Source: an uncultured Gemmatimonadales bacterium (GTDB lineage: Bacteria; Gemmatimonadota; Gemmatimonadetes; Longimicrobiales; RSA9). From it: a stretch of DNA of 64,000 bases. The translations under genes and the position numbers were made by a program. Below, piece after piece: positions 1 to 64,000 of the stretch (its first letter is position 1; every line of letters begins with the position of its first letter). The notes beneath the pieces are model-generated. The model ran no database searches. It worked only from the letters and a program-made list of their open reading frames with translations, and was not told the DNA's origin. The stretch is taken from NCBI GenBank assembly GCA_963741945.1, contig CAVUKA010000005.1:32001-96000 (forward strand), given 5' to 3'.

Positions 1-810
1 GGGCTTGATCCCGAGCCCCGGGTTGGGCACGTGGATCTCCACCCGGAACGTGCGGTCCCCACCTGCCACGGCCGAGCCCACGAAGTCGATGGTGCCGGCG
101 TACTCGCGCCCGTCCAGCGCGTCCACGGTGACCGTCACCTTCGTGCCGGGGGCGATCTCGGCGGCGAAGCGCTCGGGCACGCCGCCGGAGATCCTCACCG
201 TGTCCACGGCCAGGACCCGGGCGACCGGGGCACCGGGGGCGACGGTGCTCCCCACTTCCACCATCCGGTCGTCCAGGATCCCCGCGAACGGGGCGCGTAC
301 CACGGTGCGCTCCACGCGCTCGCTCAGCCCCTGCGCCTGCGCACGGGCCGTGCGGGCGTTGTACTTCGCCTGGAGATAGGCCATCTCGGTGCCGATGGAG
401 TCCCGCTCCCACAGCTGCCGCTGACGCGCCCACGTCTCCTCGGCCAGCGTCGCCTGGCTCTCCGCCTGGTCGAGCTGGGCCCGCAACACGTCATCATCGA
501 TGCGGATCAGCGGCGCGCCGGGCGCCACACGGGCCCCCTTCCGCGCCACCAGCGCCTCCACCGTGCCACCCTCCTGCGCCGTCACCACCACGTCGCGCTC
601 CGCTTCCACGGTGCCCACGATGCGTACGAAGCTCGTGAACGGACGCGGCTCCACCGTCACGGTCTCCACGTTCACCACGCGCACGGGCGCGTCTTCGCCC
701 GGACCATCGCCGCCATCCTGCCCCTGCGCGCCGCCCGCCGGCGCACACGCCATTGAGAGCGCCGCCACGCCAGCCGTCGCCAGAACCGCCAGTCCCGCGT
801 TCCGCTTCAT
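1..810 (-). CDS. RND efflux periplasmic adaptor (membrane fusion) lipoprotein, runs off window start
   Basis: Manual translation from ATG 810 (alternative 819): MKRNAGLAVLATAGVAALSMAC (lipobox-like), GTVEAERDVVVTAQEGGTV, VRAPFAGILD..VEVGSTVAPG. Follows the TolC gene. Confidence 0.9.
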   Translation of the reverse strand, partial: MKRNAGLAVLATAGVAALSMACAPAGGAQGQDGGDGPGEDAPVRVVNVETVTVEPRPFTSFVRIVGTVEAERDVVVTAQEGGTVEALVARKGARVAPGAPLIRIDDDVLRAQLDQAESQATLAEETWARQRQLWERDSIGTEMAYLQAKYNARTARAQAQGLSERVERTVVRAPFAGILDDRMVEVGSTVAPGAPVARVLAVDTVRISGGVPERFAAEIAPGTKVTVTVDALDGREYAGTIDFVGSAVAGGDRTFRVEIHVPNPGLGIKP

Positions 811-826
811 GATCTCCATCTCCGGT

Positions 827-2266
827 CTAGCCCCTCAGGGCGACGCCAGCCGCGTCGTCCACCAGCGGCACGTTCCCGACGGCCGCGTCCAGCCTGGCCT
901 GCGCGCTCAGGTAGTCGTAGACCGCCTGCGCGTAGTTGAACTCGCTCTGCCGCAGCGCCAGCTCCGCGTCCGTCACCTGGAGCTGGCTCCCCATTCCCGC
1001 CCTGTACTGCGTGCGCGCGATCTCGTAGCCGCGCTCCGCCTGGTCCACCGCCCGGCGCTGCGCCACCGCCCGGTCGTACGATTCACGCGCCTGGTCCAGC
1101 AGCGTCTCTACTTCGTTCGCCGCCTGGTCCCGCGCGTACGCCAGCTGCGCCTCCGCCTCGTTCACCTGCGCGCCCAGCCGGCTCACCCGGGCCGGCCGCT
1201 GGAAACCGCCGAACAGCGGCACGCTCACTTCCACCCCAACCGCCCTGGCCGAGAACCGGTTGTCCCCGAACCAGGTCGGGGTGCCGTTCCCCTGTCCCTG
1301 CGTGGTCCACGTCGCGAACAGCGAGACTTTCGGCAGGTAGTTGGAGAGCTCCACCTTCCGCTCCGTCTCCCGCAGCTCCCGCGTCAGCGCCAGCTGTCGC
1401 AGATCGCTGCGGTCCGCCGGCGCGTTCGACACCAGCTCCGCCGTGGGCGGCGCGGGCAGCTCCTGCGTCAGCAGCGATCCCGCCAGCTCCACTCCGTCCA
1501 GCGACGCCTCGCCCATCGTCACGGCCAGCGTCCGCCTGGCCGATGCCGCCGCGTTCTCCGACCGCGTCAGGTTCGGCCGCAGGTTGGACAGCTCCACTTC
1601 CAGCCGCAGGACATCGTACTCCGACGCCAGACCGGCCTCGTTCATTCGACGCGTCTCCTCCAGCACCTGCTCCACCCGCCTCACGCTGTTCTCCGTCAGC
1701 CGGTACTGCTCCTGCGCCAGCAGCACGCCGTAGAAGCTCAGCCGGGCCGTCGTGGCCACCTGCTGCGCCTGACCGCGCACCATTTCCTCCTGCAGCGCCG
1801 TGTACCGATTCGCCGCGCCCACCCCCAGCAGCACCGCCGGGTTGAAGAGCGGCTGCTCCGCCCGCGCCTGCGCATACCACGAGTTGTCCGACCCCGCCTG
1901 CACCGGCACCACGTCATCCGGCGACGCCGCACTGTCGAAGAAGATCGCCGGCAGGAAGAACTGCGGGACATCCAGGTTGCGCGTGAAGCTCGCGCTGAAA
2001 TTCAGCGACGGGAGCATGCTCCCCCACGCCTCCCGCAGCTGCGCGCGCGCCCCCTGCAGCGTCCAGCGCGCCCCGTCCAGCGTCTCGTTCTGCGCCAGCG
2101 CAGCCGCCACCGCCTGCTCCAGCGTCAGCCTCCGAGCCTCACCGGATGGCGACGCGGCCGGCGCCGACCCGCTCGCCGGGGGAGGCGCCACGACCGGCGT
2201 CTGCGCGGCCGCGGGCGCCGTCAGCAGCGCCGCCGCGACCAGCCATGCGATCGCTCGATCTCTCAT
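827..2266 (-). CDS. TolC-family outer membrane efflux protein
   Basis: Signal peptide MRDRAIAWLVAAALL..AAA-Q, LTLEQAVAAALAQN, two OEP repeats (YLPKVSL, YRAGMGSQLQV). ATG 2266 overlaps the TetR stop (ATGA). Confidence 0.92.
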   Translation of the reverse strand: MRDRAIAWLVAAALLTAPAAAQTPVVAPPPASGSAPAASPSGEARRLTLEQAVAAALAQNETLDGARWTLQGARAQLREAWGSMLPSLNFSASFTRNLDVPQFFLPAIFFDSAASPDDVVPVQAGSDNSWYAQARAEQPLFNPAVLLGVGAANRYTALQEEMVRGQAQQVATTARLSFYGVLLAQEQYRLTENSVRRVEQVLEETRRMNEAGLASEYDVLRLEVELSNLRPNLTRSENAAASARRTLAVTMGEASLDGVELAGSLLTQELPAPPTAELVSNAPADRSDLRQLALTRELRETERKVELSNYLPKVSLFATWTTQGQGNGTPTWFGDNRFSARAVGVEVSVPLFGGFQRPARVSRLGAQVNEAEAQLAYARDQAANEVETLLDQARESYDRAVAQRRAVDQAERGYEIARTQYRAGMGSQLQVTDAELALRQSEFNYAQAVYDYLSAQARLDAAVGNVPLVDDAAGVALRG

Positions 2267-2931
2267 CCCTCTCTGCCTCCCTCCGCCGACTCCGGGCGAG
2301 GACGCCACCCCAGCCGGAGCGCTTCGATCGCGTTCTCCACCAGCTCCATGAACTCACCGTGATTCCGCGCCTGCGAGCCCAGGTGACCGCTCACGTACAG
2401 CGACGTCAGACCGTGGATCAGGCCCCACCCAACCACCGCCGCGCCCTCCGCGTCCTTCACGCTCACCTGCCCCGCCGCCGCCGCTTCCCGAACCAGCGAC
2501 ACCACCACTTCCTTCGACCCCTCGTGCATCGCCGTCAGGTCCGCCGCCACGGACGGGCACGAGTCCAGCGCCGGCACCCGCGGCATCTGGAACATCGCCC
2601 GGAAATAGCCCGTGTTCTCCACCGCGAACCGCGCGTACGCACGGCCCGTCGAAGCGTATCGCTCGATCGCCGTCGCCGCCGCCGGCATGCCGCCCAGCTC
2701 GCGCTCCATCACCTCCCCAAGACGACGAAATCCCTCCGTCATCACCGTCCGCAGCAGCTCATCCTTGTCCCGGAAGTGCAGGTAGATCGTCCCGGGCGAG
2801 TGCCCGATGCGCGCGGCCAGCGCCCGCATCGACAGCGCGTCCAGCCCCTCCTCCCCCACGATGTCGCGGGCCGCTTCCACGATCTTCCGGGTCAGGTCAG
2901 CGCGTTCGGCATCCTTTTCCGTCGGGCTCAT
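2263..2931 (-). CDS. TetR/AcrR family regulator with WHG-type C-terminal domain
   Basis: HTH ALSMRALAARIGHSPGTIYLHFRDKDELL, C-terminal WGLIHG. Confidence 0.93.
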   Translation of the reverse strand: MSPTEKDAERADLTRKIVEAARDIVGEEGLDALSMRALAARIGHSPGTIYLHFRDKDELLRTVMTEGFRRLGEVMERELGGMPAAATAIERYASTGRAYARFAVENTGYFRAMFQMPRVPALDSCPSVAADLTAMHEGSKEVVVSLVREAAAAGQVSVKDAEGAAVVGWGLIHGLTSLYVSGHLGSQARNHGEFMELVENAIEALRLGWRPRPESAEGGREG

Positions 2932-2974
2932 TCGTATCGTGTTCCGGTGCAAGGCAGCGGGGCGGGCCCCCGGT

Positions 2975-3025
2975 CTGAACGGTGTTCAGGCGCGGCAGTC
3001 TAAACGGTGTTCAGAACGCAGTCAA
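2975..3025 (-). promoter_or_regulatory. sigma70 promoter with two TetR operator palindromes
   Basis: Minus strand TTGACT(3025-3020)-17 nt-TAGACT(3002-2997). Sites CTGAACGGTGTTCAG (2975-2989) and CTAAACGGTGTTCAG (3000-3014). Confidence 0.8.
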
Positions 3026-3083
3026 GGGAGTCCTACGGCCGGGGGAGGACGCGGGTTTCAGCGGCGCGGGGCGGAGGAGGGTG

Positions 3084-4367
3084 CTAGACGGGCAGGTCGG
3101 CGCTCAGCACGTCGTTGCCGGTGTCGGTGACCAGGACGTCGTCCTCGATGCGGACGCCGATGCCCCGGAAGTGGGCGGGGGCGTCGGGATCGTGGGCGGG
3201 CACGTAGAGGCCGGGCTCCACGGTGAGCACCATCCCCGGCTGGAGGGGGCGGGGCTGGCCATGGAGGGAGTAGGTACCGACGTCGTGGACATCGAGGCCG
3301 AGCCAGTGGCTGGTCCGGTGGGGGTAGTAGCGTTTGACGGCGAGGTCGTCCTGCACCAGGTCATCGACGTCCCCGTGGAGGAGTCCGAAGTCCACCATGC
3401 CCTGGACCAGGACGCGCAGTGCGGCCTGGTGGACGTGGAGGACGGAGCCTCCGGTCCGGACCGCCTCGATGCCCGCGCGGTTGGCGGCGAGGACGACGTC
3501 GTAGACATCGCGCTGCGGGGCGGAGAACGTGCCGCCCACGGGCCAGGTGCGGGTGAGGTCGCCGTTGTAGATGCGGTGGCGCGCGCCGGCGTCGAGGAGG
3601 AGGAGGTCCCCCGCCTCCATGCGTCGATCGTTGGCGGTGTAGTGGAGGACTGTGGCGTTGGGGCCGGAGGCGGCGATGGTGGCGAAGGCGACGCCATCCG
3701 CGCCAGCGCTCCGGAACGCGGCGTCCACGGCGGCTTCCACCTCCCACTCGCCCACGCCGGGCCCGGCGGCGCCGAACCCGGTCCGGAACGCGTCCATGGT
3801 GATGCGTACGGCATCGCGGATGGCGTCGATCTCGTGGGGCTCCTTCACGAGGCGCAGCTCGTCGAGGAGGAGCCCGGGGTCGACGAGCTCCGCGGGACCG
3901 GCGCCCTTGCGCTGCCGTCCCGCTCGGCCTGCGCGGAGGGTGTCGAGCACGAGCCGCTCCACGTCAGCGCGTCCGGAGCCCAGGCGGAAGTAGAGGCGAT
4001 CACGGTCCTGGAGCATCTTCGGCAGGCGCTCGGCCAGCTCCGCGATGGGGTGGGCCGCATCGGCGCCGAATCGCTCCGTGGCCGCGTCCACGCCGCCGCG
4101 GGGTCCCGTCCAGACTTCCCGCTCGGGGTCGCGCGGGCGCACGAAGAGCGTGAACGGGGCATCGCCGCCGGGGAGGAGCACGGCCACGGCCTCGGGCTCC
4201 GTGTAGCCGGTGAGGTACCAGAGGTCGGGATCGACTACGTAGCGCAGCTCGAGGTCGCGGCCCACCATCGCCGCCGGGGCGGCGACGAGGATCATGGCGG
4301 CGTGCTCGCCGACGGTGTCCAGGACATGGTTCCGGCGGCGCTCGAAGTCGGGGATGGCTCTGGTCAT
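3084..4367 (-). CDS. pepP: Xaa-Pro aminopeptidase (M24B)
   Basis: AMP_N domain (DLWYLTG, EVWTGPR), metal motifs LLDAG..YNGDLTRT, HRTSHWLGLDVHD, TVEPGLY, GVRIEDD. Confidence 0.93.
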   Translation of the reverse strand: MTRAIPDFERRRNHVLDTVGEHAAMILVAAPAAMVGRDLELRYVVDPDLWYLTGYTEPEAVAVLLPGGDAPFTLFVRPRDPEREVWTGPRGGVDAATERFGADAAHPIAELAERLPKMLQDRDRLYFRLGSGRADVERLVLDTLRAGRAGRQRKGAGPAELVDPGLLLDELRLVKEPHEIDAIRDAVRITMDAFRTGFGAAGPGVGEWEVEAAVDAAFRSAGADGVAFATIAASGPNATVLHYTANDRRMEAGDLLLLDAGARHRIYNGDLTRTWPVGGTFSAPQRDVYDVVLAANRAGIEAVRTGGSVLHVHQAALRVLVQGMVDFGLLHGDVDDLVQDDLAVKRYYPHRTSHWLGLDVHDVGTYSLHGQPRPLQPGMVLTVEPGLYVPAHDPDAPAHFRGIGVRIEDDVLVTDTGNDVLSADLPV

Positions 4368-4418
4368 GGCGCAAAGCTAGGGTCGGGCGGTGGCGGTCAC
4401 AACGGGCGATGCGGCGCG

Positions 4419-4538
4419 CTACCCCTTCAGCACGCCCATGGGCCGGAGCCGGGCGACCTTTTTCCCGATTCCGGCCCGGTCCACCACGCTCACCACGTCC
4501 GTGGCCGTGTGGTCGATGAAGCGGATGCCGGCAGTCAT
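4419..4538 (-). pseudogene. rtcB: Archease N-terminus / RtcB C-terminus chimeric remnant (39 aa)
   Basis: MTAGIRFIDHTA (archease-like DHTA[D] start) fused in frame to TDVVSVVDRAGIGKKVARLRPMGVLKG* (RtcB-like C-terminal tail). Confidence 0.8.
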
Positions 4539-4542
4539 CCAG

Positions 4543-4770
4543 CTACCAGGGCTCGGGCTCGTCCCAGCTCTCGTCCCAGAACCGCTCCTCCTCTTCCGCG
4601 GCTTCCTGCAGATCGAGCGACTCGTCGGCCTCCACGCGACCCGTGTTCTCGATCCGCCGGATCGTGTCATCCGTGACCCGGGCGTCTCCTCGCAGGCGCG
4701 CCAGACGACGACGGCCGACCCACCACGCGCCGACCACCAGGGCGGCGCCCGCCGCGAACAGCCACGTCAT
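4543..4770 (-). CDS. Small single-pass membrane protein with acidic Trp-rich tail (75 aa)
   Basis: N-terminal hydrophobic helix, then RRR, C-terminal EEEERFWDESWDEPEPW. TGATG coupling to the upstream dksA-like gene. Confidence 0.75.
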   Translation of the reverse strand: MTWLFAAGAALVVGAWWVGRRRLARLRGDARVTDDTIRRIENTGRVEADESLDLQEAAEEEERFWDESWDEPEPW

Positions 4771-5165
4771 CAGGCCGCCGACTCCTCCCCGCCCTCCTCC
4801 TCAGCGCGGCGCTTGCACGCGATACACAGCCGGGCCCACGGCACGATCTCGAGCCGCTCCATCGCGATCTCGCCGCCGCACGCCTGGCAGGTACCGAACG
4901 CTTCGGGGTCCTTGTAGAGGCGCCGCAGCGCCTCGTCGATGGCCATGAGCTGCCGACCTTCCTGGCTCGCCAGGAGAAACTCCTTCTCCTGGTCCATGGT
5001 GTCGGTGCCCTCGTCGGCCATGTGCAGCGGGTAGTGGCTGAGGTCGCTGTCGCCCGTCTCCAGCCCCTCCTTGATCCGCTCGTCCATCTCGGCCAGCAGC
5101 TCCAGCCGGTCCTGGCGCTCCTCCAGCAGCCGCTCCCGGATCTTCTCGCGCTCTTTCTTGTTCAT
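4770..5165 (-). CDS. DksA/TraR C4 zinc-finger protein (HMAD-type coiled-coil tip)
   Basis: RBS GAGGAG, coiled coil, HMADEGTD, IDEALRRL..FGTCQAC..IAMERLEIVPWARLCIAC. The 659-aa ORF call is a spurious upstream extension. Confidence 0.92.
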   Translation of the reverse strand: MNKKEREKIRERLLEERQDRLELLAEMDERIKEGLETGDSDLSHYPLHMADEGTDTMDQEKEFLLASQEGRQLMAIDEALRRLYKDPEAFGTCQACGGEIAMERLEIVPWARLCIACKRRAEEEGGEESAA

Positions 5166-5198
5166 GCTCTCCTCGGTGTCGGGTCGCTGTTCCGAGGG

Positions 5199-5213
5199 GC
5201 AAACTACGTTCCG
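5199..5213 (-). promoter_or_regulatory. Putative sigma54 -24/-12 promoter of the dksA-like operon
   Basis: Minus strand CGGAACGTAGTTTGC (GG-N10-GC, TTGC), about 35 nt upstream of ATG 5165. Confidence 0.55.
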
Positions 5214-6535
5214 CCCCCACCGCCGGTGTCCGGCGGGACCGGCCGCACCGGGCGCCCCACGGGCGGCGCCGGGGCCGTCGTGTCCGCGGGCGCGGCCGTG
5301 TCCCGGCGAGCCGGCGTGGTGTCCCGGACGGGCGGACTGGTGTCCGGCGCGCCGCCGGGCACCGGCCGCCGGGCGGGCGGAATCCTGTCCCGTGCGGGCG
5401 GAGCGGTGTCGGGCCGGGGTGCCGTGGTGTCCCGGGCGGGCGGGGCGGTGTCCGGCGCGGCGGCCGGCCTCCCGATCGGACCGGAGGGGAGGGTATCGGG
5501 CGGCACCGTGTCGGCGCCCACCGTGTCGGCGCCCACCGTGTCGGCGGCCGGAGTGCGCGACGGCAGCGGCACGAGGAAGTCGGGGACGGGGAGACGGGTG
5601 CGCCGTGTGGTATCGAATCGGCCATCGCCGTTCGGGTCCCAGCTCTCGCGCTCGATCACGCCGTCGCCATCGAGGTCGAACAGTCGCTTGCGGACGCGGC
5701 CCCCGTAGTCGAGGGTGTAGAACCGGCCTCCGTTCTCCGTCTCCCAGACGCTGCTCAGCAGCGTCATCGCGTCCCCGGGGGCGCCGCAGCGCGCGCGTCG
5801 GCTGCCGACGTACATGAGCGCGCCGAGCGCCGGGTGGGCCGCCGGCCCCGTCTCCACCGGGTACGACGGCGGCTCGGGGGCTCGCGGCGGGTGCAGCGCG
5901 GCGCTGTCGAGCCGGAGCCTGAGCAGCCCGGTGCGCCTCGTCCGGAGGCTCCCACCGGTGAACGAATAGAAGATCATCACGTTCGTCAGCGCATCCATGG
6001 GCGGCGGTGGCGCGGGGACGAACGCGGGTACCGAATCGGTCACGGCCACGCAGTAGTAGCGGGGCAGGAGAACTTCGAGCCAGAGCGTGTCGGGGATCAT
6101 GGCCGGAAGTCGGTGCGGCTCGACGGCGCCGACGCGGGGATCGATCCGGTACGTGATCAGGGGTGAGCCGGCTTCGGTGCCCCCCGTCAACTCGCGACCA
6201 TCGGAGCTGGCGAGCCGGTATTGGAGCGGGAGCGTGAGGTCGAGGCGACCGGGACTCACGTTCTCGTCCCCGCCGTTGCGGACCGCGAGGATGAGCGGGA
6301 AGCGGGCGCCCACGTCTTGGTCCGCGTGGCTGGTGTCCGCCCACGCGGCGGGGATGTCGATGGAGTCGCTGAACTCCCCGGCCGGGGCGAGCGCCAGAAG
6401 ATCCAGCGGCGGTGCCACCCGTCCCCACTCGAGAGTGCGCAGCCCCACAACGGCGGCCACCACCACGCCCAGACCGATGATCCAGCGCGCGTCGAACTGC
6501 GGCAGGAACCGGTGGACGTAGTGACCGGTGGCCAT
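5204..6535 (-). CDS. Membrane-anchored hypothetical protein with DxDGDG motifs and Pro/Asp/Thr repeat tail
   Basis: N-terminal TM (WIIGLGVVVAAVVGL), DLDGDG/DPNGDG, repeated DT-x-PP. Start coupled to the thrC stop (TGATG). Confidence 0.75.
   Translation of the reverse strand: MATGHYVHRFLPQFDARWIIGLGVVVAAVVGLRTLEWGRVAPPLDLLALAPAGEFSDSIDIPAAWADTSHADQDVGARFPLILAVRNGGDENVSPGRLDLTLPLQYRLASSDGRELTGGTEAGSPLITYRIDPRVGAVEPHRLPAMIPDTLWLEVLLPRYYCVAVTDSVPAFVPAPPPPMDALTNVMIFYSFTGGSLRTRRTGLLRLRLDSAALHPPRAPEPPSYPVETGPAAHPALGALMYVGSRRARCGAPGDAMTLLSSVWETENGGRFYTLDYGGRVRKRLFDLDGDGVIERESWDPNGDGRFDTTRRTRLPVPDFLVPLPSRTPAADTVGADTVGADTVPPDTLPSGPIGRPAAAPDTAPPARDTTAPRPDTAPPARDRIPPARRPVPGGAPDTSPPVRDTTPARRDTAAPADTTAPAPPVGRPVRPVPPDTGGGGGT
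5504..5546. repeat. 15-bp tandem repeat (CACCGTGTCGGCGCC) about x3, encoding ADTVG
   Basis: caccgtgtcggcgcc caccgtgtcggcgcc caccgtgtcggcg read directly in the sequence. Confidence 0.85.
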
Positions 6536-7713
6536 CAGGTGTACTTGAGTCCGCTACCCGTGATGAAGAGGACCACTTCCTCGCCCCGATGCATGAGGCC
6601 CCGCTGCATGAGGTGGGGAATCGCCGCCGCGGTGGCGCCGCCCTCCGGGGCCGCGAATACGCCCGTGGTGCGGCCGATGAGCCGGACCATGTCGAGCATT
6701 TCGTGGTCCGTGACGGCCACTGCCGCGCCGCCGGAGCTGCGCACGGCATCGAGGATCAGGAAATCGCCGATGGCGCTGGGCACCTTCAGGCCGTTCGCGC
6801 ACGTCTCCGCGTTCTCCCACGGCCGCGCGCTCTCGGCCCCCTCCTCCCACGCCCGCACGATGGGCGCGCAGCCGGCGCCCTGGACGGAGATCATGCGCGG
6901 GCGCTCGGAGCCGATCCACCCCAGCTCCTCCATCTCGTCGAAAGCCTTCCACATCCCCACGAGCCCCGTCCCGCCGCCCGTGGGATAGATGATCACGTCC
7001 GGAATGCGCCCGAGCTGCTCCACCAGCTCGTAGCCCATGGTCTTCTTCCCCTCCAGCCTGTACGGCTCCTTGAGCGTGGAGAGGTCGAACCAGCCGTGGC
7101 GCTCCACACCCTCGGAGATCACACGCGCGGCATCGGTGATCAGCCCCTCCACCAGCTCCAGGTCCGCTCCCAGCGCACGGATCTCCTGGAGGATCGGCCT
7201 CGGCGTGTCCATCGGCACGGCCACGTGCGCGGGCAGTCCGGCGGCCGCAGCGTACGCCGCGGCGGCAGAGCCGGCGTTCCCGGCCGAAGGAATGGCCACG
7301 GCCTCCACGCCCAGCTCCTTGGCCCGGGCCACCGCCATGGCCAGCCCGCGCGCCTTGAAGCTGCCCGTCGGGTTCTGCCCTTCGTCCTTGAGCCACAGCC
7401 GGTCGATGCCGAGCGCGTCCGCCACACGCGGCGCGTCCAGCAGTGGTGTGAAGCCCTCACCCAGGGTGAGCCGGAACTCGGGGTCCCGGACCGGAAGCAC
7501 TTCCGCGTAGCGCCACATGTTCGGCTCGCGGCCGATCAGCGCGGCGGGCGTCAGCCGGCCGCGCAGCGGAGCGAGGTCGTATCGGGCGAGCAACGGCTTC
7601 TGGCAGCACGGTGATGTGCGCCAGGGGTCCTCCGTGTCCGCGTACACGGCGCCGCAGTGGCCACATTCGAGGTAGGCCACGCCCGATGGACCGACAAGTG
7701 TCATGGTATCCAT
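6535..7713 (-). CDS. thrC: Threonine synthase
   Basis: NPTGSFKARG (PLP lysine), SAGNAG, EGKKTMGYE, PTGGG, TGSGLKY, N-terminal CxxC. Confidence 0.9.
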   Translation of the reverse strand: MDTMTLVGPSGVAYLECGHCGAVYADTEDPWRTSPCCQKPLLARYDLAPLRGRLTPAALIGREPNMWRYAEVLPVRDPEFRLTLGEGFTPLLDAPRVADALGIDRLWLKDEGQNPTGSFKARGLAMAVARAKELGVEAVAIPSAGNAGSAAAAYAAAAGLPAHVAVPMDTPRPILQEIRALGADLELVEGLITDAARVISEGVERHGWFDLSTLKEPYRLEGKKTMGYELVEQLGRIPDVIIYPTGGGTGLVGMWKAFDEMEELGWIGSERPRMISVQGAGCAPIVRAWEEGAESARPWENAETCANGLKVPSAIGDFLILDAVRSSGGAAVAVTDHEMLDMVRLIGRTTGVFAAPEGGATAAAIPHLMQRGLMHRGEEVVLFITGSGLKYT

Positions 7714-7756
7714 GGGCCGTCAATGTAGCGGGCGGACGGCATCGTGCCAGGGAGCG

Positions 7757-8044
7757 TCAGTCGGTGTCGCTCGCGGGCTTGCCGGGCCTCCCGTAGTGGT
7801 CGCCCGAGATGGGCCGCGCCCGGACGTACGCCCGGTGGAGCTCATCGCCGTCCATCTGCTCCAGCGAGCCCGCGCCGATCGCCAGGCGACGCGCTTTCCG
7901 CGTGCCATCCAGGCACACGAACTCCAGGATCTCTTCATCCCCTTCCAGCCCCGGATCCGTCTGCCGCGGTCCCGGCACCGTGCGGGCTTCCCACTCGACC
8001 CCGTCCTCCTCGATCCGGCGCCACTTCCATTCCTGGTGTGCCAT
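7757..8044 (-). CDS. Hypothetical protein (95 aa)
   Basis: MAHQEWKWRRIEEDGVEWEA..LEFVC..RRL..LHRAY. Protein-like composition, fills the gap, sigma54-like promoter upstream. Confidence 0.7.
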   Translation of the reverse strand: MAHQEWKWRRIEEDGVEWEARTVPGPRQTDPGLEGDEEILEFVCLDGTRKARRLAIGAGSLEQMDGDELHRAYVRARPISGDHYGRPGKPASDTD

Positions 8045-8098
8045 GCTGCTGCAACTTCCCGTTGTGTGGTATGGTACTGGTTCCGGGAGACGATGAAG

Positions 8099-8114
8099 GG
8101 CAAGGGCGGTGCCA
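8099..8114 (-). promoter_or_regulatory. sigma54 promoter
   Basis: Minus strand TGGCACCGCCCTTGCC, near the TGGCAC-N5-TTGC consensus, 55 nt upstream of ATG 8044. Confidence 0.7.
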
Positions 8115-8266
8115 CGGGGGCGGTCTCGACGCGGGACCGGCGCACGCAGTGCCCGGAGATGCGGCCCGGCTCCCGCCCGGCACGACCGGCCTCCTCCCCG
8201 GGCAACCCTTTCACCGTCCGGCCGCATCACAGGGATGGAGCGGCACTCGACACGCAACCGGCCGCG

Positions 8267-8824
8267 ATGACGGAGAACGAGCTGATCCAGCGGGCCCAGC
8301 ACGGCAATGAAGCCGCGATGCAGGCGCTCTACCGGCGCCATGCGCCGCGCGTGTACGCCGTGGTGAGGCGCCTGGCGGCGGACGACTCCGTGGCCGACGA
8401 CTGGGCGCAGGAAGCATGGATCCGGGCGTTCCGCGCGCTGCCGAAGTTCCGGGGCGACTCGGCGTTCTCGACCTGGCTGCACCGCGTGGCGGTGAACAGC
8501 GCGCTCCAGGGCCGGCGCCAGCGAGGTCGTCACGAGAGCCGGGAGAGCGAGCTGCCGGCCACGCTCCCCGCGCCGGGCGCGGACCCGACGGTGCTCCGGA
8601 TCACACTGGAGCGAGCGCTCGAGCGGCTGCCCGAGGGGATGCGGGAAGTGATGGTGCTGCACGACGTGGAAGGATTCACGCACGAGGAGATCGGAGACAT
8701 GCTCGGTATCAGCGCCGGCACCTCGAAGAGCCAGCTCTTCAAGGGAAGGGCGAAGATGCGCGACATGCTCCGCGCGGTAGAGGATCAAGCAGAAAGTGGG
8801 GCGTATGTCGCATCTGACGCCTGA
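8267..8824 (+). CDS. ECF sigma-70 factor
   Basis: DDWAQEAWIRAF, FRGDSAFSTWLHRVAVN, HDVEGFTHEEIG..GTSKSQLFKGR. Confidence 0.92.
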   Translation: MTENELIQRAQHGNEAAMQALYRRHAPRVYAVVRRLAADDSVADDWAQEAWIRAFRALPKFRGDSAFSTWLHRVAVNSALQGRRQRGRHESRESELPATLPAPGADPTVLRITLERALERLPEGMREVMVLHDVEGFTHEEIGDMLGISAGTSKSQLFKGRAKMRDMLRAVEDQAESGAYVASDA

Positions 8825-9530
8825 AACGCTGGCCCGGCTCGTGGACGAGCCCGCCAGCGGCGACGAGCAGGGCCACCTTTCCGCGTGCCCGCGCTGCAGC
8901 GCGGAGCTGGCGGCGCTCCGGCAGCAGTGCGAGATGCTCGGGGCCTTGCCCGACATGATGCCGGCGCCGGACCAGTGGGGCGCGATCCGTCAGCGGCTCC
9001 GGGCCGAAGGGGTGGCGCGCACGCGCGACCGGTGGTGGCGGTCACCGGCGCTCGCCCGCGCCGCGGCTGCGGCCGCGCTTTTCGCGGGCGGTGCCGGCGC
9101 GGGGTGGATGGCGCACGCGCTGACCCCAGCGCCCCCGGCAGCGGTGTCGGCGTCAGCGGTGGCGGACGGAGCCGCGGCCCAGGGAACCGGGACCTCGCCG
9201 GCTACGGCCGCGGCCGGGCGCGACGACGACGCGGGCGGGGCCATCTCCGGCTCGACCCTTGCCGATGCCGGCTCCACCAGCGTCACCCGGGACATGGAAC
9301 AGGCCGAACAGGCGTTCCGGGCCACCCTGGACCGGTACATGGCCCAGAACTCCTCGCCGGCCGCGGATCCGGCCGCCCGGCTGGCGGCACTGGACAACAT
9401 CGTCCTCACCACGGCGGAAGCGCTGAAGGCGGCGCCGGCCGACCCGGTCATCAACGGCTACTACCTGACGGCCGTGGCGCAGCGGGACGCGGTGCTTCGC
9501 CAGATCTCGGCCGGGGAGCCGGTCTTCTGA
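8805..9530 (+). CDS. Zinc-finger (HxxxCxxC) anti-sigma factor, membrane anchored
   Basis: HLSACPRC, then a TM helix AAAAALFAGGAGAGW. Overlaps the end of the sigma gene. Confidence 0.8.
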   Translation: MSHLTPETLARLVDEPASGDEQGHLSACPRCSAELAALRQQCEMLGALPDMMPAPDQWGAIRQRLRAEGVARTRDRWWRSPALARAAAAAALFAGGAGAGWMAHALTPAPPAAVSASAVADGAAAQGTGTSPATAAAGRDDDAGGAISGSTLADAGSTSVTRDMEQAEQAFRATLDRYMAQNSSPAADPAARLAALDNIVLTTAEALKAAPADPVINGYYLTAVAQRDAVLRQISAGEPVF

Positions 9531-10705
9531 TGCGGGCCACCGTGGCGGCTCTGCCCCGACGCCTGAGCACGCCGCCCCGCTTTGCCGGCGCCGCGCTGGT
9601 GGTGGCGCTGCTCGCGGCGGTGCCGGCGACGGCGAGGGCGCAGACCCGCGTGCCCACCGACGGGCAGCGCCCCGCATGGCTCGGCGTGGGCTACCAGCTG
9701 CGATGGCTGGAGCACGGGGACGAGTGCCGCCCGGAAGTGGTGGTCTCCTCCGTGATCCACGGCTCGCCAGCCGAGCGCGCCGGCCTGCGCGCGGGCGACG
9801 CCATCGTGGCGCTCGACGGGCAGCCGCTCGGCGCCTTCGCCATCCAGCGCATGGCGGCCGGTCTGGCCGCCGGCGACTCCGTCCGGCTCAGGCTCGCACG
9901 CGGCACGACCGTGCGGGAAGTGACCGCCGTGGCCGAGCGGCGGCCCGCCCGCGTGGTGGTGGCCCCGGGCCCCGCGGAGATCGAGGATCGTGGCGCTCCC
10001 GTCATCGAGCTCCGCGGCGACTCCCTGGTCGCGACCAACGTGGAGCCGGAGCGGAGCTGGAACGGCCCGTTCCCCCCGGGCTACTGGGTGGACTACGGCG
10101 GCGGCCGCGCCGAGTTCAGGCGGCTCTCGTCCTGGGCCCTCACGCCCCTGGACGACCGCGTGGTGAACCTGGTCCAGTGCGCCCGCACGGCCCGTCTGCG
10201 GGCCGAGGCGCTCCCCCTCCCGTCGCCGCCCGCCGCCATCCATGCCCGGGCCGAGAGCCTGCGCGTCGCCCTCGCCCGGCGGGCGCTGGAGCCGCACAGC
10301 GCACCGCCCGGGCCCGACAACTTCCGCTACCTGCCGGCCCCGCTGCCACCCGCGGCCGAGGCCGGGGAGCCCGCGCCGCCACCCGCGCTCTTCTTCTCCG
10401 TCGAAGAGCACGTGGCGGTCGGCATGCGTGCCGTGGCAGGCGCCGAGCTGACCACCCTCGAGCCGGAGCTCGCCGACTACTTCCCGGGCGCCGGGGACGG
10501 CCTGCTCGTCCTTCGCGTCGCACCAGGCAGCCCGGCCGAGGCGGCCGGCCTCCGCCCGGGCGACGTGATCACGGGCGGAAACGGTCGGAACGTGGCGTCG
10601 GTCGACGCGCTCCGCTCTCTGCTCTCCCGCCGCAACGGCGACACCGTGACGCTGCGCGTGGTCCGGCACGGACAGGCGCAGACCGTCACCATCCGGCGCC
10701 GATGA
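9530..10705 (+). CDS. Secreted double-PDZ protein (no protease domain seen)
   Basis: Signal ..ATARA-Q, two GSPAExAGLRxGD PDZ motifs. TGATG coupling to the anti-sigma gene. Confidence 0.85.
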   Translation: MRATVAALPRRLSTPPRFAGAALVVALLAAVPATARAQTRVPTDGQRPAWLGVGYQLRWLEHGDECRPEVVVSSVIHGSPAERAGLRAGDAIVALDGQPLGAFAIQRMAAGLAAGDSVRLRLARGTTVREVTAVAERRPARVVVAPGPAEIEDRGAPVIELRGDSLVATNVEPERSWNGPFPPGYWVDYGGGRAEFRRLSSWALTPLDDRVVNLVQCARTARLRAEALPLPSPPAAIHARAESLRVALARRALEPHSAPPGPDNFRYLPAPLPPAAEAGEPAPPPALFFSVEEHVAVGMRAVAGAELTTLEPELADYFPGAGDGLLVLRVAPGSPAEAAGLRPGDVITGGNGRNVASVDALRSLLSRRNGDTVTLRVVRHGQAQTVTIRRR

Positions 10706-12008
10706 TCCGGTCCGCAGCGGCCAGGCCGGAGCGGACCGCGCCCTCAACGGTGGGCGACACCAGGTAGTCGCCCGCCAGCGCCATCCTCGCCGGCCAGCGG
10801 GCGGGGTCCTGGGACCGCAGCCGCTGGAAATGGCCCGGCGAGGGGACGAATGTGGACGCTGGCAGACGGACGACCCGGGCTTCGGCGACCCGGCCGCGCA
10901 CCCCCGGCACCACCTGATCCAACGCCCGCACGCCCGCCTCCACGACCGCTGCCGCATCAAGCGTCGCCCACCGCTCTCCCTCTTCCGGCGCCGGCACCAG
11001 CACCACGCTCCCACCGCCCCGCCCCACCACGCCCGTTTCCTTCTCCGCCTGCACGCATACCGCCGCCAGCGTGTCGCCCGGCGGCTCCACCCGCGGGATC
11101 GACAGGCCGAACCACCCCGTGCGCACGGACGATTCCAGCGCCAGCACCAGTGTGGCCGTGGAGCGCGTCTTCACCGACGCGAGCCATGGCACCTGCGGCA
11201 CCAGCTCCGCGGCCGACGACGGAGGCACCGCCACCACCACGGCGTCGTGCCACTCCCGCGCGCCGCCGGCATGCACGCTCACACCTTCCTCCCCCGGCTC
11301 CAGCCCGTCCACCGGACGGTCCACCATCACACTCACACCCCGCGACCGGAGCGCGGCCGCCAGACCCGATGAGAGCGCGCCCACTCCGCCCCGCACCCCG
11401 AGCACCGTCACGCCCAGCCCGGTACGCGCCAGGGCATGGAACACCGCCGCGCTCGTCTCTTCCGGCGTGACCCCGTAGTAGGCCGCCAGCAGCGGGTAGG
11501 CCATCAGCTCCACGAACTCCTCCCCCACCTCCCGCGCACCCCATGACGCGATGCTCTCCCCATCCAGCTCCGCAGACGCCGCCGTCAGGTCGTTCAGGTC
11601 CAGAACCGCGGCATGCCGCTCCAGGAACGGCAGGTAGCGGAGCCCCAGACGCAGCTTCAGCCGCGTCGGCAGCGCCCCCGACGTCGCCATCCGCGCCACC
11701 GAGCCGTACCGCAGCGCATGCGCCCGCCCGTCCCGCCAGATCGCGTCCCGCCCCGGCACGCTCACCAACCGCCCACGCTCGCCCAGCGCTTCCGCCAGCT
11801 CCAGCATTCGCGTGTAGTCCGCCGACAGCAGCTGGACCACCGAGTCCGCTCCAACCCCGGCCACCTGCTCCGTCCGCAGCCGCCCGCCCGGCCGGTCCCG
11901 GCCCTCGTACACCCGCACCTCCCGACCTGCGGACCACAGCCGCCACGCGGCCGCAAGCCCCGCCGGACCCGCACCGACCACCGCTACCGAACTCCGCTCG
12001 CCTCTCAT
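10686..12008 (-). CDS. FAD-dependent oxidoreductase, HemY/protoporphyrinogen oxidase-amine oxidase family
   Basis: VVGAGPAGLAAA, GGRLRT, LAGDY..VEGAVRSG. Confidence 0.8.
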   Translation of the reverse strand: MRGERSSVAVVGAGPAGLAAAWRLWSAGREVRVYEGRDRPGGRLRTEQVAGVGADSVVQLLSADYTRMLELAEALGERGRLVSVPGRDAIWRDGRAHALRYGSVARMATSGALPTRLKLRLGLRYLPFLERHAAVLDLNDLTAASAELDGESIASWGAREVGEEFVELMAYPLLAAYYGVTPEETSAAVFHALARTGLGVTVLGVRGGVGALSSGLAAALRSRGVSVMVDRPVDGLEPGEEGVSVHAGGAREWHDAVVVAVPPSSAAELVPQVPWLASVKTRSTATLVLALESSVRTGWFGLSIPRVEPPGDTLAAVCVQAEKETGVVGRGGGSVVLVPAPEEGERWATLDAAAVVEAGVRALDQVVPGVRGRVAEARVVRLPASTFVPSPGHFQRLRSQDPARWPARMALAGDYLVSPTVEGAVRSGLAAADRIIGAGW

Positions 12009-12025
12009 GCGCCGATCATAGACGC

Positions 12026-12060
12026 AAAAAAGCCCGCAGACCACTTCGGTCCGCGGGCTT
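12026..12060 (-). terminator. Intrinsic terminator
   Basis: Minus strand AAGCCCGCGGACC-GAAGT-GGTCTGCGGGC followed by a six-T run. Confidence 0.85.
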
Positions 12061-12085
12061 CATCCCGCCGCCGCCGATCCGACGC

Positions 12086-12328
12086 TCAGGCCGCCGTCGG
12101 CTTCCAGCGTCCGAACGGCAGTGTCGGCTCAGGCCGGACCTTTCCGCCCCAGATGAACGCGCTGATCACCGGCTTCTGCTCCGTCTCCTCCGCCCCGCGA
12201 ATCACGATCCCCGCCGGCAGCTCCCGCTGCGCCTTCTTTGGTGCTTTCACTTCCCCGCTCCTCACCCAGGTCCACGCCTGGCGCATCCCCGCGCCAATCC
12301 CAGGTATAGGGCAGAGTACGTACCACAT
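12086..12328 (-). CDS. Small hypothetical protein (~80 aa)
   Basis: MWYVLCPIPG...GRWKPTAA, purine-rich upstream region, followed by a terminator. Confidence 0.55.
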   Translation of the reverse strand: MWYVLCPIPGIGAGMRQAWTWVRSGEVKAPKKAQRELPAGIVIRGAEETEQKPVISAFIWGGKVRPEPTLPFGRWKPTAA

Positions 12329-12364
12329 GACTGCATTCCATCCATATCCTTCCAGCACAACCCC

Positions 12365-12679
12365 TTACGACGCCTGCCGCCCTCGTCCGCCCACCTCATG
12401 TGTCCCTTCCGGGGGACGGTCTGGTGTGTCGGTCTGACACGCCTTCAGCCACTGGCGGTAGCCGGGGAGCCGGAGCCGCTCGAAGATGAGCCCGTCGACG
12501 GCATCGCGGAGGAGGATCTCCGTGAGCGGGTACTGCTCGTCGGCCGTGTCGAAGAGGCCGGCCACGGCGTGGTCGGCGAGGCTGAGGAGCTCGTCGCGGG
12601 TGAGTGCGGCCTTGTACTCCTCGATCTGGTCTTCGACCCAGTCGGCGTAGGCCTGACGTGGGGAGAGGGGGGCGTCCAT
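12365..12679 (-). CDS. Hypothetical protein (104 aa)
   Basis: MDAPLSPRQAYADWVEDQIEEYK..LTEILL..LRLPGYRQW. RBS GGAGG, starts 2 nt after the upstream stop. Confidence 0.75.
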   Translation of the reverse strand: MDAPLSPRQAYADWVEDQIEEYKAALTRDELLSLADHAVAGLFDTADEQYPLTEILLRDAVDGLIFERLRLPGYRQWLKACQTDTPDRPPEGTHEVGGRGRQAS

Positions 12680-12681
12680 GA

Positions 12682-13257
12682 TCAGGCCTCCCCCAGGATC
12701 TGGCGGGCGATGTCGATGAGGGCGCAGCCTTCTTCGCGGGCGCGAGCGATGAGCGCGGTGGCGGACAGAGCGGGGAGCGAACCGTCCGCGGAGGCCTGGA
12801 CGGCGCGGGCGATGGTGGCGCGCTGACGGCGCCCCTCTTCGGTGCGGCGGTCGCGTTCGGGGTTTACCCGTCTCCATTGGTCGAATTGGTGGAGCGCCAA
12901 GGCGATGGCGGCTCCCAGCTCGGTCATACCGAGGGGCTTCGTGACGCGGGCGAAGATCGGGGGCGACGCGATGTCGTCGGGGAGGTCTGCCGGGTCGTAG
13001 CCGGTGAGCAGGACCACGGGTGTGGGCGCGCGGTCGAAGAGGTCGCGGGCGGCGTCGAGGCCGGAGCGGCCGGGCATGCGGAGGTCGAAGAGGGCGACAT
13101 CGACGGGGAAGCAGGCGCCGAGGGCGAACGCGTGATTTCCATCCCGTGCGGGGCCGAGGACGCGGTAATCGAGGGCAACGAGCTGCTCGCGGAGCGCCAT
13201 GCTGGTGATCGGGTCGTCCTCGGCGACGAGGACGAGGGGGCGCTCGTCCCCGCTCAT
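12682..13257 (-). CDS. Response regulator with divergent ANTAR-like output (PdtaR/AmiR type)
   Basis: VLVAEDD, FDLRMPG, LLTG, TKP receiver motifs. C-terminal RATIARA...LIDIARQIL. Confidence 0.8.
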   Translation of the reverse strand: MSGDERPLVLVAEDDPITSMALREQLVALDYRVLGPARDGNHAFALGACFPVDVALFDLRMPGRSGLDAARDLFDRAPTPVVLLTGYDPADLPDDIASPPIFARVTKPLGMTELGAAIALALHQFDQWRRVNPERDRRTEEGRRQRATIARAVQASADGSLPALSATALIARAREEGCALIDIARQILGEA

Positions 13258-14267
13258 GGGTTCATCTCCCGGTCCGCATCGCGGACCACCACGGCGTCGA
13301 AGCCTCGCCGCTTCAGCTCGGCGGTGACGGCGCGCGCCGGCTCGAGCGCGGTGAAACGTCCCACGCGGACGCGGATGAGCGAGCTGCCCGGCACCCGCAC
13401 CACGCGCGGCTGGTAGCCGGCCTCCTCGAGCCGGGCGACGAGGGCGTCCACGCTCCGCTGGTACCGGAACGCGCCGCTCTGCGCCGAGAACTGTCCGCGC
13501 TCCGGGGCTGGCGGCGTGGCGCGGCTCTGCGGAGCCGGGCGGGGTGCGGATCCACGCGGTGGGGTGGCCGCCGGTACAGTGCGAGCCGGAGTGCTGCGGG
13601 GGCGAGCGTCCCCGGCCGGCGTCGAAGCCACGGCGGCGGCAGCGCACGCGGACTCCTCCTCGGCGCGCAGCATGGCGGCCATGTCGGGGTCGCGGGCATC
13701 CTTCAGTCCGGCACGCGCGGCGGCGCAGGCGGGGCCGGCTCGGTGCAGGCGGGTCTCCGCCCGGGCGAGCCAGAGGAGGCCGGCGGTGTGCTCGGGACGG
13801 CCCGGGTAGTCGTTGTCGAGGCGTCGGAGGTAGCCCGCGGCGCGCGTGATGTCGCCGGCGTCGAGGAGCCCCTGTCCGAGGCGGAGCAACGCTTCCGCGG
13901 CGCGGCTGGACGTGGGATACCCGAGGACCACGGCCAGGTAGTCGGACTCGGCCGCTTCGAGGTCCGTGGCGAGGCGGGCGCGCAGCATGAGGCCGTGGGC
14001 GCGGTCGGAGCCCGGGATGTCGAACTCGTCGCGCGCGGACCACCAGCGCGTGAGCGTGGCGCGGGCAAGGTCGTAGCTGCCGGCGGAGACCAGGCTGTCC
14101 ACGCGGTCGAGCGTGGGCACCGGCTCCTGCGCAGCCAGCGCGGCGGGAGCGGTGATCGTCGCGGCAATGATCAGCGCGGCCGCCAGGGCGGCTGGAGCGG
14201 CGCGGGCACCGGCCCGGGCCATCCTGCCGCCCGCCCCGGTGCGGCGGTGGAATGGAGGCTGGATCAC
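13254..14267 (-). CDS. TPR + SPOR domain protein
   Basis: Signal peptide, TPR (YPTS..AEALLRLG), Pro linker, SPOR FSAQSGAF..RVRVGRF. Start GTG 14267 (GTGA overlap) or ATG 14222. Confidence 0.85.
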   Translation of the reverse strand: MIQPPFHRRTGAGGRMARAGARAAPAALAAALIIAATITAPAALAAQEPVPTLDRVDSLVSAGSYDLARATLTRWWSARDEFDIPGSDRAHGLMLRARLATDLEAAESDYLAVVLGYPTSSRAAEALLRLGQGLLDAGDITRAAGYLRRLDNDYPGRPEHTAGLLWLARAETRLHRAGPACAAARAGLKDARDPDMAAMLRAEEESACAAAAVASTPAGDARPRSTPARTVPAATPPRGSAPRPAPQSRATPPAPERGQFSAQSGAFRYQRSVDALVARLEEAGYQPRVVRVPGSSLIRVRVGRFTALEPARAVTAELKRRGFDAVVVRDADREMNP

Positions 14268-15283
14268 GCCACCCTCCTGCCCTTCGCGGCCCGATGCTGG
14301 AGCCGCAGGAGGAGCTCTTCCATGATCTGCGCGTCGGAGAGCGGCGCGGATTTGAGAAGGCGGTCCGCGCGGTGCAGGTCCTCGAGCGCGGCCTGCAGCG
14401 CATCGGGCGTCCAGCGCCGCGCCTGGCCCGGCACGCGCTTGGCCAGCCAGCGCTGGTGCGGCGGCAGCTCGCGCTGGAGGGCGCCCGGGCCGCCGGCGAG
14501 ACAGATGGCGAGCCGGAGGAACTGGTTGGCGAGCCCGATGACGAGCCCGACTCCGTTTTCCCCCGCCTGCAGGAGCACGGGCAGACCCGCGCGGGCGTAG
14601 TCGAATCTCCGCTCGGCCACCGCATCGATCCACTGCCACCGGTCCTGCCGGGGAACGGTGCCGACCACGGCTTCCACGTCCTTGCGCACTATGCGACGGC
14701 GGTCACCCACGTACTCGCGGAGCTTCTCCAGCTCCCGGACCACCGCGGCCAGGTCGGCACCCACGGCCACAGCGGCGGCGCGGGCGGCATCGGCGTCCAG
14801 CTCGATTCCCTGTCGCTCGGCCCAGGCCATCATCCAGCCGGGCATGTCGGCGTCGGAGAGGCGCGGGAACTCGACCGCGCAGGTCTCCTTCTTGAGTCGC
14901 ATCCAGAGCTTGGCCTTGCTCGCGGAGATGTCCGCCACGAGCAGGAGCGCCAGCCCGGGCGGCGGCGAAGCGGACGCGTCTTCCAGGATCGATCGGGCCG
15001 TCGAGCTCACGGCCAGAGCCTGGGCATCGCGCACCACCACCACCCGCCACTCTGCCATCAGCGGAGGTGTCTGGATGAGCGACGCCAGCGTCTCGGGTGA
15101 AACATCGTGGCCACTGACCTCGTCGAAGTTGAAGTCACGCGTGGCGGGATCGAGATGCGCCTGGATCACCTCGCGGGCCGCCGCATCTCGCAGGTGCTCC
15201 TCTTCGCCGTGCAAGAAGAAAACGCCCCCCCGCGCTCCATCACGGAGCTGGCGGGCGAGGCGTTCGGGGCTCAGAGCCGGCAT
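14264..15283 (-). CDS. holA: DNA polymerase III delta subunit
   Basis: FFLHGEEEHL, DFNFD, PLMAEWRVVVV, ELEKL, DRLLKS. Confidence 0.9.
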   Translation of the reverse strand: MPALSPERLARQLRDGARGGVFFLHGEEEHLRDAAAREVIQAHLDPATRDFNFDEVSGHDVSPETLASLIQTPPLMAEWRVVVVRDAQALAVSSTARSILEDASASPPPGLALLLVADISASKAKLWMRLKKETCAVEFPRLSDADMPGWMMAWAERQGIELDADAARAAAVAVGADLAAVVRELEKLREYVGDRRRIVRKDVEAVVGTVPRQDRWQWIDAVAERRFDYARAGLPVLLQAGENGVGLVIGLANQFLRLAICLAGGPGALQRELPPHQRWLAKRVPGQARRWTPDALQAALEDLHRADRLLKSAPLSDAQIMEELLLRLQHRAAKGRRVA

Positions 15284-15289
15284 CTGTTT

Positions 15290-15943
15290 CTAGTCGATGG
15301 CGCGCGCGGTGGAGGCGGCGGCACCCGCCGCATGGCCCGCCGGCGGTGCGCGGTACTGCGGAGGTCCCGTGACCAGTGGAGAATACGAAGCCCGGACCGC
15401 CCGGTCCACCCTCACCGCCATCCACTGCCGGGGTGGGGCGGAAGGGACGGCCGCCACGCGGAGCCCCGCGGCGGCGACAACGCCGTGACCGGCGGCGACG
15501 CCCACAGCCTCGCCCCCGCGCGATGGCAGCGGCTCCCACGATCCCGGCACTGCACCGCCGCCGCGAGCCACGGCATCGGACGTCTTCGCCCGCCCGGCGA
15601 GGAGCGCGGCGCGCGCGATCCCTTCATCGCGCATGAGGCCCAGGCCGCCCACGGCCGCCAGGACCACCGTGGCCGCCGCGAGCATCCCGGTCACGCCCAC
15701 CCGCGCCTGCGTCCGCCGGCGACGGGCGTCGGCGAGGCGGCCATGGAGCGACGGGAAGAAGTCCCGGGATGGCTCCGGCGGCGGGAGCTGCCGCGCCAGC
15801 ATCCGGCCTTTCCGCAGGACGCGGTCGTAGCGTGCGCAGGACGCGCACACGGCGATGTGCGCCCGGAACGCGGCGTTCTCCTCCGCCGACAGGAGACTGT
15901 CGTCGTAGTCGGAGTAGCGTCGCACGAATTCGCAGCAGGTCAT
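15290..15943 (-). CDS. zf-HC2 anti-sigma factor
   Basis: MTCCEFVRRYSDY.D..L....FRAHIAVCASC, TM helix. Alternative start at 16039. Confidence 0.82.
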   Translation of the reverse strand: MTCCEFVRRYSDYDDSLLSAEENAAFRAHIAVCASCARYDRVLRKGRMLARQLPPPEPSRDFFPSLHGRLADARRRRTQARVGVTGMLAAATVVLAAVGGLGLMRDEGIARAALLAGRAKTSDAVARGGGAVPGSWEPLPSRGGEAVGVAAGHGVVAAAGLRVAAVPSAPPRQWMAVRVDRAVRASYSPLVTGPPQYRAPPAGHAAGAAASTARAID

Positions 15944-16045
15944 CCGGTCGTCTCTGAGTAGCGATCCAGGGTCGAACGGATGGTACAGCGCCGGTCTCCA
16001 GAGGGTTCCGTCCACCCTCCGCGGAGCTGCGCGCTCCATGTACGG

Positions 16046-16678
16046 CTACTCCATGTACGGCGCGATCTTCTCGGCGAACGCGTTGCGGGCGCGGTTGAGC
16101 CGGCTCTTGACGGTGCCCAGGTTCACGCCCGTGATCTCGGAGATCTCCTCGTAGCTCTTCCCCTCGAGCTCCCGGAGGACGAACACCACGCGATGATGCT
16201 CGGGCAGCTCCGCCACCACCTGCTCCACCTTCTCCCGCAGGTCCCGCTTCCGGAACAGGTCGTCCGGGCGATACCGGTTGTCCTCCCACTCCAGCGGGCG
16301 ATGGTCCGCGTCCCAGTTCTTCTTGATCGTCTGGAACAGCACCATCGGGTTCCGCGACCGGTTCCGCAGCTCGTTCTTCGCCAGGTTCCCCGCGATCGTG
16401 TACGCCCAGGTGGAGAACTTCCGGTTCTGGTCGTACCGGTGCAGGTGCCGGTACACCCGGACGAACGTCTCCTGCACCAGGTCCTCCGCCCGCTCCCGGT
16501 CCCCGATCATGCGATGGATGAAGTTCAGCAGACGCAGGTGGTAGCGGTCCGCCAGCGCCGTGAACGCTCGAGCCTCGCCGCTCAGCGTGGCCGCTGCGAG
16601 AGCGGCGTCTTCCAGCTCCGCCAGCTCCTGCCCGCGCGTCTTCCGCTCGGGCTCCGGGATCCGTAGCGCTTGTGCCAT
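16046..16678 (-). CDS. ECF sigma-70 factor (RpoE/SigW-like)
   Basis: AEDLVQETFVRVY, FSTWAYTIAGN, LRELEGKSYEEI..GTVKSRLNRAR. RBS GGAGG. Confidence 0.95.
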   Translation of the reverse strand: MAQALRIPEPERKTRGQELAELEDAALAAATLSGEARAFTALADRYHLRLLNFIHRMIGDRERAEDLVQETFVRVYRHLHRYDQNRKFSTWAYTIAGNLAKNELRNRSRNPMVLFQTIKKNWDADHRPLEWEDNRYRPDDLFRKRDLREKVEQVVAELPEHHRVVFVLRELEGKSYEEISEITGVNLGTVKSRLNRARNAFAEKIAPYME

Positions 16679-16921
16679 CCCCGCCTCCTGGTCCGCATCA
16701 CGCCCCGGACAATCTCGCCCGGCTCCGCCGCGGACGACCGCCCGCGGGCACCCCCCCACAGGGGCACACCCCGGACCAGACGGGCCGATGACCGGAGATT
16801 CCTTGCGGCACAACGGGAACGGTCCGATCGACCGCGCGTCCGGGGTGCCATCGGTGTCCCCGGGAGGGGACAAGGGGAGTGGCGGGAAAAGGACAGGAGT
16901 CGGCGCGGTGACCGCCAGGCC

Positions 16922-17581
16922 TCAGCCCGGCCTGAAGCTCGCCCAGTAGAGGAGCCCGCAGATGGACTTCCCGTCCACGATGCGGCCGTCGCGGACGGCT
17001 TCGAGCGCTTCGGACGTCCGCATGCGCACGGTCTGCATGAACTCGTCGTGGTCGAAGGCCGTGGTGCCGCGGCTGAGGCGGGTCGCAAGGAAGAGGTGGA
17101 TGCGCTCGTCGGTGAAGCCCGGCGTCGTATAGATGGTGGTCAGTCTGCGGAGCGCTCCCGGGACGAAGCCGGTCTCTTCTTCCAGCTCGCGGGCGGCCAC
17201 TTCCTCCCACGGCTCCCCCGCGTGCTGCGGTCGGCCGGCGGGAATCTCGTAGATGTCGCCGCCCGCGGCGTAGCGGAACTGGCGGATGAGGACGATCTCC
17301 GGATCGTCGTCATCGGGGCTGCCGGCCAGCGGAACGACGGCGGCGGCGCCCGAGTGGCGGATGAGCTCGAGCTCGCCCGTGGACCCGTCGGGGAATCGGA
17401 CGGTGTCCAGGGCCAGGTGGACGATGCGGCCATCGTGGAGCGGCCGGGAATCGAGCTGGAACGGCTTGTCGGGCCCGAGCCGCGCGGCGACGCTCGCGTC
17501 CACCAGCTGCGGCGGCCGCTCCGGGGCCGGGCCACCGCGGCTCTCCGGGCCCTCCGGACCGGTGTCGGCCGGACGGCTCAT
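16922..17581 (-). CDS. Nudix hydrolase (ADP-ribose pyrophosphatase-like)
   Basis: RQFRY, EIPAG, AARELEEETG Nudix box, PGFTDE. Confidence 0.9.
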   Translation of the reverse strand: MSRPADTGPEGPESRGGPAPERPPQLVDASVAARLGPDKPFQLDSRPLHDGRIVHLALDTVRFPDGSTGELELIRHSGAAAVVPLAGSPDDDDPEIVLIRQFRYAAGGDIYEIPAGRPQHAGEPWEEVAARELEEETGFVPGALRRLTTIYTTPGFTDERIHLFLATRLSRGTTAFDHDEFMQTVRMRTSEALEAVRDGRIVDGKSICGLLYWASFRPG

Positions 17582-18957
17582 GGCAGGCGCTGGTGGATTT
17601 CGACGGTCCCGATGCCGAGCTCGCGGAGCGGGTCGGCCACGCGCTCCGCGTCGCCGACCACGATCACGGCCATGCGGTCGGGGCGAACGGCCTCGCTGGC
17701 CACGCGCAGCACTTCATTGCGGGAGACGGCCGCGATACGGTCCCGGTAGCTGGCGAAATAGTCGGCGGGAAGGCCGAACACCACGAGCTCCGCCAGCCGA
17801 CCGGCCACCGCCGAGGTGGTCTCGAGGCGGAGCGGGAAGATGCCGCGCAGATAGTCGCGGGCGGCGTCCATCTCGTCGTCGGTGGGGCCATCCTCGCGCA
17901 GCTCGCGGATCTCCGTGAGGATCGCTTCGATCGCGGGGGCGGTCACTTCCGTCGCCACCGCCGCGTCCACGGTGAACGGGCCCGGCTGCCTGCGGAACGC
18001 GAACCCGCTGCGGATGCCGTATGTGTACCCGTGACGCTCGCGCAGGCTCATGTTGAGTCGGCTCGTGAACGCGCCGCCCAGGATCGTGTTCATGACCACG
18101 AGCGGGAAGTAATCGGCCGTGCGGCGGTCCACGCCCACGTGCGCCAGGCGGAGCTCCGACTGCACCGACCCGGGCCGGTCCACCACGTACACCGTGGTCT
18201 CTTCGCGACGCGGGCGGACCCGGAACTCCCCGGCCATGGCCGCTGCGCCGCGCCAGTCGCCGAAGTGCTGCTCCACCACCGCGCGGGCGTGCTCCGGGTC
18301 CACGCGACCCGTGACGATGATGGCGGCGGAGCCGGCGGTGTAGCGCTCGCGGTGAAACGTCCGCAGCTGCTCGGGGCCGAGCGCCCGCACGGTGTCCTCG
18401 CGGCCGATGAGCGGACGGCCGTACGGGACACCGTCGTCGAACACGAAGCGCGCGGCGGCGTCGGAGGCGAGGGCGCCCGGCTCCTTGCGCCGCTGGAGGA
18501 TGTCCGCAAGCTGCTCGTCGCGCAGCCGCTCCACCTGGTCGGCGGGGAAGGACGGGTTGCGCACGACATCCGCGAGCAGCGCCATGGCGGGCTCCAGCCG
18601 GTCCGCGTGGACCGTGATCCCGATGGAGGCCGCATCCCAGCTGGCGGCGGTCTCGATCTCGATGCCGAGACGCTCCAGCTCCCACGCCAGCGCGTCGACA
18701 TCGCGCGTGGTGGTGCCGGCTTCGAGCGCTTCCGCCGTCAGCCGCGCCACCCCAGCCAGCTCCGGCGGCTCGGCATCGGCACCGCCCCGGACGATCACTT
18801 CCGCCGTGACGAGCGGGAGGTCCCCGTGCGACGCCACGAGCAGCTCGGGCGTCTGCTCGCCACCCGGCCGATTGCGATGGACGGTGGGGAAATCGAAGGG
18901 CTTCACCGGGCCGGGCTCCGGCGCGCGGCCGCGGTCCAGCATCGAGCGCGTGCTCAT
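17578..18957 (-). CDS. M16 peptidase, non-catalytic subunit
   Basis: GGAFTSRLNMSLRERHGYTY, lacks HxxEH. Confidence 0.9.
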   Translation of the reverse strand: MSTRSMLDRGRAPEPGPVKPFDFPTVHRNRPGGEQTPELLVASHGDLPLVTAEVIVRGGADAEPPELAGVARLTAEALEAGTTTRDVDALAWELERLGIEIETAASWDAASIGITVHADRLEPAMALLADVVRNPSFPADQVERLRDEQLADILQRRKEPGALASDAAARFVFDDGVPYGRPLIGREDTVRALGPEQLRTFHRERYTAGSAAIIVTGRVDPEHARAVVEQHFGDWRGAAAMAGEFRVRPRREETTVYVVDRPGSVQSELRLAHVGVDRRTADYFPLVVMNTILGGAFTSRLNMSLRERHGYTYGIRSGFAFRRQPGPFTVDAAVATEVTAPAIEAILTEIRELREDGPTDDEMDAARDYLRGIFPLRLETTSAVAGRLAELVVFGLPADYFASYRDRIAAVSRNEVLRVASEAVRPDRMAVIVVGDAERVADPLRELGIGTVEIHQRLP

Positions 18958-20228
18958 GCCTCCCCTCCTTCCGGCACGTAGACCAGCGTGGCGGCGCTGT
19001 CCGCGCCGAGGTGGCGGGCGGCCACGTCACGAACATCCTCCGCACGCACGGCACGGACCCGCCCGATCTCCGTGTTCACCCGTCCCGGGTCATCGAACAG
19101 GCACGTGTGCATCGACAGCTGGTCCGCCCGCTCGCCCGCCTGCTGCAGCTCCTGCAGCTGGCGCGACTCGATCAGGCGGACCGCGCGCGTCACTTCCTGC
19201 TCCTCCACGTCCGACAGCGCCGCCAGCTCCTCATCCAACCCCGCCTCCAGCGCTTCCACGGATACGCCCGGACGCGCCGTGGCCCACACCGCCAGCATCG
19301 CCGCGCCCACCACGATGGGAAACGCGAACGCGGCGACGTCCTGCGCCAGCCGCCGCTCCCGCACCAGCCGCCGCTCCAGCCGCGACGCCTTCCCCCACGC
19401 CAGCACGTGCGCGCCCACGGCCGCGGCATACCAGTCGTCCTCGCCGTACGGGGCGATCCGGTGCGCCCGGTACACGCGCGGCAGCGATATGTCCTGCGTC
19501 TGGACGTCCCGGACCGGGGCCTCGAGCGTGGTCGGGATGGAGGTGCGCCCGGGGACCGACGGAACCGGGTCGCCCGCCGGGATGTCTTCGAAGAAATGGC
19601 GCACGCGCTCGAGCGCGCGGCCCTCGTCCACGTCCCCGCACACCGTCAGCACCGCGTTGTTCGGCCGGTAGTAGGTCCGGAAGAAGGCTTCCACGTCCTC
19701 CAGAGACGCTGCGTCCAGGTCCTCCATCGACCCGATCACCGAGTGATGGTACGGGTGATCCGGGGGGTAGACCATCGCCTGCAGCCGCTCGTCCCAGTCA
19801 CCGTACGGCTGGTTGTCCACTCGCCAGCGCCGCTCGTTCTTCACCACGTCACGCTGGTTGTCCAGCTTCTCCTGGGTCATGGCGTCCAGCAGCCACCCCA
19901 GTCGGTCCGACTCGAGCCACAACCCCAGGTCGAGGTAGTTGGCCGGAAGCGTCTCGAAGTAGTTCGTTCGATCGAGCCACGTGGAGCCGTTCAGCGATCC
20001 GCCCGCCCGCTCGATGAACGCGAAATGCCCCGCCTCCGGCACGTGTCCCGACCCCTGGAACATCATGTGCTCGAACAGGTGCGCGAACCCCGTTCGCCCC
20101 GGCTGCTCATCCCGCGAGCCCACGCGATACCACAGGTTCACCGCCACCACCGGGGCCCCGGGATCGGGAGAAAGGACCACTTCAAGGCCGTTGTCCAGCC
20201 GGTGTCGTGAGAAGGGTATTTCGATCAT
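18954..20228 (-). CDS. M16 peptidase, catalytic subunit
   Basis: TGFAHLFEHMMF (HxxEH), NGST..DRTNY, VVKNERR. Confidence 0.93.
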   Translation of the reverse strand: MIEIPFSRHRLDNGLEVVLSPDPGAPVVAVNLWYRVGSRDEQPGRTGFAHLFEHMMFQGSGHVPEAGHFAFIERAGGSLNGSTWLDRTNYFETLPANYLDLGLWLESDRLGWLLDAMTQEKLDNQRDVVKNERRWRVDNQPYGDWDERLQAMVYPPDHPYHHSVIGSMEDLDAASLEDVEAFFRTYYRPNNAVLTVCGDVDEGRALERVRHFFEDIPAGDPVPSVPGRTSIPTTLEAPVRDVQTQDISLPRVYRAHRIAPYGEDDWYAAAVGAHVLAWGKASRLERRLVRERRLAQDVAAFAFPIVVGAAMLAVWATARPGVSVEALEAGLDEELAALSDVEEQEVTRAVRLIESRQLQELQQAGERADQLSMHTCLFDDPGRVNTEIGRVRAVRAEDVRDVAARHLGADSAATLVYVPEGGEA

Positions 20229-20322
20229 TGTAGCGCCTCGACGGGAAGAGCTCGACGAGGCGGAAACGTAGACGCAACGCGCGCCGCCGGGCAACCCATG
20301 CCCGACGACGCGCGCTCATGCC

Positions 20323-20712
20323 TCACCGCACCGCATAGCTCGACAGCGGGAGGTAGTTCTCCAGTGTCCAGTAGACCGCGTCGCCCGGCTGCACCATGAT
20401 CTGGTCCGTGGTCCGCGCAGCGTCCGACCCGATCAGCTCGGCCCGCAGCTGCACGCTCCCCGGCCGCATGTCCCCCGGCGGGACCGTGAACCGCTTCGTG
20501 TGCATGCTCGTTACAGTCCCCAGCCGCACCCAGGGACCCTCGCCCACCGCGTAGATGGTCGCGTCCTGCCAGTTGTCGTTCTGGACCACCACCCCCACCC
20601 CGTCACTCATGGTGGCTTCCGCGTTTCTCCCACCCGTGAATGTCGAACAACCTGTCACGCCCACTGCCAGAACCAGTGCGCCCAGGACCGCACTCCTCGT
20701 GTGTTGCCACAT
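20323..20712 (-). CDS. Small lipoprotein
   Basis: Lipobox VTGC, RBS GGAGG, beta-rich mature part. Confidence 0.8.
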   Translation of the reverse strand: MWQHTRSAVLGALVLAVGVTGCSTFTGGRNAEATMSDGVGVVVQNDNWQDATIYAVGEGPWVRLGTVTSMHTKRFTVPPGDMRPGSVQLRAELIGSDAARTTDQIMVQPGDAVYWTLENYLPLSSYAVR

Positions 20713-20789
20713 ACGTCTTCACCCTCCATCACAAACGAGAAAGGGACCCGCGTTCACGGGCCCCTTCACCTCTTCATTGTCTTGCCATG

Positions 20790-20805
20790 TGCATGGGTCG
20801 TGCCG
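20790..20805 (-). promoter_or_regulatory. sigma54 promoter of the lipoprotein gene
   Basis: Minus strand CGGCACGACCCATGCA (GG-N10-GC). Confidence 0.55.
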
Positions 20806-20901
20806 GCCCGTCTCCGGTAGATCCAGTGGCGACACATGCCCGTCGCTCCAATGCATTTGGGGGCCCGAATGCCTGATAAGACGCGCCTGATCACGATAGC
20901 A

Positions 20902-20930
20902 TTGACTTGGATCGCGTCTGCACCCATTTT
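20902..20930 (+). promoter_or_regulatory. Putative sigma70 promoter for susC
   Basis: TTGACT-17 nt-CATTTT. Confidence 0.45.
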
Positions 20931-20976
20931 GGCGGGCCTCCCCGCGCACGGCTCTCCATGGCGGCGGAGATTGATG

Positions 20977-21158
20977 CTGTCCAGGGCCGTGGCACACCGT
21001 TCACGCGCCCACCCGAGGACGGCCGGACAGACGGAGCGCCGAGGCCCCTTGCGGCGGTCCCTGGATTTCTGCGATGCAGCAGGCTCGCCCACGCGAAACC
21101 GGCGAATGTGCCGGCTCCCGCGCCGCGGTCCCGTACCGGAGGCGAGCCTTTTTGCATC
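20977..21158 (+). ncRNA. Candidate structured cis-regulatory leader RNA
   Basis: Alternative stems and a multi-branch junction closed by AGGCTCGCC/GGCGAGCCT, followed by a T run. Confidence 0.4.
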
Positions 21159-21345
21159 CAGCGGGGCCATCCCGGGCCACCGCGAAGGCATCATCGGCCC
21201 ATTTCACCGCGCGCAGACTCGCGCCAGAACGGGATCCCGGACAGAGGAGACACGAGCCAGTCGAACGAACCAGCCTTGAAGAGAGCTGGCGGGGTGAAGT
21301 GCGCCTGCCGGTCCTGCAACGAACAAGAGCTACAAAGGAAGAACG

Positions 21346-24300
21346 ATGAGACTTGGAAGTCTGAAGGCCGTAGCGGCCCTTGCCGTGGTGCTGGCGGGGC
21401 TGAGCATGGCCGCGACGCCCCTCGTCGCACAGTCGACGGGAACGATCCGGGGGCAGGTTGTGGAGAGCTCGACGCAGCGCCCGATGGCGGGTGTGCAGGT
21501 GGCGATCCCGGACACGCGCCAGGGAGCGCTGACGAACCAGCAGGGGAACTACCTCATCATGAACGTGCCGGTCGGGAGCCATCCCGTATCGGTACAGATC
21601 ATCGGGTATGCCACGGTGGAGGCCACCGTGGAAGTGCAGGCCGGGCAGGCGACGGATCTGAACTTCACGCTGAGCCAGTCGGCGATCCAGCTGGACGGGC
21701 TGGTGGTGACGGGGACGCCGGGGGCCACGCAGAAGCGGGCGCTGGGCAACACGGTGAGCACCATCGCGGCGGAGGAGCTGACGGACGTGACGCCGATCAC
21801 GACGGTGTCGCAGATGCTGGAAGGCCGCACGCCCGGGCTGACGGTGATGGCCGCGTCCGGGCAGGTGGGCACGGCGCCGAACATCCGGATCCGCGGGGCG
21901 AGCTCGTTGAACGCGGGGATCCAGCCGGTCTTCTACGTGGACGGCGTGCGGGTGAACTCGTCATCGCAGGGCGGCTACGGCACCAGCAACAACACGGTGC
22001 GTGAGACGTCGGCGCTGGATAACCTGAACCCGCAGGACATCGAGTCCATCGAGGTGATCAAGGGCCCGGCGGCGGCCACGCTGTATGGCGCGGACGCGGC
22101 GGCGGGCGTGATCCAGATCATCACGAAGAAGGGGCGCGCGGGTCAGCAGGACGTGGAGTGGGCCGGTCGCGTGGAGTACGGTCAGAGCGACTGGGCGCTC
22201 GACATGAAGACGAACTACACGCTGTGCACGGATGCGCGGATCAACGACTCGCGCCACCGGTGGCCCGGCTGTGAGGGGATGGACCCGAACGCGGACTGGC
22301 AGAGCCGTCTGCTGACGGGGCAGCCGTTGAGGGACGACAACGTGCTCCGCAATGGCGCGGTGACGAACTACCATCTCTCGGCACGCGGCGGTGGCGACCG
22401 CTACTCGTTCTACCTGGCCGGTGACAAGGGTTCGGAAGAGGGCGTGTTCCCGAACAACTACTTCAACCGGACGAACGGCCGGGCGAACTTCACGATCCTG
22501 CCGTACGAGTCGCTGACGCTGCAGTTCTCGACGCAGTACAGCCAGAGCGAGAGCCAGCAGCCGAACAACGACAACTCGTCGAACGGCTGGCTGCGCAACG
22601 CGTACCGCGGTCTTCCCGGCAACGACGCGCCGTGGGCGCCGGGCTGGCGGGGGCTCGGTCCCGAGCAGATCGCCATGTACGACAACTCGATCAAGAACGA
22701 GCGGTGGATCCTGGGCGCGACGGCGGACTACAAGCCGTTCGACTGGTTCCGTCACCACCTGACGGTGGGCATGGACGCCGGTCAGCGCATCAACACGCTG
22801 TTCTACCCCATCGACCGGACGGGGCGCGCGCCGTTCGGCGCCAGCAACGCCAACGGCTACATCGCCCAGTACATGCCCGCCACGCGGGACTACACGGTGG
22901 ACTATTCCGGTACGATCGACACCGGTCTCCCGTTCGGTGAGGACATCACGTCGTCGCTGTCGTTCGGGATGCAGTACCTGACGCAGTACTTCCACTCGCC
23001 CGAGATCGTGGGCGAGGGGCTGGTGGCCGACCCGGTCCGGCTGGTGAGCAACGCGGCCACGACGCGGGCGTACGAGGGCCGGACGGAGCAGAAGTCCCTG
23101 GGCTTCTTCGCCCAGGAGCAGATCGGGTGGAAGAACCGCCGCTTCATCACGGCGGGGCTGCGCGTGGACGACCACTCGGCGTTCGGGCGCAACTTCTCCC
23201 TCATCTACTACCCGAAGGTCGCCGGCTCGTGGGTGATCTCTGAGGAGCCCTTCTTCAACTTCGACTTCATCAACAACCTGCGGCTGCGCGCCTCCTACGG
23301 GCAGGCGGGCAACGCGCCGGCGCCGTTCACGGCGGACCGGACGTACGGCGCGTCGAGCGTCATCCTCGAGGATGGCAGCATCGCCTCCGCGCTGATCCCG
23401 GACTCCTACGGCAACCCGGACCTGAAGGCGGAGCGGGGCGAGGAGTACGAGGCCGGCTTCGACGCGTCGTTCCTCAATGACGCCGTCGGCGTGGAGGTCA
23501 CGTACTACAACAACACGACGAAGGACGCGCTGATCACCGTGCCGGTGGCGCCGTCCACGGGCTTCACGGGCTCGCGCTGGGAGAACATCGGCGAGATCCA
23601 CAACACGGGGCTGGAGCTGTCCGTGTTCGGCACGCCGATCCGCAAGCCGACGTTCTCGTGGGACGTGCGGGTGGGCCTGTCCACGAACCACAACGAGCTG
23701 GTCTCGCTGGGCGGCTCCCGTGACTTCATCCCGGTGGGCTACCGGAGCGTGCAGCGCCACCAGGAGGGCTTCCCCCTGGCCGGCTACTGGGCCGAGCAGA
23801 TCCTGTACAACGCCGACGGTACGGTGATGCGGGATGCGGGCGGGGACATCATGCTGAGCGACACCATGGACTACGTGGGTCCGTCGGTGCCCACGCGTGA
23901 GGCATCGCTGACGAACACGTTCACGGTGTTCCACAACCTGTCCCTGTACACGTTCATGGACTACAAGGGCGGGCACTACCTGTTCAACATGGGCGGCCAG
24001 ACGGCCGTGTGGGACGGCAACGCGAAGATCGCCAACGACCCCACCGTGACGGACGACGAGTGGGATGTGGCGTACGACGGCGGCAACCGTCCGTACCTGG
24101 AGAAGGCCGACTACGTGAAGCTGCGCGAGGTGTCGCTCCGTTACTCCCTGCCCACGCGCTGGGCAAGCCTGTTCCGGACGAACTCCATGTCGTTCACGCT
24201 CGCCGGCCGCAACCTGGCGCTGTGGACGAAGTACAGCGGGAGCGACCCCGAGGTGAACATCGGTGGATCGTCGAACTCCACGCGGGCCGACTACATGTCC

Positions 24301-24348
24301 GTGCCGATGATGCGCCAGTTCTCGGCTTCCATCGACTTCCGCTTCTAG
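21346..24348 (+). CDS. SusC/RagA TonB-dependent outer membrane transporter
   Basis: N-terminal carboxypeptidase-regulatory-like domain, plug IRIRG, DIESIEVIKGPAAATLYG, GNPDLK.E, KLREVSL, C-terminal F. Confidence 0.95.
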   Translation: MRLGSLKAVAALAVVLAGLSMAATPLVAQSTGTIRGQVVESSTQRPMAGVQVAIPDTRQGALTNQQGNYLIMNVPVGSHPVSVQIIGYATVEATVEVQAGQATDLNFTLSQSAIQLDGLVVTGTPGATQKRALGNTVSTIAAEELTDVTPITTVSQMLEGRTPGLTVMAASGQVGTAPNIRIRGASSLNAGIQPVFYVDGVRVNSSSQGGYGTSNNTVRETSALDNLNPQDIESIEVIKGPAAATLYGADAAAGVIQIITKKGRAGQQDVEWAGRVEYGQSDWALDMKTNYTLCTDARINDSRHRWPGCEGMDPNADWQSRLLTGQPLRDDNVLRNGAVTNYHLSARGGGDRYSFYLAGDKGSEEGVFPNNYFNRTNGRANFTILPYESLTLQFSTQYSQSESQQPNNDNSSNGWLRNAYRGLPGNDAPWAPGWRGLGPEQIAMYDNSIKNERWILGATADYKPFDWFRHHLTVGMDAGQRINTLFYPIDRTGRAPFGASNANGYIAQYMPATRDYTVDYSGTIDTGLPFGEDITSSLSFGMQYLTQYFHSPEIVGEGLVADPVRLVSNAATTRAYEGRTEQKSLGFFAQEQIGWKNRRFITAGLRVDDHSAFGRNFSLIYYPKVAGSWVISEEPFFNFDFINNLRLRASYGQAGNAPAPFTADRTYGASSVILEDGSIASALIPDSYGNPDLKAERGEEYEAGFDASFLNDAVGVEVTYYNNTTKDALITVPVAPSTGFTGSRWENIGEIHNTGLELSVFGTPIRKPTFSWDVRVGLSTNHNELVSLGGSRDFIPVGYRSVQRHQEGFPLAGYWAEQILYNADGTVMRDAGGDIMLSDTMDYVGPSVPTREASLTNTFTVFHNLSLYTFMDYKGGHYLFNMGGQTAVWDGNAKIANDPTVTDDEWDVAYDGGNRPYLEKADYVKLREVSLRYSLPTRWASLFRTNSMSFTLAGRNLALWTKYSGSDPEVNIGGSSNSTRADYMSVPMMRQFSASIDFRF

Positions 24349-24368
24349 TGCCGACCATGAGAGAAGAA

Positions 24369-25664
24369 ATGACGATGTCTAGACTTTTCGCACGACGAGC
24401 GGCGATCGGCGCGGCCGTCATCGGCCTCGCCGCAGGCCTGGGCGGCTGCGACTCCATGCTCGACGTGGAGAATCCGGGCGCCATCAACGAGGCGAACGTC
24501 ACCGACCCGGACTTCGCGCCGCAGATGATGAACGCGGCGATCAACACGTTCCAGGAGAACTTCGGCTTCCTGATCTGGGCGGGGGCGATCTTCACGGACG
24601 AGGCGGTGAACGGTCACAACTACGAGCAGTGGCAGGACCTCGACCTCCGCATCGTGGAGGACGACAACTCGCAGCTGTCGGTGATCTACGAGGACCTGCA
24701 GCAGGCCCGCGCCACGGGCGATGACATGGTGGCGCGCCTGCGCGATGTGGTGGAGAACCCGTCCAGCAGCCTGGAGCTGGCCACGGCCCTGACGTACACG
24801 GGCATCTCCTACACCTTCCTGGCCGAGTACTTCTGCTACGCGCCGGTGGAGGCGGACGGGGAGGCGATCCGGTCGGACGCCATCTTCCTGAAGGCGGTGG
24901 AGCGCTTCGATGAGGCGATCCAGATCGCGCAGGGGTTGGGCGCGGACGGCGCCCACATCCTGAACCTGGCCCGGATGGGCGCGGCTCGCGCTTCCCTCGG
25001 TGCCGGCAACCTGTCGGCCGCGTCGTCGTACGCGCAGGCGGTTCCGGCCGACTTCGTGGTGTGGGTCCGTCATACCGACAGCCCCACCGCGCTGCGCAAC
25101 TACTTGTGGGGCCAGACGACGGGGACGAACACGACCATCGGCGTGGACGTGAAGTTCCGCGGGCTCAACGACACGCGCGTGCGGCACGCGGCGAACGCCA
25201 CCACGGGGCACAATCAGAAGACGCTCCTGTGGCTCCCGTTCCAGGGTGAGTCGTATGACGGCTGGACGGCCGATGGGCCGGATGCGCCGTTCGCGGCCAA
25301 CACCTCCATCCGGCTCGCGTCGGGGCTGGAGGCTCGCTACATCGTGGCCGAGGCCGGCGGAATGTCCGACACCGCGCTCCGCGCGTTCATCGACGAGCGC
25401 CGTGCCGTGGGCGGTCAGGACCCGTTCACCGGCACCGACCTCGCGGCGGAGCTGCGCGATCAGCGGCGGCGCGACTTCTTCCTCGACGGGCATCGCCTCG
25501 GCGACATCCGGCGCTATCTCGGCGCCTATGGCGTGAACGAGTTCCCGACCGGGCCGCACCCGAACGATGCCGACTGGGGCTGGGGCAACTACGGGACGGC
25601 CACCTGCTTCATCCCTCATCGGGACGAGTCGGTGGGCAACCCGAACTACCGGCCGCTCGACTGA
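24369..25664 (+). CDS. RagB/SusD family lipoprotein
   Basis: Lipobox LGGC, QRRRDFFLDGHRLGDIRR, directly after susC. Alternative starts at 24357 and 24375. Confidence 0.9.
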   Translation: MTMSRLFARRAAIGAAVIGLAAGLGGCDSMLDVENPGAINEANVTDPDFAPQMMNAAINTFQENFGFLIWAGAIFTDEAVNGHNYEQWQDLDLRIVEDDNSQLSVIYEDLQQARATGDDMVARLRDVVENPSSSLELATALTYTGISYTFLAEYFCYAPVEADGEAIRSDAIFLKAVERFDEAIQIAQGLGADGAHILNLARMGAARASLGAGNLSAASSYAQAVPADFVVWVRHTDSPTALRNYLWGQTTGTNTTIGVDVKFRGLNDTRVRHAANATTGHNQKTLLWLPFQGESYDGWTADGPDAPFAANTSIRLASGLEARYIVAEAGGMSDTALRAFIDERRAVGGQDPFTGTDLAAELRDQRRRDFFLDGHRLGDIRRYLGAYGVNEFPTGPHPNDADWGWGNYGTATCFIPHRDESVGNPNYRPLD

Positions 25665-25695
25665 CGAGAGAGCCGGCAGAGAGCGGGAATGAAGG

Positions 25696-25725
25696 AGGCC
25701 CGGCGAGCGCGAGCTCGCCGGGCCT
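25696..25725. terminator. Hairpin between convergent genes
   Basis: AGGCCCGGCGAGC-GCGA-GCTCGCCGGGCCT, 13-bp stem. Confidence 0.7.
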
Positions 25726-25752
25726 TCCCCGTTCCGGCTGCGCGCGCCCGGC

Positions 25753-26628
25753 TCAGAGCGGCTGCGCCAGACGCTCCCGCAGCACCGAGGGTCCAATGCT
25801 CGTCTTGAGCAGGCGAACCGCCGCGTCCTGACCGGACCGGATGGCGCTCTCGGCTTCCTCCAGCATCTTGATGTCCGCCCCCTCCACCGCGTACTCGGAC
25901 CTCGCCAGGAGGTCCTCGGCCGCCTCCTCCCAGCCGACGCTCGCGGCGGCCAGGGAGCCGATGATCATCGCCTCGCCGTCATCCTCCCGCTCCTGCGCGG
26001 CGCGCACGAGCTCCTCCGCAGCCTCCTCCATCCGCTCGAGCTCCGAGAGGACCAGGCCGTGGAGCAGGCGAGTCCAGGAGTCGTCGGGAGCGAGGACGAG
26101 GGCCTCCTCTAGCTCGAGCGATCCCTCCTCGGCCGCGCCGCGAAGGACGTGGGCCGCGCCGAGCTCGGCGCGGACAATGGGATCCTCGGGCGTGATGTCG
26201 CGGGCGGCCCGCAGCTGCTCGAGCGCCTCGTCGAACAGCCCCCGCCGGGAAAGGAATGCGCCGTAGTTCAGCCGGGCCAGCGGCAGGTCCGGAGCGGAGA
26301 GCGCGGCCGTCCGCAGCGCCGGCTCCGCATCAGGGTCGTCGAACTCGGCGAGCCCCGCCCCGGCCAGCGACAGGACGTGGGGATCGGTGGGTTCCTGGTC
26401 GACGCAGCGGCGGAACGCCTCGTACGCCGCGCCATCGTTCCCCAGCTCGCTTTCGGCGACCCCGAGCCAGCACAGGAGGTGCGGATCGTCCTCGTCGCGG
26501 TCGAGGCCATCGGCCAGGAGCTGCGCCATCTCCTCCCAGCGCCCCTCCTCTCCGAGCCCCAGCGCCTGCTGCAGGATGGCCTCCACCTCGCCCGTGGCTT
26601 CACCACCGTTGGCGCCGCGGGCACTCAT
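25753..26628 (-). CDS. Acidic TPR-repeat protein
   Basis: Repeated TPR patterns (ARLNYGAFL, ALVLAPDD). ATGA overlap with apgM. Confidence 0.85.
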   Translation of the reverse strand: MSARGANGGEATGEVEAILQQALGLGEEGRWEEMAQLLADGLDRDEDDPHLLCWLGVAESELGNDGAAYEAFRRCVDQEPTDPHVLSLAGAGLAEFDDPDAEPALRTAALSAPDLPLARLNYGAFLSRRGLFDEALEQLRAARDITPEDPIVRAELGAAHVLRGAAEEGSLELEEALVLAPDDSWTRLLHGLVLSELERMEEAAEELVRAAQEREDDGEAMIIGSLAAASVGWEEAAEDLLARSEYAVEGADIKMLEEAESAIRSGQDAAVRLLKTSIGPSVLRERLAQPL

Positions 26629-27833
26629 GCGCCGAACTTCGCCAGCCGGAGGGCGTGCGCCAGCGCCAGCGTCATGAGGTGCCGGGCTTCGAAGATGCCG
26701 AGCTCGCCCCGGAGGCAGGCGCGCTCGCCGAAGCCGTCCACGTCGATGGGCCGGCACCATGGCGAAGCGATCATCACGGGCACCGGATGCCAGGAGTGGG
26801 CCCCGAGCCGGGCGGGTGTTGAGTGGTCACCCGTGACCACGATGACGTCGGGCTCCAGCGCCTCGACATCGGCCACCAGGGCATCCACGGCTTCGATGGC
26901 CGCCACCTTGGCGTCGAAGTCCCCGTCCTCGCCGCGGCTGTCCGTGTACTTGAAGTGGACGAAGGCGAAGTCGTGGCTCCCGAGCTGGCGAGCGAGCACG
27001 TCGATGCTCCCGGCGTCCGTGTCCGCGGCCGGGGCGATGTCCATGCCCAGGAGCCGCGCGACCCCGCGGTACATCGGGTATCGAGCGATGCACACCGCGC
27101 GGAGGCCGAAGCGCTCCTGGAGCGATGGATAGCGGTGGAAATTCGCGAAGCCGCGGGCCAGCACGCCGTTCGCCACCGGCTCGTCCTTCAGCACCGCGTT
27201 GGCCTGGTCCAGCACCGCCTGCACCGCGCGCGCCGTCCGCTCGCCATCGGGCGATGTCGGCTTCAGCGGCAGCGGCGGCACGCCCGTCTCCTGCGGGTCC
27301 GTGTCGGCCAGGTCCTCGGACAGGTTGGCGCCGCGCAGCACGAGCACCACACGGTGCTCCTTCTCCGATTCCCAGAACACTTCGACGCCGCCGACCTGGC
27401 TGACGGCCTCACGGAGCCGGGCGACGATGCGCGCGTTCTCCGCGTCCGAGGGCCGCCCCGCGCGCCGGTCCGCCACGTTCCCCTCGGCGTCGAAGGTGGC
27501 CAGGTTCAGGCGTGCCGCCAGGTCGCCGTGCTGGAGGTGGAAGTCCACGCCGAGCGCGCTGAGCACGCCCCGCCCGATGTTGTACCGCACCGGGTCGTAG
27601 CCGAACAGCGCCAGGTGGCCGGGACCACTGCCGGGGGCGATGCCCGGGGCCACGGGGGTGATCAATCCCAGCGCCGAGCGCTTCGCCAGGCGGTCCAGGT
27701 TCGGGGTCCGGGCCGTTTCCAGCTCCGTGCGGCCCGTCCGCTCGTTCGGGAGCCCGCCCAGCCCGTCCATGACCAGGTACACGATCTTGCCGCCATCCCG
27801 CTCGACGACGGCGTCGGGGAGAGTCACGTCCAT
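26625..27833 (-). CDS. apgM: 2,3-BPG-independent phosphoglycerate mutase (ApgM type)
   Basis: MDGLGG, LETARTPNLD, PGSGPGHLALFGYDP, HFKYTD..GEDG, TGDHSTP..HSWHPVP. Confidence 0.92.
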   Translation of the reverse strand: MDVTLPDAVVERDGGKIVYLVMDGLGGLPNERTGRTELETARTPNLDRLAKRSALGLITPVAPGIAPGSGPGHLALFGYDPVRYNIGRGVLSALGVDFHLQHGDLAARLNLATFDAEGNVADRRAGRPSDAENARIVARLREAVSQVGGVEVFWESEKEHRVVLVLRGANLSEDLADTDPQETGVPPLPLKPTSPDGERTARAVQAVLDQANAVLKDEPVANGVLARGFANFHRYPSLQERFGLRAVCIARYPMYRGVARLLGMDIAPAADTDAGSIDVLARQLGSHDFAFVHFKYTDSRGEDGDFDAKVAAIEAVDALVADVEALEPDVIVVTGDHSTPARLGAHSWHPVPVMIASPWCRPIDVDGFGERACLRGELGIFEARHLMTLALAHALRLAKFGA

Positions 27834-27942
27834 CGGTCGCTCCGCTCGAATCTTGGTGTCTTCCGGTCCCGTCCGCAGCGTGCACGGTCCGGGCCGGAAA
27901 AGGTAGGGGAGCGGGTTCCCCGGTGACAGGGGCGGGAGTGGG

Positions 27943-28443
27943 TCAGTCGACCGGTCGCTCGCTCAGGTAGGCGGCAAGCACCGGCTCGTTCGGGGATGCG
28001 CCGAACACCACGTCCGCCGCCAGCACGGCCACGCGCGTGGCCTCGCCGATGTCCGCCCCGCAGTCCACGAGCAGGAACTCCTCCACGGCGCCCGGCGACC
28101 CGGGGGGGACGGTCACGGCTTCGAACCCCCGCTCATCCAGCCGATGCTTCAGCTTCGGGTAGACGCTCCCCGTCCACGGGGCGAGCGGAAACGCGAACCG
28201 GAGCCCGCTCGTCCGGCGCTCCTCGTAGCGGGCGAACTGCACGAACCCATCACCTTCCGATCGACCCCGGCGGATCGTGAGCACGCTGCCGCGCGCGTCC
28301 CCGCGCAGCAGGCGGTCGAGGTGCCGCTCCAGTCCGGTCGGGCTCACACCCTCCCATAGATCGGCACCGGTGTGGGCCGTCCGCGACCACACCACACCCG
28401 CTCCGGCCATCAGCGCCAGCGCAACGACCAGCAGCCACGACAT
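27943..28443 (-). CDS. Hypothetical protein with N-terminal TM/signal
   Basis: MSWLLVVALALM, FVQFARY, RBS GGAGG/GAGG. Confidence 0.65.
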   Translation of the reverse strand: MSWLLVVALALMAGAGVVWSRTAHTGADLWEGVSPTGLERHLDRLLRGDARGSVLTIRRGRSEGDGFVQFARYEERRTSGLRFAFPLAPWTGSVYPKLKHRLDERGFEAVTVPPGSPGAVEEFLLVDCGADIGEATRVAVLAADVVFGASPNEPVLAAYLSERPVD

Positions 28444-28704
28444 CCTCGCCCCACCTCCAGGCTGTGACACCATGCCCCCGGAGTGGCGCCGATACCCGCC
28501 ACACCGCGGCCGCCGCCCGCCCGCCCGGGAGGCGGTGTAGCGGCGCTCATCGAAAAGGTGCGGTTAAAGGCAGCCGCGCGCATGGGCGAAAACTACCCAC
28601 ACGCGCCGCGCGGTCGGCCCGGGCGGAGCGGCTGGCCACCGGCGGATGAGCCGCGTAGGTTGCCGCCGCAGGAATCCCCAGCACCCCTGCCGGAGAGCGT
28701 CGTG

Positions 28705-29817
28705 ATGCAGCCGTTCGAGATGGAACGATGGCAGTCCCACCACGAGAATGAAGTGCGCTGGAACCTCAGCGAGAGCGGCGTACATCCGCTCGCTCTGGGG
28801 GAGCTGCTCGCGCTGGCGGGGGAGACCGAGGCAGCGCTTGAGACTCCCCTCGGGTACGGTCACTCGAACGGCACGCCGGCGCTGCGAGAGCGGATCGCTG
28901 CGCTGTACCCCGGGGCATCCGCCTCGCAGGTAGTGGTCACGAATGGCAGCGCGGAAGCGAATTTCGTGGTGGCGTGGCGGCTGGTCGAGCCAGGCGACGA
29001 CGTGGCCGTGCTTACGCCGACGTACATGCAGCTCCCCGGGCTGGCCGCGTCGCTCGGCGCCCGCGTCCGCGCCATCCCGCTCCGGGAGGAGAACGGCTGG
29101 CAGCCGGACCCGGCCGACCTGCTGGAGGACGTGGGACCGGGCACGCGCCTGGTGGTGGTGACGAACCCGCAGAACCCCACGGGCGTGACCCTGAGCGACG
29201 AATCGCTGCATGCCATTCTCGAGGCGGCGGAGCGGGTCGGGGCCTGGGTCCTCGCCGACGAAGTCTACGCCGGAGCGGAGCCCGAGGGCCCCGCCACCCC
29301 CACGCTCTTCGGGCGGTATCCGCGCGTCATCGCCACCGGCTCCCTCTCCAAGGCCTATGGCCTCGCCGGCCTCCGCATCGGCTGGATCGTCACACCCCCC
29401 CAGCTCACCGAGGACCTCTGGGCGAGGAAGGACTACACCACCATCTCCACCGGCCCCCTCACCGACACCCTCGCCGCCCTCGCGCTCCGCGACGACGTGC
29501 GGCCGAAGATCATCGCCCGCGCCCGACAGATCGTCCGCGAGCACCGCGAGATCGTTCGCGCCTGGGCCGACGACTCCGGGATCTTCCACTTCGGCCGCCA
29601 CGATGCCGGCGCCGTCTGCCTCCCCGCATACGATCTCCCCCTGGACTCCATGGAGCTCGCGGAGCGACTGCGCGTGGATGAGGACGTGCTGCTCGTGCCC
29701 GGCGCCCACTTCGGGTTAGGCAAGTACGTCCGCATCGGCTTCGGCATCGAGCGAACGCCGCTGGAAGAGGCGCTCCAGCGGGTCACGGCCTTCGCCCGCA
29801 CGACCCGCGGGGCGTAA
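28705..29817 (+). CDS. Class I/II PLP aminotransferase
   Basis: FEMERW, NLSESG, NPQNPTG, DEVY, SLSKAYGLAGLRIGW. Confidence 0.92.
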   Translation: MQPFEMERWQSHHENEVRWNLSESGVHPLALGELLALAGETEAALETPLGYGHSNGTPALRERIAALYPGASASQVVVTNGSAEANFVVAWRLVEPGDDVAVLTPTYMQLPGLAASLGARVRAIPLREENGWQPDPADLLEDVGPGTRLVVVTNPQNPTGVTLSDESLHAILEAAERVGAWVLADEVYAGAEPEGPATPTLFGRYPRVIATGSLSKAYGLAGLRIGWIVTPPQLTEDLWARKDYTTISTGPLTDTLAALALRDDVRPKIIARARQIVREHREIVRAWADDSGIFHFGRHDAGAVCLPAYDLPLDSMELAERLRVDEDVLLVPGAHFGLGKYVRIGFGIERTPLEEALQRVTAFARTTRGA

Positions 29818-29894
29818 GGCGGTCGGCGCCACGTGGCGGCACCGCGAGGCGCGTCAGCGCCCTGCGGACGGGCCCGTGGTGCCGCGGCCCCCGG

Positions 29895-29910
29895 CGGCAC
29901 ACATACTGCA
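29895..29910 (+). promoter_or_regulatory. sigma54 promoter
   Basis: CGGCACACATACTGCA (GG-N10-GC), 50 nt upstream of the response regulator ATG 29961. Confidence 0.55.
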
Positions 29911-29960
29911 CCAATCACGGGATGGAAACCACGGCGCATCAACCACTCCGGCACAACCGA

Positions 29961-30332
29961 ATGGCGAGAATCCTGGTCGTCGAAGACAACGCCGACCTGC
30001 TTACCATCCTGCGGGATCTGCTGGCGGCGGACCACGAGGTGGTGACGGCCCGGCGGGGCGAGGAAGCCATTGATTGCGCCCGCGAGGCCAAGCCCGACAT
30101 CGTCATCATGGACCTCCAGCTCCCGTCCATGAGCGGCATCGAGGCCGGCCGCTGGATCAAGCAGGAAATCGCCGACGTCCCCATCCTCGCCCTCACCGCC
30201 CTCGCGCAGAGCGGCGACTCCGACATGGTCCTGCGCTCCGGCTGCTGCGACGCCTACATGGCCAAGCCCGCCTCCCTCGCCGACATCCGGCGCAAGGTGG
30301 AGGAGCTGCTGCAGGACCGCGACGCGGCCTGA
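29961..30332 (+). CDS. Single-domain response regulator (DivK-like)
   Basis: ILVVEDN, MDLQLP, ALTA, GCCDAYMAKP. Confidence 0.92.
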   Translation: MARILVVEDNADLLTILRDLLAADHEVVTARRGEEAIDCAREAKPDIVIMDLQLPSMSGIEAGRWIKQEIADVPILALTALAQSGDSDMVLRSGCCDAYMAKPASLADIRRKVEELLQDRDAA

Positions 30333-30414
30333 CGCGCCGGCGCGGACGCTCGGGCGCGCGCCCTCCGCGCACAGGGAACTGTTCAGGTCGTAGCCCGGCG
30401 CGTAGCTTGGTGAA

Positions 30415-30714
30415 ATGAACAGGAACGCAGCAATCCTCGTCATCACCGGGCTGGCGGCCGGCTGCGCGTCCGCCCCGCCGGTCACGGCGGACTTGCTTCC
30501 TCCGTGCGCGACCCACCGGGCCGAAGGCTGGCGCCAGGTTTCGGGGAGAGGGGTGGTGGTGTGCGTGCCCGGGACGTGGTCGTCGGGCGGCGCCGCGAGC
30601 TGGCGGGGCGAATCGTTCTTCATGACGGGGGACGCCCTGAGCCGGCGCGTGGCGGAGCTCCAGTTGGACATCTACCGGACGGCCCGCCTCATGGAAGCGG
30701 ACGGAGGCGGATAG
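30415..30714 (+). CDS. Small putative lipoprotein (99 aa)
   Basis: MNRNAAILVITGLAAGC lipobox, TAGCTT-6 nt-ATG upstream. Confidence 0.6.
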   Translation: MNRNAAILVITGLAAGCASAPPVTADLLPPCATHRAEGWRQVSGRGVVVCVPGTWSSGGAASWRGESFFMTGDALSRRVAELQLDIYRTARLMEADGGG

Positions 30715-30870
30715 CCGCCCCTCGGGCGGTTCAGCCGCGGCCACCGCCACCGTGAGCCGCTGAGGCGGAGCCTGCGTCGGGGTCGAGGCGTTCGCTTGAC
30801 CCGTCCTCGCCCGCTCCCGACATTGCCCTCCTTGCCCGTACCCACCATCCACGAAGACAGGATCGAAACC

Positions 30871-32529
30871 ATGCGAAGCAGGGCATTGCTCGCGGGCGCG
30901 GCTGCAGCGGCCGTGCTCGGGACGGGAGCGCCCGGTGCCGTCAGCGCGCAGTACACTGACGTGCCAGCGCCCGCCGCGTACGCGCTGCGCGGTGTGACCG
31001 TGGTAGGGCCGGACGGAGCGAGCCGGGAGGGAGTGACGGTGGTGGTCCGCGGCGCGTTCATCGAAGCGCTGGGGCCGGCGGCGGCGGTGCCGGCGGACGC
31101 CCGTGTGCTGGAGGGCGACTCGCTCTTCCTGTACCCGGGACTGGTGGACGGGGACGGCAAGGCCGGCTACGACATTCCTCGCCCGGACGTGAATCGCAGT
31201 CAACTCGAGATGTGGAACGCGCCGCGGGAAGTGCGGGGCTTCACGCCCGCCCGTCGGCTGGTCTCGTACCTGACCGCTACCGGCGACGACGGCGCCGACG
31301 CGAGGCGGCAGGGGATCGTCGCCGCGGCGGTCCACCCCTCCGGCCCGCTCATGCCGGGTCGCGGCGCGCTGGTCCTGTACCGCGTGGACGCGGAGACGCC
31401 GGACGCGCTGGTGGTGCGCCCGGCGCTCGGCCCCACGTTCGAGCTTCGCGGCGCGCCCGGCGTGTACCCGGGAACGCTGTTCGGCGTGATGGCCACGTTC
31501 CGGCAGTCGTTCGAGGACGCGCGCCACCAGCGCGCGGTCCTGGTGGCCCGGGAGAAGGACCCGCGCGGGCTCACGCTCCCCGCGTACGACCCCGACGAGG
31601 CGGTGCTGGGCGACGTGCTGTCGGGCGACCTTCCCGTGTTCGCGAAAGCGGATGCCGCCGACGACATCCTGCGCGTGCTGGAGCTGTCGGACGAGTACGG
31701 GCTCAAGCCGATCATCGTGGGGGGCGGCGAGGCGTGGAAGGTGGCCGACGCGCTGAAGCGGCGGGGCGTGCCGGTCCTCGTGTCGGTGGACTTCCAGAAG
31801 CCGCGACGCTGGAAGCCGGAGAGCGACACCGGCTCCGTGGCGCTGGACGCGGCCGCGGAGCGGGAGCGTGATGACCTCGTGGCCCGCTACGCCAATGCCG
31901 GGCGGCTGGCCGCGGCCGGTGTCACGTTCGCGCTCACGAGCGGGGGGACGGGCAAGATCCTGGACGGCGTCCGGAAGGCCGTCGAGAACGGGCTCCCGGA
32001 GGACGCCGCGCTGGCGGCGCTCACGACCACGCCCGCCACGCTGCTGGGCGTGCCGGAGCTGGCCCGGGTCGAGCCGCGGCTGCCCGCCACGTTCATCGTG
32101 TCGCGGGGGCCGCTCTTCTCCGACAAGGGCCACGTGACCTACACGTTCGTCGAGGGTCGGCTGCAGGAGGCCGGCGGCGGCGAGGCGAAGGCGGGATCGG
32201 CCGAGGAGGCGGTGGACTTCGGAGGCGAGTGGGCGATGAGCATCGACGCCCAGGGCCAGAAATTGGAGGCCACACTGGAGATCGTGCAGGATGGCGCCAC
32301 GTTCACGGGCACCATGACGCTCATGGACCAGAAGCTCCCGATCCGGGATGGCACGATCGACGGCGATCGGATTTCCGGCGTCGCGGTCATGGACCAGGGG
32401 GGCCAGACGCTGGAAGTGAAGATCACGGGGACCGTGGAAGGCGACGAAGCGACGGGCGAGGCGGACGCGGGGCCGATGGGGCTGGCCCAGTGGACGGCGA
32501 AGCGCGCGGGACCGGGAGGTGCGCGATGA
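30871..32529 (+). CDS. Secreted amidohydrolase-fold protein (metal His absent) with C-terminal beta domain
   Basis: Signal peptide, YPGLVDGD in place of PG.ID.HxH, ALAALTTTPA, C-terminal FGGEW..FTG domain. Confidence 0.85.
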   Translation: MRSRALLAGAAAAAVLGTGAPGAVSAQYTDVPAPAAYALRGVTVVGPDGASREGVTVVVRGAFIEALGPAAAVPADARVLEGDSLFLYPGLVDGDGKAGYDIPRPDVNRSQLEMWNAPREVRGFTPARRLVSYLTATGDDGADARRQGIVAAAVHPSGPLMPGRGALVLYRVDAETPDALVVRPALGPTFELRGAPGVYPGTLFGVMATFRQSFEDARHQRAVLVAREKDPRGLTLPAYDPDEAVLGDVLSGDLPVFAKADAADDILRVLELSDEYGLKPIIVGGGEAWKVADALKRRGVPVLVSVDFQKPRRWKPESDTGSVALDAAAERERDDLVARYANAGRLAAAGVTFALTSGGTGKILDGVRKAVENGLPEDAALAALTTTPATLLGVPELARVEPRLPATFIVSRGPLFSDKGHVTYTFVEGRLQEAGGGEAKAGSAEEAVDFGGEWAMSIDAQGQKLEATLEIVQDGATFTGTMTLMDQKLPIRDGTIDGDRISGVAVMDQGGQTLEVKITGTVEGDEATGEADAGPMGLAQWTAKRAGPGGAR

Positions 32530-35408
32530 TCAGCGTGATGCGGACGACGAGCGGGACAGCGGGAGCGCGCGGCCACGGCCGCGTCACCGGCATGCGGTGG
32601 CTGCGCCGGGCGCTGCGCCCGGTGGCGGGACTGGTGATCGCCGCCGGGATCGCCGCCGCGGGCGCACCGCGGCTGGCCGCGCAGGCAGGGGCGGCCGCGA
32701 GCCCGGGGGCGGGGGCGTCGCCTGCCGCGGCAGCGCCGACGGCCGTCACGCCCACGGTCCTGACGCACCCGGACTACAAGGTCCAGATGGCGGTGGGCGC
32801 GGTGGACGTGCCGCGCGGCTCGATGCTGATCCGTGACATCGACAGCGTGTGGACGGCCGCGGGGACGGTGCTCGCCCACGCGGACATCCTGATCCGGGAT
32901 GGGGTGATCCGGGACATCGGATCCGGGCTCCCGGCGCCCGCCGGCGTGAAGGTGGTGGACGGGCGGGGCTACACGGCCATGCCGGGCTTCGTGGACCCCC
33001 ATTCCCACATCGCCATGGTCACGAGCAACGAGTGCACGTCGCCGGTGGTCCCGGAGGTGCGGGTGATCGACCAGCTCGATCCGGACGACTTCGGGATCTT
33101 CCGGGCCCTGACGGGCGGGGTCACCACGGCGCACGTGATGCACGGCAGCTGCAACCCGATCGGGGGGCAGAGCGCCATCATCAAGCCGCGCTGGGGGCTG
33201 AAGGACCCCGCGCAGTTCATGCTCCAGGGCGCGCCGCAGATCGTGAAGTTCGCGCTGGGTGAGAACGTGACGCGGAAGGGGTGGGCCGGCGAAGGCGTGC
33301 GGCGCTACCCGTGGTCGCGCCAGGGCGTGGAAGCGATCTACGTCCAGGCGTTCGATGCGGCGCGGGCGTACCAGGCGGAGTGGGACCGCTACCGCCGCGA
33401 CCCGAAGTCCTTCCGGGTTCCGCCGCGTCGCGACCTGCGGCTGGAAGCGCTGTCGGAGATCCTGCAGGGGAAGATCCGGGTCCAGGCGCACGCGTACCGG
33501 GCGGACGAGATCCTGATGCTCATGAACGTGGCGGAGCGATTCGGCTTCACGATCGACGGCTTCGTGCACGTACTCGAGGGATACAAGGTGGCGGACGAGA
33601 TGGCGGCGCACGGCGCGTACGCCACCACGTTCAGCGACTGGTGGCACTACAAGCTGGAAGCCATCGACGCCATCCCGTACAACGCCGCGATCCTGTGGAA
33701 CCATGGCGTGCACACGAGCCTGCATTCCGACAGCGAGGAGCTCCAGTCGCTGGCCATCTACGAGATCCAGAAGCCGGTGAAGTACGGCGGCGTGCCGAAG
33801 GAGGAGGCGCTCCGCATGTACACGCTGTACCCTGCACAGCAGCTCATGATCGCCGACAAGGTGGGCTCGCTGGAGAAGGGGAAGCAGGGGGACGTGGTCC
33901 TGCTGGACGGCGATCCGTTCGACAGCCACACGAGCGTGCGGATGACCATCATGGATGGACGCGTCTACTGGGACGCGGCGCACGAGGCCGACTACCGGCA
34001 CTTCCCCATGCGTCCGCTGCCCGTTCCCACCCGCGCGGCCGCGGCCGCGCAGCCGGTGCCGTGGGCGGCCACGAGGAAGCTCGTGGACGACGAGGCGCTG
34101 GCGGGGGGCGCCGCCCGGGCTGATGTCGCCGCGGCCCGCGAGGCCGGGGCCGACCATGGCCCATCCAGCGGCGTCGGCGAGTCCGCCGCCGCGTCCGGGT
34201 CGTTCGCGCTGGTGGGCGCCACCGTGCACACGGGCGACGGCCGGACCATCGAGAACGGCGTGGTGGTGGTCCGCGACGGCCGCATCGCCGCCGTCGGCCC
34301 CGCCGGCGAAGTGGAGGTGCCCGCGGGCGCGGAGCGCATCGACGTCGCAGGCAAGGAGCTGTTCCCCGGGCTCATCGACCTGGACACGGAGCTGGGGCTG
34401 CAGTCGATCGGGTCCGTGCCGACGGCCACGGACCAGCGCGAAGTGGGGAAGTTCAACCCGCACCTCCGGGCCATGGTGGGGATGCAGCCGCATTCCACCA
34501 CGTTCGGCGTGGCGCGGGCCAACGGCGTCACCACGGCTGTGACGCACATGTCCGGGAGCATCATCCCCGGCGCCGGGTCGCTGATCCAGCTGAAGGGAGA
34601 CACCCCGACGCGCATGTCGATCCTCGACCGGGCCGCCCTGTTCGTGGAGTTTCCACGCCCTGAAGGCGAGGAGTGGGACGAGCCGAAGCTGGAGGGCGAC
34701 GACCTCGAAGCGCTCGTCGCGCTGTTCGAGCGCGCGGAGCTGTTCGCGGAGGAGCCGACCACCGCCGAGGCGGCCGACCGCCCGTTCGAAGCCCAGGTCC
34801 ATGGCGGCGACCGCGCCATGCTCGAAGCCCTCGTGCCCGTGGTGCGCGGCGAGATGCCGGTCATCTTCGAGGCTTCACGCGAGCGGGAGATCCGTTCGCT
34901 GCTCCTCTTCCTGGACAGGTTCCCGGACGTTCGCGCGGCCATTCTGGGCGGCGATGGCGCCCATCACGTGGCCGGGGAGCTGGCTGAACGACGGATCCCC
35001 GTGATCCTCACGTCCGGGAACGGTGTCACGCGCGACCGGGACGAGTCCTACGCCGCCGCGTGGGCGAACGCGGCCGTGCTGAACGACGCGGGCGTCCCCG
35101 TGGCGGTGGCCACGGGCGGCGTGGACGCCGTACGCAATCTGCCGTACTTCGCCGCGCGGCACTGGGCGTACGGGCTGCCGCACGATGTGGCGCTGCGGGC
35201 CATCACGTCGACGCCGGCCGAAATCCTGGGGCTGGGTGGCGAGATCGGGAGCATCGCGCCCGGGAGGCGGGCGGACCTGGTCCTCACCGACGGCGACATC
35301 CTGGAAATCACCACCGACATCGAGCGGATGTGGGTCGGCGGCGAGGAAGTGGATCCCAGGGACAACCGGCAGTACGAACTCTACCAGTCGTTCCTGAACC
35401 GGCACTGA
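32526..35408 (+). CDS. Secreted tandem double amidohydrolase
   Basis: Domain 1: MPGFVDPHSH, KFALGEN, HAY, HVLEG, HSD, GSLEKGK.D. Domain 2: PGLIDLD (no HxH), GSIAPGRRAD. Confidence 0.9.
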   Translation: MISVMRTTSGTAGARGHGRVTGMRWLRRALRPVAGLVIAAGIAAAGAPRLAAQAGAAASPGAGASPAAAAPTAVTPTVLTHPDYKVQMAVGAVDVPRGSMLIRDIDSVWTAAGTVLAHADILIRDGVIRDIGSGLPAPAGVKVVDGRGYTAMPGFVDPHSHIAMVTSNECTSPVVPEVRVIDQLDPDDFGIFRALTGGVTTAHVMHGSCNPIGGQSAIIKPRWGLKDPAQFMLQGAPQIVKFALGENVTRKGWAGEGVRRYPWSRQGVEAIYVQAFDAARAYQAEWDRYRRDPKSFRVPPRRDLRLEALSEILQGKIRVQAHAYRADEILMLMNVAERFGFTIDGFVHVLEGYKVADEMAAHGAYATTFSDWWHYKLEAIDAIPYNAAILWNHGVHTSLHSDSEELQSLAIYEIQKPVKYGGVPKEEALRMYTLYPAQQLMIADKVGSLEKGKQGDVVLLDGDPFDSHTSVRMTIMDGRVYWDAAHEADYRHFPMRPLPVPTRAAAAAQPVPWAATRKLVDDEALAGGAARADVAAAREAGADHGPSSGVGESAAASGSFALVGATVHTGDGRTIENGVVVVRDGRIAAVGPAGEVEVPAGAERIDVAGKELFPGLIDLDTELGLQSIGSVPTATDQREVGKFNPHLRAMVGMQPHSTTFGVARANGVTTAVTHMSGSIIPGAGSLIQLKGDTPTRMSILDRAALFVEFPRPEGEEWDEPKLEGDDLEALVALFERAELFAEEPTTAEAADRPFEAQVHGGDRAMLEALVPVVRGEMPVIFEASREREIRSLLLFLDRFPDVRAAILGGDGAHHVAGELAERRIPVILTSGNGVTRDRDESYAAAWANAAVLNDAGVPVAVATGGVDAVRNLPYFAARHWAYGLPHDVALRAITSTPAEILGLGGEIGSIAPGRRADLVLTDGDILEITTDIERMWVGGEEVDPRDNRQYELYQSFLNRH

Positions 35409-35414
35409 GCAGGG

Positions 35415-35447
35415 TGGAGGCGCCGGGCTTCCCGCCCGGCGCCTCCA
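35415..35447. terminator. Hairpin between convergent genes
   Basis: TGGAGGCGCCGGGC-TTCCC-GCCCGGCGCCTCCA, 14-bp stem. Confidence 0.7.
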
Positions 35448-35456
35448 TCTCCGGGG

Positions 35457-37367
35457 CTAGGATCCCGCGCGTTTCCCGACCGAAAGCCGGTCGGGGCCGG
35501 ACGGGAGCTGATCCGCGGGCACGGGGCGGCCGGTGAGGTGGCCCTGGATGAAGTCGCAGCCAGCGCGCTGGAGCCATTGCAGCTGCGTTTCCGATTCCAC
35601 GCCCTTGGCCACCACGGCGGCATCGAGGCCGTGGGCCAGGGCGATCGTCGCTTCCACCACCCGCTCGTCGGCGGCGTCGGTGCCGATCCCCCGGATGAAG
35701 TCCTGGTGCAGCTTCAGGATATCGATCGGGAGCCGCCTCAGCTGCGCCAGCGAAGTGGCCCAGGTGCCATAATCGTCCAGGGCAATGGCCGCGCCCGTGT
35801 TCTTGAGCGCCCACACCAGGTCGGCAGCTTCGCCGGGATCCGGACCGAAAGCGCCGTCGGGCAGCTCCAGCACGAGCGTGCCCGGCTCCAGCCCCGCGTC
35901 CTCGATCGTACGGCGGATGAACTCGGGGAGACCGGGGTCCGCGAGCGAGTGCGGGGACAGGTTCACCGCCACCCACCCGGGGAGGTGTCCGGCGCCCTCG
36001 CCCCGCCGCTGCTCGGCCGCGCTGGCGATCGCCCAGCGGTCCAGCGCGCGCACCAGGCCGGAGCGCTCGGCCAGGCGGATGAACTGGCTGGCATTGACCA
36101 GCCCGCGCGTGAAGTGGCGCCAGCGGGACAGCGCTTCCGCGCCCACGCGCTCGCCGGTCGCGATGCGGAACACCGGCTGGAAGTGGAGCTGGAACTCGTG
36201 GTGCTCGAGGCCCCAGCGCATGTCCTGCTCCATGCGCAGCTCGACCTCCACCCGGTCGCGGAGCTCCGGCCGGTAGAACTGGATGCCCAGCCCGCCCGTC
36301 TTCGCCCGGTACATGGCCAGATCCGCGCATTTGAGCAGGTCCGCCAGCTCCGCGCCGTCCTCCGGAAACAATGCGACGCCGATGCTCGCGGTCACGGGCA
36401 CATCGTGCCCCTCCGCCACCGCGCGCTCCGGGAGCCCGTCCAGGATCCGATGGGCCACCCGGCCAGCCGCGTCCTCGTCGCGCACGTCCGCGAGAAGGAT
36501 CGCGAACTCGTCCCCGCCCATGCGGCCCACGAGGTCGGTCTCGCGCAGGACCCGCCGCAGCAGCCCGGCCACGTCCTTCAGCAGCGCGTCGCCAGCTTCG
36601 TGTCCCAGGAGATCGTTCACCTCCTTGAAATGATCGAGGTCCAGGTACAGCACGGCCGCGAGGCGCTCCTGCCGGCGGGACAGGGAGAGGGTGGCGGCCC
36701 CGCGCTCGAAAAAGAAGCGGCGGTTCGCCAGCCCCGTCAGCGCGTCGTAGTACGCCAGGTGCTGGATCTCGCCCTCGAGCGTCCGTTCGGGGGTGAAGCC
36801 CCGCAGCGTCACCAGCACACCGCCCACCACCGGGTCGTCGGACAGGTTCCGGGCGCGCACGTCCAGGCGAGTCTCGCCGCCTTCCGGGCGGGCGATGGTC
36901 ACCTCCAGCCGTACGCTGGCACCGGGCTGCCTGCGCACTTTCGCGAACTCCTGCAGCACCCTGCGCCGATCGCCGGGCGGGACCAGGTCGAGCAGTCCCC
37001 CGTTCTCCACCAGCCCGTCCAGGTCCGCGCCGACCACCTGCCCGAGATTCGGGCCGGTGAACAGGAGCTCACCCCGAAGCCCCACGACCATCTGCGCTTC
37101 CCGGCTCTCTTCCAGGAGGCGGCCCCGGAGGTCGGCGAGCGTGCCCTCGCGCCGGCTCGCGGCTTCCGACGCCCGGAGCTCGCGCCGGTAGAGGAGCCAG
37201 AGCACGGCGAGGCCGCCCACCCAGACCAGGGCGGCGACGGCGGCGGTCAGGATCGAGCCATTCAGGGCGAGCGTCGGCACGAAATAGAGGAGCGTGCCGG
37301 CGAGGAGCACCCCGAAGAGCGCGTCGACCGCTGGGCTGGAGCGGCGGCCGGGGTCGGGTGGTGACAT
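35457..37367 (-). CDS. 2TM-PAS-GGDEF-EAL protein
   Basis: Two TM helices, PAS-like region, DALTGLANR, RETD I-site, GGDEF, EAL domain. Confidence 0.93.
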   Translation of the reverse strand: MSPPDPGRRSSPAVDALFGVLLAGTLLYFVPTLALNGSILTAAVAALVWVGGLAVLWLLYRRELRASEAASRREGTLADLRGRLLEESREAQMVVGLRGELLFTGPNLGQVVGADLDGLVENGGLLDLVPPGDRRRVLQEFAKVRRQPGASVRLEVTIARPEGGETRLDVRARNLSDDPVVGGVLVTLRGFTPERTLEGEIQHLAYYDALTGLANRRFFFERGAATLSLSRRQERLAAVLYLDLDHFKEVNDLLGHEAGDALLKDVAGLLRRVLRETDLVGRMGGDEFAILLADVRDEDAAGRVAHRILDGLPERAVAEGHDVPVTASIGVALFPEDGAELADLLKCADLAMYRAKTGGLGIQFYRPELRDRVEVELRMEQDMRWGLEHHEFQLHFQPVFRIATGERVGAEALSRWRHFTRGLVNASQFIRLAERSGLVRALDRWAIASAAEQRRGEGAGHLPGWVAVNLSPHSLADPGLPEFIRRTIEDAGLEPGTLVLELPDGAFGPDPGEAADLVWALKNTGAAIALDDYGTWATSLAQLRRLPIDILKLHQDFIRGIGTDAADERVVEATIALAHGLDAAVVAKGVESETQLQWLQRAGCDFIQGHLTGRPVPADQLPSGPDRLSVGKRAGS

Positions 37368-37444
37368 CAGCGCAATATGCCGGTGCGGGTGGCGCCCCGG
37401 CAAGAAAAGCTTCTCGCCCGTGGTGTCCGGGCCCGCGTCGCCGG

Positions 37445-39256
37445 CTACGGCAGCGCCTTGCGGTTGTCGGACCGGTCCGCCTCGATCAGCACGTGATCCG
37501 GATCGAGGAGCACGGCTTCCGGCCTGCCATCCAGGTGGAACGTGACCCGCTGCACCCGATCGGGCGACTCCAGCCGCTTCCGCTCTCCGCCCGCCTCCAC
37601 CACCACCGGCATCCACGCCTCGCCTTTGCGCACGACCTCCGCCGTGACCGTGTATGCGCCGTTCTCCTGCCGGACGGAGACATCGCCGACCGCGTAGTCG
37701 AGAAGCTCGGTCCGATCGATCCACTCCTCGAAGAACCAGTCCAGGTCACGGCCGGCCACGGATTCCATGACGTTCTCGAAGTCCGCCGGCGTGACCTGGT
37801 GGAAGCGGAACCGGTCGTAATACGCGTGCATGGCACGGAGGAACGTCTCCTCGCCGATCACGTAGCGCAGCATGCGCAGCACCGCCGCGCCCTTCTCGTA
37901 CGTCATCATGCTGTACATCGGGTAGCTGGCGAAGTCCGCCCCCGGCAGTCCCACGGGCTCGCCGCGACCCGCGGCATCGAGATGCGCCACCTCGGCCATG
38001 GTGCGCCCCCAGACGCGGTCGGGGTCGGCTCCGTCCCGCACCGCCAGCCAGTTGGACAGGAAGCTCGCCATGCCCTCATCCAGCCAGCCGTCCCGCCATT
38101 CGTTGTTCGCCAGCACGCCATGGAAGATCATGTGCATGGTCTCGTGCGTGATGGCACCCCCGCTGGTCATGAACAGCATCTCGAACTCGGTGGCCCCGCG
38201 CTCGACGCGATCGGTGACGGTGATCTGCGGCCAGGGGTACTCGCCCACCACCGTGACGATCCAGTCCAGCGCCGCCTTCTCCTGCGTCATCGTCCGCTCC
38301 GGGTCCCACCGCTCGTTCGTGGGCTCCCACAGCAGGTTGATCGGCCGGCCGTTCCACCGCCCGCCCATGTAGACGTAATCGGGGGACGTGCTCCAGGCGA
38401 AGTTGTGCACCTTCTCGGCGTGCCAGCGGATCCGCTTGCGACCGGCGACGGCATCGCCGGTCAGGAGACCCAGCGGCTGGGACGCCCCGATGTTGTAGAA
38501 GTCACGGAGGAAGCGTGGCGGCTCCGATCCCTGCACGGCCACGGCGCCCCATCCGGGGTCGCCCTCCACCGGGAGTCCCGTCGCGCCCACCACCTGATCG
38601 ACGGGAAGATCCAGCGTGACGTCATACGTGCCGAAGTTGCCGTTCAGCTCCCCGGGCCTGATGTGGGGCCGGTACTCCCAGCCTCCCGGTCCGTAGACGG
38701 CGATGCGCGGGTACCAGTGCGCCCAGTCGTAGTGCCGCCCCTTCCGCCCCTGGCGACGCGGGTGCGTGGAGAGCCGCGCCGTCCAGTCGATGACCGCCAC
38801 CACGCTGTCCCCCGGCTCGAGCGGCCGGGGCAGCTCGACATAGAAGACGGTCGAGTCCGGCGATCCGGGGTAGACCGGAGCCACCGCTTCCCCGTTCAGG
38901 GTGAACCCCGACAGTCGCTCGAACGCCTGGTCCGGCGCCGGCAGGTCCTGGTACTCGCGGTCGCCGTGCGCGAGGTCGTACTGCGCCCACGCGCTGTTGG
39001 GCCGGAAGGCGTTCAGGTACTGGTGGAAATAGAGCCGCTCCAGCGCCGCGGGGGCGTTGTTCGTGTACGTGAGGCGAGCCCGCCCGCGAAGCACGTCCGT
39101 GGCATCGTCCTGGAACGCCTCGATGCGGTAGCGCACCCCCTGCTGGAACGGGTGCGAGCGCTTCGGGGCCGCGCTCTCCTGCGCCCTCAGCGCGCCCGGC
39201 GAAAGGAGAACGGCCGAAAGGACGACCGAAGCAACGGCTGCAATGGAACGGGTCAC
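37445..39256 (-). CDS. Secreted M1 family aminopeptidase
   Basis: GATEF, HETMH-x18-E (WLDEG), YEKG. Confidence 0.92.
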   Translation of the reverse strand: MTRSIAAVASVVLSAVLLSPGALRAQESAAPKRSHPFQQGVRYRIEAFQDDATDVLRGRARLTYTNNAPAALERLYFHQYLNAFRPNSAWAQYDLAHGDREYQDLPAPDQAFERLSGFTLNGEAVAPVYPGSPDSTVFYVELPRPLEPGDSVVAVIDWTARLSTHPRRQGRKGRHYDWAHWYPRIAVYGPGGWEYRPHIRPGELNGNFGTYDVTLDLPVDQVVGATGLPVEGDPGWGAVAVQGSEPPRFLRDFYNIGASQPLGLLTGDAVAGRKRIRWHAEKVHNFAWSTSPDYVYMGGRWNGRPINLLWEPTNERWDPERTMTQEKAALDWIVTVVGEYPWPQITVTDRVERGATEFEMLFMTSGGAITHETMHMIFHGVLANNEWRDGWLDEGMASFLSNWLAVRDGADPDRVWGRTMAEVAHLDAAGRGEPVGLPGADFASYPMYSMMTYEKGAAVLRMLRYVIGEETFLRAMHAYYDRFRFHQVTPADFENVMESVAGRDLDWFFEEWIDRTELLDYAVGDVSVRQENGAYTVTAEVVRKGEAWMPVVVEAGGERKRLESPDRVQRVTFHLDGRPEAVLLDPDHVLIEADRSDNRKALP

Positions 39257-39469
39257 GTAATGCGTCCTTGTCGCTGGTTCGCTCAGGCGGAGCTACGCAC
39301 GGGGCCGGGGCCTACCGAGGGCGCCGGGCTCCGATCGTCGGTTTCCGTACGCCGCGCCCGCCTCCGCGGTTCCGCCGAACCTCTGCCCTCGCGCGCCGGT
39401 TTGCAAACCGGGCATCCCCGCGACCATCTTGCACCCCTGTCCAATGCCACAACAGGAGACGTGAGGAAG

Positions 39470-40876
39470 ATGACGCCACGTGGGTCCCGCGCAGCCGCCG
39501 CGCTCGCAGCCGTATTCGCCCTTGTCCTCGTCCTGCCCGCCGCGCGCGCGGCCGCCCAGGCCCCCCTCACGCCCCCGGCGCGCGACCTTCGCATCCGTGA
39601 CATGGTCGACTCGATCTCCGCTGCCCGAATCGAGCAGGATGTGCGGACGCTGGTCGGGTTCGGGACGCGACACACGCTGTCGGACACGGTCTCCACCACC
39701 CGCGGGATCGGCGCGGCCCGGCGCTGGACGTATGCCGAGTTCCAGCGCATCAGCCAGGGGTGCGGCGGGTGCCTGGACGTGGAGTACCAGCGCTACCTGG
39801 TGAACGGCGATCCTCAGGGCCGGATCAAGCAGGACACCTGGGTGGTGAGCGTCACGGCCACGCTCCGGGGCACGACGGAGCCGGACCACTACGTGCTCAT
39901 GAGCGGCGACATCGACTCGCGCGTCTCCGACGCCATGAACGACACCGCCACCAGCCCAGGCGCCAACGACAACGCCAGCGGTCTGGCCGGCACGCTGGAA
40001 GCGGCGAGGGTGCTGACGAAGCACCGCTACGACAGGACCATCGTTTTCGCCGCGCTTTCGGGCGAGGAGCAGGGGCTGTTCGGCGGCACCGACCTGGCGA
40101 AGAAGGGGAAGGACGCGGGCTGGAACGTCGACGCGGTGTTGAACAACGACATGATCGGGAACATCCAGGGGATCGACGGCGTCATCGACAACACGTCGTT
40201 CCGCGTGTTCAGTCAGCCCCGGCCGGTGACGGACACCGAGCGGACCACGCGGGCGCTGCGCTTCTACGGCGGCGAGGTGGACGGGCCCTCGCGGCAGCTG
40301 GCGCGTTACGTCGCCCGCGTGGCGGATGACTACTTCGCGGCCACCCTGGACCCGATGATGGTGTACCGCCTCGACCGCTTCGGCCGCGGCGGGCATCACA
40401 GGCCGTTCAACGACCAGGGGTTCCCCGCCGTACGCATCATGGAGACGCACGAGAACTACAACCGCCAGCACCAGGATGTTCGCGAGGAGAACGGTATCCA
40501 CTACGGCGACGTCATCGAGGGCGTCGACTTCGACTACGCCCGCAAGCTCACGGGGGTGAACGTCGCCGTCCTGGCTTCGCTGGCGTGGGCGCCGCGGCAG
40601 CCGCAGGACGTGCACATTGCGGGGGCGGTGGAGCCGGCGGCGCGGCTGAGCTGGAACGTGAGCGCGGCGGACGACCTGGCCGGCTACAAGATCTACTGGC
40701 GCCTCACCACGGCCCCGCAGTGGACCCACTGGATCTACCTGCCCTGGGATGGTGAGCAGGAGGCCATGTCCCACGTCATGGACGGGCTGGTGCTCGACAA
40801 TTACCTGTTCGGTGTGGCCGCCGTGGACCGGGACGGCCACGAGAGCGTGGTGGCGTTTCCGACGCCGGGGACGTAG
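39470..40876 (+). CDS. Secreted M28 family peptidase with C-terminal Fn3-like domain
   Basis: SGDIDSR, PGANDNASG, GEEQGLFG, NNDMIG, GRGGHH. The 1172-aa ORF call is a spurious upstream extension. Confidence 0.92.
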   Translation: MTPRGSRAAAALAAVFALVLVLPAARAAAQAPLTPPARDLRIRDMVDSISAARIEQDVRTLVGFGTRHTLSDTVSTTRGIGAARRWTYAEFQRISQGCGGCLDVEYQRYLVNGDPQGRIKQDTWVVSVTATLRGTTEPDHYVLMSGDIDSRVSDAMNDTATSPGANDNASGLAGTLEAARVLTKHRYDRTIVFAALSGEEQGLFGGTDLAKKGKDAGWNVDAVLNNDMIGNIQGIDGVIDNTSFRVFSQPRPVTDTERTTRALRFYGGEVDGPSRQLARYVARVADDYFAATLDPMMVYRLDRFGRGGHHRPFNDQGFPAVRIMETHENYNRQHQDVREENGIHYGDVIEGVDFDYARKLTGVNVAVLASLAWAPRQPQDVHIAGAVEPAARLSWNVSAADDLAGYKIYWRLTTAPQWTHWIYLPWDGEQEAMSHVMDGLVLDNYLFGVAAVDRDGHESVVAFPTPGT

Positions 40877-40914
40877 GCCTTTCACCGCCACGGCCTTGCC
40901 GATGCGGGCCGCGC

Positions 40915-41958
40915 TCAGAGCCGCAGCGTCTCTCCCATGGCCGGGATGTGAAGGCGGTCGGGGGGCAGTCCCAGGGCATCCCAGGCGGCGCGGGCGCGCG
41001 CCGGCGGCTCCAGCGGGTCCTCGTCGGTGAGGCGGAACGTGCCCCAGTGCATGGCCACCATGCGGCTGGCCCGCACGTCGAGGCTGGCCTGCACCGCCTC
41101 CTCCGGGTTCATGTGGCTGGTGCGCATGAACCATCGCGGCTCGTACGCGCCGATGGGGAGGAGCGCGGCGTCGAACGGGGGCTCGCGGTCTCCGATCTCG
41201 GCGAAAGCGGGGCAGTAGCCGCTGTCGCCGCCGAAATAGAGGCGGCGTCCGCCCACGCTCAGCGCCCAGGAGCACCAGAGGCGCGTGCGCGTGTCCCAGA
41301 AGTGGCGCCGCGACCAGTGCCTGGCCGGCAGCGCGCGGAACCCGGCGACCGCGCCCGACGCAGTGTTCAGCGCCTTCTCTCCCCACCAGTCGAGCTCCAC
41401 CAGCCGGCGCACCCGATGCTTCCGGAACCAGGGCGCATAGCCGAGTGGGGTGATCCACGCGGTGTCATAGCCACCCGCGCGTCGCCGCAGGGCCGCCACG
41501 GTGCGAGCATCCAGGTGGTCGTAATGGTCGTGGGACAGGACCACCGCATCCACCGGCGGCAGCTCGCCAACGGACAGCCCCGGGGGCGAAAAGCGTCTGG
41601 GCCCGGCCCACGACACCGGGGAAGCCCGTCCTCCGAGGACGGGGTCGGTGAGCAGGTTCAGGCCGGGGGCCTGGATGAGAAAGCTGGATTGGCCGAGCCA
41701 CGTTACCCGCAGCTCGTCCGAGTCGGGAGCGAGCGCGGGGCGCGCCACCTCGGGAACGGCCCGCGGGATCCGGCCGGGAGCCGGATCGGGCGGCAATTTC
41801 GACCAGAGCCGCTGCCACCCCCACTTCAGGACGTCCGCGCCTCCCTCCTCCGCCCGATCCTTCATCGGCCACGGATTTCTGTAGCGGCCATCGGGGGCAT
41901 GGTGAGCCGGCGGATCGTTCACGGCGATGTCGCCGGCGGGCGGGAGGTCCAGCTTCAT
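40915..41958 (-). CDS. MBL-fold hydrolase, NAPE-PLD-like
   Basis: TWLGQS, TDPV, SHDHYDHLD, ARHWS, GDSGY, LPIGAYEP, HWGTF. Confidence 0.92.
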   Translation of the reverse strand: MKLDLPPAGDIAVNDPPAHHAPDGRYRNPWPMKDRAEEGGADVLKWGWQRLWSKLPPDPAPGRIPRAVPEVARPALAPDSDELRVTWLGQSSFLIQAPGLNLLTDPVLGGRASPVSWAGPRRFSPPGLSVGELPPVDAVVLSHDHYDHLDARTVAALRRRAGGYDTAWITPLGYAPWFRKHRVRRLVELDWWGEKALNTASGAVAGFRALPARHWSRRHFWDTRTRLWCSWALSVGGRRLYFGGDSGYCPAFAEIGDREPPFDAALLPIGAYEPRWFMRTSHMNPEEAVQASLDVRASRMVAMHWGTFRLTDEDPLEPPARARAAWDALGLPPDRLHIPAMGETLRL

Positions 41959-42629
41959 TCCAGGCGCTCCGCCACGCGTGCCAGGTCCTCGTCGGCCCCG
42001 GCCACGAGGATCGTGTCCGACTCCTTGAGCGGAGCGTCCGGATCGGGGACGGGGGTGATCGTGTCGTTCAGGACGTCGTGCACCGCGAGCACGCTGATCC
42101 GATGGCGGCGGGGCAGCTCCAGCTGTCGCAGCGACTTGCCGATCCACCGCTCGGGCACGGCCAGCTCCTGGAGCGAGAAATCGCGCCCGAGGCGGATATA
42201 GTTGAGGATCTCCGTGCTGACGATCCGCTCGGCCAGCCGGATCGCGGACTCCCGCTCGGGGAAGATGGTCTCGGTGACACCGAGCTGGTCCATGATCCGG
42301 GCATGGTCGCGCGAGATCACCTTGGCGTAGATCTCCCGGACCCCCACGTCGCGCAATGCCATGATCGCGAGGACGGAGGCCGCGAGGTCGTGCCCGGTGG
42401 ACACGACTGCGGCGTCCGCGTCGTCGGCACCGACGCGCTCGAGGACGGCGCGCTGGCGGGCGTCGCCCACCACGGCGCGGGACACCTGCGACCCGATCCG
42501 GTCGATGGCATCCTCGTCCAGATCGATGGCCACCACGTCATGACCCTTCGCGTGCAGCGACTCGGCCACGCCGGAGCCGAAGTTCCCGAGGCCGATCACG
42601 ACGAATCGCTTGCGTCTGCGGGTGTTCAT
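41955..42629 (-). CDS. ktrA: Ktr/Trk K+ uptake RCK (NAD-binding) subunit
   Basis: VIGLGNFG, single RCK_N plus RCK_C, 224 aa. Confidence 0.88.
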   Translation of the reverse strand: MNTRRRKRFVVIGLGNFGSGVAESLHAKGHDVVAIDLDEDAIDRIGSQVSRAVVGDARQRAVLERVGADDADAAVVSTGHDLAASVLAIMALRDVGVREIYAKVISRDHARIMDQLGVTETIFPERESAIRLAERIVSTEILNYIRLGRDFSLQELAVPERWIGKSLRQLELPRRHRISVLAVHDVLNDTITPVPDPDAPLKESDTILVAGADEDLARVAERLE

Positions 42630-44044
42630 CCGATCACCACGTCTTCGTAGGAGTAGCGGAAGCGTCCGGCGCGGCCGGCCCGACGCGCGAGCGCGGCGGC
42701 GAACACCAGGGGGCCGACGCGCCCGACGAACATGAGCAGGACCGTGAGCGCGCGTCCGCTCGACGACAGGTGCGGCGTGGCCCCGAGCGAGAGCCCCACC
42801 GTGTTGAAGGCGCTCACCGCTTCGAACATGTGGGCCAGGAACGGCCCGCCGCCGTGCGCGACGCCGCCCAGCTCGGTGTGGGCGTACCCGAAAATGGCGA
42901 ACGTCACGACGGCGAACGCCAGGACGAAGAGCCCGACTGCACGCTGGATCGTCTCCTCGGGGACCGAGCGGCCCCAGATGGAGATGATCTGCTCACCCCG
43001 CAGGCGGGCGAGGGCGAGGAGCCCGATCAGGGCGAACGTCGTCGTCTTGATCCCCCCCGCCGTGGAGCCCGGGGAGCCCCCGATGGACATGAGGAGGATG
43101 GTGAGGAAGTTGGTGTCGTCGCCCGCCGCCGCGTAGTTGATGGTGTTGAATCCGGCCGTGCGCGCCGTGGCGCTCATGAAGAATGCGTTCGTCAGTCGAT
43201 CGCCGACGCCGAGCTGCGAGAGAACGCCGTTCCACTCGAACAGGAGGTAGAGCCCCGTGCCGGCCGCGAGCAGCACCGCCGTGGTCAGAAGGGTGAGGCG
43301 CGTGTGCAGCGAGAGCCGCATCCCCCGGGGGTCGCGCCAGGACCCGCGCCGCAGATAGAGCTCTTCCAGCACGAGGAAGCCGATGCCGCCGGCCACGATC
43401 AGCGCCGCGATGGTGAGGAGCGCCACTTCCGACCTCTGGACGCCCATGAGGGAGTCGGAGAACGTGGAGAAGCCGGCGTTGCAGAACGCGCTGATGGACT
43501 GGAAGACCGCGTGCCACGCCGCGCCCGTGATACCGAAGCGGGGCGCCCAGAGGACGTACAGGATCACGGCGCCCGCGGCCTCGAGGATGAACGCGAAGCG
43601 GAGGATGTCGAACGCCAGCTGCCGCCGGTCCAGCTCTTCGCCCAGCTCGATCTCCGCGCCCGTCAGCGCTTCATGCCGCAGCGAGAGCCGGCGGCCCAGC
43701 GCGAGGATGATGAACGTGGTGAACGTGATGATCCCGAGCCCGCCCAGCTGGATCAGCGCCAGGATCCAGAGCTGACCCCAGAACGTGAAGTATGTTGCCG
43801 TGTCCACCACGATCAGGCCGGTGACGCAGACCGCGCTGGTGGCGGTGAAGAGCGCGTCCAGCCATGACAGCGGCGCCCCCGTATAAAGGCCTGGAAGCAC
43901 TTTGAACCCCACGGTCCCGCCCAGGATCAGGAGCGCGAAGGAGGCGATGAACAGCTGCGGGGGAGTGAGCCGCTCCCAGACGCTGCGGCGCGCCTTCCCC
44001 CGGACTTCCCATTCGACGATGGTCGGCCAGCTCCCGGTCCTCAC
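42626..44044 (-). CDS. ktrB: Ktr/TrkH K+ uptake membrane subunit
   Basis: TSAVCVTGL, SAFCNAGF, RTAGF, GGSPGSTAGGIK, SAFNTVGLS. GTG 44044 with AGGAGGT RBS. Confidence 0.9.
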   Translation of the reverse strand: MRTGSWPTIVEWEVRGKARRSVWERLTPPQLFIASFALLILGGTVGFKVLPGLYTGAPLSWLDALFTATSAVCVTGLIVVDTATYFTFWGQLWILALIQLGGLGIITFTTFIILALGRRLSLRHEALTGAEIELGEELDRRQLAFDILRFAFILEAAGAVILYVLWAPRFGITGAAWHAVFQSISAFCNAGFSTFSDSLMGVQRSEVALLTIAALIVAGGIGFLVLEELYLRRGSWRDPRGMRLSLHTRLTLLTTAVLLAAGTGLYLLFEWNGVLSQLGVGDRLTNAFFMSATARTAGFNTINYAAAGDDTNFLTILLMSIGGSPGSTAGGIKTTTFALIGLLALARLRGEQIISIWGRSVPEETIQRAVGLFVLAFAVVTFAIFGYAHTELGGVAHGGGPFLAHMFEAVSAFNTVGLSLGATPHLSSSGRALTVLLMFVGRVGPLVFAAALARRAGRAGRFRYSYEDVVIG

Positions 44045-44201
44045 GGGCGCCGGACCTCCTTGATGGTTTCCATACGGCGCCAAGTCTGTATCGATCCGGG
44101 CAGCGTGGCAAGCGTCATCGTGCCCCTGGCCACCTCACCACGTTCCCGATAGCATGCACGCCAGCACGCTTCGCGATCCCGTCCCGAGAGAACCCGAGCC
44201 G

Positions 44202-45818
44202 ATGAAGGACATGCGACGGCGGCGCGCCCGAGAGCGCGCGGCCATCCCCCGCCCACTCCGGACCATTGCGGCCGTCGCCCTCCTGCTGCTCCCCCTCGCC
44301 GCCACACCGCGGGCCGCCACCGCCCAGGAGCAGAGCGACATCCACCTGCTGGGGCTGGAGCACAGCGGGGACCGGCTCGTCCTGGTCCAGGCGGCCCGCG
44401 CGGTCACGGATCGGACCGGGTACGACAATCAGCCGGCATTCACGCCCGACGGACGGGCCCTGCTCTACACCTCCATCCGCGACGGACAGGCGGACACCTA
44501 CCGCTACGACCTGGCCACCGGAGCCACCGTCCGGGTGACGCGGACCAGCCGCGAGTCGGAGTACTCCCCCACGCCGATTCCCGGAATGGACCGGTTCTCC
44601 GTGGTCCGCGTGGAAGCCGATTCCGCCCAGCGGCTCTGGTCGTTCGCAGCCGACGGAACGGACCCGCAGCTGCTCCTGGAGCGGGTCGACTCCGTGGGCT
44701 ACAACGCCTGGCTCACCCCCGAGCGCGTGGCGCTCTACATCCTGGGCGAGCCCGCCACGCTCCAGATCGTCGGCCTGGACAGTGGCGAGGAGCGGGTCGT
44801 GGCCGAACGGATCGGCCGCTCGATCCAGCCGGTGCCGGCGCGCAGCGCCGTCTCCTTCACCCAGGAGTCCGGCGGCCGCTGGTGGCTGCGCGAGCTGGAC
44901 ATGGACAGCGGCCGTCTCCGCACCCTCGCCCCGCTGCTCGGGGAAGACGAGTACCACGCCTGGACGCCCGACGGGACGGTCATCACCGCGCATGGCACGC
45001 GGATCTTCCAGCTCGAGGCGGCCACGCGGAGCTGGCGACCGGTGGGCGACCTCGCCCGCTTCGGGCTCCGCGACATTTCCCGGCTCGCCGTTTCACCGGA
45101 CGGGCGGCAGCTGGCGGTGGTGGCCGCCCGTCCGGAAGCACCGACGGTCGGGGGCGGACACGTCGCCACCGGCGACGGCACCATCTTCGCCTTCGCCACC
45201 GTGGTGTTCGGCTCGCTCCTCGCCATGGTCAATCCGCTGGGGGCGCTAACCATCTTCGTCGGCCTGACCAGCGGCCAGGCCCGGGGGCAGCGGGGCCGCA
45301 CTGCGCTGCTGGCTTGTGTCTCTGCGGCCGCGATCCTCCTGGTCTTCGCCCTCTTCGGCACCGCCATCCTGCGCTTCTTCGGGATCACGACCTACGCGTT
45401 CCGGATCGCCGGCGGCATCCTCTTCTTCGGCATCGGGTGGGACATGCTCCAGGCGCGCCGCTCCCGTTCGAAGACCACGGCGGAAGAAGAGGCGGAGAGC
45501 GCGGAGCGGGCGGACGTGGCCGTGGTGCCGCTGGGCATCCCCACACTGGCCGGGCCGGGCGCCATTACGACGGTGATCGCCCTCATGGGCCAGACCACCA
45601 GTCCGCTCCACGCAGGGATCGTCTATGCGGGAATCGCGGCGGTGCTCCTCGTGAGCCTCGTCGTCCTCCTGGCCGGACCCGGGCTGTTCCGGCTCCTGGG
45701 CCAGACCGGGATCAACGTCGTGACCCGGCTCATGGGACTGCTGGTGATGGTGGTCGGCGTCCAGTTCGTGCTGGATGGCCTGAGGACCGTTGTCATGGAG
45801 ATCCTCACGGCGGTCTAG
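44202..45818 (+). CDS. TolB/PD40-like beta-propeller fused to a MarC-family membrane protein
   Basis: Signal, YDNQPAFTPDG, EYSP, AWTPDG, SPDG repeats. Then NPLG, FRIAGGI, VPLGIP.LAGPGAI, VTRLMGL (MarC). Confidence 0.85.
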   Translation: MKDMRRRRARERAAIPRPLRTIAAVALLLLPLAATPRAATAQEQSDIHLLGLEHSGDRLVLVQAARAVTDRTGYDNQPAFTPDGRALLYTSIRDGQADTYRYDLATGATVRVTRTSRESEYSPTPIPGMDRFSVVRVEADSAQRLWSFAADGTDPQLLLERVDSVGYNAWLTPERVALYILGEPATLQIVGLDSGEERVVAERIGRSIQPVPARSAVSFTQESGGRWWLRELDMDSGRLRTLAPLLGEDEYHAWTPDGTVITAHGTRIFQLEAATRSWRPVGDLARFGLRDISRLAVSPDGRQLAVVAARPEAPTVGGGHVATGDGTIFAFATVVFGSLLAMVNPLGALTIFVGLTSGQARGQRGRTALLACVSAAAILLVFALFGTAILRFFGITTYAFRIAGGILFFGIGWDMLQARRSRSKTTAEEEAESAERADVAVVPLGIPTLAGPGAITTVIALMGQTTSPLHAGIVYAGIAAVLLVSLVVLLAGPGLFRLLGQTGINVVTRLMGLLVMVVGVQFVLDGLRTVVMEILTAV

Positions 45819-45852
45819 CCTTCGCCGGCCGCCGGTTCGCCATCACCGACGC

Positions 45853-48800
45853 CTACACCGTGATGCCGGTCTCACCCCACACCGGATCCCCCTTCATACC
45901 CGACGCCTCCAGCTCCTCCTGGATCGCGTGCTCCTTCTCGCTGGAGACGAAGCGGTGCTTCATCCATGTGCCGAAGTCATCGAGGAACGTGTAGGCCACC
46001 GGCACCACGATGAGCGTGAGCATGGTGGACGTGATCAGGCCTCCGATCACTGCGCGGGCCATCGGGGCCCGGAACCCGCCGCCTTCGCCCAGCCCCACAG
46101 CGATCGGCAGCATGCCGAAGATCATGGCCGCGGTGGTCATCATGATGGGCCGGAGCCGGACACGGCCGGCGTCGATGAGCGCGGTGCGCCGGTCCTTCCC
46201 GAGGGCGCGCCCCTCGTTTGCGTTGTCCACGAGCAGGATCGCGTTCTTGGTCACCAGCCCCATGAGCATGATCACCCCGATCATCGACATCATGTTCAGG
46301 GTGTCATTGGTGATCAGCAGCGCCAGGAGCACGCCGATGAGCGACAGCGGCAGGCTCACCATGATGGCCAGAGGCTGCGTGTAGCTCTCGAACTGGCTGG
46401 CCAGGATCAGGAAGATCAGGATGATGGCCAGGACCAGCGCCTCGATGACGTAGCCCACGGTCTCCTGGAGCTGCTCGGTCTCGCCGCCCAGCTGGGCCGA
46501 GTAGCCCGGGGGCATGGCCATCTGGCCGATGGTCTGCCGGATCTCCGATGACGCCTCCGCCACGGACAGGTCCGGCATCAGCCCGGCCGACACCGTGGCC
46601 ACCCGCTGCAGGTCCCGCCGGTCGATCTCCGCGGGCGCGGTCCCCCGCTCCACCGTGGCGATCTGCCCGAGCGGCACCGTGATGGCGGAGCCGTCGCGCT
46701 GCCGCATGGTGGTGGCGATGGGCAGCGTCAGCAGGTCCTCCAGCGACGCGCGCTGCGATGGCGCCACCTGAACCACCACGTCGCGCAGCTCGCCACTCGG
46801 ATCCTCCCACGTGGTGGCGGTCTGCCCCGCCAGGAGCGGGCGCACGGTGGCCGAAACCTGGCCCACGTCCAGCCCCAGCTTGTTCGCCACGTTCCGGTTC
46901 ACGTCGATCCGGTACTCGGGCCGCGGCTCGCCCATGGAGGTCTGCACATCCACCACGCCGGCGATCTGCTCCATCCGGCCCCCCAGGCTGTCGGACAGCT
47001 GCTGGAGCACGTCCACGTCGGGGCCCCGCACGTTCACCTGGATCGGCTGCTGGCCTCCCCCCATGCCACTGGCGGAGATCACGGCCGTCTTCATGCCGTA
47101 CAGCCCTTTCAGCTGCTCGCGCGCCGCGACCATCAGGTCATCCTGCGAGCGGTCCCGCTCCGACCGCGGGACCAGCGCCACGTACACGTTCCCGGAGGTG
47201 ACCGTGCCGGTGGCCCCGGCCCCGACCGTGGTGTACGTGTAGTCCACCCCATGGATGCCGCGCAGCACCTGGCTCAGCTGCTCGGACTTCTGGCGCGTGT
47301 AGTCGATGGACGACCCCTCGGGTGTCTCGAAGCTCACCGCGAACTCGCTGTTGTCCGCATCCGGCATGAATCCGCCACCGATGAACGGGAACAGCATGAA
47401 CGAGCCGAGGAACGCCGCCGTCGCGATCCCGGCGGTCGCGTAGCGGTGCCGGAGCGCCCAGCCGATCACGCCGCGATAGCGGTCGGCCTGACTGTCGAAC
47501 CAGCGATTGAAGGCGACGACGGGCCGCGTTGCCACGCGCCACACGCCGCGCGCCTCCTGGTGCGGCTCCACGCCCCACCACGCGGCCAGCATGGGCGTGA
47601 GCGTGAAGGAGACGAAGAGGGAGACGAGCACGGCGAAGGTGACCGTCAGCCCGAACTGGTAGAAGAACCGGCCGATGATCCCACCCATGAACGCCACGGG
47701 CACGAACACGGCCACGATGGAGAGCGTGGTGGCCATGACCGCCAGGAAGATCTCCCGCGTCCCCCACTTGGCCGCGTTGAAGTGGTTCTCTCCCATCTCG
47801 CGGTGCCGCACGATGTTCTCGATCACCACGATGGCGTCATCGATCAGGATCCCAATGGACAGGGAGAGCGCCATCAGCGTGATCATGTTGAGCGTGAAGC
47901 CCAGCGCGTTCATGAGGATGAACGAGCTGATCACGGAAACGGGCAGCGCCATGGACGTGATGGCCGTGGCCTTCCAGTCGTTCAGGAACAGCATGACCAC
48001 GAGCACGGTGAGCAGCGCACCCAGGATCAGCTCGTGGATGACGTCGTTCACCATGGTCCGGATCGACTCGGAATTGTCCCGGACGATCTGAACCTGCGTG
48101 TTCGCCGGCAGCGACTGGTCGATCCGCTCCAGCTCGGCCTTCACATCCTCCGCGACGCGCACCGTGTTCGCGCCCGACACCTTGAGGATGTCCAGCGCCA
48201 CGGCCCGCTCCCCGTTCACGAACGCCAGCGAGCGCTCGTCTTCCGTGGCGTCCCGCACCGTGGCCACCTGACCGAGCCGCACCGGCTGGCCGTTGCGCGT
48301 GGCGATGATGATCTGTGCGAACTGGGCCGGATCCGTGATCCGCCCCGTGACGCGCACGAGCTGCTCACGCGCGCCGCGCTCCAGCCGCCCCGCCGGCACT
48401 TCGAGGTTCTGCCGCTGCAGCGCGCCCATGATCTCGTTGGCGGAAACGCCGAGCGACTGCATCGACCGCGGATCCAGGTTGATCCGGATCTCGCGGGCGA
48501 GTCCACCGGCGATCTGAACCTGGCCGACGCCGGAGACCGCCTCCAGGCGACGTCGCATGTCCTCGTCCGCCAGCCGCGTCAGTTCCGCCGCGCTCAGCCG
48601 GCTGGATGAGAGCGCCAGGGACAGGATCGGCTGCGCGGACGGGTCGAACGTCTGCACCACGGGAGGCTCGAGCTCGGTGGGCAGCGAACGCCGCACCGCA
48701 TCGATCTTGGCCCGGACATCCTGCGCCGCCTGCTCCGCCTTCCGGTCCAGGTCGAACTCGATGATGATCTGACTCACGCCCTCCAGTGACACGGACGTGA

Positions 48801-49089
48801 TCCGGTTCACCCCCTGCACCGGGTTGAATGCTTCCTCCAGCCGGCGTGTCACTTCCCGCTCCACCGCTTCCGGGCTCGCCCCCGGGTACACGGACTGCAC
48901 CACCACGATCGGGATGTCGATGTTCGGGAACTGGTCGATCGCCAGCTTGCGGAAACTGAAGATCCCGAGCACCACCAGCCCCATCATCACCATGCTCGTG
49001 AAGACCGGGCGCCGGATCGCGATCCCGCTCAGACCCCCACCCCCCTGCGCCGGGGCCGCGCCCCGGCCATCGTCACGCTGCTTCGACAT
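45853..49089 (-). CDS. RND efflux permease (AcrB/HAE1)
   Basis: AIRRPVF, DDAIVVIENI, TKNAILLVD, RLRPIMMT. Confidence 0.96.
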   Translation of the reverse strand: MSKQRDDGRGAAPAQGGGGLSGIAIRRPVFTSMVMMGLVVLGIFSFRKLAIDQFPNIDIPIVVVQSVYPGASPEAVEREVTRRLEEAFNPVQGVNRITSVSLEGVSQIIIEFDLDRKAEQAAQDVRAKIDAVRRSLPTELEPPVVQTFDPSAQPILSLALSSSRLSAAELTRLADEDMRRRLEAVSGVGQVQIAGGLAREIRINLDPRSMQSLGVSANEIMGALQRQNLEVPAGRLERGAREQLVRVTGRITDPAQFAQIIIATRNGQPVRLGQVATVRDATEDERSLAFVNGERAVALDILKVSGANTVRVAEDVKAELERIDQSLPANTQVQIVRDNSESIRTMVNDVIHELILGALLTVLVVMLFLNDWKATAITSMALPVSVISSFILMNALGFTLNMITLMALSLSIGILIDDAIVVIENIVRHREMGENHFNAAKWGTREIFLAVMATTLSIVAVFVPVAFMGGIIGRFFYQFGLTVTFAVLVSLFVSFTLTPMLAAWWGVEPHQEARGVWRVATRPVVAFNRWFDSQADRYRGVIGWALRHRYATAGIATAAFLGSFMLFPFIGGGFMPDADNSEFAVSFETPEGSSIDYTRQKSEQLSQVLRGIHGVDYTYTTVGAGATGTVTSGNVYVALVPRSERDRSQDDLMVAAREQLKGLYGMKTAVISASGMGGGQQPIQVNVRGPDVDVLQQLSDSLGGRMEQIAGVVDVQTSMGEPRPEYRIDVNRNVANKLGLDVGQVSATVRPLLAGQTATTWEDPSGELRDVVVQVAPSQRASLEDLLTLPIATTMRQRDGSAITVPLGQIATVERGTAPAEIDRRDLQRVATVSAGLMPDLSVAEASSEIRQTIGQMAMPPGYSAQLGGETEQLQETVGYVIEALVLAIILIFLILASQFESYTQPLAIMVSLPLSLIGVLLALLITNDTLNMMSMIGVIMLMGLVTKNAILLVDNANEGRALGKDRRTALIDAGRVRLRPIMMTTAAMIFGMLPIAVGLGEGGGFRAPMARAVIGGLITSTMLTLIVVPVAYTFLDDFGTWMKHRFVSSEKEHAIQEELEASGMKGDPVWGETGITV

Positions 49090-49090
49090 C

Positions 49091-50263
49091 CTACCGCTCC
49101 CCTTCCGCCACCGGCGTCTTCGCTTCTCCAACCTGCACGGCCGCACCATCCCGGATCTCGCCCGGGCTCACGATCACGCTCTCCCCACCCTCGAGCCCTT
49201 CCTTGATCTCCGTGGTCCCCGCGGCCAGGTCGGTGCCACCCACCACCACCGGCTGGCGCACCGCCACACCGCCACGGATCACGAACACGTACTGCTCCTC
49301 CCCCTGGCCCCGCACCGCGCCCGTGGGCACCACCGCCCCCACTTCGCTCCCGCCCGTCAGGATCCTGCCCGTGGCGTACACGCCACCCACCAGGCTGCGG
49401 CCTTCGTTCGGCAGGCGAGCGTATACACCCACCTGCCGCGTACCGGGGTCGGCCGTGGGCTCCACTCGCGCCACCGTCCCGTCGAAGTGCCGCGACGGGA
49501 ACGCCGCGATCTGGAATACAACCGGCATGCCGGGGTGGATCTCCACCGCCTCGTTCACCCCGACCTGACCCGCCAGCTCCAGCTGCCTCGCGTCCACGAT
49601 GGTCAGAAGGGCCTGACCCGGATTCACGGCCTCCCCTGCACTCACCATCCGGTCGCTCACCTCGCCGGAGATCGGCGCCGTCACCGTGGCCCGGCGAGCC
49701 GACTCGCCGGCCCCCGCCGCCTGCGCCCGCGCCGCCGCCAGCTGCGCCTGCGCCGCCTCGAAGCCGGCCTGCGCCTGCTGGTACTCCAGGTCCGATACCG
49801 CACCCGCTTCATGCAGCTTGCGCGCGGACTCCAGCTGCCGCTGCGCCAGCGCCACCTGCGCCTGCGCCGCCGCCACACCGGCCCGGGCGCTCTCGGCCGC
49901 ACCGCGGATCCCCGCGGCCTCGATCCTCGCCAGCGGCTCGCCGGCTCGCACCGCGTCGCCCCGGTCCACGCGCAGACTCGTCACCGTACCCGGAACCTGG
50001 GCGCGCACCTCGACACGCCGGTACGGCTCCAGCGTGCCGCTCACGACCACGCCCGTCTGGAACGTGTCCACCTGCACCGTCGCGACGTCCTCCGGCGACA
50101 GCGCCACCACGGTCTGACCGCCGGCTTCCGCTTCCGCGTTGCCGTTCCCGCCACACGCCGCCACGCCCGCCAGCAGCGCGAGCAGCACCGCGCCGCCTTG
50201 GATCTTCGCCTTCATTGCTCGCGTCATCCCGCGTCCCGGTCCATGATCGCTCCGCTCGCTCAT
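49091..50263 (-). CDS. RND periplasmic adaptor lipoprotein
   Basis: Lipobox VAAC, TVTAPISG, lipoyl-like halves. The true start may be a downstream Met. Confidence 0.92.
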   Translation of the reverse strand: MSERSDHGPGRGMTRAMKAKIQGGAVLLALLAGVAACGGNGNAEAEAGGQTVVALSPEDVATVQVDTFQTGVVVSGTLEPYRRVEVRAQVPGTVTSLRVDRGDAVRAGEPLARIEAAGIRGAAESARAGVAAAQAQVALAQRQLESARKLHEAGAVSDLEYQQAQAGFEAAQAQLAAARAQAAGAGESARRATVTAPISGEVSDRMVSAGEAVNPGQALLTIVDARQLELAGQVGVNEAVEIHPGMPVVFQIAAFPSRHFDGTVARVEPTADPGTRQVGVYARLPNEGRSLVGGVYATGRILTGGSEVGAVVPTGAVRGQGEEQYVFVIRGGVAVRQPVVVGGTDLAAGTTEIKEGLEGGESVIVSPGEIRDGAAVQVGEAKTPVAEGER

Positions 50264-51750
50264 CGCTCCACAATCTCCACGCCCTCACCCAGCGCCCGTT
50301 GCGCGCTCGCCAGCGCCACGTACACATCGTGATAGGCCTGCACATCGTTCAGCCGGGCCTGCTGCAGCGACAGACGCGCCTGCGACACCTCCAGCTGTGT
50401 GGCCAGTCCCTCCCGGAACCGCATCTCCGTCAGGTCGTACACCTTCTCCGCCTGCGCAACCGTGTGCCGCGCCGCCTGGATCTGGGCGCGCGCCCGCTCC
50501 AGCTCGCCCAGCGCCTGCTCGTATTGCACGCGGACGCTCTCCACCAGCTGCTTCTCCTGCAGCTGCGCTTCCCGCGCCTGCGCCTTCGCCGCGTCCACCT
50601 GCGCGTCACGAAGCGCCGCGAACACCGGCCACTTGATCGAGAATCCCACCGTCCAGTCGTCCCGCCAGTCGCCCGCGTTCGGGAACCGCATGCTCTGCGG
50701 GAACGCCTGCCGCGAGAGGTTCCCCGTCAGGGAGATCGTGGGGAAGTACGCCGCGCGTGCCATGTCCACCTGCTCCTCCCGGATCGCCACCTGCGACTCC
50801 ATGGCCCGAACCGACGCCCGCTGGTTCAGACGCTCGATCGCCTGGTCCAGCGCCGGCAGCCCCGCTTGGAACGCTTCCGCGCCCTGGGCCGGCACGATCG
50901 GCGTCGTCAGGTCCACCTCCGCGTCCAGCGGCAGGTTGATCAGCCGCTTCAGGTTGAGCATGGACAGCTCGACCGCGTTCTTCGCCTGCACCAGCTGAGG
51001 CCGCAGGTTCTCCAGCTCCACTTCCGCGCGCATCACGTCCAGCTCCGAGACGCGCCCCGCCTCGTATCGAAGCCGCACGTCGTCCCGGTGCTCCTGCGCC
51101 AGCTCCACGCTCGATTCGACGATCCGCACCGCCGACCGCGCCAGCGCCGCGTCGTAGTACGCCTGCTTCACCTGGAGCACCACCTCCCCCGCCGCATCCT
51201 CGTACGATGCCTCCGCCGCGGCCTCGTTGTGATGCGCCAGCTGAATCTCCGAGCGCACCCGCCCACCCGTGAACAACGGCTGCGAGAACGTCACCGACGC
51301 CAACCACGTGTTCTCGTTGCCGAACGGCAGGCCACTGAAAAGCTGGCCGAGGGCGCCATACGCCGCCAACGGCACCTTGTCCTCCAGGTAGCTCACCCGC
51401 TGCTCCAGCGGAGCGTTCGGGTTCGGGTCGAACTTCAGGCTGTCCGGCAGCGTGAACCCGCCCCCCACGTTCTGGAACACCGACTTCAGCGTCTTCGTGT
51501 AGCCCAGCTGCGCGCTCACCTCCGGGAGAACCGCCGCCCACGACTTTCTCGCCTGCGCCTGCGCGCCCGTCAACCGCGCCCGCGCCACACCCACTTCCTC
51601 GCTCTGGTCCAGCGCCAGCGACACCGCGTCGCCCACGCTCAGTGCCACCGCTCCCCGAGCCGTGTCCGCGGCCGCGGACGGCTCCTGCGCCACCACACCG
51701 CCAGCACCGCCGAGCAGCAGCACCACCACCCCTACCCACTTCTTGCCCAT
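50260..51750 (-). CDS. TolC-family outer membrane protein
   Basis: Signal, QPLFTGG, YFPTISL, FREGLATQLEV. Confidence 0.92.
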   Translation of the reverse strand: MGKKWVGVVVLLLGGAGGVVAQEPSAAADTARGAVALSVGDAVSLALDQSEEVGVARARLTGAQAQARKSWAAVLPEVSAQLGYTKTLKSVFQNVGGGFTLPDSLKFDPNPNAPLEQRVSYLEDKVPLAAYGALGQLFSGLPFGNENTWLASVTFSQPLFTGGRVRSEIQLAHHNEAAAEASYEDAAGEVVLQVKQAYYDAALARSAVRIVESSVELAQEHRDDVRLRYEAGRVSELDVMRAEVELENLRPQLVQAKNAVELSMLNLKRLINLPLDAEVDLTTPIVPAQGAEAFQAGLPALDQAIERLNQRASVRAMESQVAIREEQVDMARAAYFPTISLTGNLSRQAFPQSMRFPNAGDWRDDWTVGFSIKWPVFAALRDAQVDAAKAQAREAQLQEKQLVESVRVQYEQALGELERARAQIQAARHTVAQAEKVYDLTEMRFREGLATQLEVSQARLSLQQARLNDVQAYHDVYVALASAQRALGEGVEIVER

Positions 51751-51753
51751 GAC

Positions 51754-52248
51754 CTATGCCTTTCCGCCTTCGGTCCGCTCCCGACCCGGCGCATCCTCGT
51801 TCTCGAACTTCTCGCTCCACTCCCGCGCGGCACGCGACAGCGCTTCCACGATGTGCGTCTGGAACGCCAGCCACGTCTCCAGCCTCGACGTCACCACCGC
51901 GTCCGCGCCCGACGCCACTTTCAACGCGTCCGCAAGAAGATCCTGCGTGTCCCGCAGCTGCCGCAATCTCACTTCGAGCAGCTTCGCGTGCAGGTCCTCC
52001 GTGATCCGGTAGTAGTCCCGTCGGTCACCCGGGCGCGACGCACGCTCCACTACACCCGCGCGCTCCAGCAGCCGCGCGTTCGTGCTCGCGCTCGTCTTGC
52101 TCGCCAGCAGATCGTCCGCCATCTCGTCCAGCGACTTCGGCTCCCGCGCCAGAAGCAGGTAACCCAGGATCCGGCCCGCGATCCGAGGCAGCCCGTCCGC
52201 CTCGAACTTCAGCCCTGTCCGCTCGACGATCTCGTTCGCTCCGTCCAC
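51754..52248 (-). CDS. GbsR/MarR-family regulator
   Basis: GLPRIAGRILGYLL, SLDEMA..L.ASK.S.STN, PGDRRDYY. Confidence 0.9.
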   Translation of the reverse strand: MDGANEIVERTGLKFEADGLPRIAGRILGYLLLAREPKSLDEMADDLLASKTSASTNARLLERAGVVERASRPGDRRDYYRITEDLHAKLLEVRLRQLRDTQDLLADALKVASGADAVVTSRLETWLAFQTHIVEALSRAAREWSEKFENEDAPGRERTEGGKA

Positions 52249-52307
52249 TTCCTCGCCTCCACGACCGGTCCCCGCCCCGGCACCCCCTCCGGCCCGCGGC
52301 GGTCCGA

Positions 52308-52344
52308 ACCCTAATGGTTTCCGTTCGTTCGGTCAACACCGAAC
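52308..52344 (-). promoter_or_regulatory. sigma70 promoter with operator palindrome over the -35
   Basis: Minus strand TTGACC-17 nt-TAGGGT. Palindrome GTTCGGT-CAAC-ACCGAAC at 52327-52344. Confidence 0.75.
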
Positions 52345-52412
52345 ATACCGTAACTACCGCTCCCGGAACCCGCACCCTGATTCCGGCCAACCGGGCGGCC
52401 GTTCCGGGACGC

Positions 52413-52451
52413 GGAAAGGCCCGGGCGGAGATGCTCCGCCCGGGCCTTTCC
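52413..52451 (-). terminator. Terminator hairpin after the ompA-like gene
   Basis: GGAAAGGCCCGGGCGGAG-ATG-CTCCGCCCGGGCCTTTCC, 18-bp stem. Confidence 0.75.
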
Positions 52452-52473
52452 CGACTGGTGCCGGCAGTCCGGA

Positions 52474-53154
52474 CTAGAGTCCGGGGTGCTGCTGCTCGAG
52501 GTCGTTGCGCCACTGCTTGTCGGCGTAGATGACGACCTCGACGCGGCGGTTCAGCTGGCGCCCCTCCGCTGTGTCGTTGGAGGCGACGGGGTCGCTCTCG
52601 CCGAGACCGCGGGTGGAGATGCGCCCGGGGGCCACGCCCATGGTGCGGAGGTACTCGGCGGCCGAGCTCGCCCGGCGCTGCGAGAGCGCCTGGTTGTAGG
52701 GGTCGGAGCCGGTGGCGTCGGTGTGTCCGAGGATGCTCACGTCCGTGTTCGGGTACCGGCGCAGGTTGTCCGCGAGGGCGCCGAGATTGTCGCGCGCCGT
52801 GGGACGGAGGTTGGAGCTGTCGAAGTCGAACAGGATGCCGTTGTCGAACGTTACGACGATCCCCTCGCCGACCCGCGACACCGTGGCGCCTTCGACGCTC
52901 TGTTCGATGGATTTCGCCTGCTGGTCCATCTGGTGGCCGATGATGGCGCCCGCCGCGCCACCCACGGCCGCGCCCACGATGGCGCCCTTTGCCGTGGAGC
53001 CGACCTGATTCCCGACGACCGCGCCGACTGCCGCCCCCGTGCCGGCACCGATCACGGCGCCCTTCTCCTTGTTGTTCCAGCTCGCGCACGCACTGGTGCC
53101 GATCATCGCGCCCACTGCGAGCACCGCGACCGGCAGCCGCATCGCCTGTCTCAT
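52474..53154 (-). CDS. OmpA-family glycine-zipper lipoprotein (YiaD-like)
   Basis: Lipobox TSAC, Gly zipper, ILFDFD, GHTDATG, LSQRRA, NRRVE. Confidence 0.93.
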   Translation of the reverse strand: MRQAMRLPVAVLAVGAMIGTSACASWNNKEKGAVIGAGTGAAVGAVVGNQVGSTAKGAIVGAAVGGAAGAIIGHQMDQQAKSIEQSVEGATVSRVGEGIVVTFDNGILFDFDSSNLRPTARDNLGALADNLRRYPNTDVSILGHTDATGSDPYNQALSQRRASSAAEYLRTMGVAPGRISTRGLGESDPVASNDTAEGRQLNRRVEVVIYADKQWRNDLEQQHPGL

Positions 53155-53198
53155 ATGTACTCTCCCCCTGGTTGGGATCTGGTCCATTCGCCCTTCCT

Positions 53199-53219
53199 CG
53201 TGGCAAGCCCGGTGCCACG
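53199..53219 (-). promoter_or_regulatory. sigma54 promoter within a palindrome
   Basis: Minus strand TGGCACCGGGCTTGCC. The site is CGTGGCA-N7-TGCCACG. Confidence 0.7.
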
Positions 53220-53362
53220 CCTCCTCCTGCCGCCCCGCGGCCCGCCCTGGCGCGTCCCCCGCGCATCCGTCGCAGTGCGTTGTCGGCGCGCCCTTCGTGT
53301 CCCCCTGGGAGGACATATACCCGTCCGTGCACGGGACGCCGCGGCCGTCTTACCTTTGGGCA

Positions 53363-55969
53363 ATGACAGAATGGCGGAGAGCAGTGGCGGACCTGCCCAT
53401 CCTGGGGGTCCTCGAGGAGCTCCGGGCGGCGCTGTCGAGCCTGGGCGCCGGGGTGCTGGTGGCGCCGCCGGGCGCGGGCAAGACCACGGTGGTACCGCTG
53501 GCGTTGCTGGAAGCGGAGTGGCTCGGGGGCGGCCGGATCGTGGTGCTCGAGCCGCGGCGGCTGGCGGCGCGGGCGGCGGCGGCGCGGATGTCGTGGCTGC
53601 TGGGGGAGGGGGGCGTGGGCGGGACGGTGGGCTACCGGATCCGTGGCGACACGCGCGTGAGCCGGCGCACGCGGGTGGAAGTGGTGACGGAAGGGGTGCT
53701 CACGCGGATGCTCCAGTCGGACCCGTCGCTCGGGGGCGTGGCCGCGGTGCTCTTCGACGAGTTCCACGAGCGTTCGGTCCACGCGGATCTCGGTCTGGCG
53801 CTGGCGCTGCACTGCCGGTCGCTCCTGCGGCCGGGGCTGCGGCTGGTGGTCATGTCGGCCACACTGGACGCGTCGCCGGCCGCGGCGCTCGTGGGGGACG
53901 CGCCGGTGGTCGCGAGCGAGGGCCGGCTCCACCCGGTCGAGACGCGCTGGCGACGCGCCCCCGTGGAAGGGTGGATCGAGCCGGCGGTGGTCCGGACGGT
54001 GCTGAACGCCCTGGCGCGCGACGACGGGGACTTCCTGGTCTTCCTACCGGGCGCCGCTGAGATCCGGAGGACGGAGTCGCGGCTCGCCGAGGCCGGGCTT
54101 TCGCCGGACGTGTTCGTGGTCCCGCTCTTCGGCAGCCTCTCTCGCGAGGAGCAGGACCGGGCCATCCTCCCGAGCCCTCCGGGGCGGCGCAAAGTGGTGC
54201 TGGCCACATCGATCGCGGAGACGTCGCTCACCATCGAGGGCGTGCGCGTGGTGGTGGATGCGGGGCTGATGCGGGTGCCCCGCTTCGATCCCGGCACGGG
54301 GATGACCCGGCTGGAGACCGTGCGGGTGACGCGCGACGCGGCGGATCAGCGGCGCGGACGGGCGGGCCGCACCGCCCCGGGGGTCTGCTACCGGCTGTGG
54401 ACGCGGGCGGAGGAGCGAGGGCTGGTGCCCCACCGTCGCCCGGAGATCCTGGAGGCCGACCTGGCGCCGCTCGCGCTGGAGCTGGCCGTTTGGGGCGCTT
54501 CCGCGGACGAGCTGCGCTGGCTCGATCCGCCGCCCGCCCCTGCGCTGGCGCAGGCCCGGGAGCTCCTGCGGGAGCTGGAAGCGGTGGACGGGAACGGCGC
54601 GGCCACGGACCACGGCCGCCGCATCGCCGCCATCGGCGCCCACCCGCGCCTCGCCCACATGCTGTTGCGCGCCCGCGAGCTGGGCATGGGGGAGGTCGGC
54701 GCCGATGTGGCCGCGCTCCTGTCGGAGCGCGACATCCTCCGCGGCGAGGGGCGCGCCCCGGACGCGGACCTGCGGCTGCGCGTGGACGCCCTGTCGGCCG
54801 CGCGCGCCCACCGGAGCGCGGACGTTTCCACCATTCCTGGGCAGCTGGTGCTGGGCGCCCGGCTGCGGGCGGTGCTCCGGGAGGCATCGCTCCTCCGGTC
54901 CGCCGGGGCGAGCGCCGCGGGCAGTGAGCCGGGTGAGGGATCTCTGGCGGACCCACGCCCGGGTGGGGCATCGCTCGCAGGCGACGCGGGGGCGGCCGCC
55001 TTCGTGGGCGTGGGCGAGCTCGCGGCGCTGGCCTACCCCGACCGGGTGGGGCGGAAGCGCCCGGGGGAGCGCGGCCGGTACCTGCTTCGGAACGGTCGCG
55101 GGGCCGCGTTCACGGAGCCGCAGCCACTGGGCGGAGCGGAGTGGCTGGTGGCCGCGGAAGTGGAAGGCGGGGGCGCGGACGCCCGCATCCTGCGCGCCGC
55201 CCCCGTGTCGCTGGACTCCGTGGAGCGGCTGTTCGCTGCGCAGATCCAGGAGATGGACGAGATCGCCTGGTCCGCCGGTGAGGGGCGGGTGGTGGCACGC
55301 AGGGTCCGCCGCCTGGGCGCGCTGACGTTCTCGGAAGCGCCGCTCCGCGACCCGCCGGCGGAGCGGGTGTCGGCCGCGCTCCTGGACGGAATCCGCGACG
55401 CAGGGCTGACCGCGCTGCCGTGGACGAAGGACACGCGCCAGCTCCAGGAACGGCTGGTCTTTCTCCACGGCCTCGATCCCGCCACACGGCCGGACCGGAG
55501 GGATGCGGCGCTGGAATCATCGCTCGAAGCGTGGTTGCTCCCCTTCCTCTCCGGGATGCGCCGCCTCGGCGACCTCCGCGGCGTGGACCTGGCCGAGGCG
55601 CTGCTGGCGGGCGTCTCGTGGGACGCGCGCGCGCGCCTCGACGCCCTGGCGCCCACACACGTGGAAGTCCCCAGCGGGTCCCGGATCCGTGTCGATTACT
55701 CGGAGCCCACCGCCCCGGCCCTGGCCGTCCGCCTGCAGGAAGTCTTCGGCTGGCAGGACACGCCCCGCGTCGGCGGCGGACGCGTGCCCCTCACCATGCG
55801 GCTCCTCTCTCCAGCGCAGCGGCCCGTCCAGGTGACACAGGACCTGGCCAGCTTCTGGCGCGACGCCTACTTCGAAGTTCGCAAGGACATGCGGGGGCGG
55901 TATCCGAAGCACTACTGGCCCGAGGACCCGCTGCGCGCCACGCCCACACGCCGGGTGCGGCCCGACTAG
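53363..55969 (+). CDS. hrpB: ATP-dependent RNA helicase HrpB
   Basis: GAGKTT, EPRRLAAR, DEFHER, SAT, QRRGRAGR, C-terminal GRYPKHYWPEDP. Confidence 0.96.
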   Translation: MTEWRRAVADLPILGVLEELRAALSSLGAGVLVAPPGAGKTTVVPLALLEAEWLGGGRIVVLEPRRLAARAAAARMSWLLGEGGVGGTVGYRIRGDTRVSRRTRVEVVTEGVLTRMLQSDPSLGGVAAVLFDEFHERSVHADLGLALALHCRSLLRPGLRLVVMSATLDASPAAALVGDAPVVASEGRLHPVETRWRRAPVEGWIEPAVVRTVLNALARDDGDFLVFLPGAAEIRRTESRLAEAGLSPDVFVVPLFGSLSREEQDRAILPSPPGRRKVVLATSIAETSLTIEGVRVVVDAGLMRVPRFDPGTGMTRLETVRVTRDAADQRRGRAGRTAPGVCYRLWTRAEERGLVPHRRPEILEADLAPLALELAVWGASADELRWLDPPPAPALAQARELLRELEAVDGNGAATDHGRRIAAIGAHPRLAHMLLRARELGMGEVGADVAALLSERDILRGEGRAPDADLRLRVDALSAARAHRSADVSTIPGQLVLGARLRAVLREASLLRSAGASAAGSEPGEGSLADPRPGGASLAGDAGAAAFVGVGELAALAYPDRVGRKRPGERGRYLLRNGRGAAFTEPQPLGGAEWLVAAEVEGGGADARILRAAPVSLDSVERLFAAQIQEMDEIAWSAGEGRVVARRVRRLGALTFSEAPLRDPPAERVSAALLDGIRDAGLTALPWTKDTRQLQERLVFLHGLDPATRPDRRDAALESSLEAWLLPFLSGMRRLGDLRGVDLAEALLAGVSWDARARLDALAPTHVEVPSGSRIRVDYSEPTAPALAVRLQEVFGWQDTPRVGGGRVPLTMRLLSPAQRPVQVTQDLASFWRDAYFEVRKDMRGRYPKHYWPEDPLRATPTRRVRPD

Positions 55970-56053
55970 CGAGGGCCGCGGAACAGCCGCGCGCGCGGCT
56001 CCGACCGCCCGAGTGACACGCGCCCGCGACGGCCGCTCTCGCCCGCAGCCTCC

Positions 56054-57772
56054 CTACACCGCCGTCCGCTCCTCCCGCATCCGGGCCACCACATCGTGCG
56101 CCAGCGGGAACCAGCGCATGCGCTCGAAGTCGGACTCCAGGGCGGCGGGCTCGATGTCCATGCCCGGCACTTCCTCCTCGGCGTGCCGGCGGATCCGGTC
56201 CGCTTCGAGGAAGTACTCCTCGAACGCGCTCTCGTCGGCGCGGGTGTGGTGCGATCGGAAGTGGAGCTCGGCGCCCTGATAGCGTACGTCGTTCAGGCTC
56301 ATGGGCGCGTGGGCCTTCCAGTCGCGGTGTCGCCAGTCCCCGCTGCTGGCATCGAAATCGTAGTACGGGAGCAACTTCCAGCCGTGCGTGGCCACCCAAT
56401 CCACGGCCAGCAGGATGAAATCGGCTTCCTCTTCCGAGATGAAGTAGTTGAAGCCCACGCGCGTCCAGCCGGGCTTCAGGCCGCGGCACCCCTGCTCGAT
56501 CTTGCGGACGTGGTCGTCCAGCTCCCGCCCCTGGATGCCCAGGAGCCGCGCGCCATAGGGACCCGCGCACGAGCACCCGCCCCGCGCCTGGATGCCGAAC
56601 AGGTCGTTCAGCAGCGCGGTCACCAGATCGTGGTGCACGTGCCACCGCTCGCCCCAGCGGACCGCGAACGAGATGATGGCGAGCCGGTGGGCGTCGTGGG
56701 GACCGAGCACGTCCAGCCGCGGGTTCCGCTCCCACGCCGCGATGGCACGGCGCGTGAACCCGTCCTCCAACACGCGGATCGTGTCCGTCCCGACGGCTTC
56801 CTTCAGCTGGAACACCAGCCCGGCCCGGATCGCCTCGATGATCGCGGGCGTGCCGCCCTCCTCCCGCATCTCCGGCTCGGCCATGTAGCGGTGATAGCTC
56901 TCCGTCACGAACTCGACTGTGCCGCCACCCGGACGGCTCGGCACCCGGTTCTGGAACAGGCGACGCTTGGCGATCACCACGCCCGGCGTGCCCGGCCCGC
57001 CCACGAACTTGTGAGGCGAGAGGAACACGGCATCCTTGTAGTCCAGCGGATCGCCATGCCCGTTCATGGCGATGTCCACGTACGGACCCGCCGCGGCGAA
57101 GTCCCAGAACGACAGCGCTCCATGCTGGTGCAGCAGACGCGACACCGCACTGGCGTCCGTCACGACGCCCGTGACGTTCGACGCGGCGGAGAAGCTGCCG
57201 ATGCGGACGGCACGGTGCGCATACTCCTCCAGCCGACGCTCGAGCTCACCCAGGTGGATCCGGCCATCGGCGTCCTCGTGGATCACCACCACGTCGGCGA
57301 TGGACTCGCGCCACGGCAGCTCGTTGCTGTGGTGCTCGTACGGGCCGATGAACACCACCGGCCGGTCCTGCTCCGGGATGCGGTCCATCAGGTCGTAGCG
57401 CGACGACAGGTCGCTGGGAAGGCAGAGATTGAGCACCTCGATGAGCGTGTGCACCGCCCCCGTGGCGCCGGACCCGGTGAAGATCAGGACGTCCTCCGGC
57501 CCCGCGCCGGCGGCATCCTTGATCACCTGCCGCGCTTCTTCCCGGAAGCGCGTGGTCTGCCGCCCCGTCCCCGATGTTTCCGTGTGGGTGTTCGCGTAGA
57601 GCGGGAGGACTTCACGACGCACGAAGTCCTCGATGAACGAGAGGGAGCGCCCCGAGGCGGTGTAGTCCGCGTACGTGATCCGACGGTAGCCGTAGGGCGT
57701 TTCGATGGCTTCGTCGGCCCCGATCACCGACGAGCGGATCAGGGCGATCAGGTCCTGCGTGGCATGTTCCAT
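56054..57772 (-). CDS. Class V PLP aminotransferase / cysteine desulfurase-like
   Basis: YADYTASG, YANTH, EHHSN, SPHKF, GGTP, RGGCSCA. Confidence 0.9.
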   Translation of the reverse strand: MEHATQDLIALIRSSVIGADEAIETPYGYRRITYADYTASGRSLSFIEDFVRREVLPLYANTHTETSGTGRQTTRFREEARQVIKDAAGAGPEDVLIFTGSGATGAVHTLIEVLNLCLPSDLSSRYDLMDRIPEQDRPVVFIGPYEHHSNELPWRESIADVVVIHEDADGRIHLGELERRLEEYAHRAVRIGSFSAASNVTGVVTDASAVSRLLHQHGALSFWDFAAAGPYVDIAMNGHGDPLDYKDAVFLSPHKFVGGPGTPGVVIAKRRLFQNRVPSRPGGGTVEFVTESYHRYMAEPEMREEGGTPAIIEAIRAGLVFQLKEAVGTDTIRVLEDGFTRRAIAAWERNPRLDVLGPHDAHRLAIISFAVRWGERWHVHHDLVTALLNDLFGIQARGGCSCAGPYGARLLGIQGRELDDHVRKIEQGCRGLKPGWTRVGFNYFISEEEADFILLAVDWVATHGWKLLPYYDFDASSGDWRHRDWKAHAPMSLNDVRYQGAELHFRSHHTRADESAFEEYFLEADRIRRHAEEEVPGMDIEPAALESDFERMRWFPLAHDVVARMREERTAV

Positions 57773-57781
57773 GGCCGGAAT

Positions 57782-58690
57782 CTAGGCCGCACCCCCCGCT
57801 TCGCTCAACGTCCCCAGCGGAGCGCCGAGCCGGATGTCGCGCCCGGGCGCCACGTCCCGCTGCAGCGCGACGCCGCGCTCGAAGAGCAGAACCACCGTGG
57901 AGCCAAGGTGGAACGCCATCAATCCATCGCCCCGCGTCACGGCCAGCGGCGGCTCGTACAGGCGCGTCTCGGCCCGCGCGCCGGTCCGGTTCGTCACCAG
58001 CGTTTCGTCGTAGTCGGCCGTGATCCGCCCCACGTTGAACGCACCCACGGCCACCACCGCCACCGCACCCCGGCCCCCGTCGGGCATCGCCCCGCCGGAG
58101 CCCCCGCCGGAGCCCCCGCCGGCCGCCGCCTCCGCTCCGCTGCCAGCGGGCTCGATCAGCGTCACCAGCCGCTCGTTGCGCGGGAACAGCCGGTCGATCG
58201 CCGCCACCGCGGGCGCGTTCACGGGCAGGAGACGACCGGGGATGTGCCGGGCCTGACGCACCTGTCCCGATACCGGCGCGTGGATCCGGTGATAATGGTG
58301 TGGCGCCAGGTACAGCGTGACGAATGTGCCATGGGCGAACCGCGCGGCCAGCGCCGCGTCGTCCAGGAGCTCGGCTACCGAGTACCAGCGCCCCTTGGCC
58401 TGCAGCGCCCGGCCCTTCCGGACTTCGCCCACCTGGCCGACGACGCCGTCCACCGGCGAGCCGGGCACCCCTTCCGCCGACGGCCACACCCGCGCCCCCG
58501 GCCGCAGCTTCCGGACGAACAGGTCGTCCAGGGAGCCGAACGACGACAGCGGCTCGGCCGCCTCGGACAGGTCCATGCGCAGAACGGCCGCGGCCGCCCC
58601 CAGTACCCGCTGGCGCAACGCCCGGGGGAGCGGCACCCGGGCCATCCTGCCCGTCGCGCGCGACAGCAGCGCCGTGATCCAGCGGATCAG
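57782..58690 (-). CDS. psd: Phosphatidylserine decarboxylase proenzyme
   Basis: FVRKLRPGAR, SPVDG, YLAPHHYHRIH, NER, VGAFNVG, FHLGSTV cleavage motif. Start CTG 58690 inferred (ATG 58645 alternative). Confidence 0.9.
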   Translation of the reverse strand: MIRWITALLSRATGRMARVPLPRALRQRVLGAAAAVLRMDLSEAAEPLSSFGSLDDLFVRKLRPGARVWPSAEGVPGSPVDGVVGQVGEVRKGRALQAKGRWYSVAELLDDAALAARFAHGTFVTLYLAPHHYHRIHAPVSGQVRQARHIPGRLLPVNAPAVAAIDRLFPRNERLVTLIEPAGSGAEAAAGGGSGGGSGGAMPDGGRGAVAVVAVGAFNVGRITADYDETLVTNRTGARAETRLYEPPLAVTRGDGLMAFHLGSTVVLLFERGVALQRDVAPGRDIRLGAPLGTLSEAGGAA

Positions 58691-59121
58691 CGCAGCACTC
58701 CGTTGATGTAGTCCTTCAGGTGACGGTTCTCGGCTTCCATGGTCCGGCGCACTGCGTTCACCACGTCGCCGATGGAGACGATCCCCTCCAGCTGTCCGTC
58801 CGCCACGATCGGCAGGTGCCTGACCCGGTTCTGCGTCATGATCCCCATGACGTAGTCCAGCCCGTCGTCCGGCACCGCCACCAGCACGTCCGACGTCATG
58901 GCCTCCTCCACCCGCGTGCGCTCCAGCCGGGCCGGGTCGCCGGCCGCCAGGTCCAGCACGTCACGCTCGGTCAGGATCCCCGCCACCTCGTCACCGGTCC
59001 GGACCACCAGTGCGCCGATCCGGTGCTCGGACAGGATCCGCGCGGCGGTGAGCACCGTCTGGTCCGGCGCGACGGAGATGACCTCGCTGCCCTTGGTGCG
59101 GAGAATGTCGCGGATCTTCAT
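58687..59121 (-). CDS. CBS-pair protein
   Basis: IGALVV, GILTERD, RHLPIV, GIVSIGD. Confidence 0.92.
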   Translation of the reverse strand: MKIRDILRTKGSEVISVAPDQTVLTAARILSEHRIGALVVRTGDEVAGILTERDVLDLAAGDPARLERTRVEEAMTSDVLVAVPDDGLDYVMGIMTQNRVRHLPIVADGQLEGIVSIGDVVNAVRRTMEAENRHLKDYINGVLR

Positions 59122-59224
59122 GCGGTCTCCCGTCTGTGGGTGAACGGAGTCCGACGTCGGAAGGGGGTATCAATATGCCCGGGCCATGAGGTGAAGGCCA
59201 GAACAAACCATGGCACGGGAGCGG

Positions 59225-60049
59225 CTACCGCGGCGGCCTGGGGGTGGCGGTGAGGTCGAGGACGGAGACTTCCGGGCGCGCGAACACCCGGATCGGGAGC
59301 CCGGAGGTGCCGATCCCGCGGGACGTGTAGACCTGGGTCCAGGGCCGCCGGCGGAGCCCCTGGACGTAGAGATCGGGATTTTCGGCCGAGTTCACGGGCG
59401 CGCCCACGAGCGGGATACGCACCTGGCCGCCGTGGGTATGGCCGCTGACGACCAGGTCCACGGCGTCGAAGGAGCGGCGGCACTGCTCCGCCTGGTCGGG
59501 AGAATGGGCGAGGACCACGGTAAGATCGCGGGCCCCGGGGGGCGGCAGGATCAGGCGGGGCTCGCCCTCGCTCAGGTCGTCGACGCCTGCCACGCAGATG
59601 CGGGCGCCCTCGCGATCGCGCATGATGTAGCGGTTGGTCAGGTCCGTGATCGCCTTGCGAAGCCCCACGGCCCGCCGCCACCGCTCGATCCCGCTCTTGT
59701 GGTCATGGTTGCCGGGCACCGCGAACACCCCCAGCGGCGCCGAAAGCGGCATCAGCGCGTCCAGCACGGCTTCCAGCCCGTCCGGGTCCTCGGCGAAATC
59801 CCCCGTGACGGCCACCAGATCGGGGCGAGCCGCCCCCAGCGCCGCAACGGCTCGCCGTACCAGCCGGACGCCCTTGCGGCGCTCGACGTGCAGGTCGGTG
59901 AGCACACCGATGCGGAGCCCTTCCAGCGGAGCCGGGAGCCCCGCGATGTGGATTCCCACGTGACGACGCTGGAGCCAGCGGGGCTCCACCAGCACCGCGT
60001 ACCCGAGCGCCGCAGCGGCACTCCCCGCCACCCACCACTTCTTCTTCAC
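59225..60049 (-). CDS. Metallophosphoesterase (YkuE-like)
   Basis: DLH, TGD, GNHD, LAH.PD, SGHTHGGQ. GTG start with AGGAG RBS. Confidence 0.9.
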   Translation of the reverse strand: MKKKWWVAGSAAAALGYAVLVEPRWLQRRHVGIHIAGLPAPLEGLRIGVLTDLHVERRKGVRLVRRAVAALGAARPDLVAVTGDFAEDPDGLEAVLDALMPLSAPLGVFAVPGNHDHKSGIERWRRAVGLRKAITDLTNRYIMRDREGARICVAGVDDLSEGEPRLILPPPGARDLTVVLAHSPDQAEQCRRSFDAVDLVVSGHTHGGQVRIPLVGAPVNSAENPDLYVQGLRRRPWTQVYTSRGIGTSGLPIRVFARPEVSVLDLTATPRPPR

Positions 60050-60123
60050 GGACTCCTGCCTCCATCCCGCGGGCCGGCCGATTCGAACCATGGCCGGGTG
60101 CGGCAAGCCGCGAGCCAGCGCGA

Positions 60124-61590
60124 CTACGCCGCGGGGACCAGCCGGTCCAGCACCCGCGCCGATGACAGGACGCCCGGAACGCCGGCTCCGGGATGCGTGC
60201 CGGCCCCGACGAAGTACAGACCCTCCACGTCGGGCGCACGATTGTGGTAGCGGAACCAGGCCGACTGCGTCAGGATCGGCTCCGGCCCGAACGCCGCTCC
60301 GTCCACCGACCGGAGCTTCTGCTCGAAATCCCGGGGCGTCATGGTGGTGCGCGTGATCACGGCGTCGGTGAGTCCGGGCATGAGCCGGTGCTCGAGCGCT
60401 TCCAGGATCCGGTCGAAGTAGCCGTCCGCCTCCCGCGCCCAGTCCACACCGCTGCGCGTGTTCGGCACCGGAGAGAGCACGTAGAACGCGTCCCGCCCCG
60501 GCGGCGCCATCCCGGGGTCCGTGCGGGCGGGCGCGTGCAGATACAGGGAAAAGTCGTCGGCCAGGACCCGCTTCCGATAGATGTCGTCCAGAAGCGGACG
60601 GTAGCGCGGGCCCAGCACGATGGTGTGGTGCGCCAGCCGGTCGTACACCCGATCCGTGCCGAAATAGCCCACGAACAGGCTCGGCGACGCCCGCGTGCGC
60701 CTCGCCTTCCGCAGACCCCGGGGGACGTCGCGCTCGCCCATCATGTGGCGGTAGACCCACGACGGGTCCGCGTTGCTCACCACCAGCTCCGCCTCCAGCC
60801 GCTCGCCCGTCTCCATCCGCACGCCCACGGCCCGACCTTCGCGGACCAGCACTTCCTCCACCGGCGACCCCAGGCGCACCTCCACCCCGTGCTCCTCCAG
60901 CAGTCGGACCAGCCCGTCCACGATCGCGCCCGTCCCGCCCAGGGCGAAGTGCACGCCCCACTTCCGCTCCAGCCAGTGGATCAGGAGGTAGATGGACGTC
61001 GTGCTGAACGGATTGCCGCCCACCAGCAGCGGCTCGAACGTGAACGCCTGCCGCAGCCGCTCGTCCTCGATGTAGCGCGACACCAGGCCGTGCACCGTCC
61101 GATAGCTTCCCAGCCGGACCATGGACGGGATCACCCGCGCCATGGCAGTCCAGCGGTCGAACGGACGGTCCGCCAGCCGCGTGTAGCCCACGTCGAAGAT
61201 CCGCTCCGCCGCCTTCGCCAGGCGACGGTAGTTGTCGACGTCCCGCGGGCTGAGCGCCTCGATCTGCGCCAGCAGCCGGTCCTCGTCCCCCACGTAGTCG
61301 AACGTCGAGCCGTCCGGGAACAGGATCCGGTAGAACGGGTCCACCGGCACCAGCTCGAAGTAGTCCCGCGAGTCCCGTCCCAGCAGCCCGAACAGCTCGT
61401 GCAGCAGGTGCGGCGCCGTGATCACCGTGGGGCCCGCATCGAACCGGAAGCCGTCCTGCTCGATCACCCGCGCCCGCCCACCCGGCCGGTCCAGCGCTTC
61501 CAGGAGCGTCACGGCATACCCCTTCGCCCGCAGCCGCACCGCCGCCGCCAGCCCGCCGAACCCGCTCCCGATCACCACCGCTCGCTTCAC
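60124..61590 (-). CDS. crtI: Phytoene desaturase
   Basis: VIGSGFGG, FDAGPT, SLYLHAP, QSAWFR, VGAGTHPGAGVPGVL. GTGA overlap with carH. Confidence 0.93.
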   Translation of the reverse strand: MKRAVVIGSGFGGLAAAVRLRAKGYAVTLLEALDRPGGRARVIEQDGFRFDAGPTVITAPHLLHELFGLLGRDSRDYFELVPVDPFYRILFPDGSTFDYVGDEDRLLAQIEALSPRDVDNYRRLAKAAERIFDVGYTRLADRPFDRWTAMARVIPSMVRLGSYRTVHGLVSRYIEDERLRQAFTFEPLLVGGNPFSTTSIYLLIHWLERKWGVHFALGGTGAIVDGLVRLLEEHGVEVRLGSPVEEVLVREGRAVGVRMETGERLEAELVVSNADPSWVYRHMMGERDVPRGLRKARRTRASPSLFVGYFGTDRVYDRLAHHTIVLGPRYRPLLDDIYRKRVLADDFSLYLHAPARTDPGMAPPGRDAFYVLSPVPNTRSGVDWAREADGYFDRILEALEHRLMPGLTDAVITRTTMTPRDFEQKLRSVDGAAFGPEPILTQSAWFRYHNRAPDVEGLYFVGAGTHPGAGVPGVLSSARVLDRLVPAA

Positions 61591-62522
61591 GCCCTCCCTC
61601 CTTCCGCCGACCGCAGCACTTCCCGCAGCGCCGCCAGATCCGGCACCCGCGTCACCCCCGCCACCGCGCACCGCCCCGAGGATCGACCGCCCACCAGCAC
61701 CGGCACCCCCGCCGGCAGCCGACGACGAACCTCCGCCAGCTGCTCCACCGCCTCCCCACGTGACAGCACCACCACGCTCAGCCCCACCACCGATGCCCCC
61801 GCCCGCGTGGCCGCCCCCGCGATCTCCTCCGCCGGCAGCGATGGCCCCAGGTACAGCACCCGCCATCCCGCATCCGCCGCCACCACGGACGCCAGCATCG
61901 CCCCGAACTCGTGCGACTCCCCCGACGGCGTTCCCATCATCGCCAGGGGAGCCGACACCCCCGCATCGAATTCCCCGAGCAGCCAGTCCAGAACCCGTCG
62001 CACCGCCGTCGACACCACGTGCTCCTGCGCCGGGCGCAGCGATCCCGCCTCCCACAACGAACCCACCCGCTCCAGCAGCGGCGCGACCACCGCGCCCACG
62101 AACGTCGTCACGTCCAGCCGCACCACCGCGCGCATCAGCGCAGACCGCAACGCCCCGGTGTCCATCGCTTCCGCCGCCGCAATGCACGACTCCAGGTAGC
62201 CCTCAACACGCCACCCACCCTCCCCCTCCCCGCCCACCCCCCATTCCCCGATCACCGCACCCGCATCCTCCCCCACCAGCGACACCAGCTCCTCCAGCGG
62301 CAACCCCGCCACGCTCCCGATGCTCCGCCCCCCCTCCGTCGCCCGCTTCAACAGCCCCAGACGCACCACGTCCGCGTCGCTGTATAGCCGTTGTCCACCT
62401 TCCGTCCGCCCCGGCTCCACCGCACCGTATCGCCGCTCCCACGCCCGCAGAACGTGCGGCGACAGACCCGTCCGCTGCACCACCACCCCGATCGGATGCC
62501 GGCCTTCCCCGCCTCTCGCCAT
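61587..62522 (-). CDS. carH: MerR-family cobalamin-dependent photoregulator (CarH/LitR)
   Basis: MerR HTH LRAWERRYG..P.RT.GG.RLY, W-x9-EH (WEAGSLRPAQEH), ExHxxG (ESHEFG), VLVGG. Confidence 0.9.
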   Translation of the reverse strand: MARGGEGRHPIGVVVQRTGLSPHVLRAWERRYGAVEPGRTEGGQRLYSDADVVRLGLLKRATEGGRSIGSVAGLPLEELVSLVGEDAGAVIGEWGVGGEGEGGWRVEGYLESCIAAAEAMDTGALRSALMRAVVRLDVTTFVGAVVAPLLERVGSLWEAGSLRPAQEHVVSTAVRRVLDWLLGEFDAGVSAPLAMMGTPSGESHEFGAMLASVVAADAGWRVLYLGPSLPAEEIAGAATRAGASVVGLSVVVLSRGEAVEQLAEVRRRLPAGVPVLVGGRSSGRCAVAGVTRVPDLAALREVLRSAEGGRA

Positions 62523-62600
62523 CACCCCTCTCCTCTCCTGCGCCACCACACCCCGTCTCCGCCCCCATCCCTCCCGCCCCCCACCCCGGTCAACGCAGCA

Positions 62601-62677
62601 AAGCTATGTCCCGGGCGCCGGACCGTCAAGGTTGTGTCGAAATAAACCTTGACAATACTTAGACGATCGGCTATCCC
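62601..62677. promoter_or_regulatory. Back-to-back sigma70 promoters with CarH-like 11-bp repeats
   Basis: Plus strand TTGACA(62649)-17-TATCCC. Minus strand TTGACG(62629)-17-TAGCTT. TTGACA and TAGACG are 11 bp apart. Confidence 0.7.
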
Positions 62678-62708
62678 TTTCGGTCCACGCGAGACGGAGT
62701 GAGAGCGG

Positions 62709-63689
62709 ATGAGCGCGACATTGGGATTCGAGGAGCGGGCGCGTCAGCCACGGCGGGAGGTGGGCGCGGGGGCGCCCGGCGCGCGTCCGGCGAAACCGGG
62801 GGAAGGCGGAGCAATGGTGGCGCGACGCGGACGGCGGTGGGGCTGGGTGGACGCGGGTGGGCTGCTGGTGCTCCTGGTGTTCTCTCTGGCGGCGGCGATG
62901 GGGTTCGCGCTGTTCGGACGTGATCCCGCGCGGGTGGCGGCGCTCGGGGAGGGCGCGGCGCGGTTCTACGCCGCGTCGTTCGGGCTGTTCGCCCGGGGTC
63001 AGGTTCTGGTGGCGGCGGCAGTGCTGGCGGTGGTGCTGATCCGCGCGGCCGGGGTGCGCTGGGTCCCGGCGCTGGTGGCGGTGTACGTGGCGAGCCTGGG
63101 GAGCGAGCTGCTCGGGACGGCGTGGGGGATTCCGTTCGGCGCATACCGGTACACGTCGCTCCTGGGTGTGAAGTGGCTGGGTCTGGTCCCGGTCCTGATC
63201 CCGCTCAGCTGGTTCTTCATGGCGGTGCCGTCGTACGGGCTGGCGCGGCGGGCATCGGGGGATCGGCGCTGGCTTCGGCTGCTGGCTGGGTCGCTTCTGT
63301 TGCTGGCGTGGGACCTGGTTCTGGACCCGGCCATGAGCGAGGTGACACGGTACTGGGTGTGGGCGGAGCGGGGCCCGTACTACGGTATGCCGCTGACGAA
63401 TCTGTTCGGCTGGTACGTCACGGGTCTGGTCCTGATGGGGGTGCTCGAGGTAACGGGTGGCCGGAGCTGGCTGGACAGGGTGTCGCCGGTGTGGCTTGGG
63501 GGCTTCTACGTGGCGAACCTGGTGCTTCCGCTGGGGCTGGCGGCGGCGGCGGGGCTGTGGGGGGCGGTGCTGGCGCCGCTCGTGGTCCTGGGCGTCATGG
63601 GCGGCGTGGCGTGGCGACTGCGCCCGCGGCAACCGGTGCGGGCCGTGATCCGTCCAGCGGCGTCGTCGGACAGGGAGGTGGTGCGGTGA
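62709..63689 (+). CDS. Carotenoid biosynthesis membrane protein (CruF-type hydratase)
   Basis: SELLG..WGIPFGAYRY, VPVLIPLSW, WDLVLDPAM, YYGMPLTNLFGW, multiple TMs, next to crtI/carH. Confidence 0.85.
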   Translation: MSATLGFEERARQPRREVGAGAPGARPAKPGEGGAMVARRGRRWGWVDAGGLLVLLVFSLAAAMGFALFGRDPARVAALGEGAARFYAASFGLFARGQVLVAAAVLAVVLIRAAGVRWVPALVAVYVASLGSELLGTAWGIPFGAYRYTSLLGVKWLGLVPVLIPLSWFFMAVPSYGLARRASGDRRWLRLLAGSLLLLAWDLVLDPAMSEVTRYWVWAERGPYYGMPLTNLFGWYVTGLVLMGVLEVTGGRSWLDRVSPVWLGGFYVANLVLPLGLAAAAGLWGAVLAPLVVLGVMGGVAWRLRPRQPVRAVIRPAASSDREVVR

Positions 63690-64000
63690 GGCCGGGGTCC
63701 GGCGGCGCCCTGGCGGAGGCGGCGGAACGCGTGGCGGCAGGGCTGGCGCGGGTGACGGCGGAGCTGTCGGCGGCGGGTCTGCCGGTGCCCGCGTGGGAGG
63801 GGAAGCGGATCCGTCCGGTGGTGGGCTGGGCGGCAGCCCGGCAGCTGGGGGGGATGTCCCGGGATCGCCGGAGGACATCCGCCTGTGGCGCGCCCTGGCC
63901 TCGGTCCAGCTTGCGCACGAGGCGTCGCTCCTCCACGACGACGTGATCGACGCCGCGCCCTTGCGGCGCGGTGCGGCGACGGTGGCGGCCGCGCGGGGGG
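63686..64000 (+). pseudogene. Polyprenyl (GGPP) synthase, frameshifted at G7, runs off window end
   Basis: GKRIRP in the start frame. LAHEASLLHDDVID..LRRG (FARM) lies in a different frame after the G run at 63847-63853. Confidence 0.8.

Follow-up and report, generated by a model that had tools for sequence, protein, structure and literature searches.

In the parts of the literature considered here, an operon of archease and rtcB is described for diverse bacteria and archaea (Desai et al., 2014, PMC3973293), and archease is reported to activate RtcB (PMC3973293; Desai et al., 2015, PMC4604427). Organisms that contain RtcB, but no archease, are also mentioned there (PMC4604427). The window, i.e., the whole stretch of 64,000 nt that was analyzed, stems from a soil or sediment bacterium of the Longimicrobiales (Gemmatimonadota) and contains at the place of such a gene pair a 39-codon ORF, the first 12 codons of which stem from archease and the last 26-27 codons of which stem from rtcB. 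This ORF is very probably a non-functional scar, which was left behind by a single deletion of about 1.8 kb. In the following, G000 denotes the genome that contains the window, and G001 a sister species of the same genus, which was assembled separately.

Organization of the locus and origin of the two halves

The scar and its neighbors comprise the following features, which are all encoded on the minus strand:

4538..4419, minus strand: 39-codon chimeric ORF, MTAGIRFIDHTATDVVSVVDRAGIGKKVARLRPMGVLKG followed by the stop codon (reading-frame translation)
4503..4538, minus strand: archease remnant, start codon and codons 2-12 (MTAGIRFIDHTA), with DHTA retained from the conserved DHTAD motif (clade archease HMM, synteny)
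4500..4502, minus strand: junction codon ACG (Thr) (archease 5' ends and rtcB 3' ends of relatives, compared codon by codon)
4419..4499, minus strand: RtcB remnant, last 26 codons (DVVSVVDRAGIGKKVARLRPMGVLKG) and the native stop codon TAG (Pfam, clade RtcB HMM, identity of the tail)
4368..4418, minus strand: spacer of 51 nt that extends from the former rtcB stop to pepP, of which about 40 nt nearest to pepP are common to G001 (blastn)
4543..4770, minus strand: small protein of 75 aa (small75), upstream flank, without a Pfam family (ORF list, Pfam search)
4770..5165, minus strand: DksA/TraR-type zinc-finger protein, upstream flank (PF01258, E 1.5e-11)
3084..4367, minus strand: PepP-like Xaa-Pro aminopeptidase (M24 and AMP_N), downstream flank (PF00557, E 6.1e-60; PF05195, E 8.4e-30)

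A preliminary description of this DNA, which gave no strand for the ORF, had let it begin 4 nt after the preceding stop codon and had named a dksA-like gene, a gene for a small protein and pepP as its neighbors. All of this is found in the window: the start codon ATG (4538-4536) is separated by CTGG from the TAG (4543-4545) of the 75-aa ORF, and the Pfam matches listed above verify the identities of the DksA/TraR and PepP proteins. A tetR gene comes after pepP. The small75 protein has an acidic C-terminus and a single hydrophobic stretch near the N-terminus. Its start codon overlaps the stop codon of dksA (4768-4772), which suggests that the two genes might be translationally coupled. Scanning of 4200-5400 for promoters and terminators yielded no site, and thus also no terminator-like site between small75 and pepP. 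Likewise, there are no tRNA genes at the scar locus or in the corresponding spacer of G001, despite the T-arm-like GGATTCGAA strings. The G+C content of the window is 71%, a value at which long open frames are common on all strands, so that an open frame of 39 codons means little by itself.

The RtcB origin of the C-terminal half, which had been proposed in the preliminary description, is borne out by separate HMM searches. RtcB (PF01139) is the sole Pfam family found with the ORF, residues 13-39 of which match positions 400-426 of the 426 model positions (16.3 bits, E 0.0058). This score is lower than the Pfam cut-off of 27 bits, as expected, because the piece consists of only 27 residues. 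With a clade-specific HMM, which was built from 14 RtcB sequences of relatives, residues 12-39 match positions 451-478 of 478 with 36.9 bits (E 9e-14, Z=1), while none of 500 shuffled sequences reached this score and the best of them had 3.5 bits. The match to the RtcB of G021 amounts to 84.6% over 26 aa (tblastn; residues 458-483 of 483), and at the two nearest loci, L049 and L050, 24 of the 26 residues are identical to the intact RtcB. The tblastn search was run with relaxed settings and yielded numerous chance matches, so that its results were considered solely for the RtcB tail and the archease start. The variant DVVSVVD of the scar is shared with the RtcB proteins of L050 and G015. Because they contain it without a gap, an alternative alignment of the tail, in which a VVD unit would have been lost, was rejected. 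The sole changes at positions that are invariant in 12 distinct RtcB tails of relatives are an Ala to Thr and an Arg to Lys exchange, the latter with the rare codon AAA. The collinearity up to the extreme C-terminus and the stop codon, together with the location at the place of rtcB in relatives, reveals the descent of codons 13/14-39 from rtcB.

The N-terminal half had been assigned to archease, and this part of the proposal stands on the level of the clade, whereas the Pfam archease model (PF01951) alone reported no match for the ORF at E values up to 10. With an HMM built from the archeases of 14 relatives, residues 2-12 (TAGIRFIDHTA) match model positions 2-12 with 6.8 bits, a score that was reached by none of 1000 shuffled sequences. 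The assignment is derived from this HMM of the clade, from the conserved motif, and from synteny. The motif x-x-(D/E)HTAD is in register with the start codon, and its final D is replaced at the junction of the scar, which identifies codons 1-12 as descendants of an archease gene. In addition, archease follows directly after small75 at three loci of relatives (L051, L052, L053), i.e., at the very place where the scar starts. At the sequence level, the resemblance of both halves to archease and RtcB exceeds chance.

Resemblance of the ends does not make the ORF a member of either functional family. The archease family is defined by a domain of 136 positions and a cut-off of 25 bits, and the intact archease of G021 scores 83.9 bits. 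In the case of RtcB the whole domain of about 426 positions is needed, as in the intact orthologue of G021 (586.7 bits, positions 1-426). The catalytic body of RtcB holds the metal- and GMP-binding His, Cys, and Asp residues. It is missing from the scar, in which about 455 of the roughly 482 residues typical of the relatives are absent and 26-27 remain. Neither fragment is predicted to work, because the archease part is smaller than a tenth of the domain and the RtcB part is devoid of the whole catalytic body.

Gene order in relatives and absence of both genes from the genome

The nearest relatives outside of the genus contain the order dksA - small protein - (nfuN) - archease - rtcB - pepP - tetR, in agreement with the proposal that an archease-rtcB pair was once present. 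The clearest case is G005, in which a PALP enzyme (thrC-like), a 443-aa protein, dksA, small75, archease, rtcB, pepP and tetR follow one another, and which thus has the order of the window plus the two missing genes. In G021 and G019 the order is dksA-small75-nfuN-archease-rtcB-pepP. Eleven further loci were examined for synteny, two of which are contigs of genomes already named (L051 of G005 and L054 of G021). Eight of the further loci have a PepP identity of at least 64%, and seven of these are informative, as L055 begins inside pepP. In all seven, which stem from Longimicrobiales MAGs outside of the genus, rtcB is located directly upstream of pepP, and wherever the contig extends as far as small75 (five of five loci, L050-L054), rtcB is preceded by archease, which in turn follows small75 or nfuN. 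Archease and rtcB also precede pepP in G002 and in G039, which belongs to another family of the order. The segment from the HTA of archease to codon -26 of RtcB has a length of 1,782-1,842 nt in five relatives, compared to 3 nt in the window.

Twelve other loci were compared, and among them only G002 has the archease-rtcB pair upstream of pepP, with two contigs being too short to tell. In this group the order is small75-pepP in G012, dksA-pepP in G013, and small75-nfuN-pepP in G006. No remnant of archease or rtcB was found in any of the 12 at an E value of 1e-4, and therefore the window is the sole locus seen with a two-sided scar. Several other loci of the group contain 1.2-1.8 kb of further sequence. 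In five of the genomes (G017, G010, G009, G018, and G024) about 1.2-1.7 kb is located between nfuN and pepP, in which none of the query proteins had a match and RtcB and archease were absent at E 1e-4. The small75 orthologues adjoin dksA in G005, G019, G021, G006, G012, G002, and L050-L053, and the dksA-small75 pair is kept across the family.

Some further variation was noticed at this locus. A gene for an Nfu_N-domain protein (PF08712, E 9e-25; L035 766-1035 of G021) lies between small75 and archease in G021, G019, and L050, and between small75 and pepP in G006, and is absent from the window, G001, G005, L052, and L053. This presence or absence among relatives marks the locus as a hot spot at which genes are gained and lost. 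The spacer between rtcB and pepP of G005 has about 700 nt and contains a 16-nt tandem repeat with 5.8 copies and 97% matches (L031 4025-4117).

Four of the genomes that were used are unpublished (G016, G017, G020, and G026). They are included in the counts of genomes with RtcB and archease, and they account for three of the RtcB tails and for two of the 12 loci (G017, G020). Three of the 14 sequences of the archease HMM (L013, L017, L022) also stem from them, as do, probably, some of the sequences of the RtcB HMM. The core claims are independent of them: the synteny is seen in G005, G019, G021, G002, G039, and L049-L056, the two halves are identified by Pfam and tblastn, and both genes are absent from G000 and G001.

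No other copy of the lost genes is present in the genome. A six-frame search of G000 (8 contigs, 4.09 Mb, 96.73% complete) yielded no match to RtcB (PF01139), archease (PF01951), or RtcA (PF01137). Of the 41 genomes of the order that were searched (G000 included), 29 contain RtcB and 15 contain archease, and within the family without G000 the fractions are 21/24 and 14/24, respectively.

Reality of the junction and its possible formation

The preliminary description had left the choice between a recent loss of RNA repair and a collapse during assembly, and had asked for reads across the fusion. One public sequencing run, X1, contains 57% of the sampled words of 4100-4900, and it is the sole run with most of this stretch; no RNA run was among those listed for it. 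Its Logan contig of 426 nt covers 4107-4532 and crosses the junction with 0 differences and 0 gaps; these are contig-level data with a depth of 5.4, and X1 may be the source sample of the genome, in which case the assembler and not an independent sample is tested. None of the loose ends of X1 that are listed falls at 4497-4505 (102 more exist). The 27-nt junction had no match in the JGI metagenome contigs that were scanned, and a second population with the scar is not known.

Three soil runs (X2, X5, X6) contain small shares of the stretch, which are conserved parts from other organisms. Their contigs match only 4416-4460 of the window, i.e., the RtcB tail, and then run into an intact-looking RtcB (...DVVDGAGIGR), while one contig of X2 joins 4265 to 4419. 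These matches are consistent with rtcB-pepP neighbors in other soil organisms.

If the assembly had collapsed, intact archease and rtcB genes would still be present in the organism and the assembler would have joined their ends wrongly. The genome is indeed an assembly of several contigs (8), and the one run with most of the stretch has the shallow depth and the possibly shared origin mentioned above. But a collapse is extremely improbable, because the separately built X1 contig passes through the junction without any difference. In relatives, no more than 9-11 nt are common to the two breakpoints, which is much too short for a collapse at a repeat, and local repeats that are long enough to mislead an assembler were not found near the junction; therefore, a collapse would have no substrate. 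Moreover, no fragment of RtcB or archease occurs elsewhere in the nearly complete genome, and the separately assembled G001 lacks both genes at the locus as well as genome-wide. Of the two options that had been offered, the real loss is thus supported and the assembly collapse is not.

The pentamer CACGG had been pointed out as occurring twice at the junction, and two copies are indeed present (minus strand CA-CACGG-C-CACGG-AC; plus strand CCGTG-G-CCGTG at 4499-4509). They are not significant, as a 5-mer is repeated at an offset of 5-9 in 9.2% of the comparable positions of the window. CACGG was rejected as a signature of the deletion for this reason, and also because a deletion at a microhomology would leave one copy, not two. 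The duplication is a by-product of the junction codon ACG.

A cleaner candidate for a microhomology is a triplet of codons. Relatives have ...DHT-A-D-V-G... in archease and ...KDV-A-D-V-V-(D/S)VVD... in RtcB, so that both genes carry GCS GAC GTG (Ala-Asp-Val) at the breakpoints. In G021, ACG GCG GAC GTG GGC of archease compares to GTG GCG GAC GTG GTC of rtcB, with 11 shared nt (G GCG GAC GTG G). The version GCC GAC GTG is present in rtcB of G002, G039, and L056, and in archease of L051 and L053. Because the breakpoints coincide with the Ala-Asp-Val triplet in both parent genes, illegitimate recombination at short homologies or replication slippage seems to be the likeliest mechanism. A clean deletion between the triplet repeats predicts DHTADVVSVVD, but the window has DHTA-T-DVVSVVD and thus one extra ACG codon, so that the proposed microhomology alone does not account for the junction. 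The extra codon could be explained by a clean junction and a later addition of 3 nt, or by a blunt join (HTA|ADVV) and one transition from GCG to ACG.

Taken together, the following course of events is proposed. In an ancestor, dksA, the gene of the small protein, archease, rtcB and pepP would have followed one another as in an operon. A single deletion of about 1.8 kb would then have removed everything from archease codon 13 through about rtcB codon -27. Codons 1-12 of archease, with the start codon, would thereby have been joined in the same reading frame to the final 26-27 rtcB codons and their native stop. The additional change that produced ACG may have happened during or after the short-homology event. 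The genome would thereby have lost its only RtcB-type RNA ligase together with the activator. The central proposal of the preliminary description, that most of an archease-rtcB pair was deleted and both ends were fused, agrees with the HMM matches of the two halves, with the gene order in relatives, with the lack of further copies in the genome, and with the contig that crosses the junction.

Age of the deletion and comparison with known systems

The comparison with the sister species G001 allows an estimate of the age of the deletion. The dS values between G000 and G001 are 0.52 for pepP (425 codons), 0.52 for dksA, and 0.85 for small75. Under neutral drift over half of this distance (0.26-0.42 changes per site), about 10-15 of the 26 codons of the RtcB tail are expected to be unchanged. 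For 24 or more unchanged codons the probability is 7e-5 to 3e-8, an estimate into which few sites and a crude dS entered. Because the RtcB tail is too well preserved for neutral decay since the two species separated, the deletion is probably recent in comparison with this separation, and the term "recent loss" used in the preliminary description fits this estimate. The preservation would reflect either a recent loss of constraint or purifying selection on the ORF.

In G001, RtcB and archease are also absent, at the locus and genome-wide. The ATG 4 nt after the small75 stop is kept, and it opens a 66-codon ORF with a faintly archease-like start (MSAAITSLHHPGGVG; MSAAITSLHH, compared to MTAGIRFIDH in the window). 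This ORF reaches 2.5 bits with the archease HMM, a score that was also reached by 13 of 1000 shuffled sequences. An RtcB remnant was not detected with the clade RtcB HMM (-1.1 bits, reached by 19 of 500 shuffled sequences), and Pfam reported nothing for the 66 aa at E values up to 10. The filling of 186 nt is, from about codon 20 onwards, a REP-like palindromic element, which recurs at several places in G001 with 83-93% identity. Homology between the window and G001 resumes at window position 4407, about 10 nt after the stop codon of the scar (blastn). A global alignment of the two spacers gave z = 2.1, a value that results from the shared ends, and was rejected, as the fillings are not alignable. 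As to the REP-like element itself, its units end with ...GGCGGATTCGAA, often occur as two in tandem, and are located just after stop codons. Copies are found at L025 1371-1485 (G001:C6, between small75 and pepP), L129, and L130, and a weak copy is present in the own genome (G000:C1:1338987-1339022).

These differences indicate, with moderate confidence, that the loss in G001 was a separate or a further deletion. Alternatively, one old deletion might have taken place in the common ancestor of both species, and the RtcB tail of G001 might later have been overwritten by the insertion of the REP-like element. Both species lack the two genes, both have an ATG 4 nt after small75 followed by a weakly archease-like start, and the element begins near codon 20 of the G001 ORF, all of which speaks for this scenario. 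It is nevertheless unlikely, as neutral decay over the whole time since the split would not have left the tail in the window so intact, and as G001 has no RtcB signal. A weak hint at a different breakpoint comes from HHPGGVG of G001, which aligns with DHTADVG of archease past the breakpoint of the window. If the losses were separate, loss would have been favored in this lineage, and not merely tolerated. The far-reaching version, in which loss at the same locus was favored in both species and, in addition, the in-frame scar was selected to preserve the expression of pepP, is quite improbable.

Selection could also have acted on the ORF itself, which might encode a small protein or might, as a "non-polar" bridge in frame, lead ribosomes from small75 to the native rtcB stop and keep pepP expressed. 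The open frame with its ATG close to the small75 stop and its native stop 51 nt ahead of pepP, the mere two differences among 26 residues to the nearest orthologues, and the lack of a terminator-like site from small75 to pepP would fit to a function. But an in-frame outcome is expected in one of three cases anyhow, and at the high G+C content 39 open codons mean little. An equivalent ORF is not present in G001, where most of the 66-codon ORF that begins at this start codon consists of a dispersed REP-like element, and the Ala to Thr and Arg to Lys exchanges hit positions that are invariant in 12 RtcB tails of relatives, as expected without constraint. A retained function is thus very unlikely, and a non-functional scar is the preferred reading.

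At base-pair resolution, the locus shows how one Longimicrobiales lineage lost its sole RtcB-type RNA ligase along with the activator of this enzyme, while most relatives have kept RtcB. Genome annotations should mark the 39-aa ORF as a remnant instead of a gene, and should score the organism as being without RtcB-dependent RNA repair. The scar opens no new question, but it is a clean natural example of an in-frame fusion of two genes and may help to date gene loss.

Organisms that contain RtcB without archease, as they are described in the part of the literature cited at the outset (PMC4604427), differ from the present case, in which the genome contains neither of the two genes. The resemblance to the archease-RtcB "tRNA splicing operon" is found in the relatives, where archease lies directly upstream of rtcB on one strand (G005, G019, G021, G039, and L050-L053), whereas the window contains 12 archease and 26-27 rtcB codons as a remnant and not a working operon. 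In-frame deletion scars and pseudogene remnants arise by short-homology (illegitimate) recombination in bacterial genomes. The scar is like these in that a single deletion joined two nearby sites of one strand, both ends are recognizable, the flanks are intact, and relatives have a short shared sequence at the breakpoints. It is unlike them in that the junction contains one extra codon, and that two different genes were fused and not the two ends of one. All in all, the scar represents gene loss of an ordinary, if tidy, kind.
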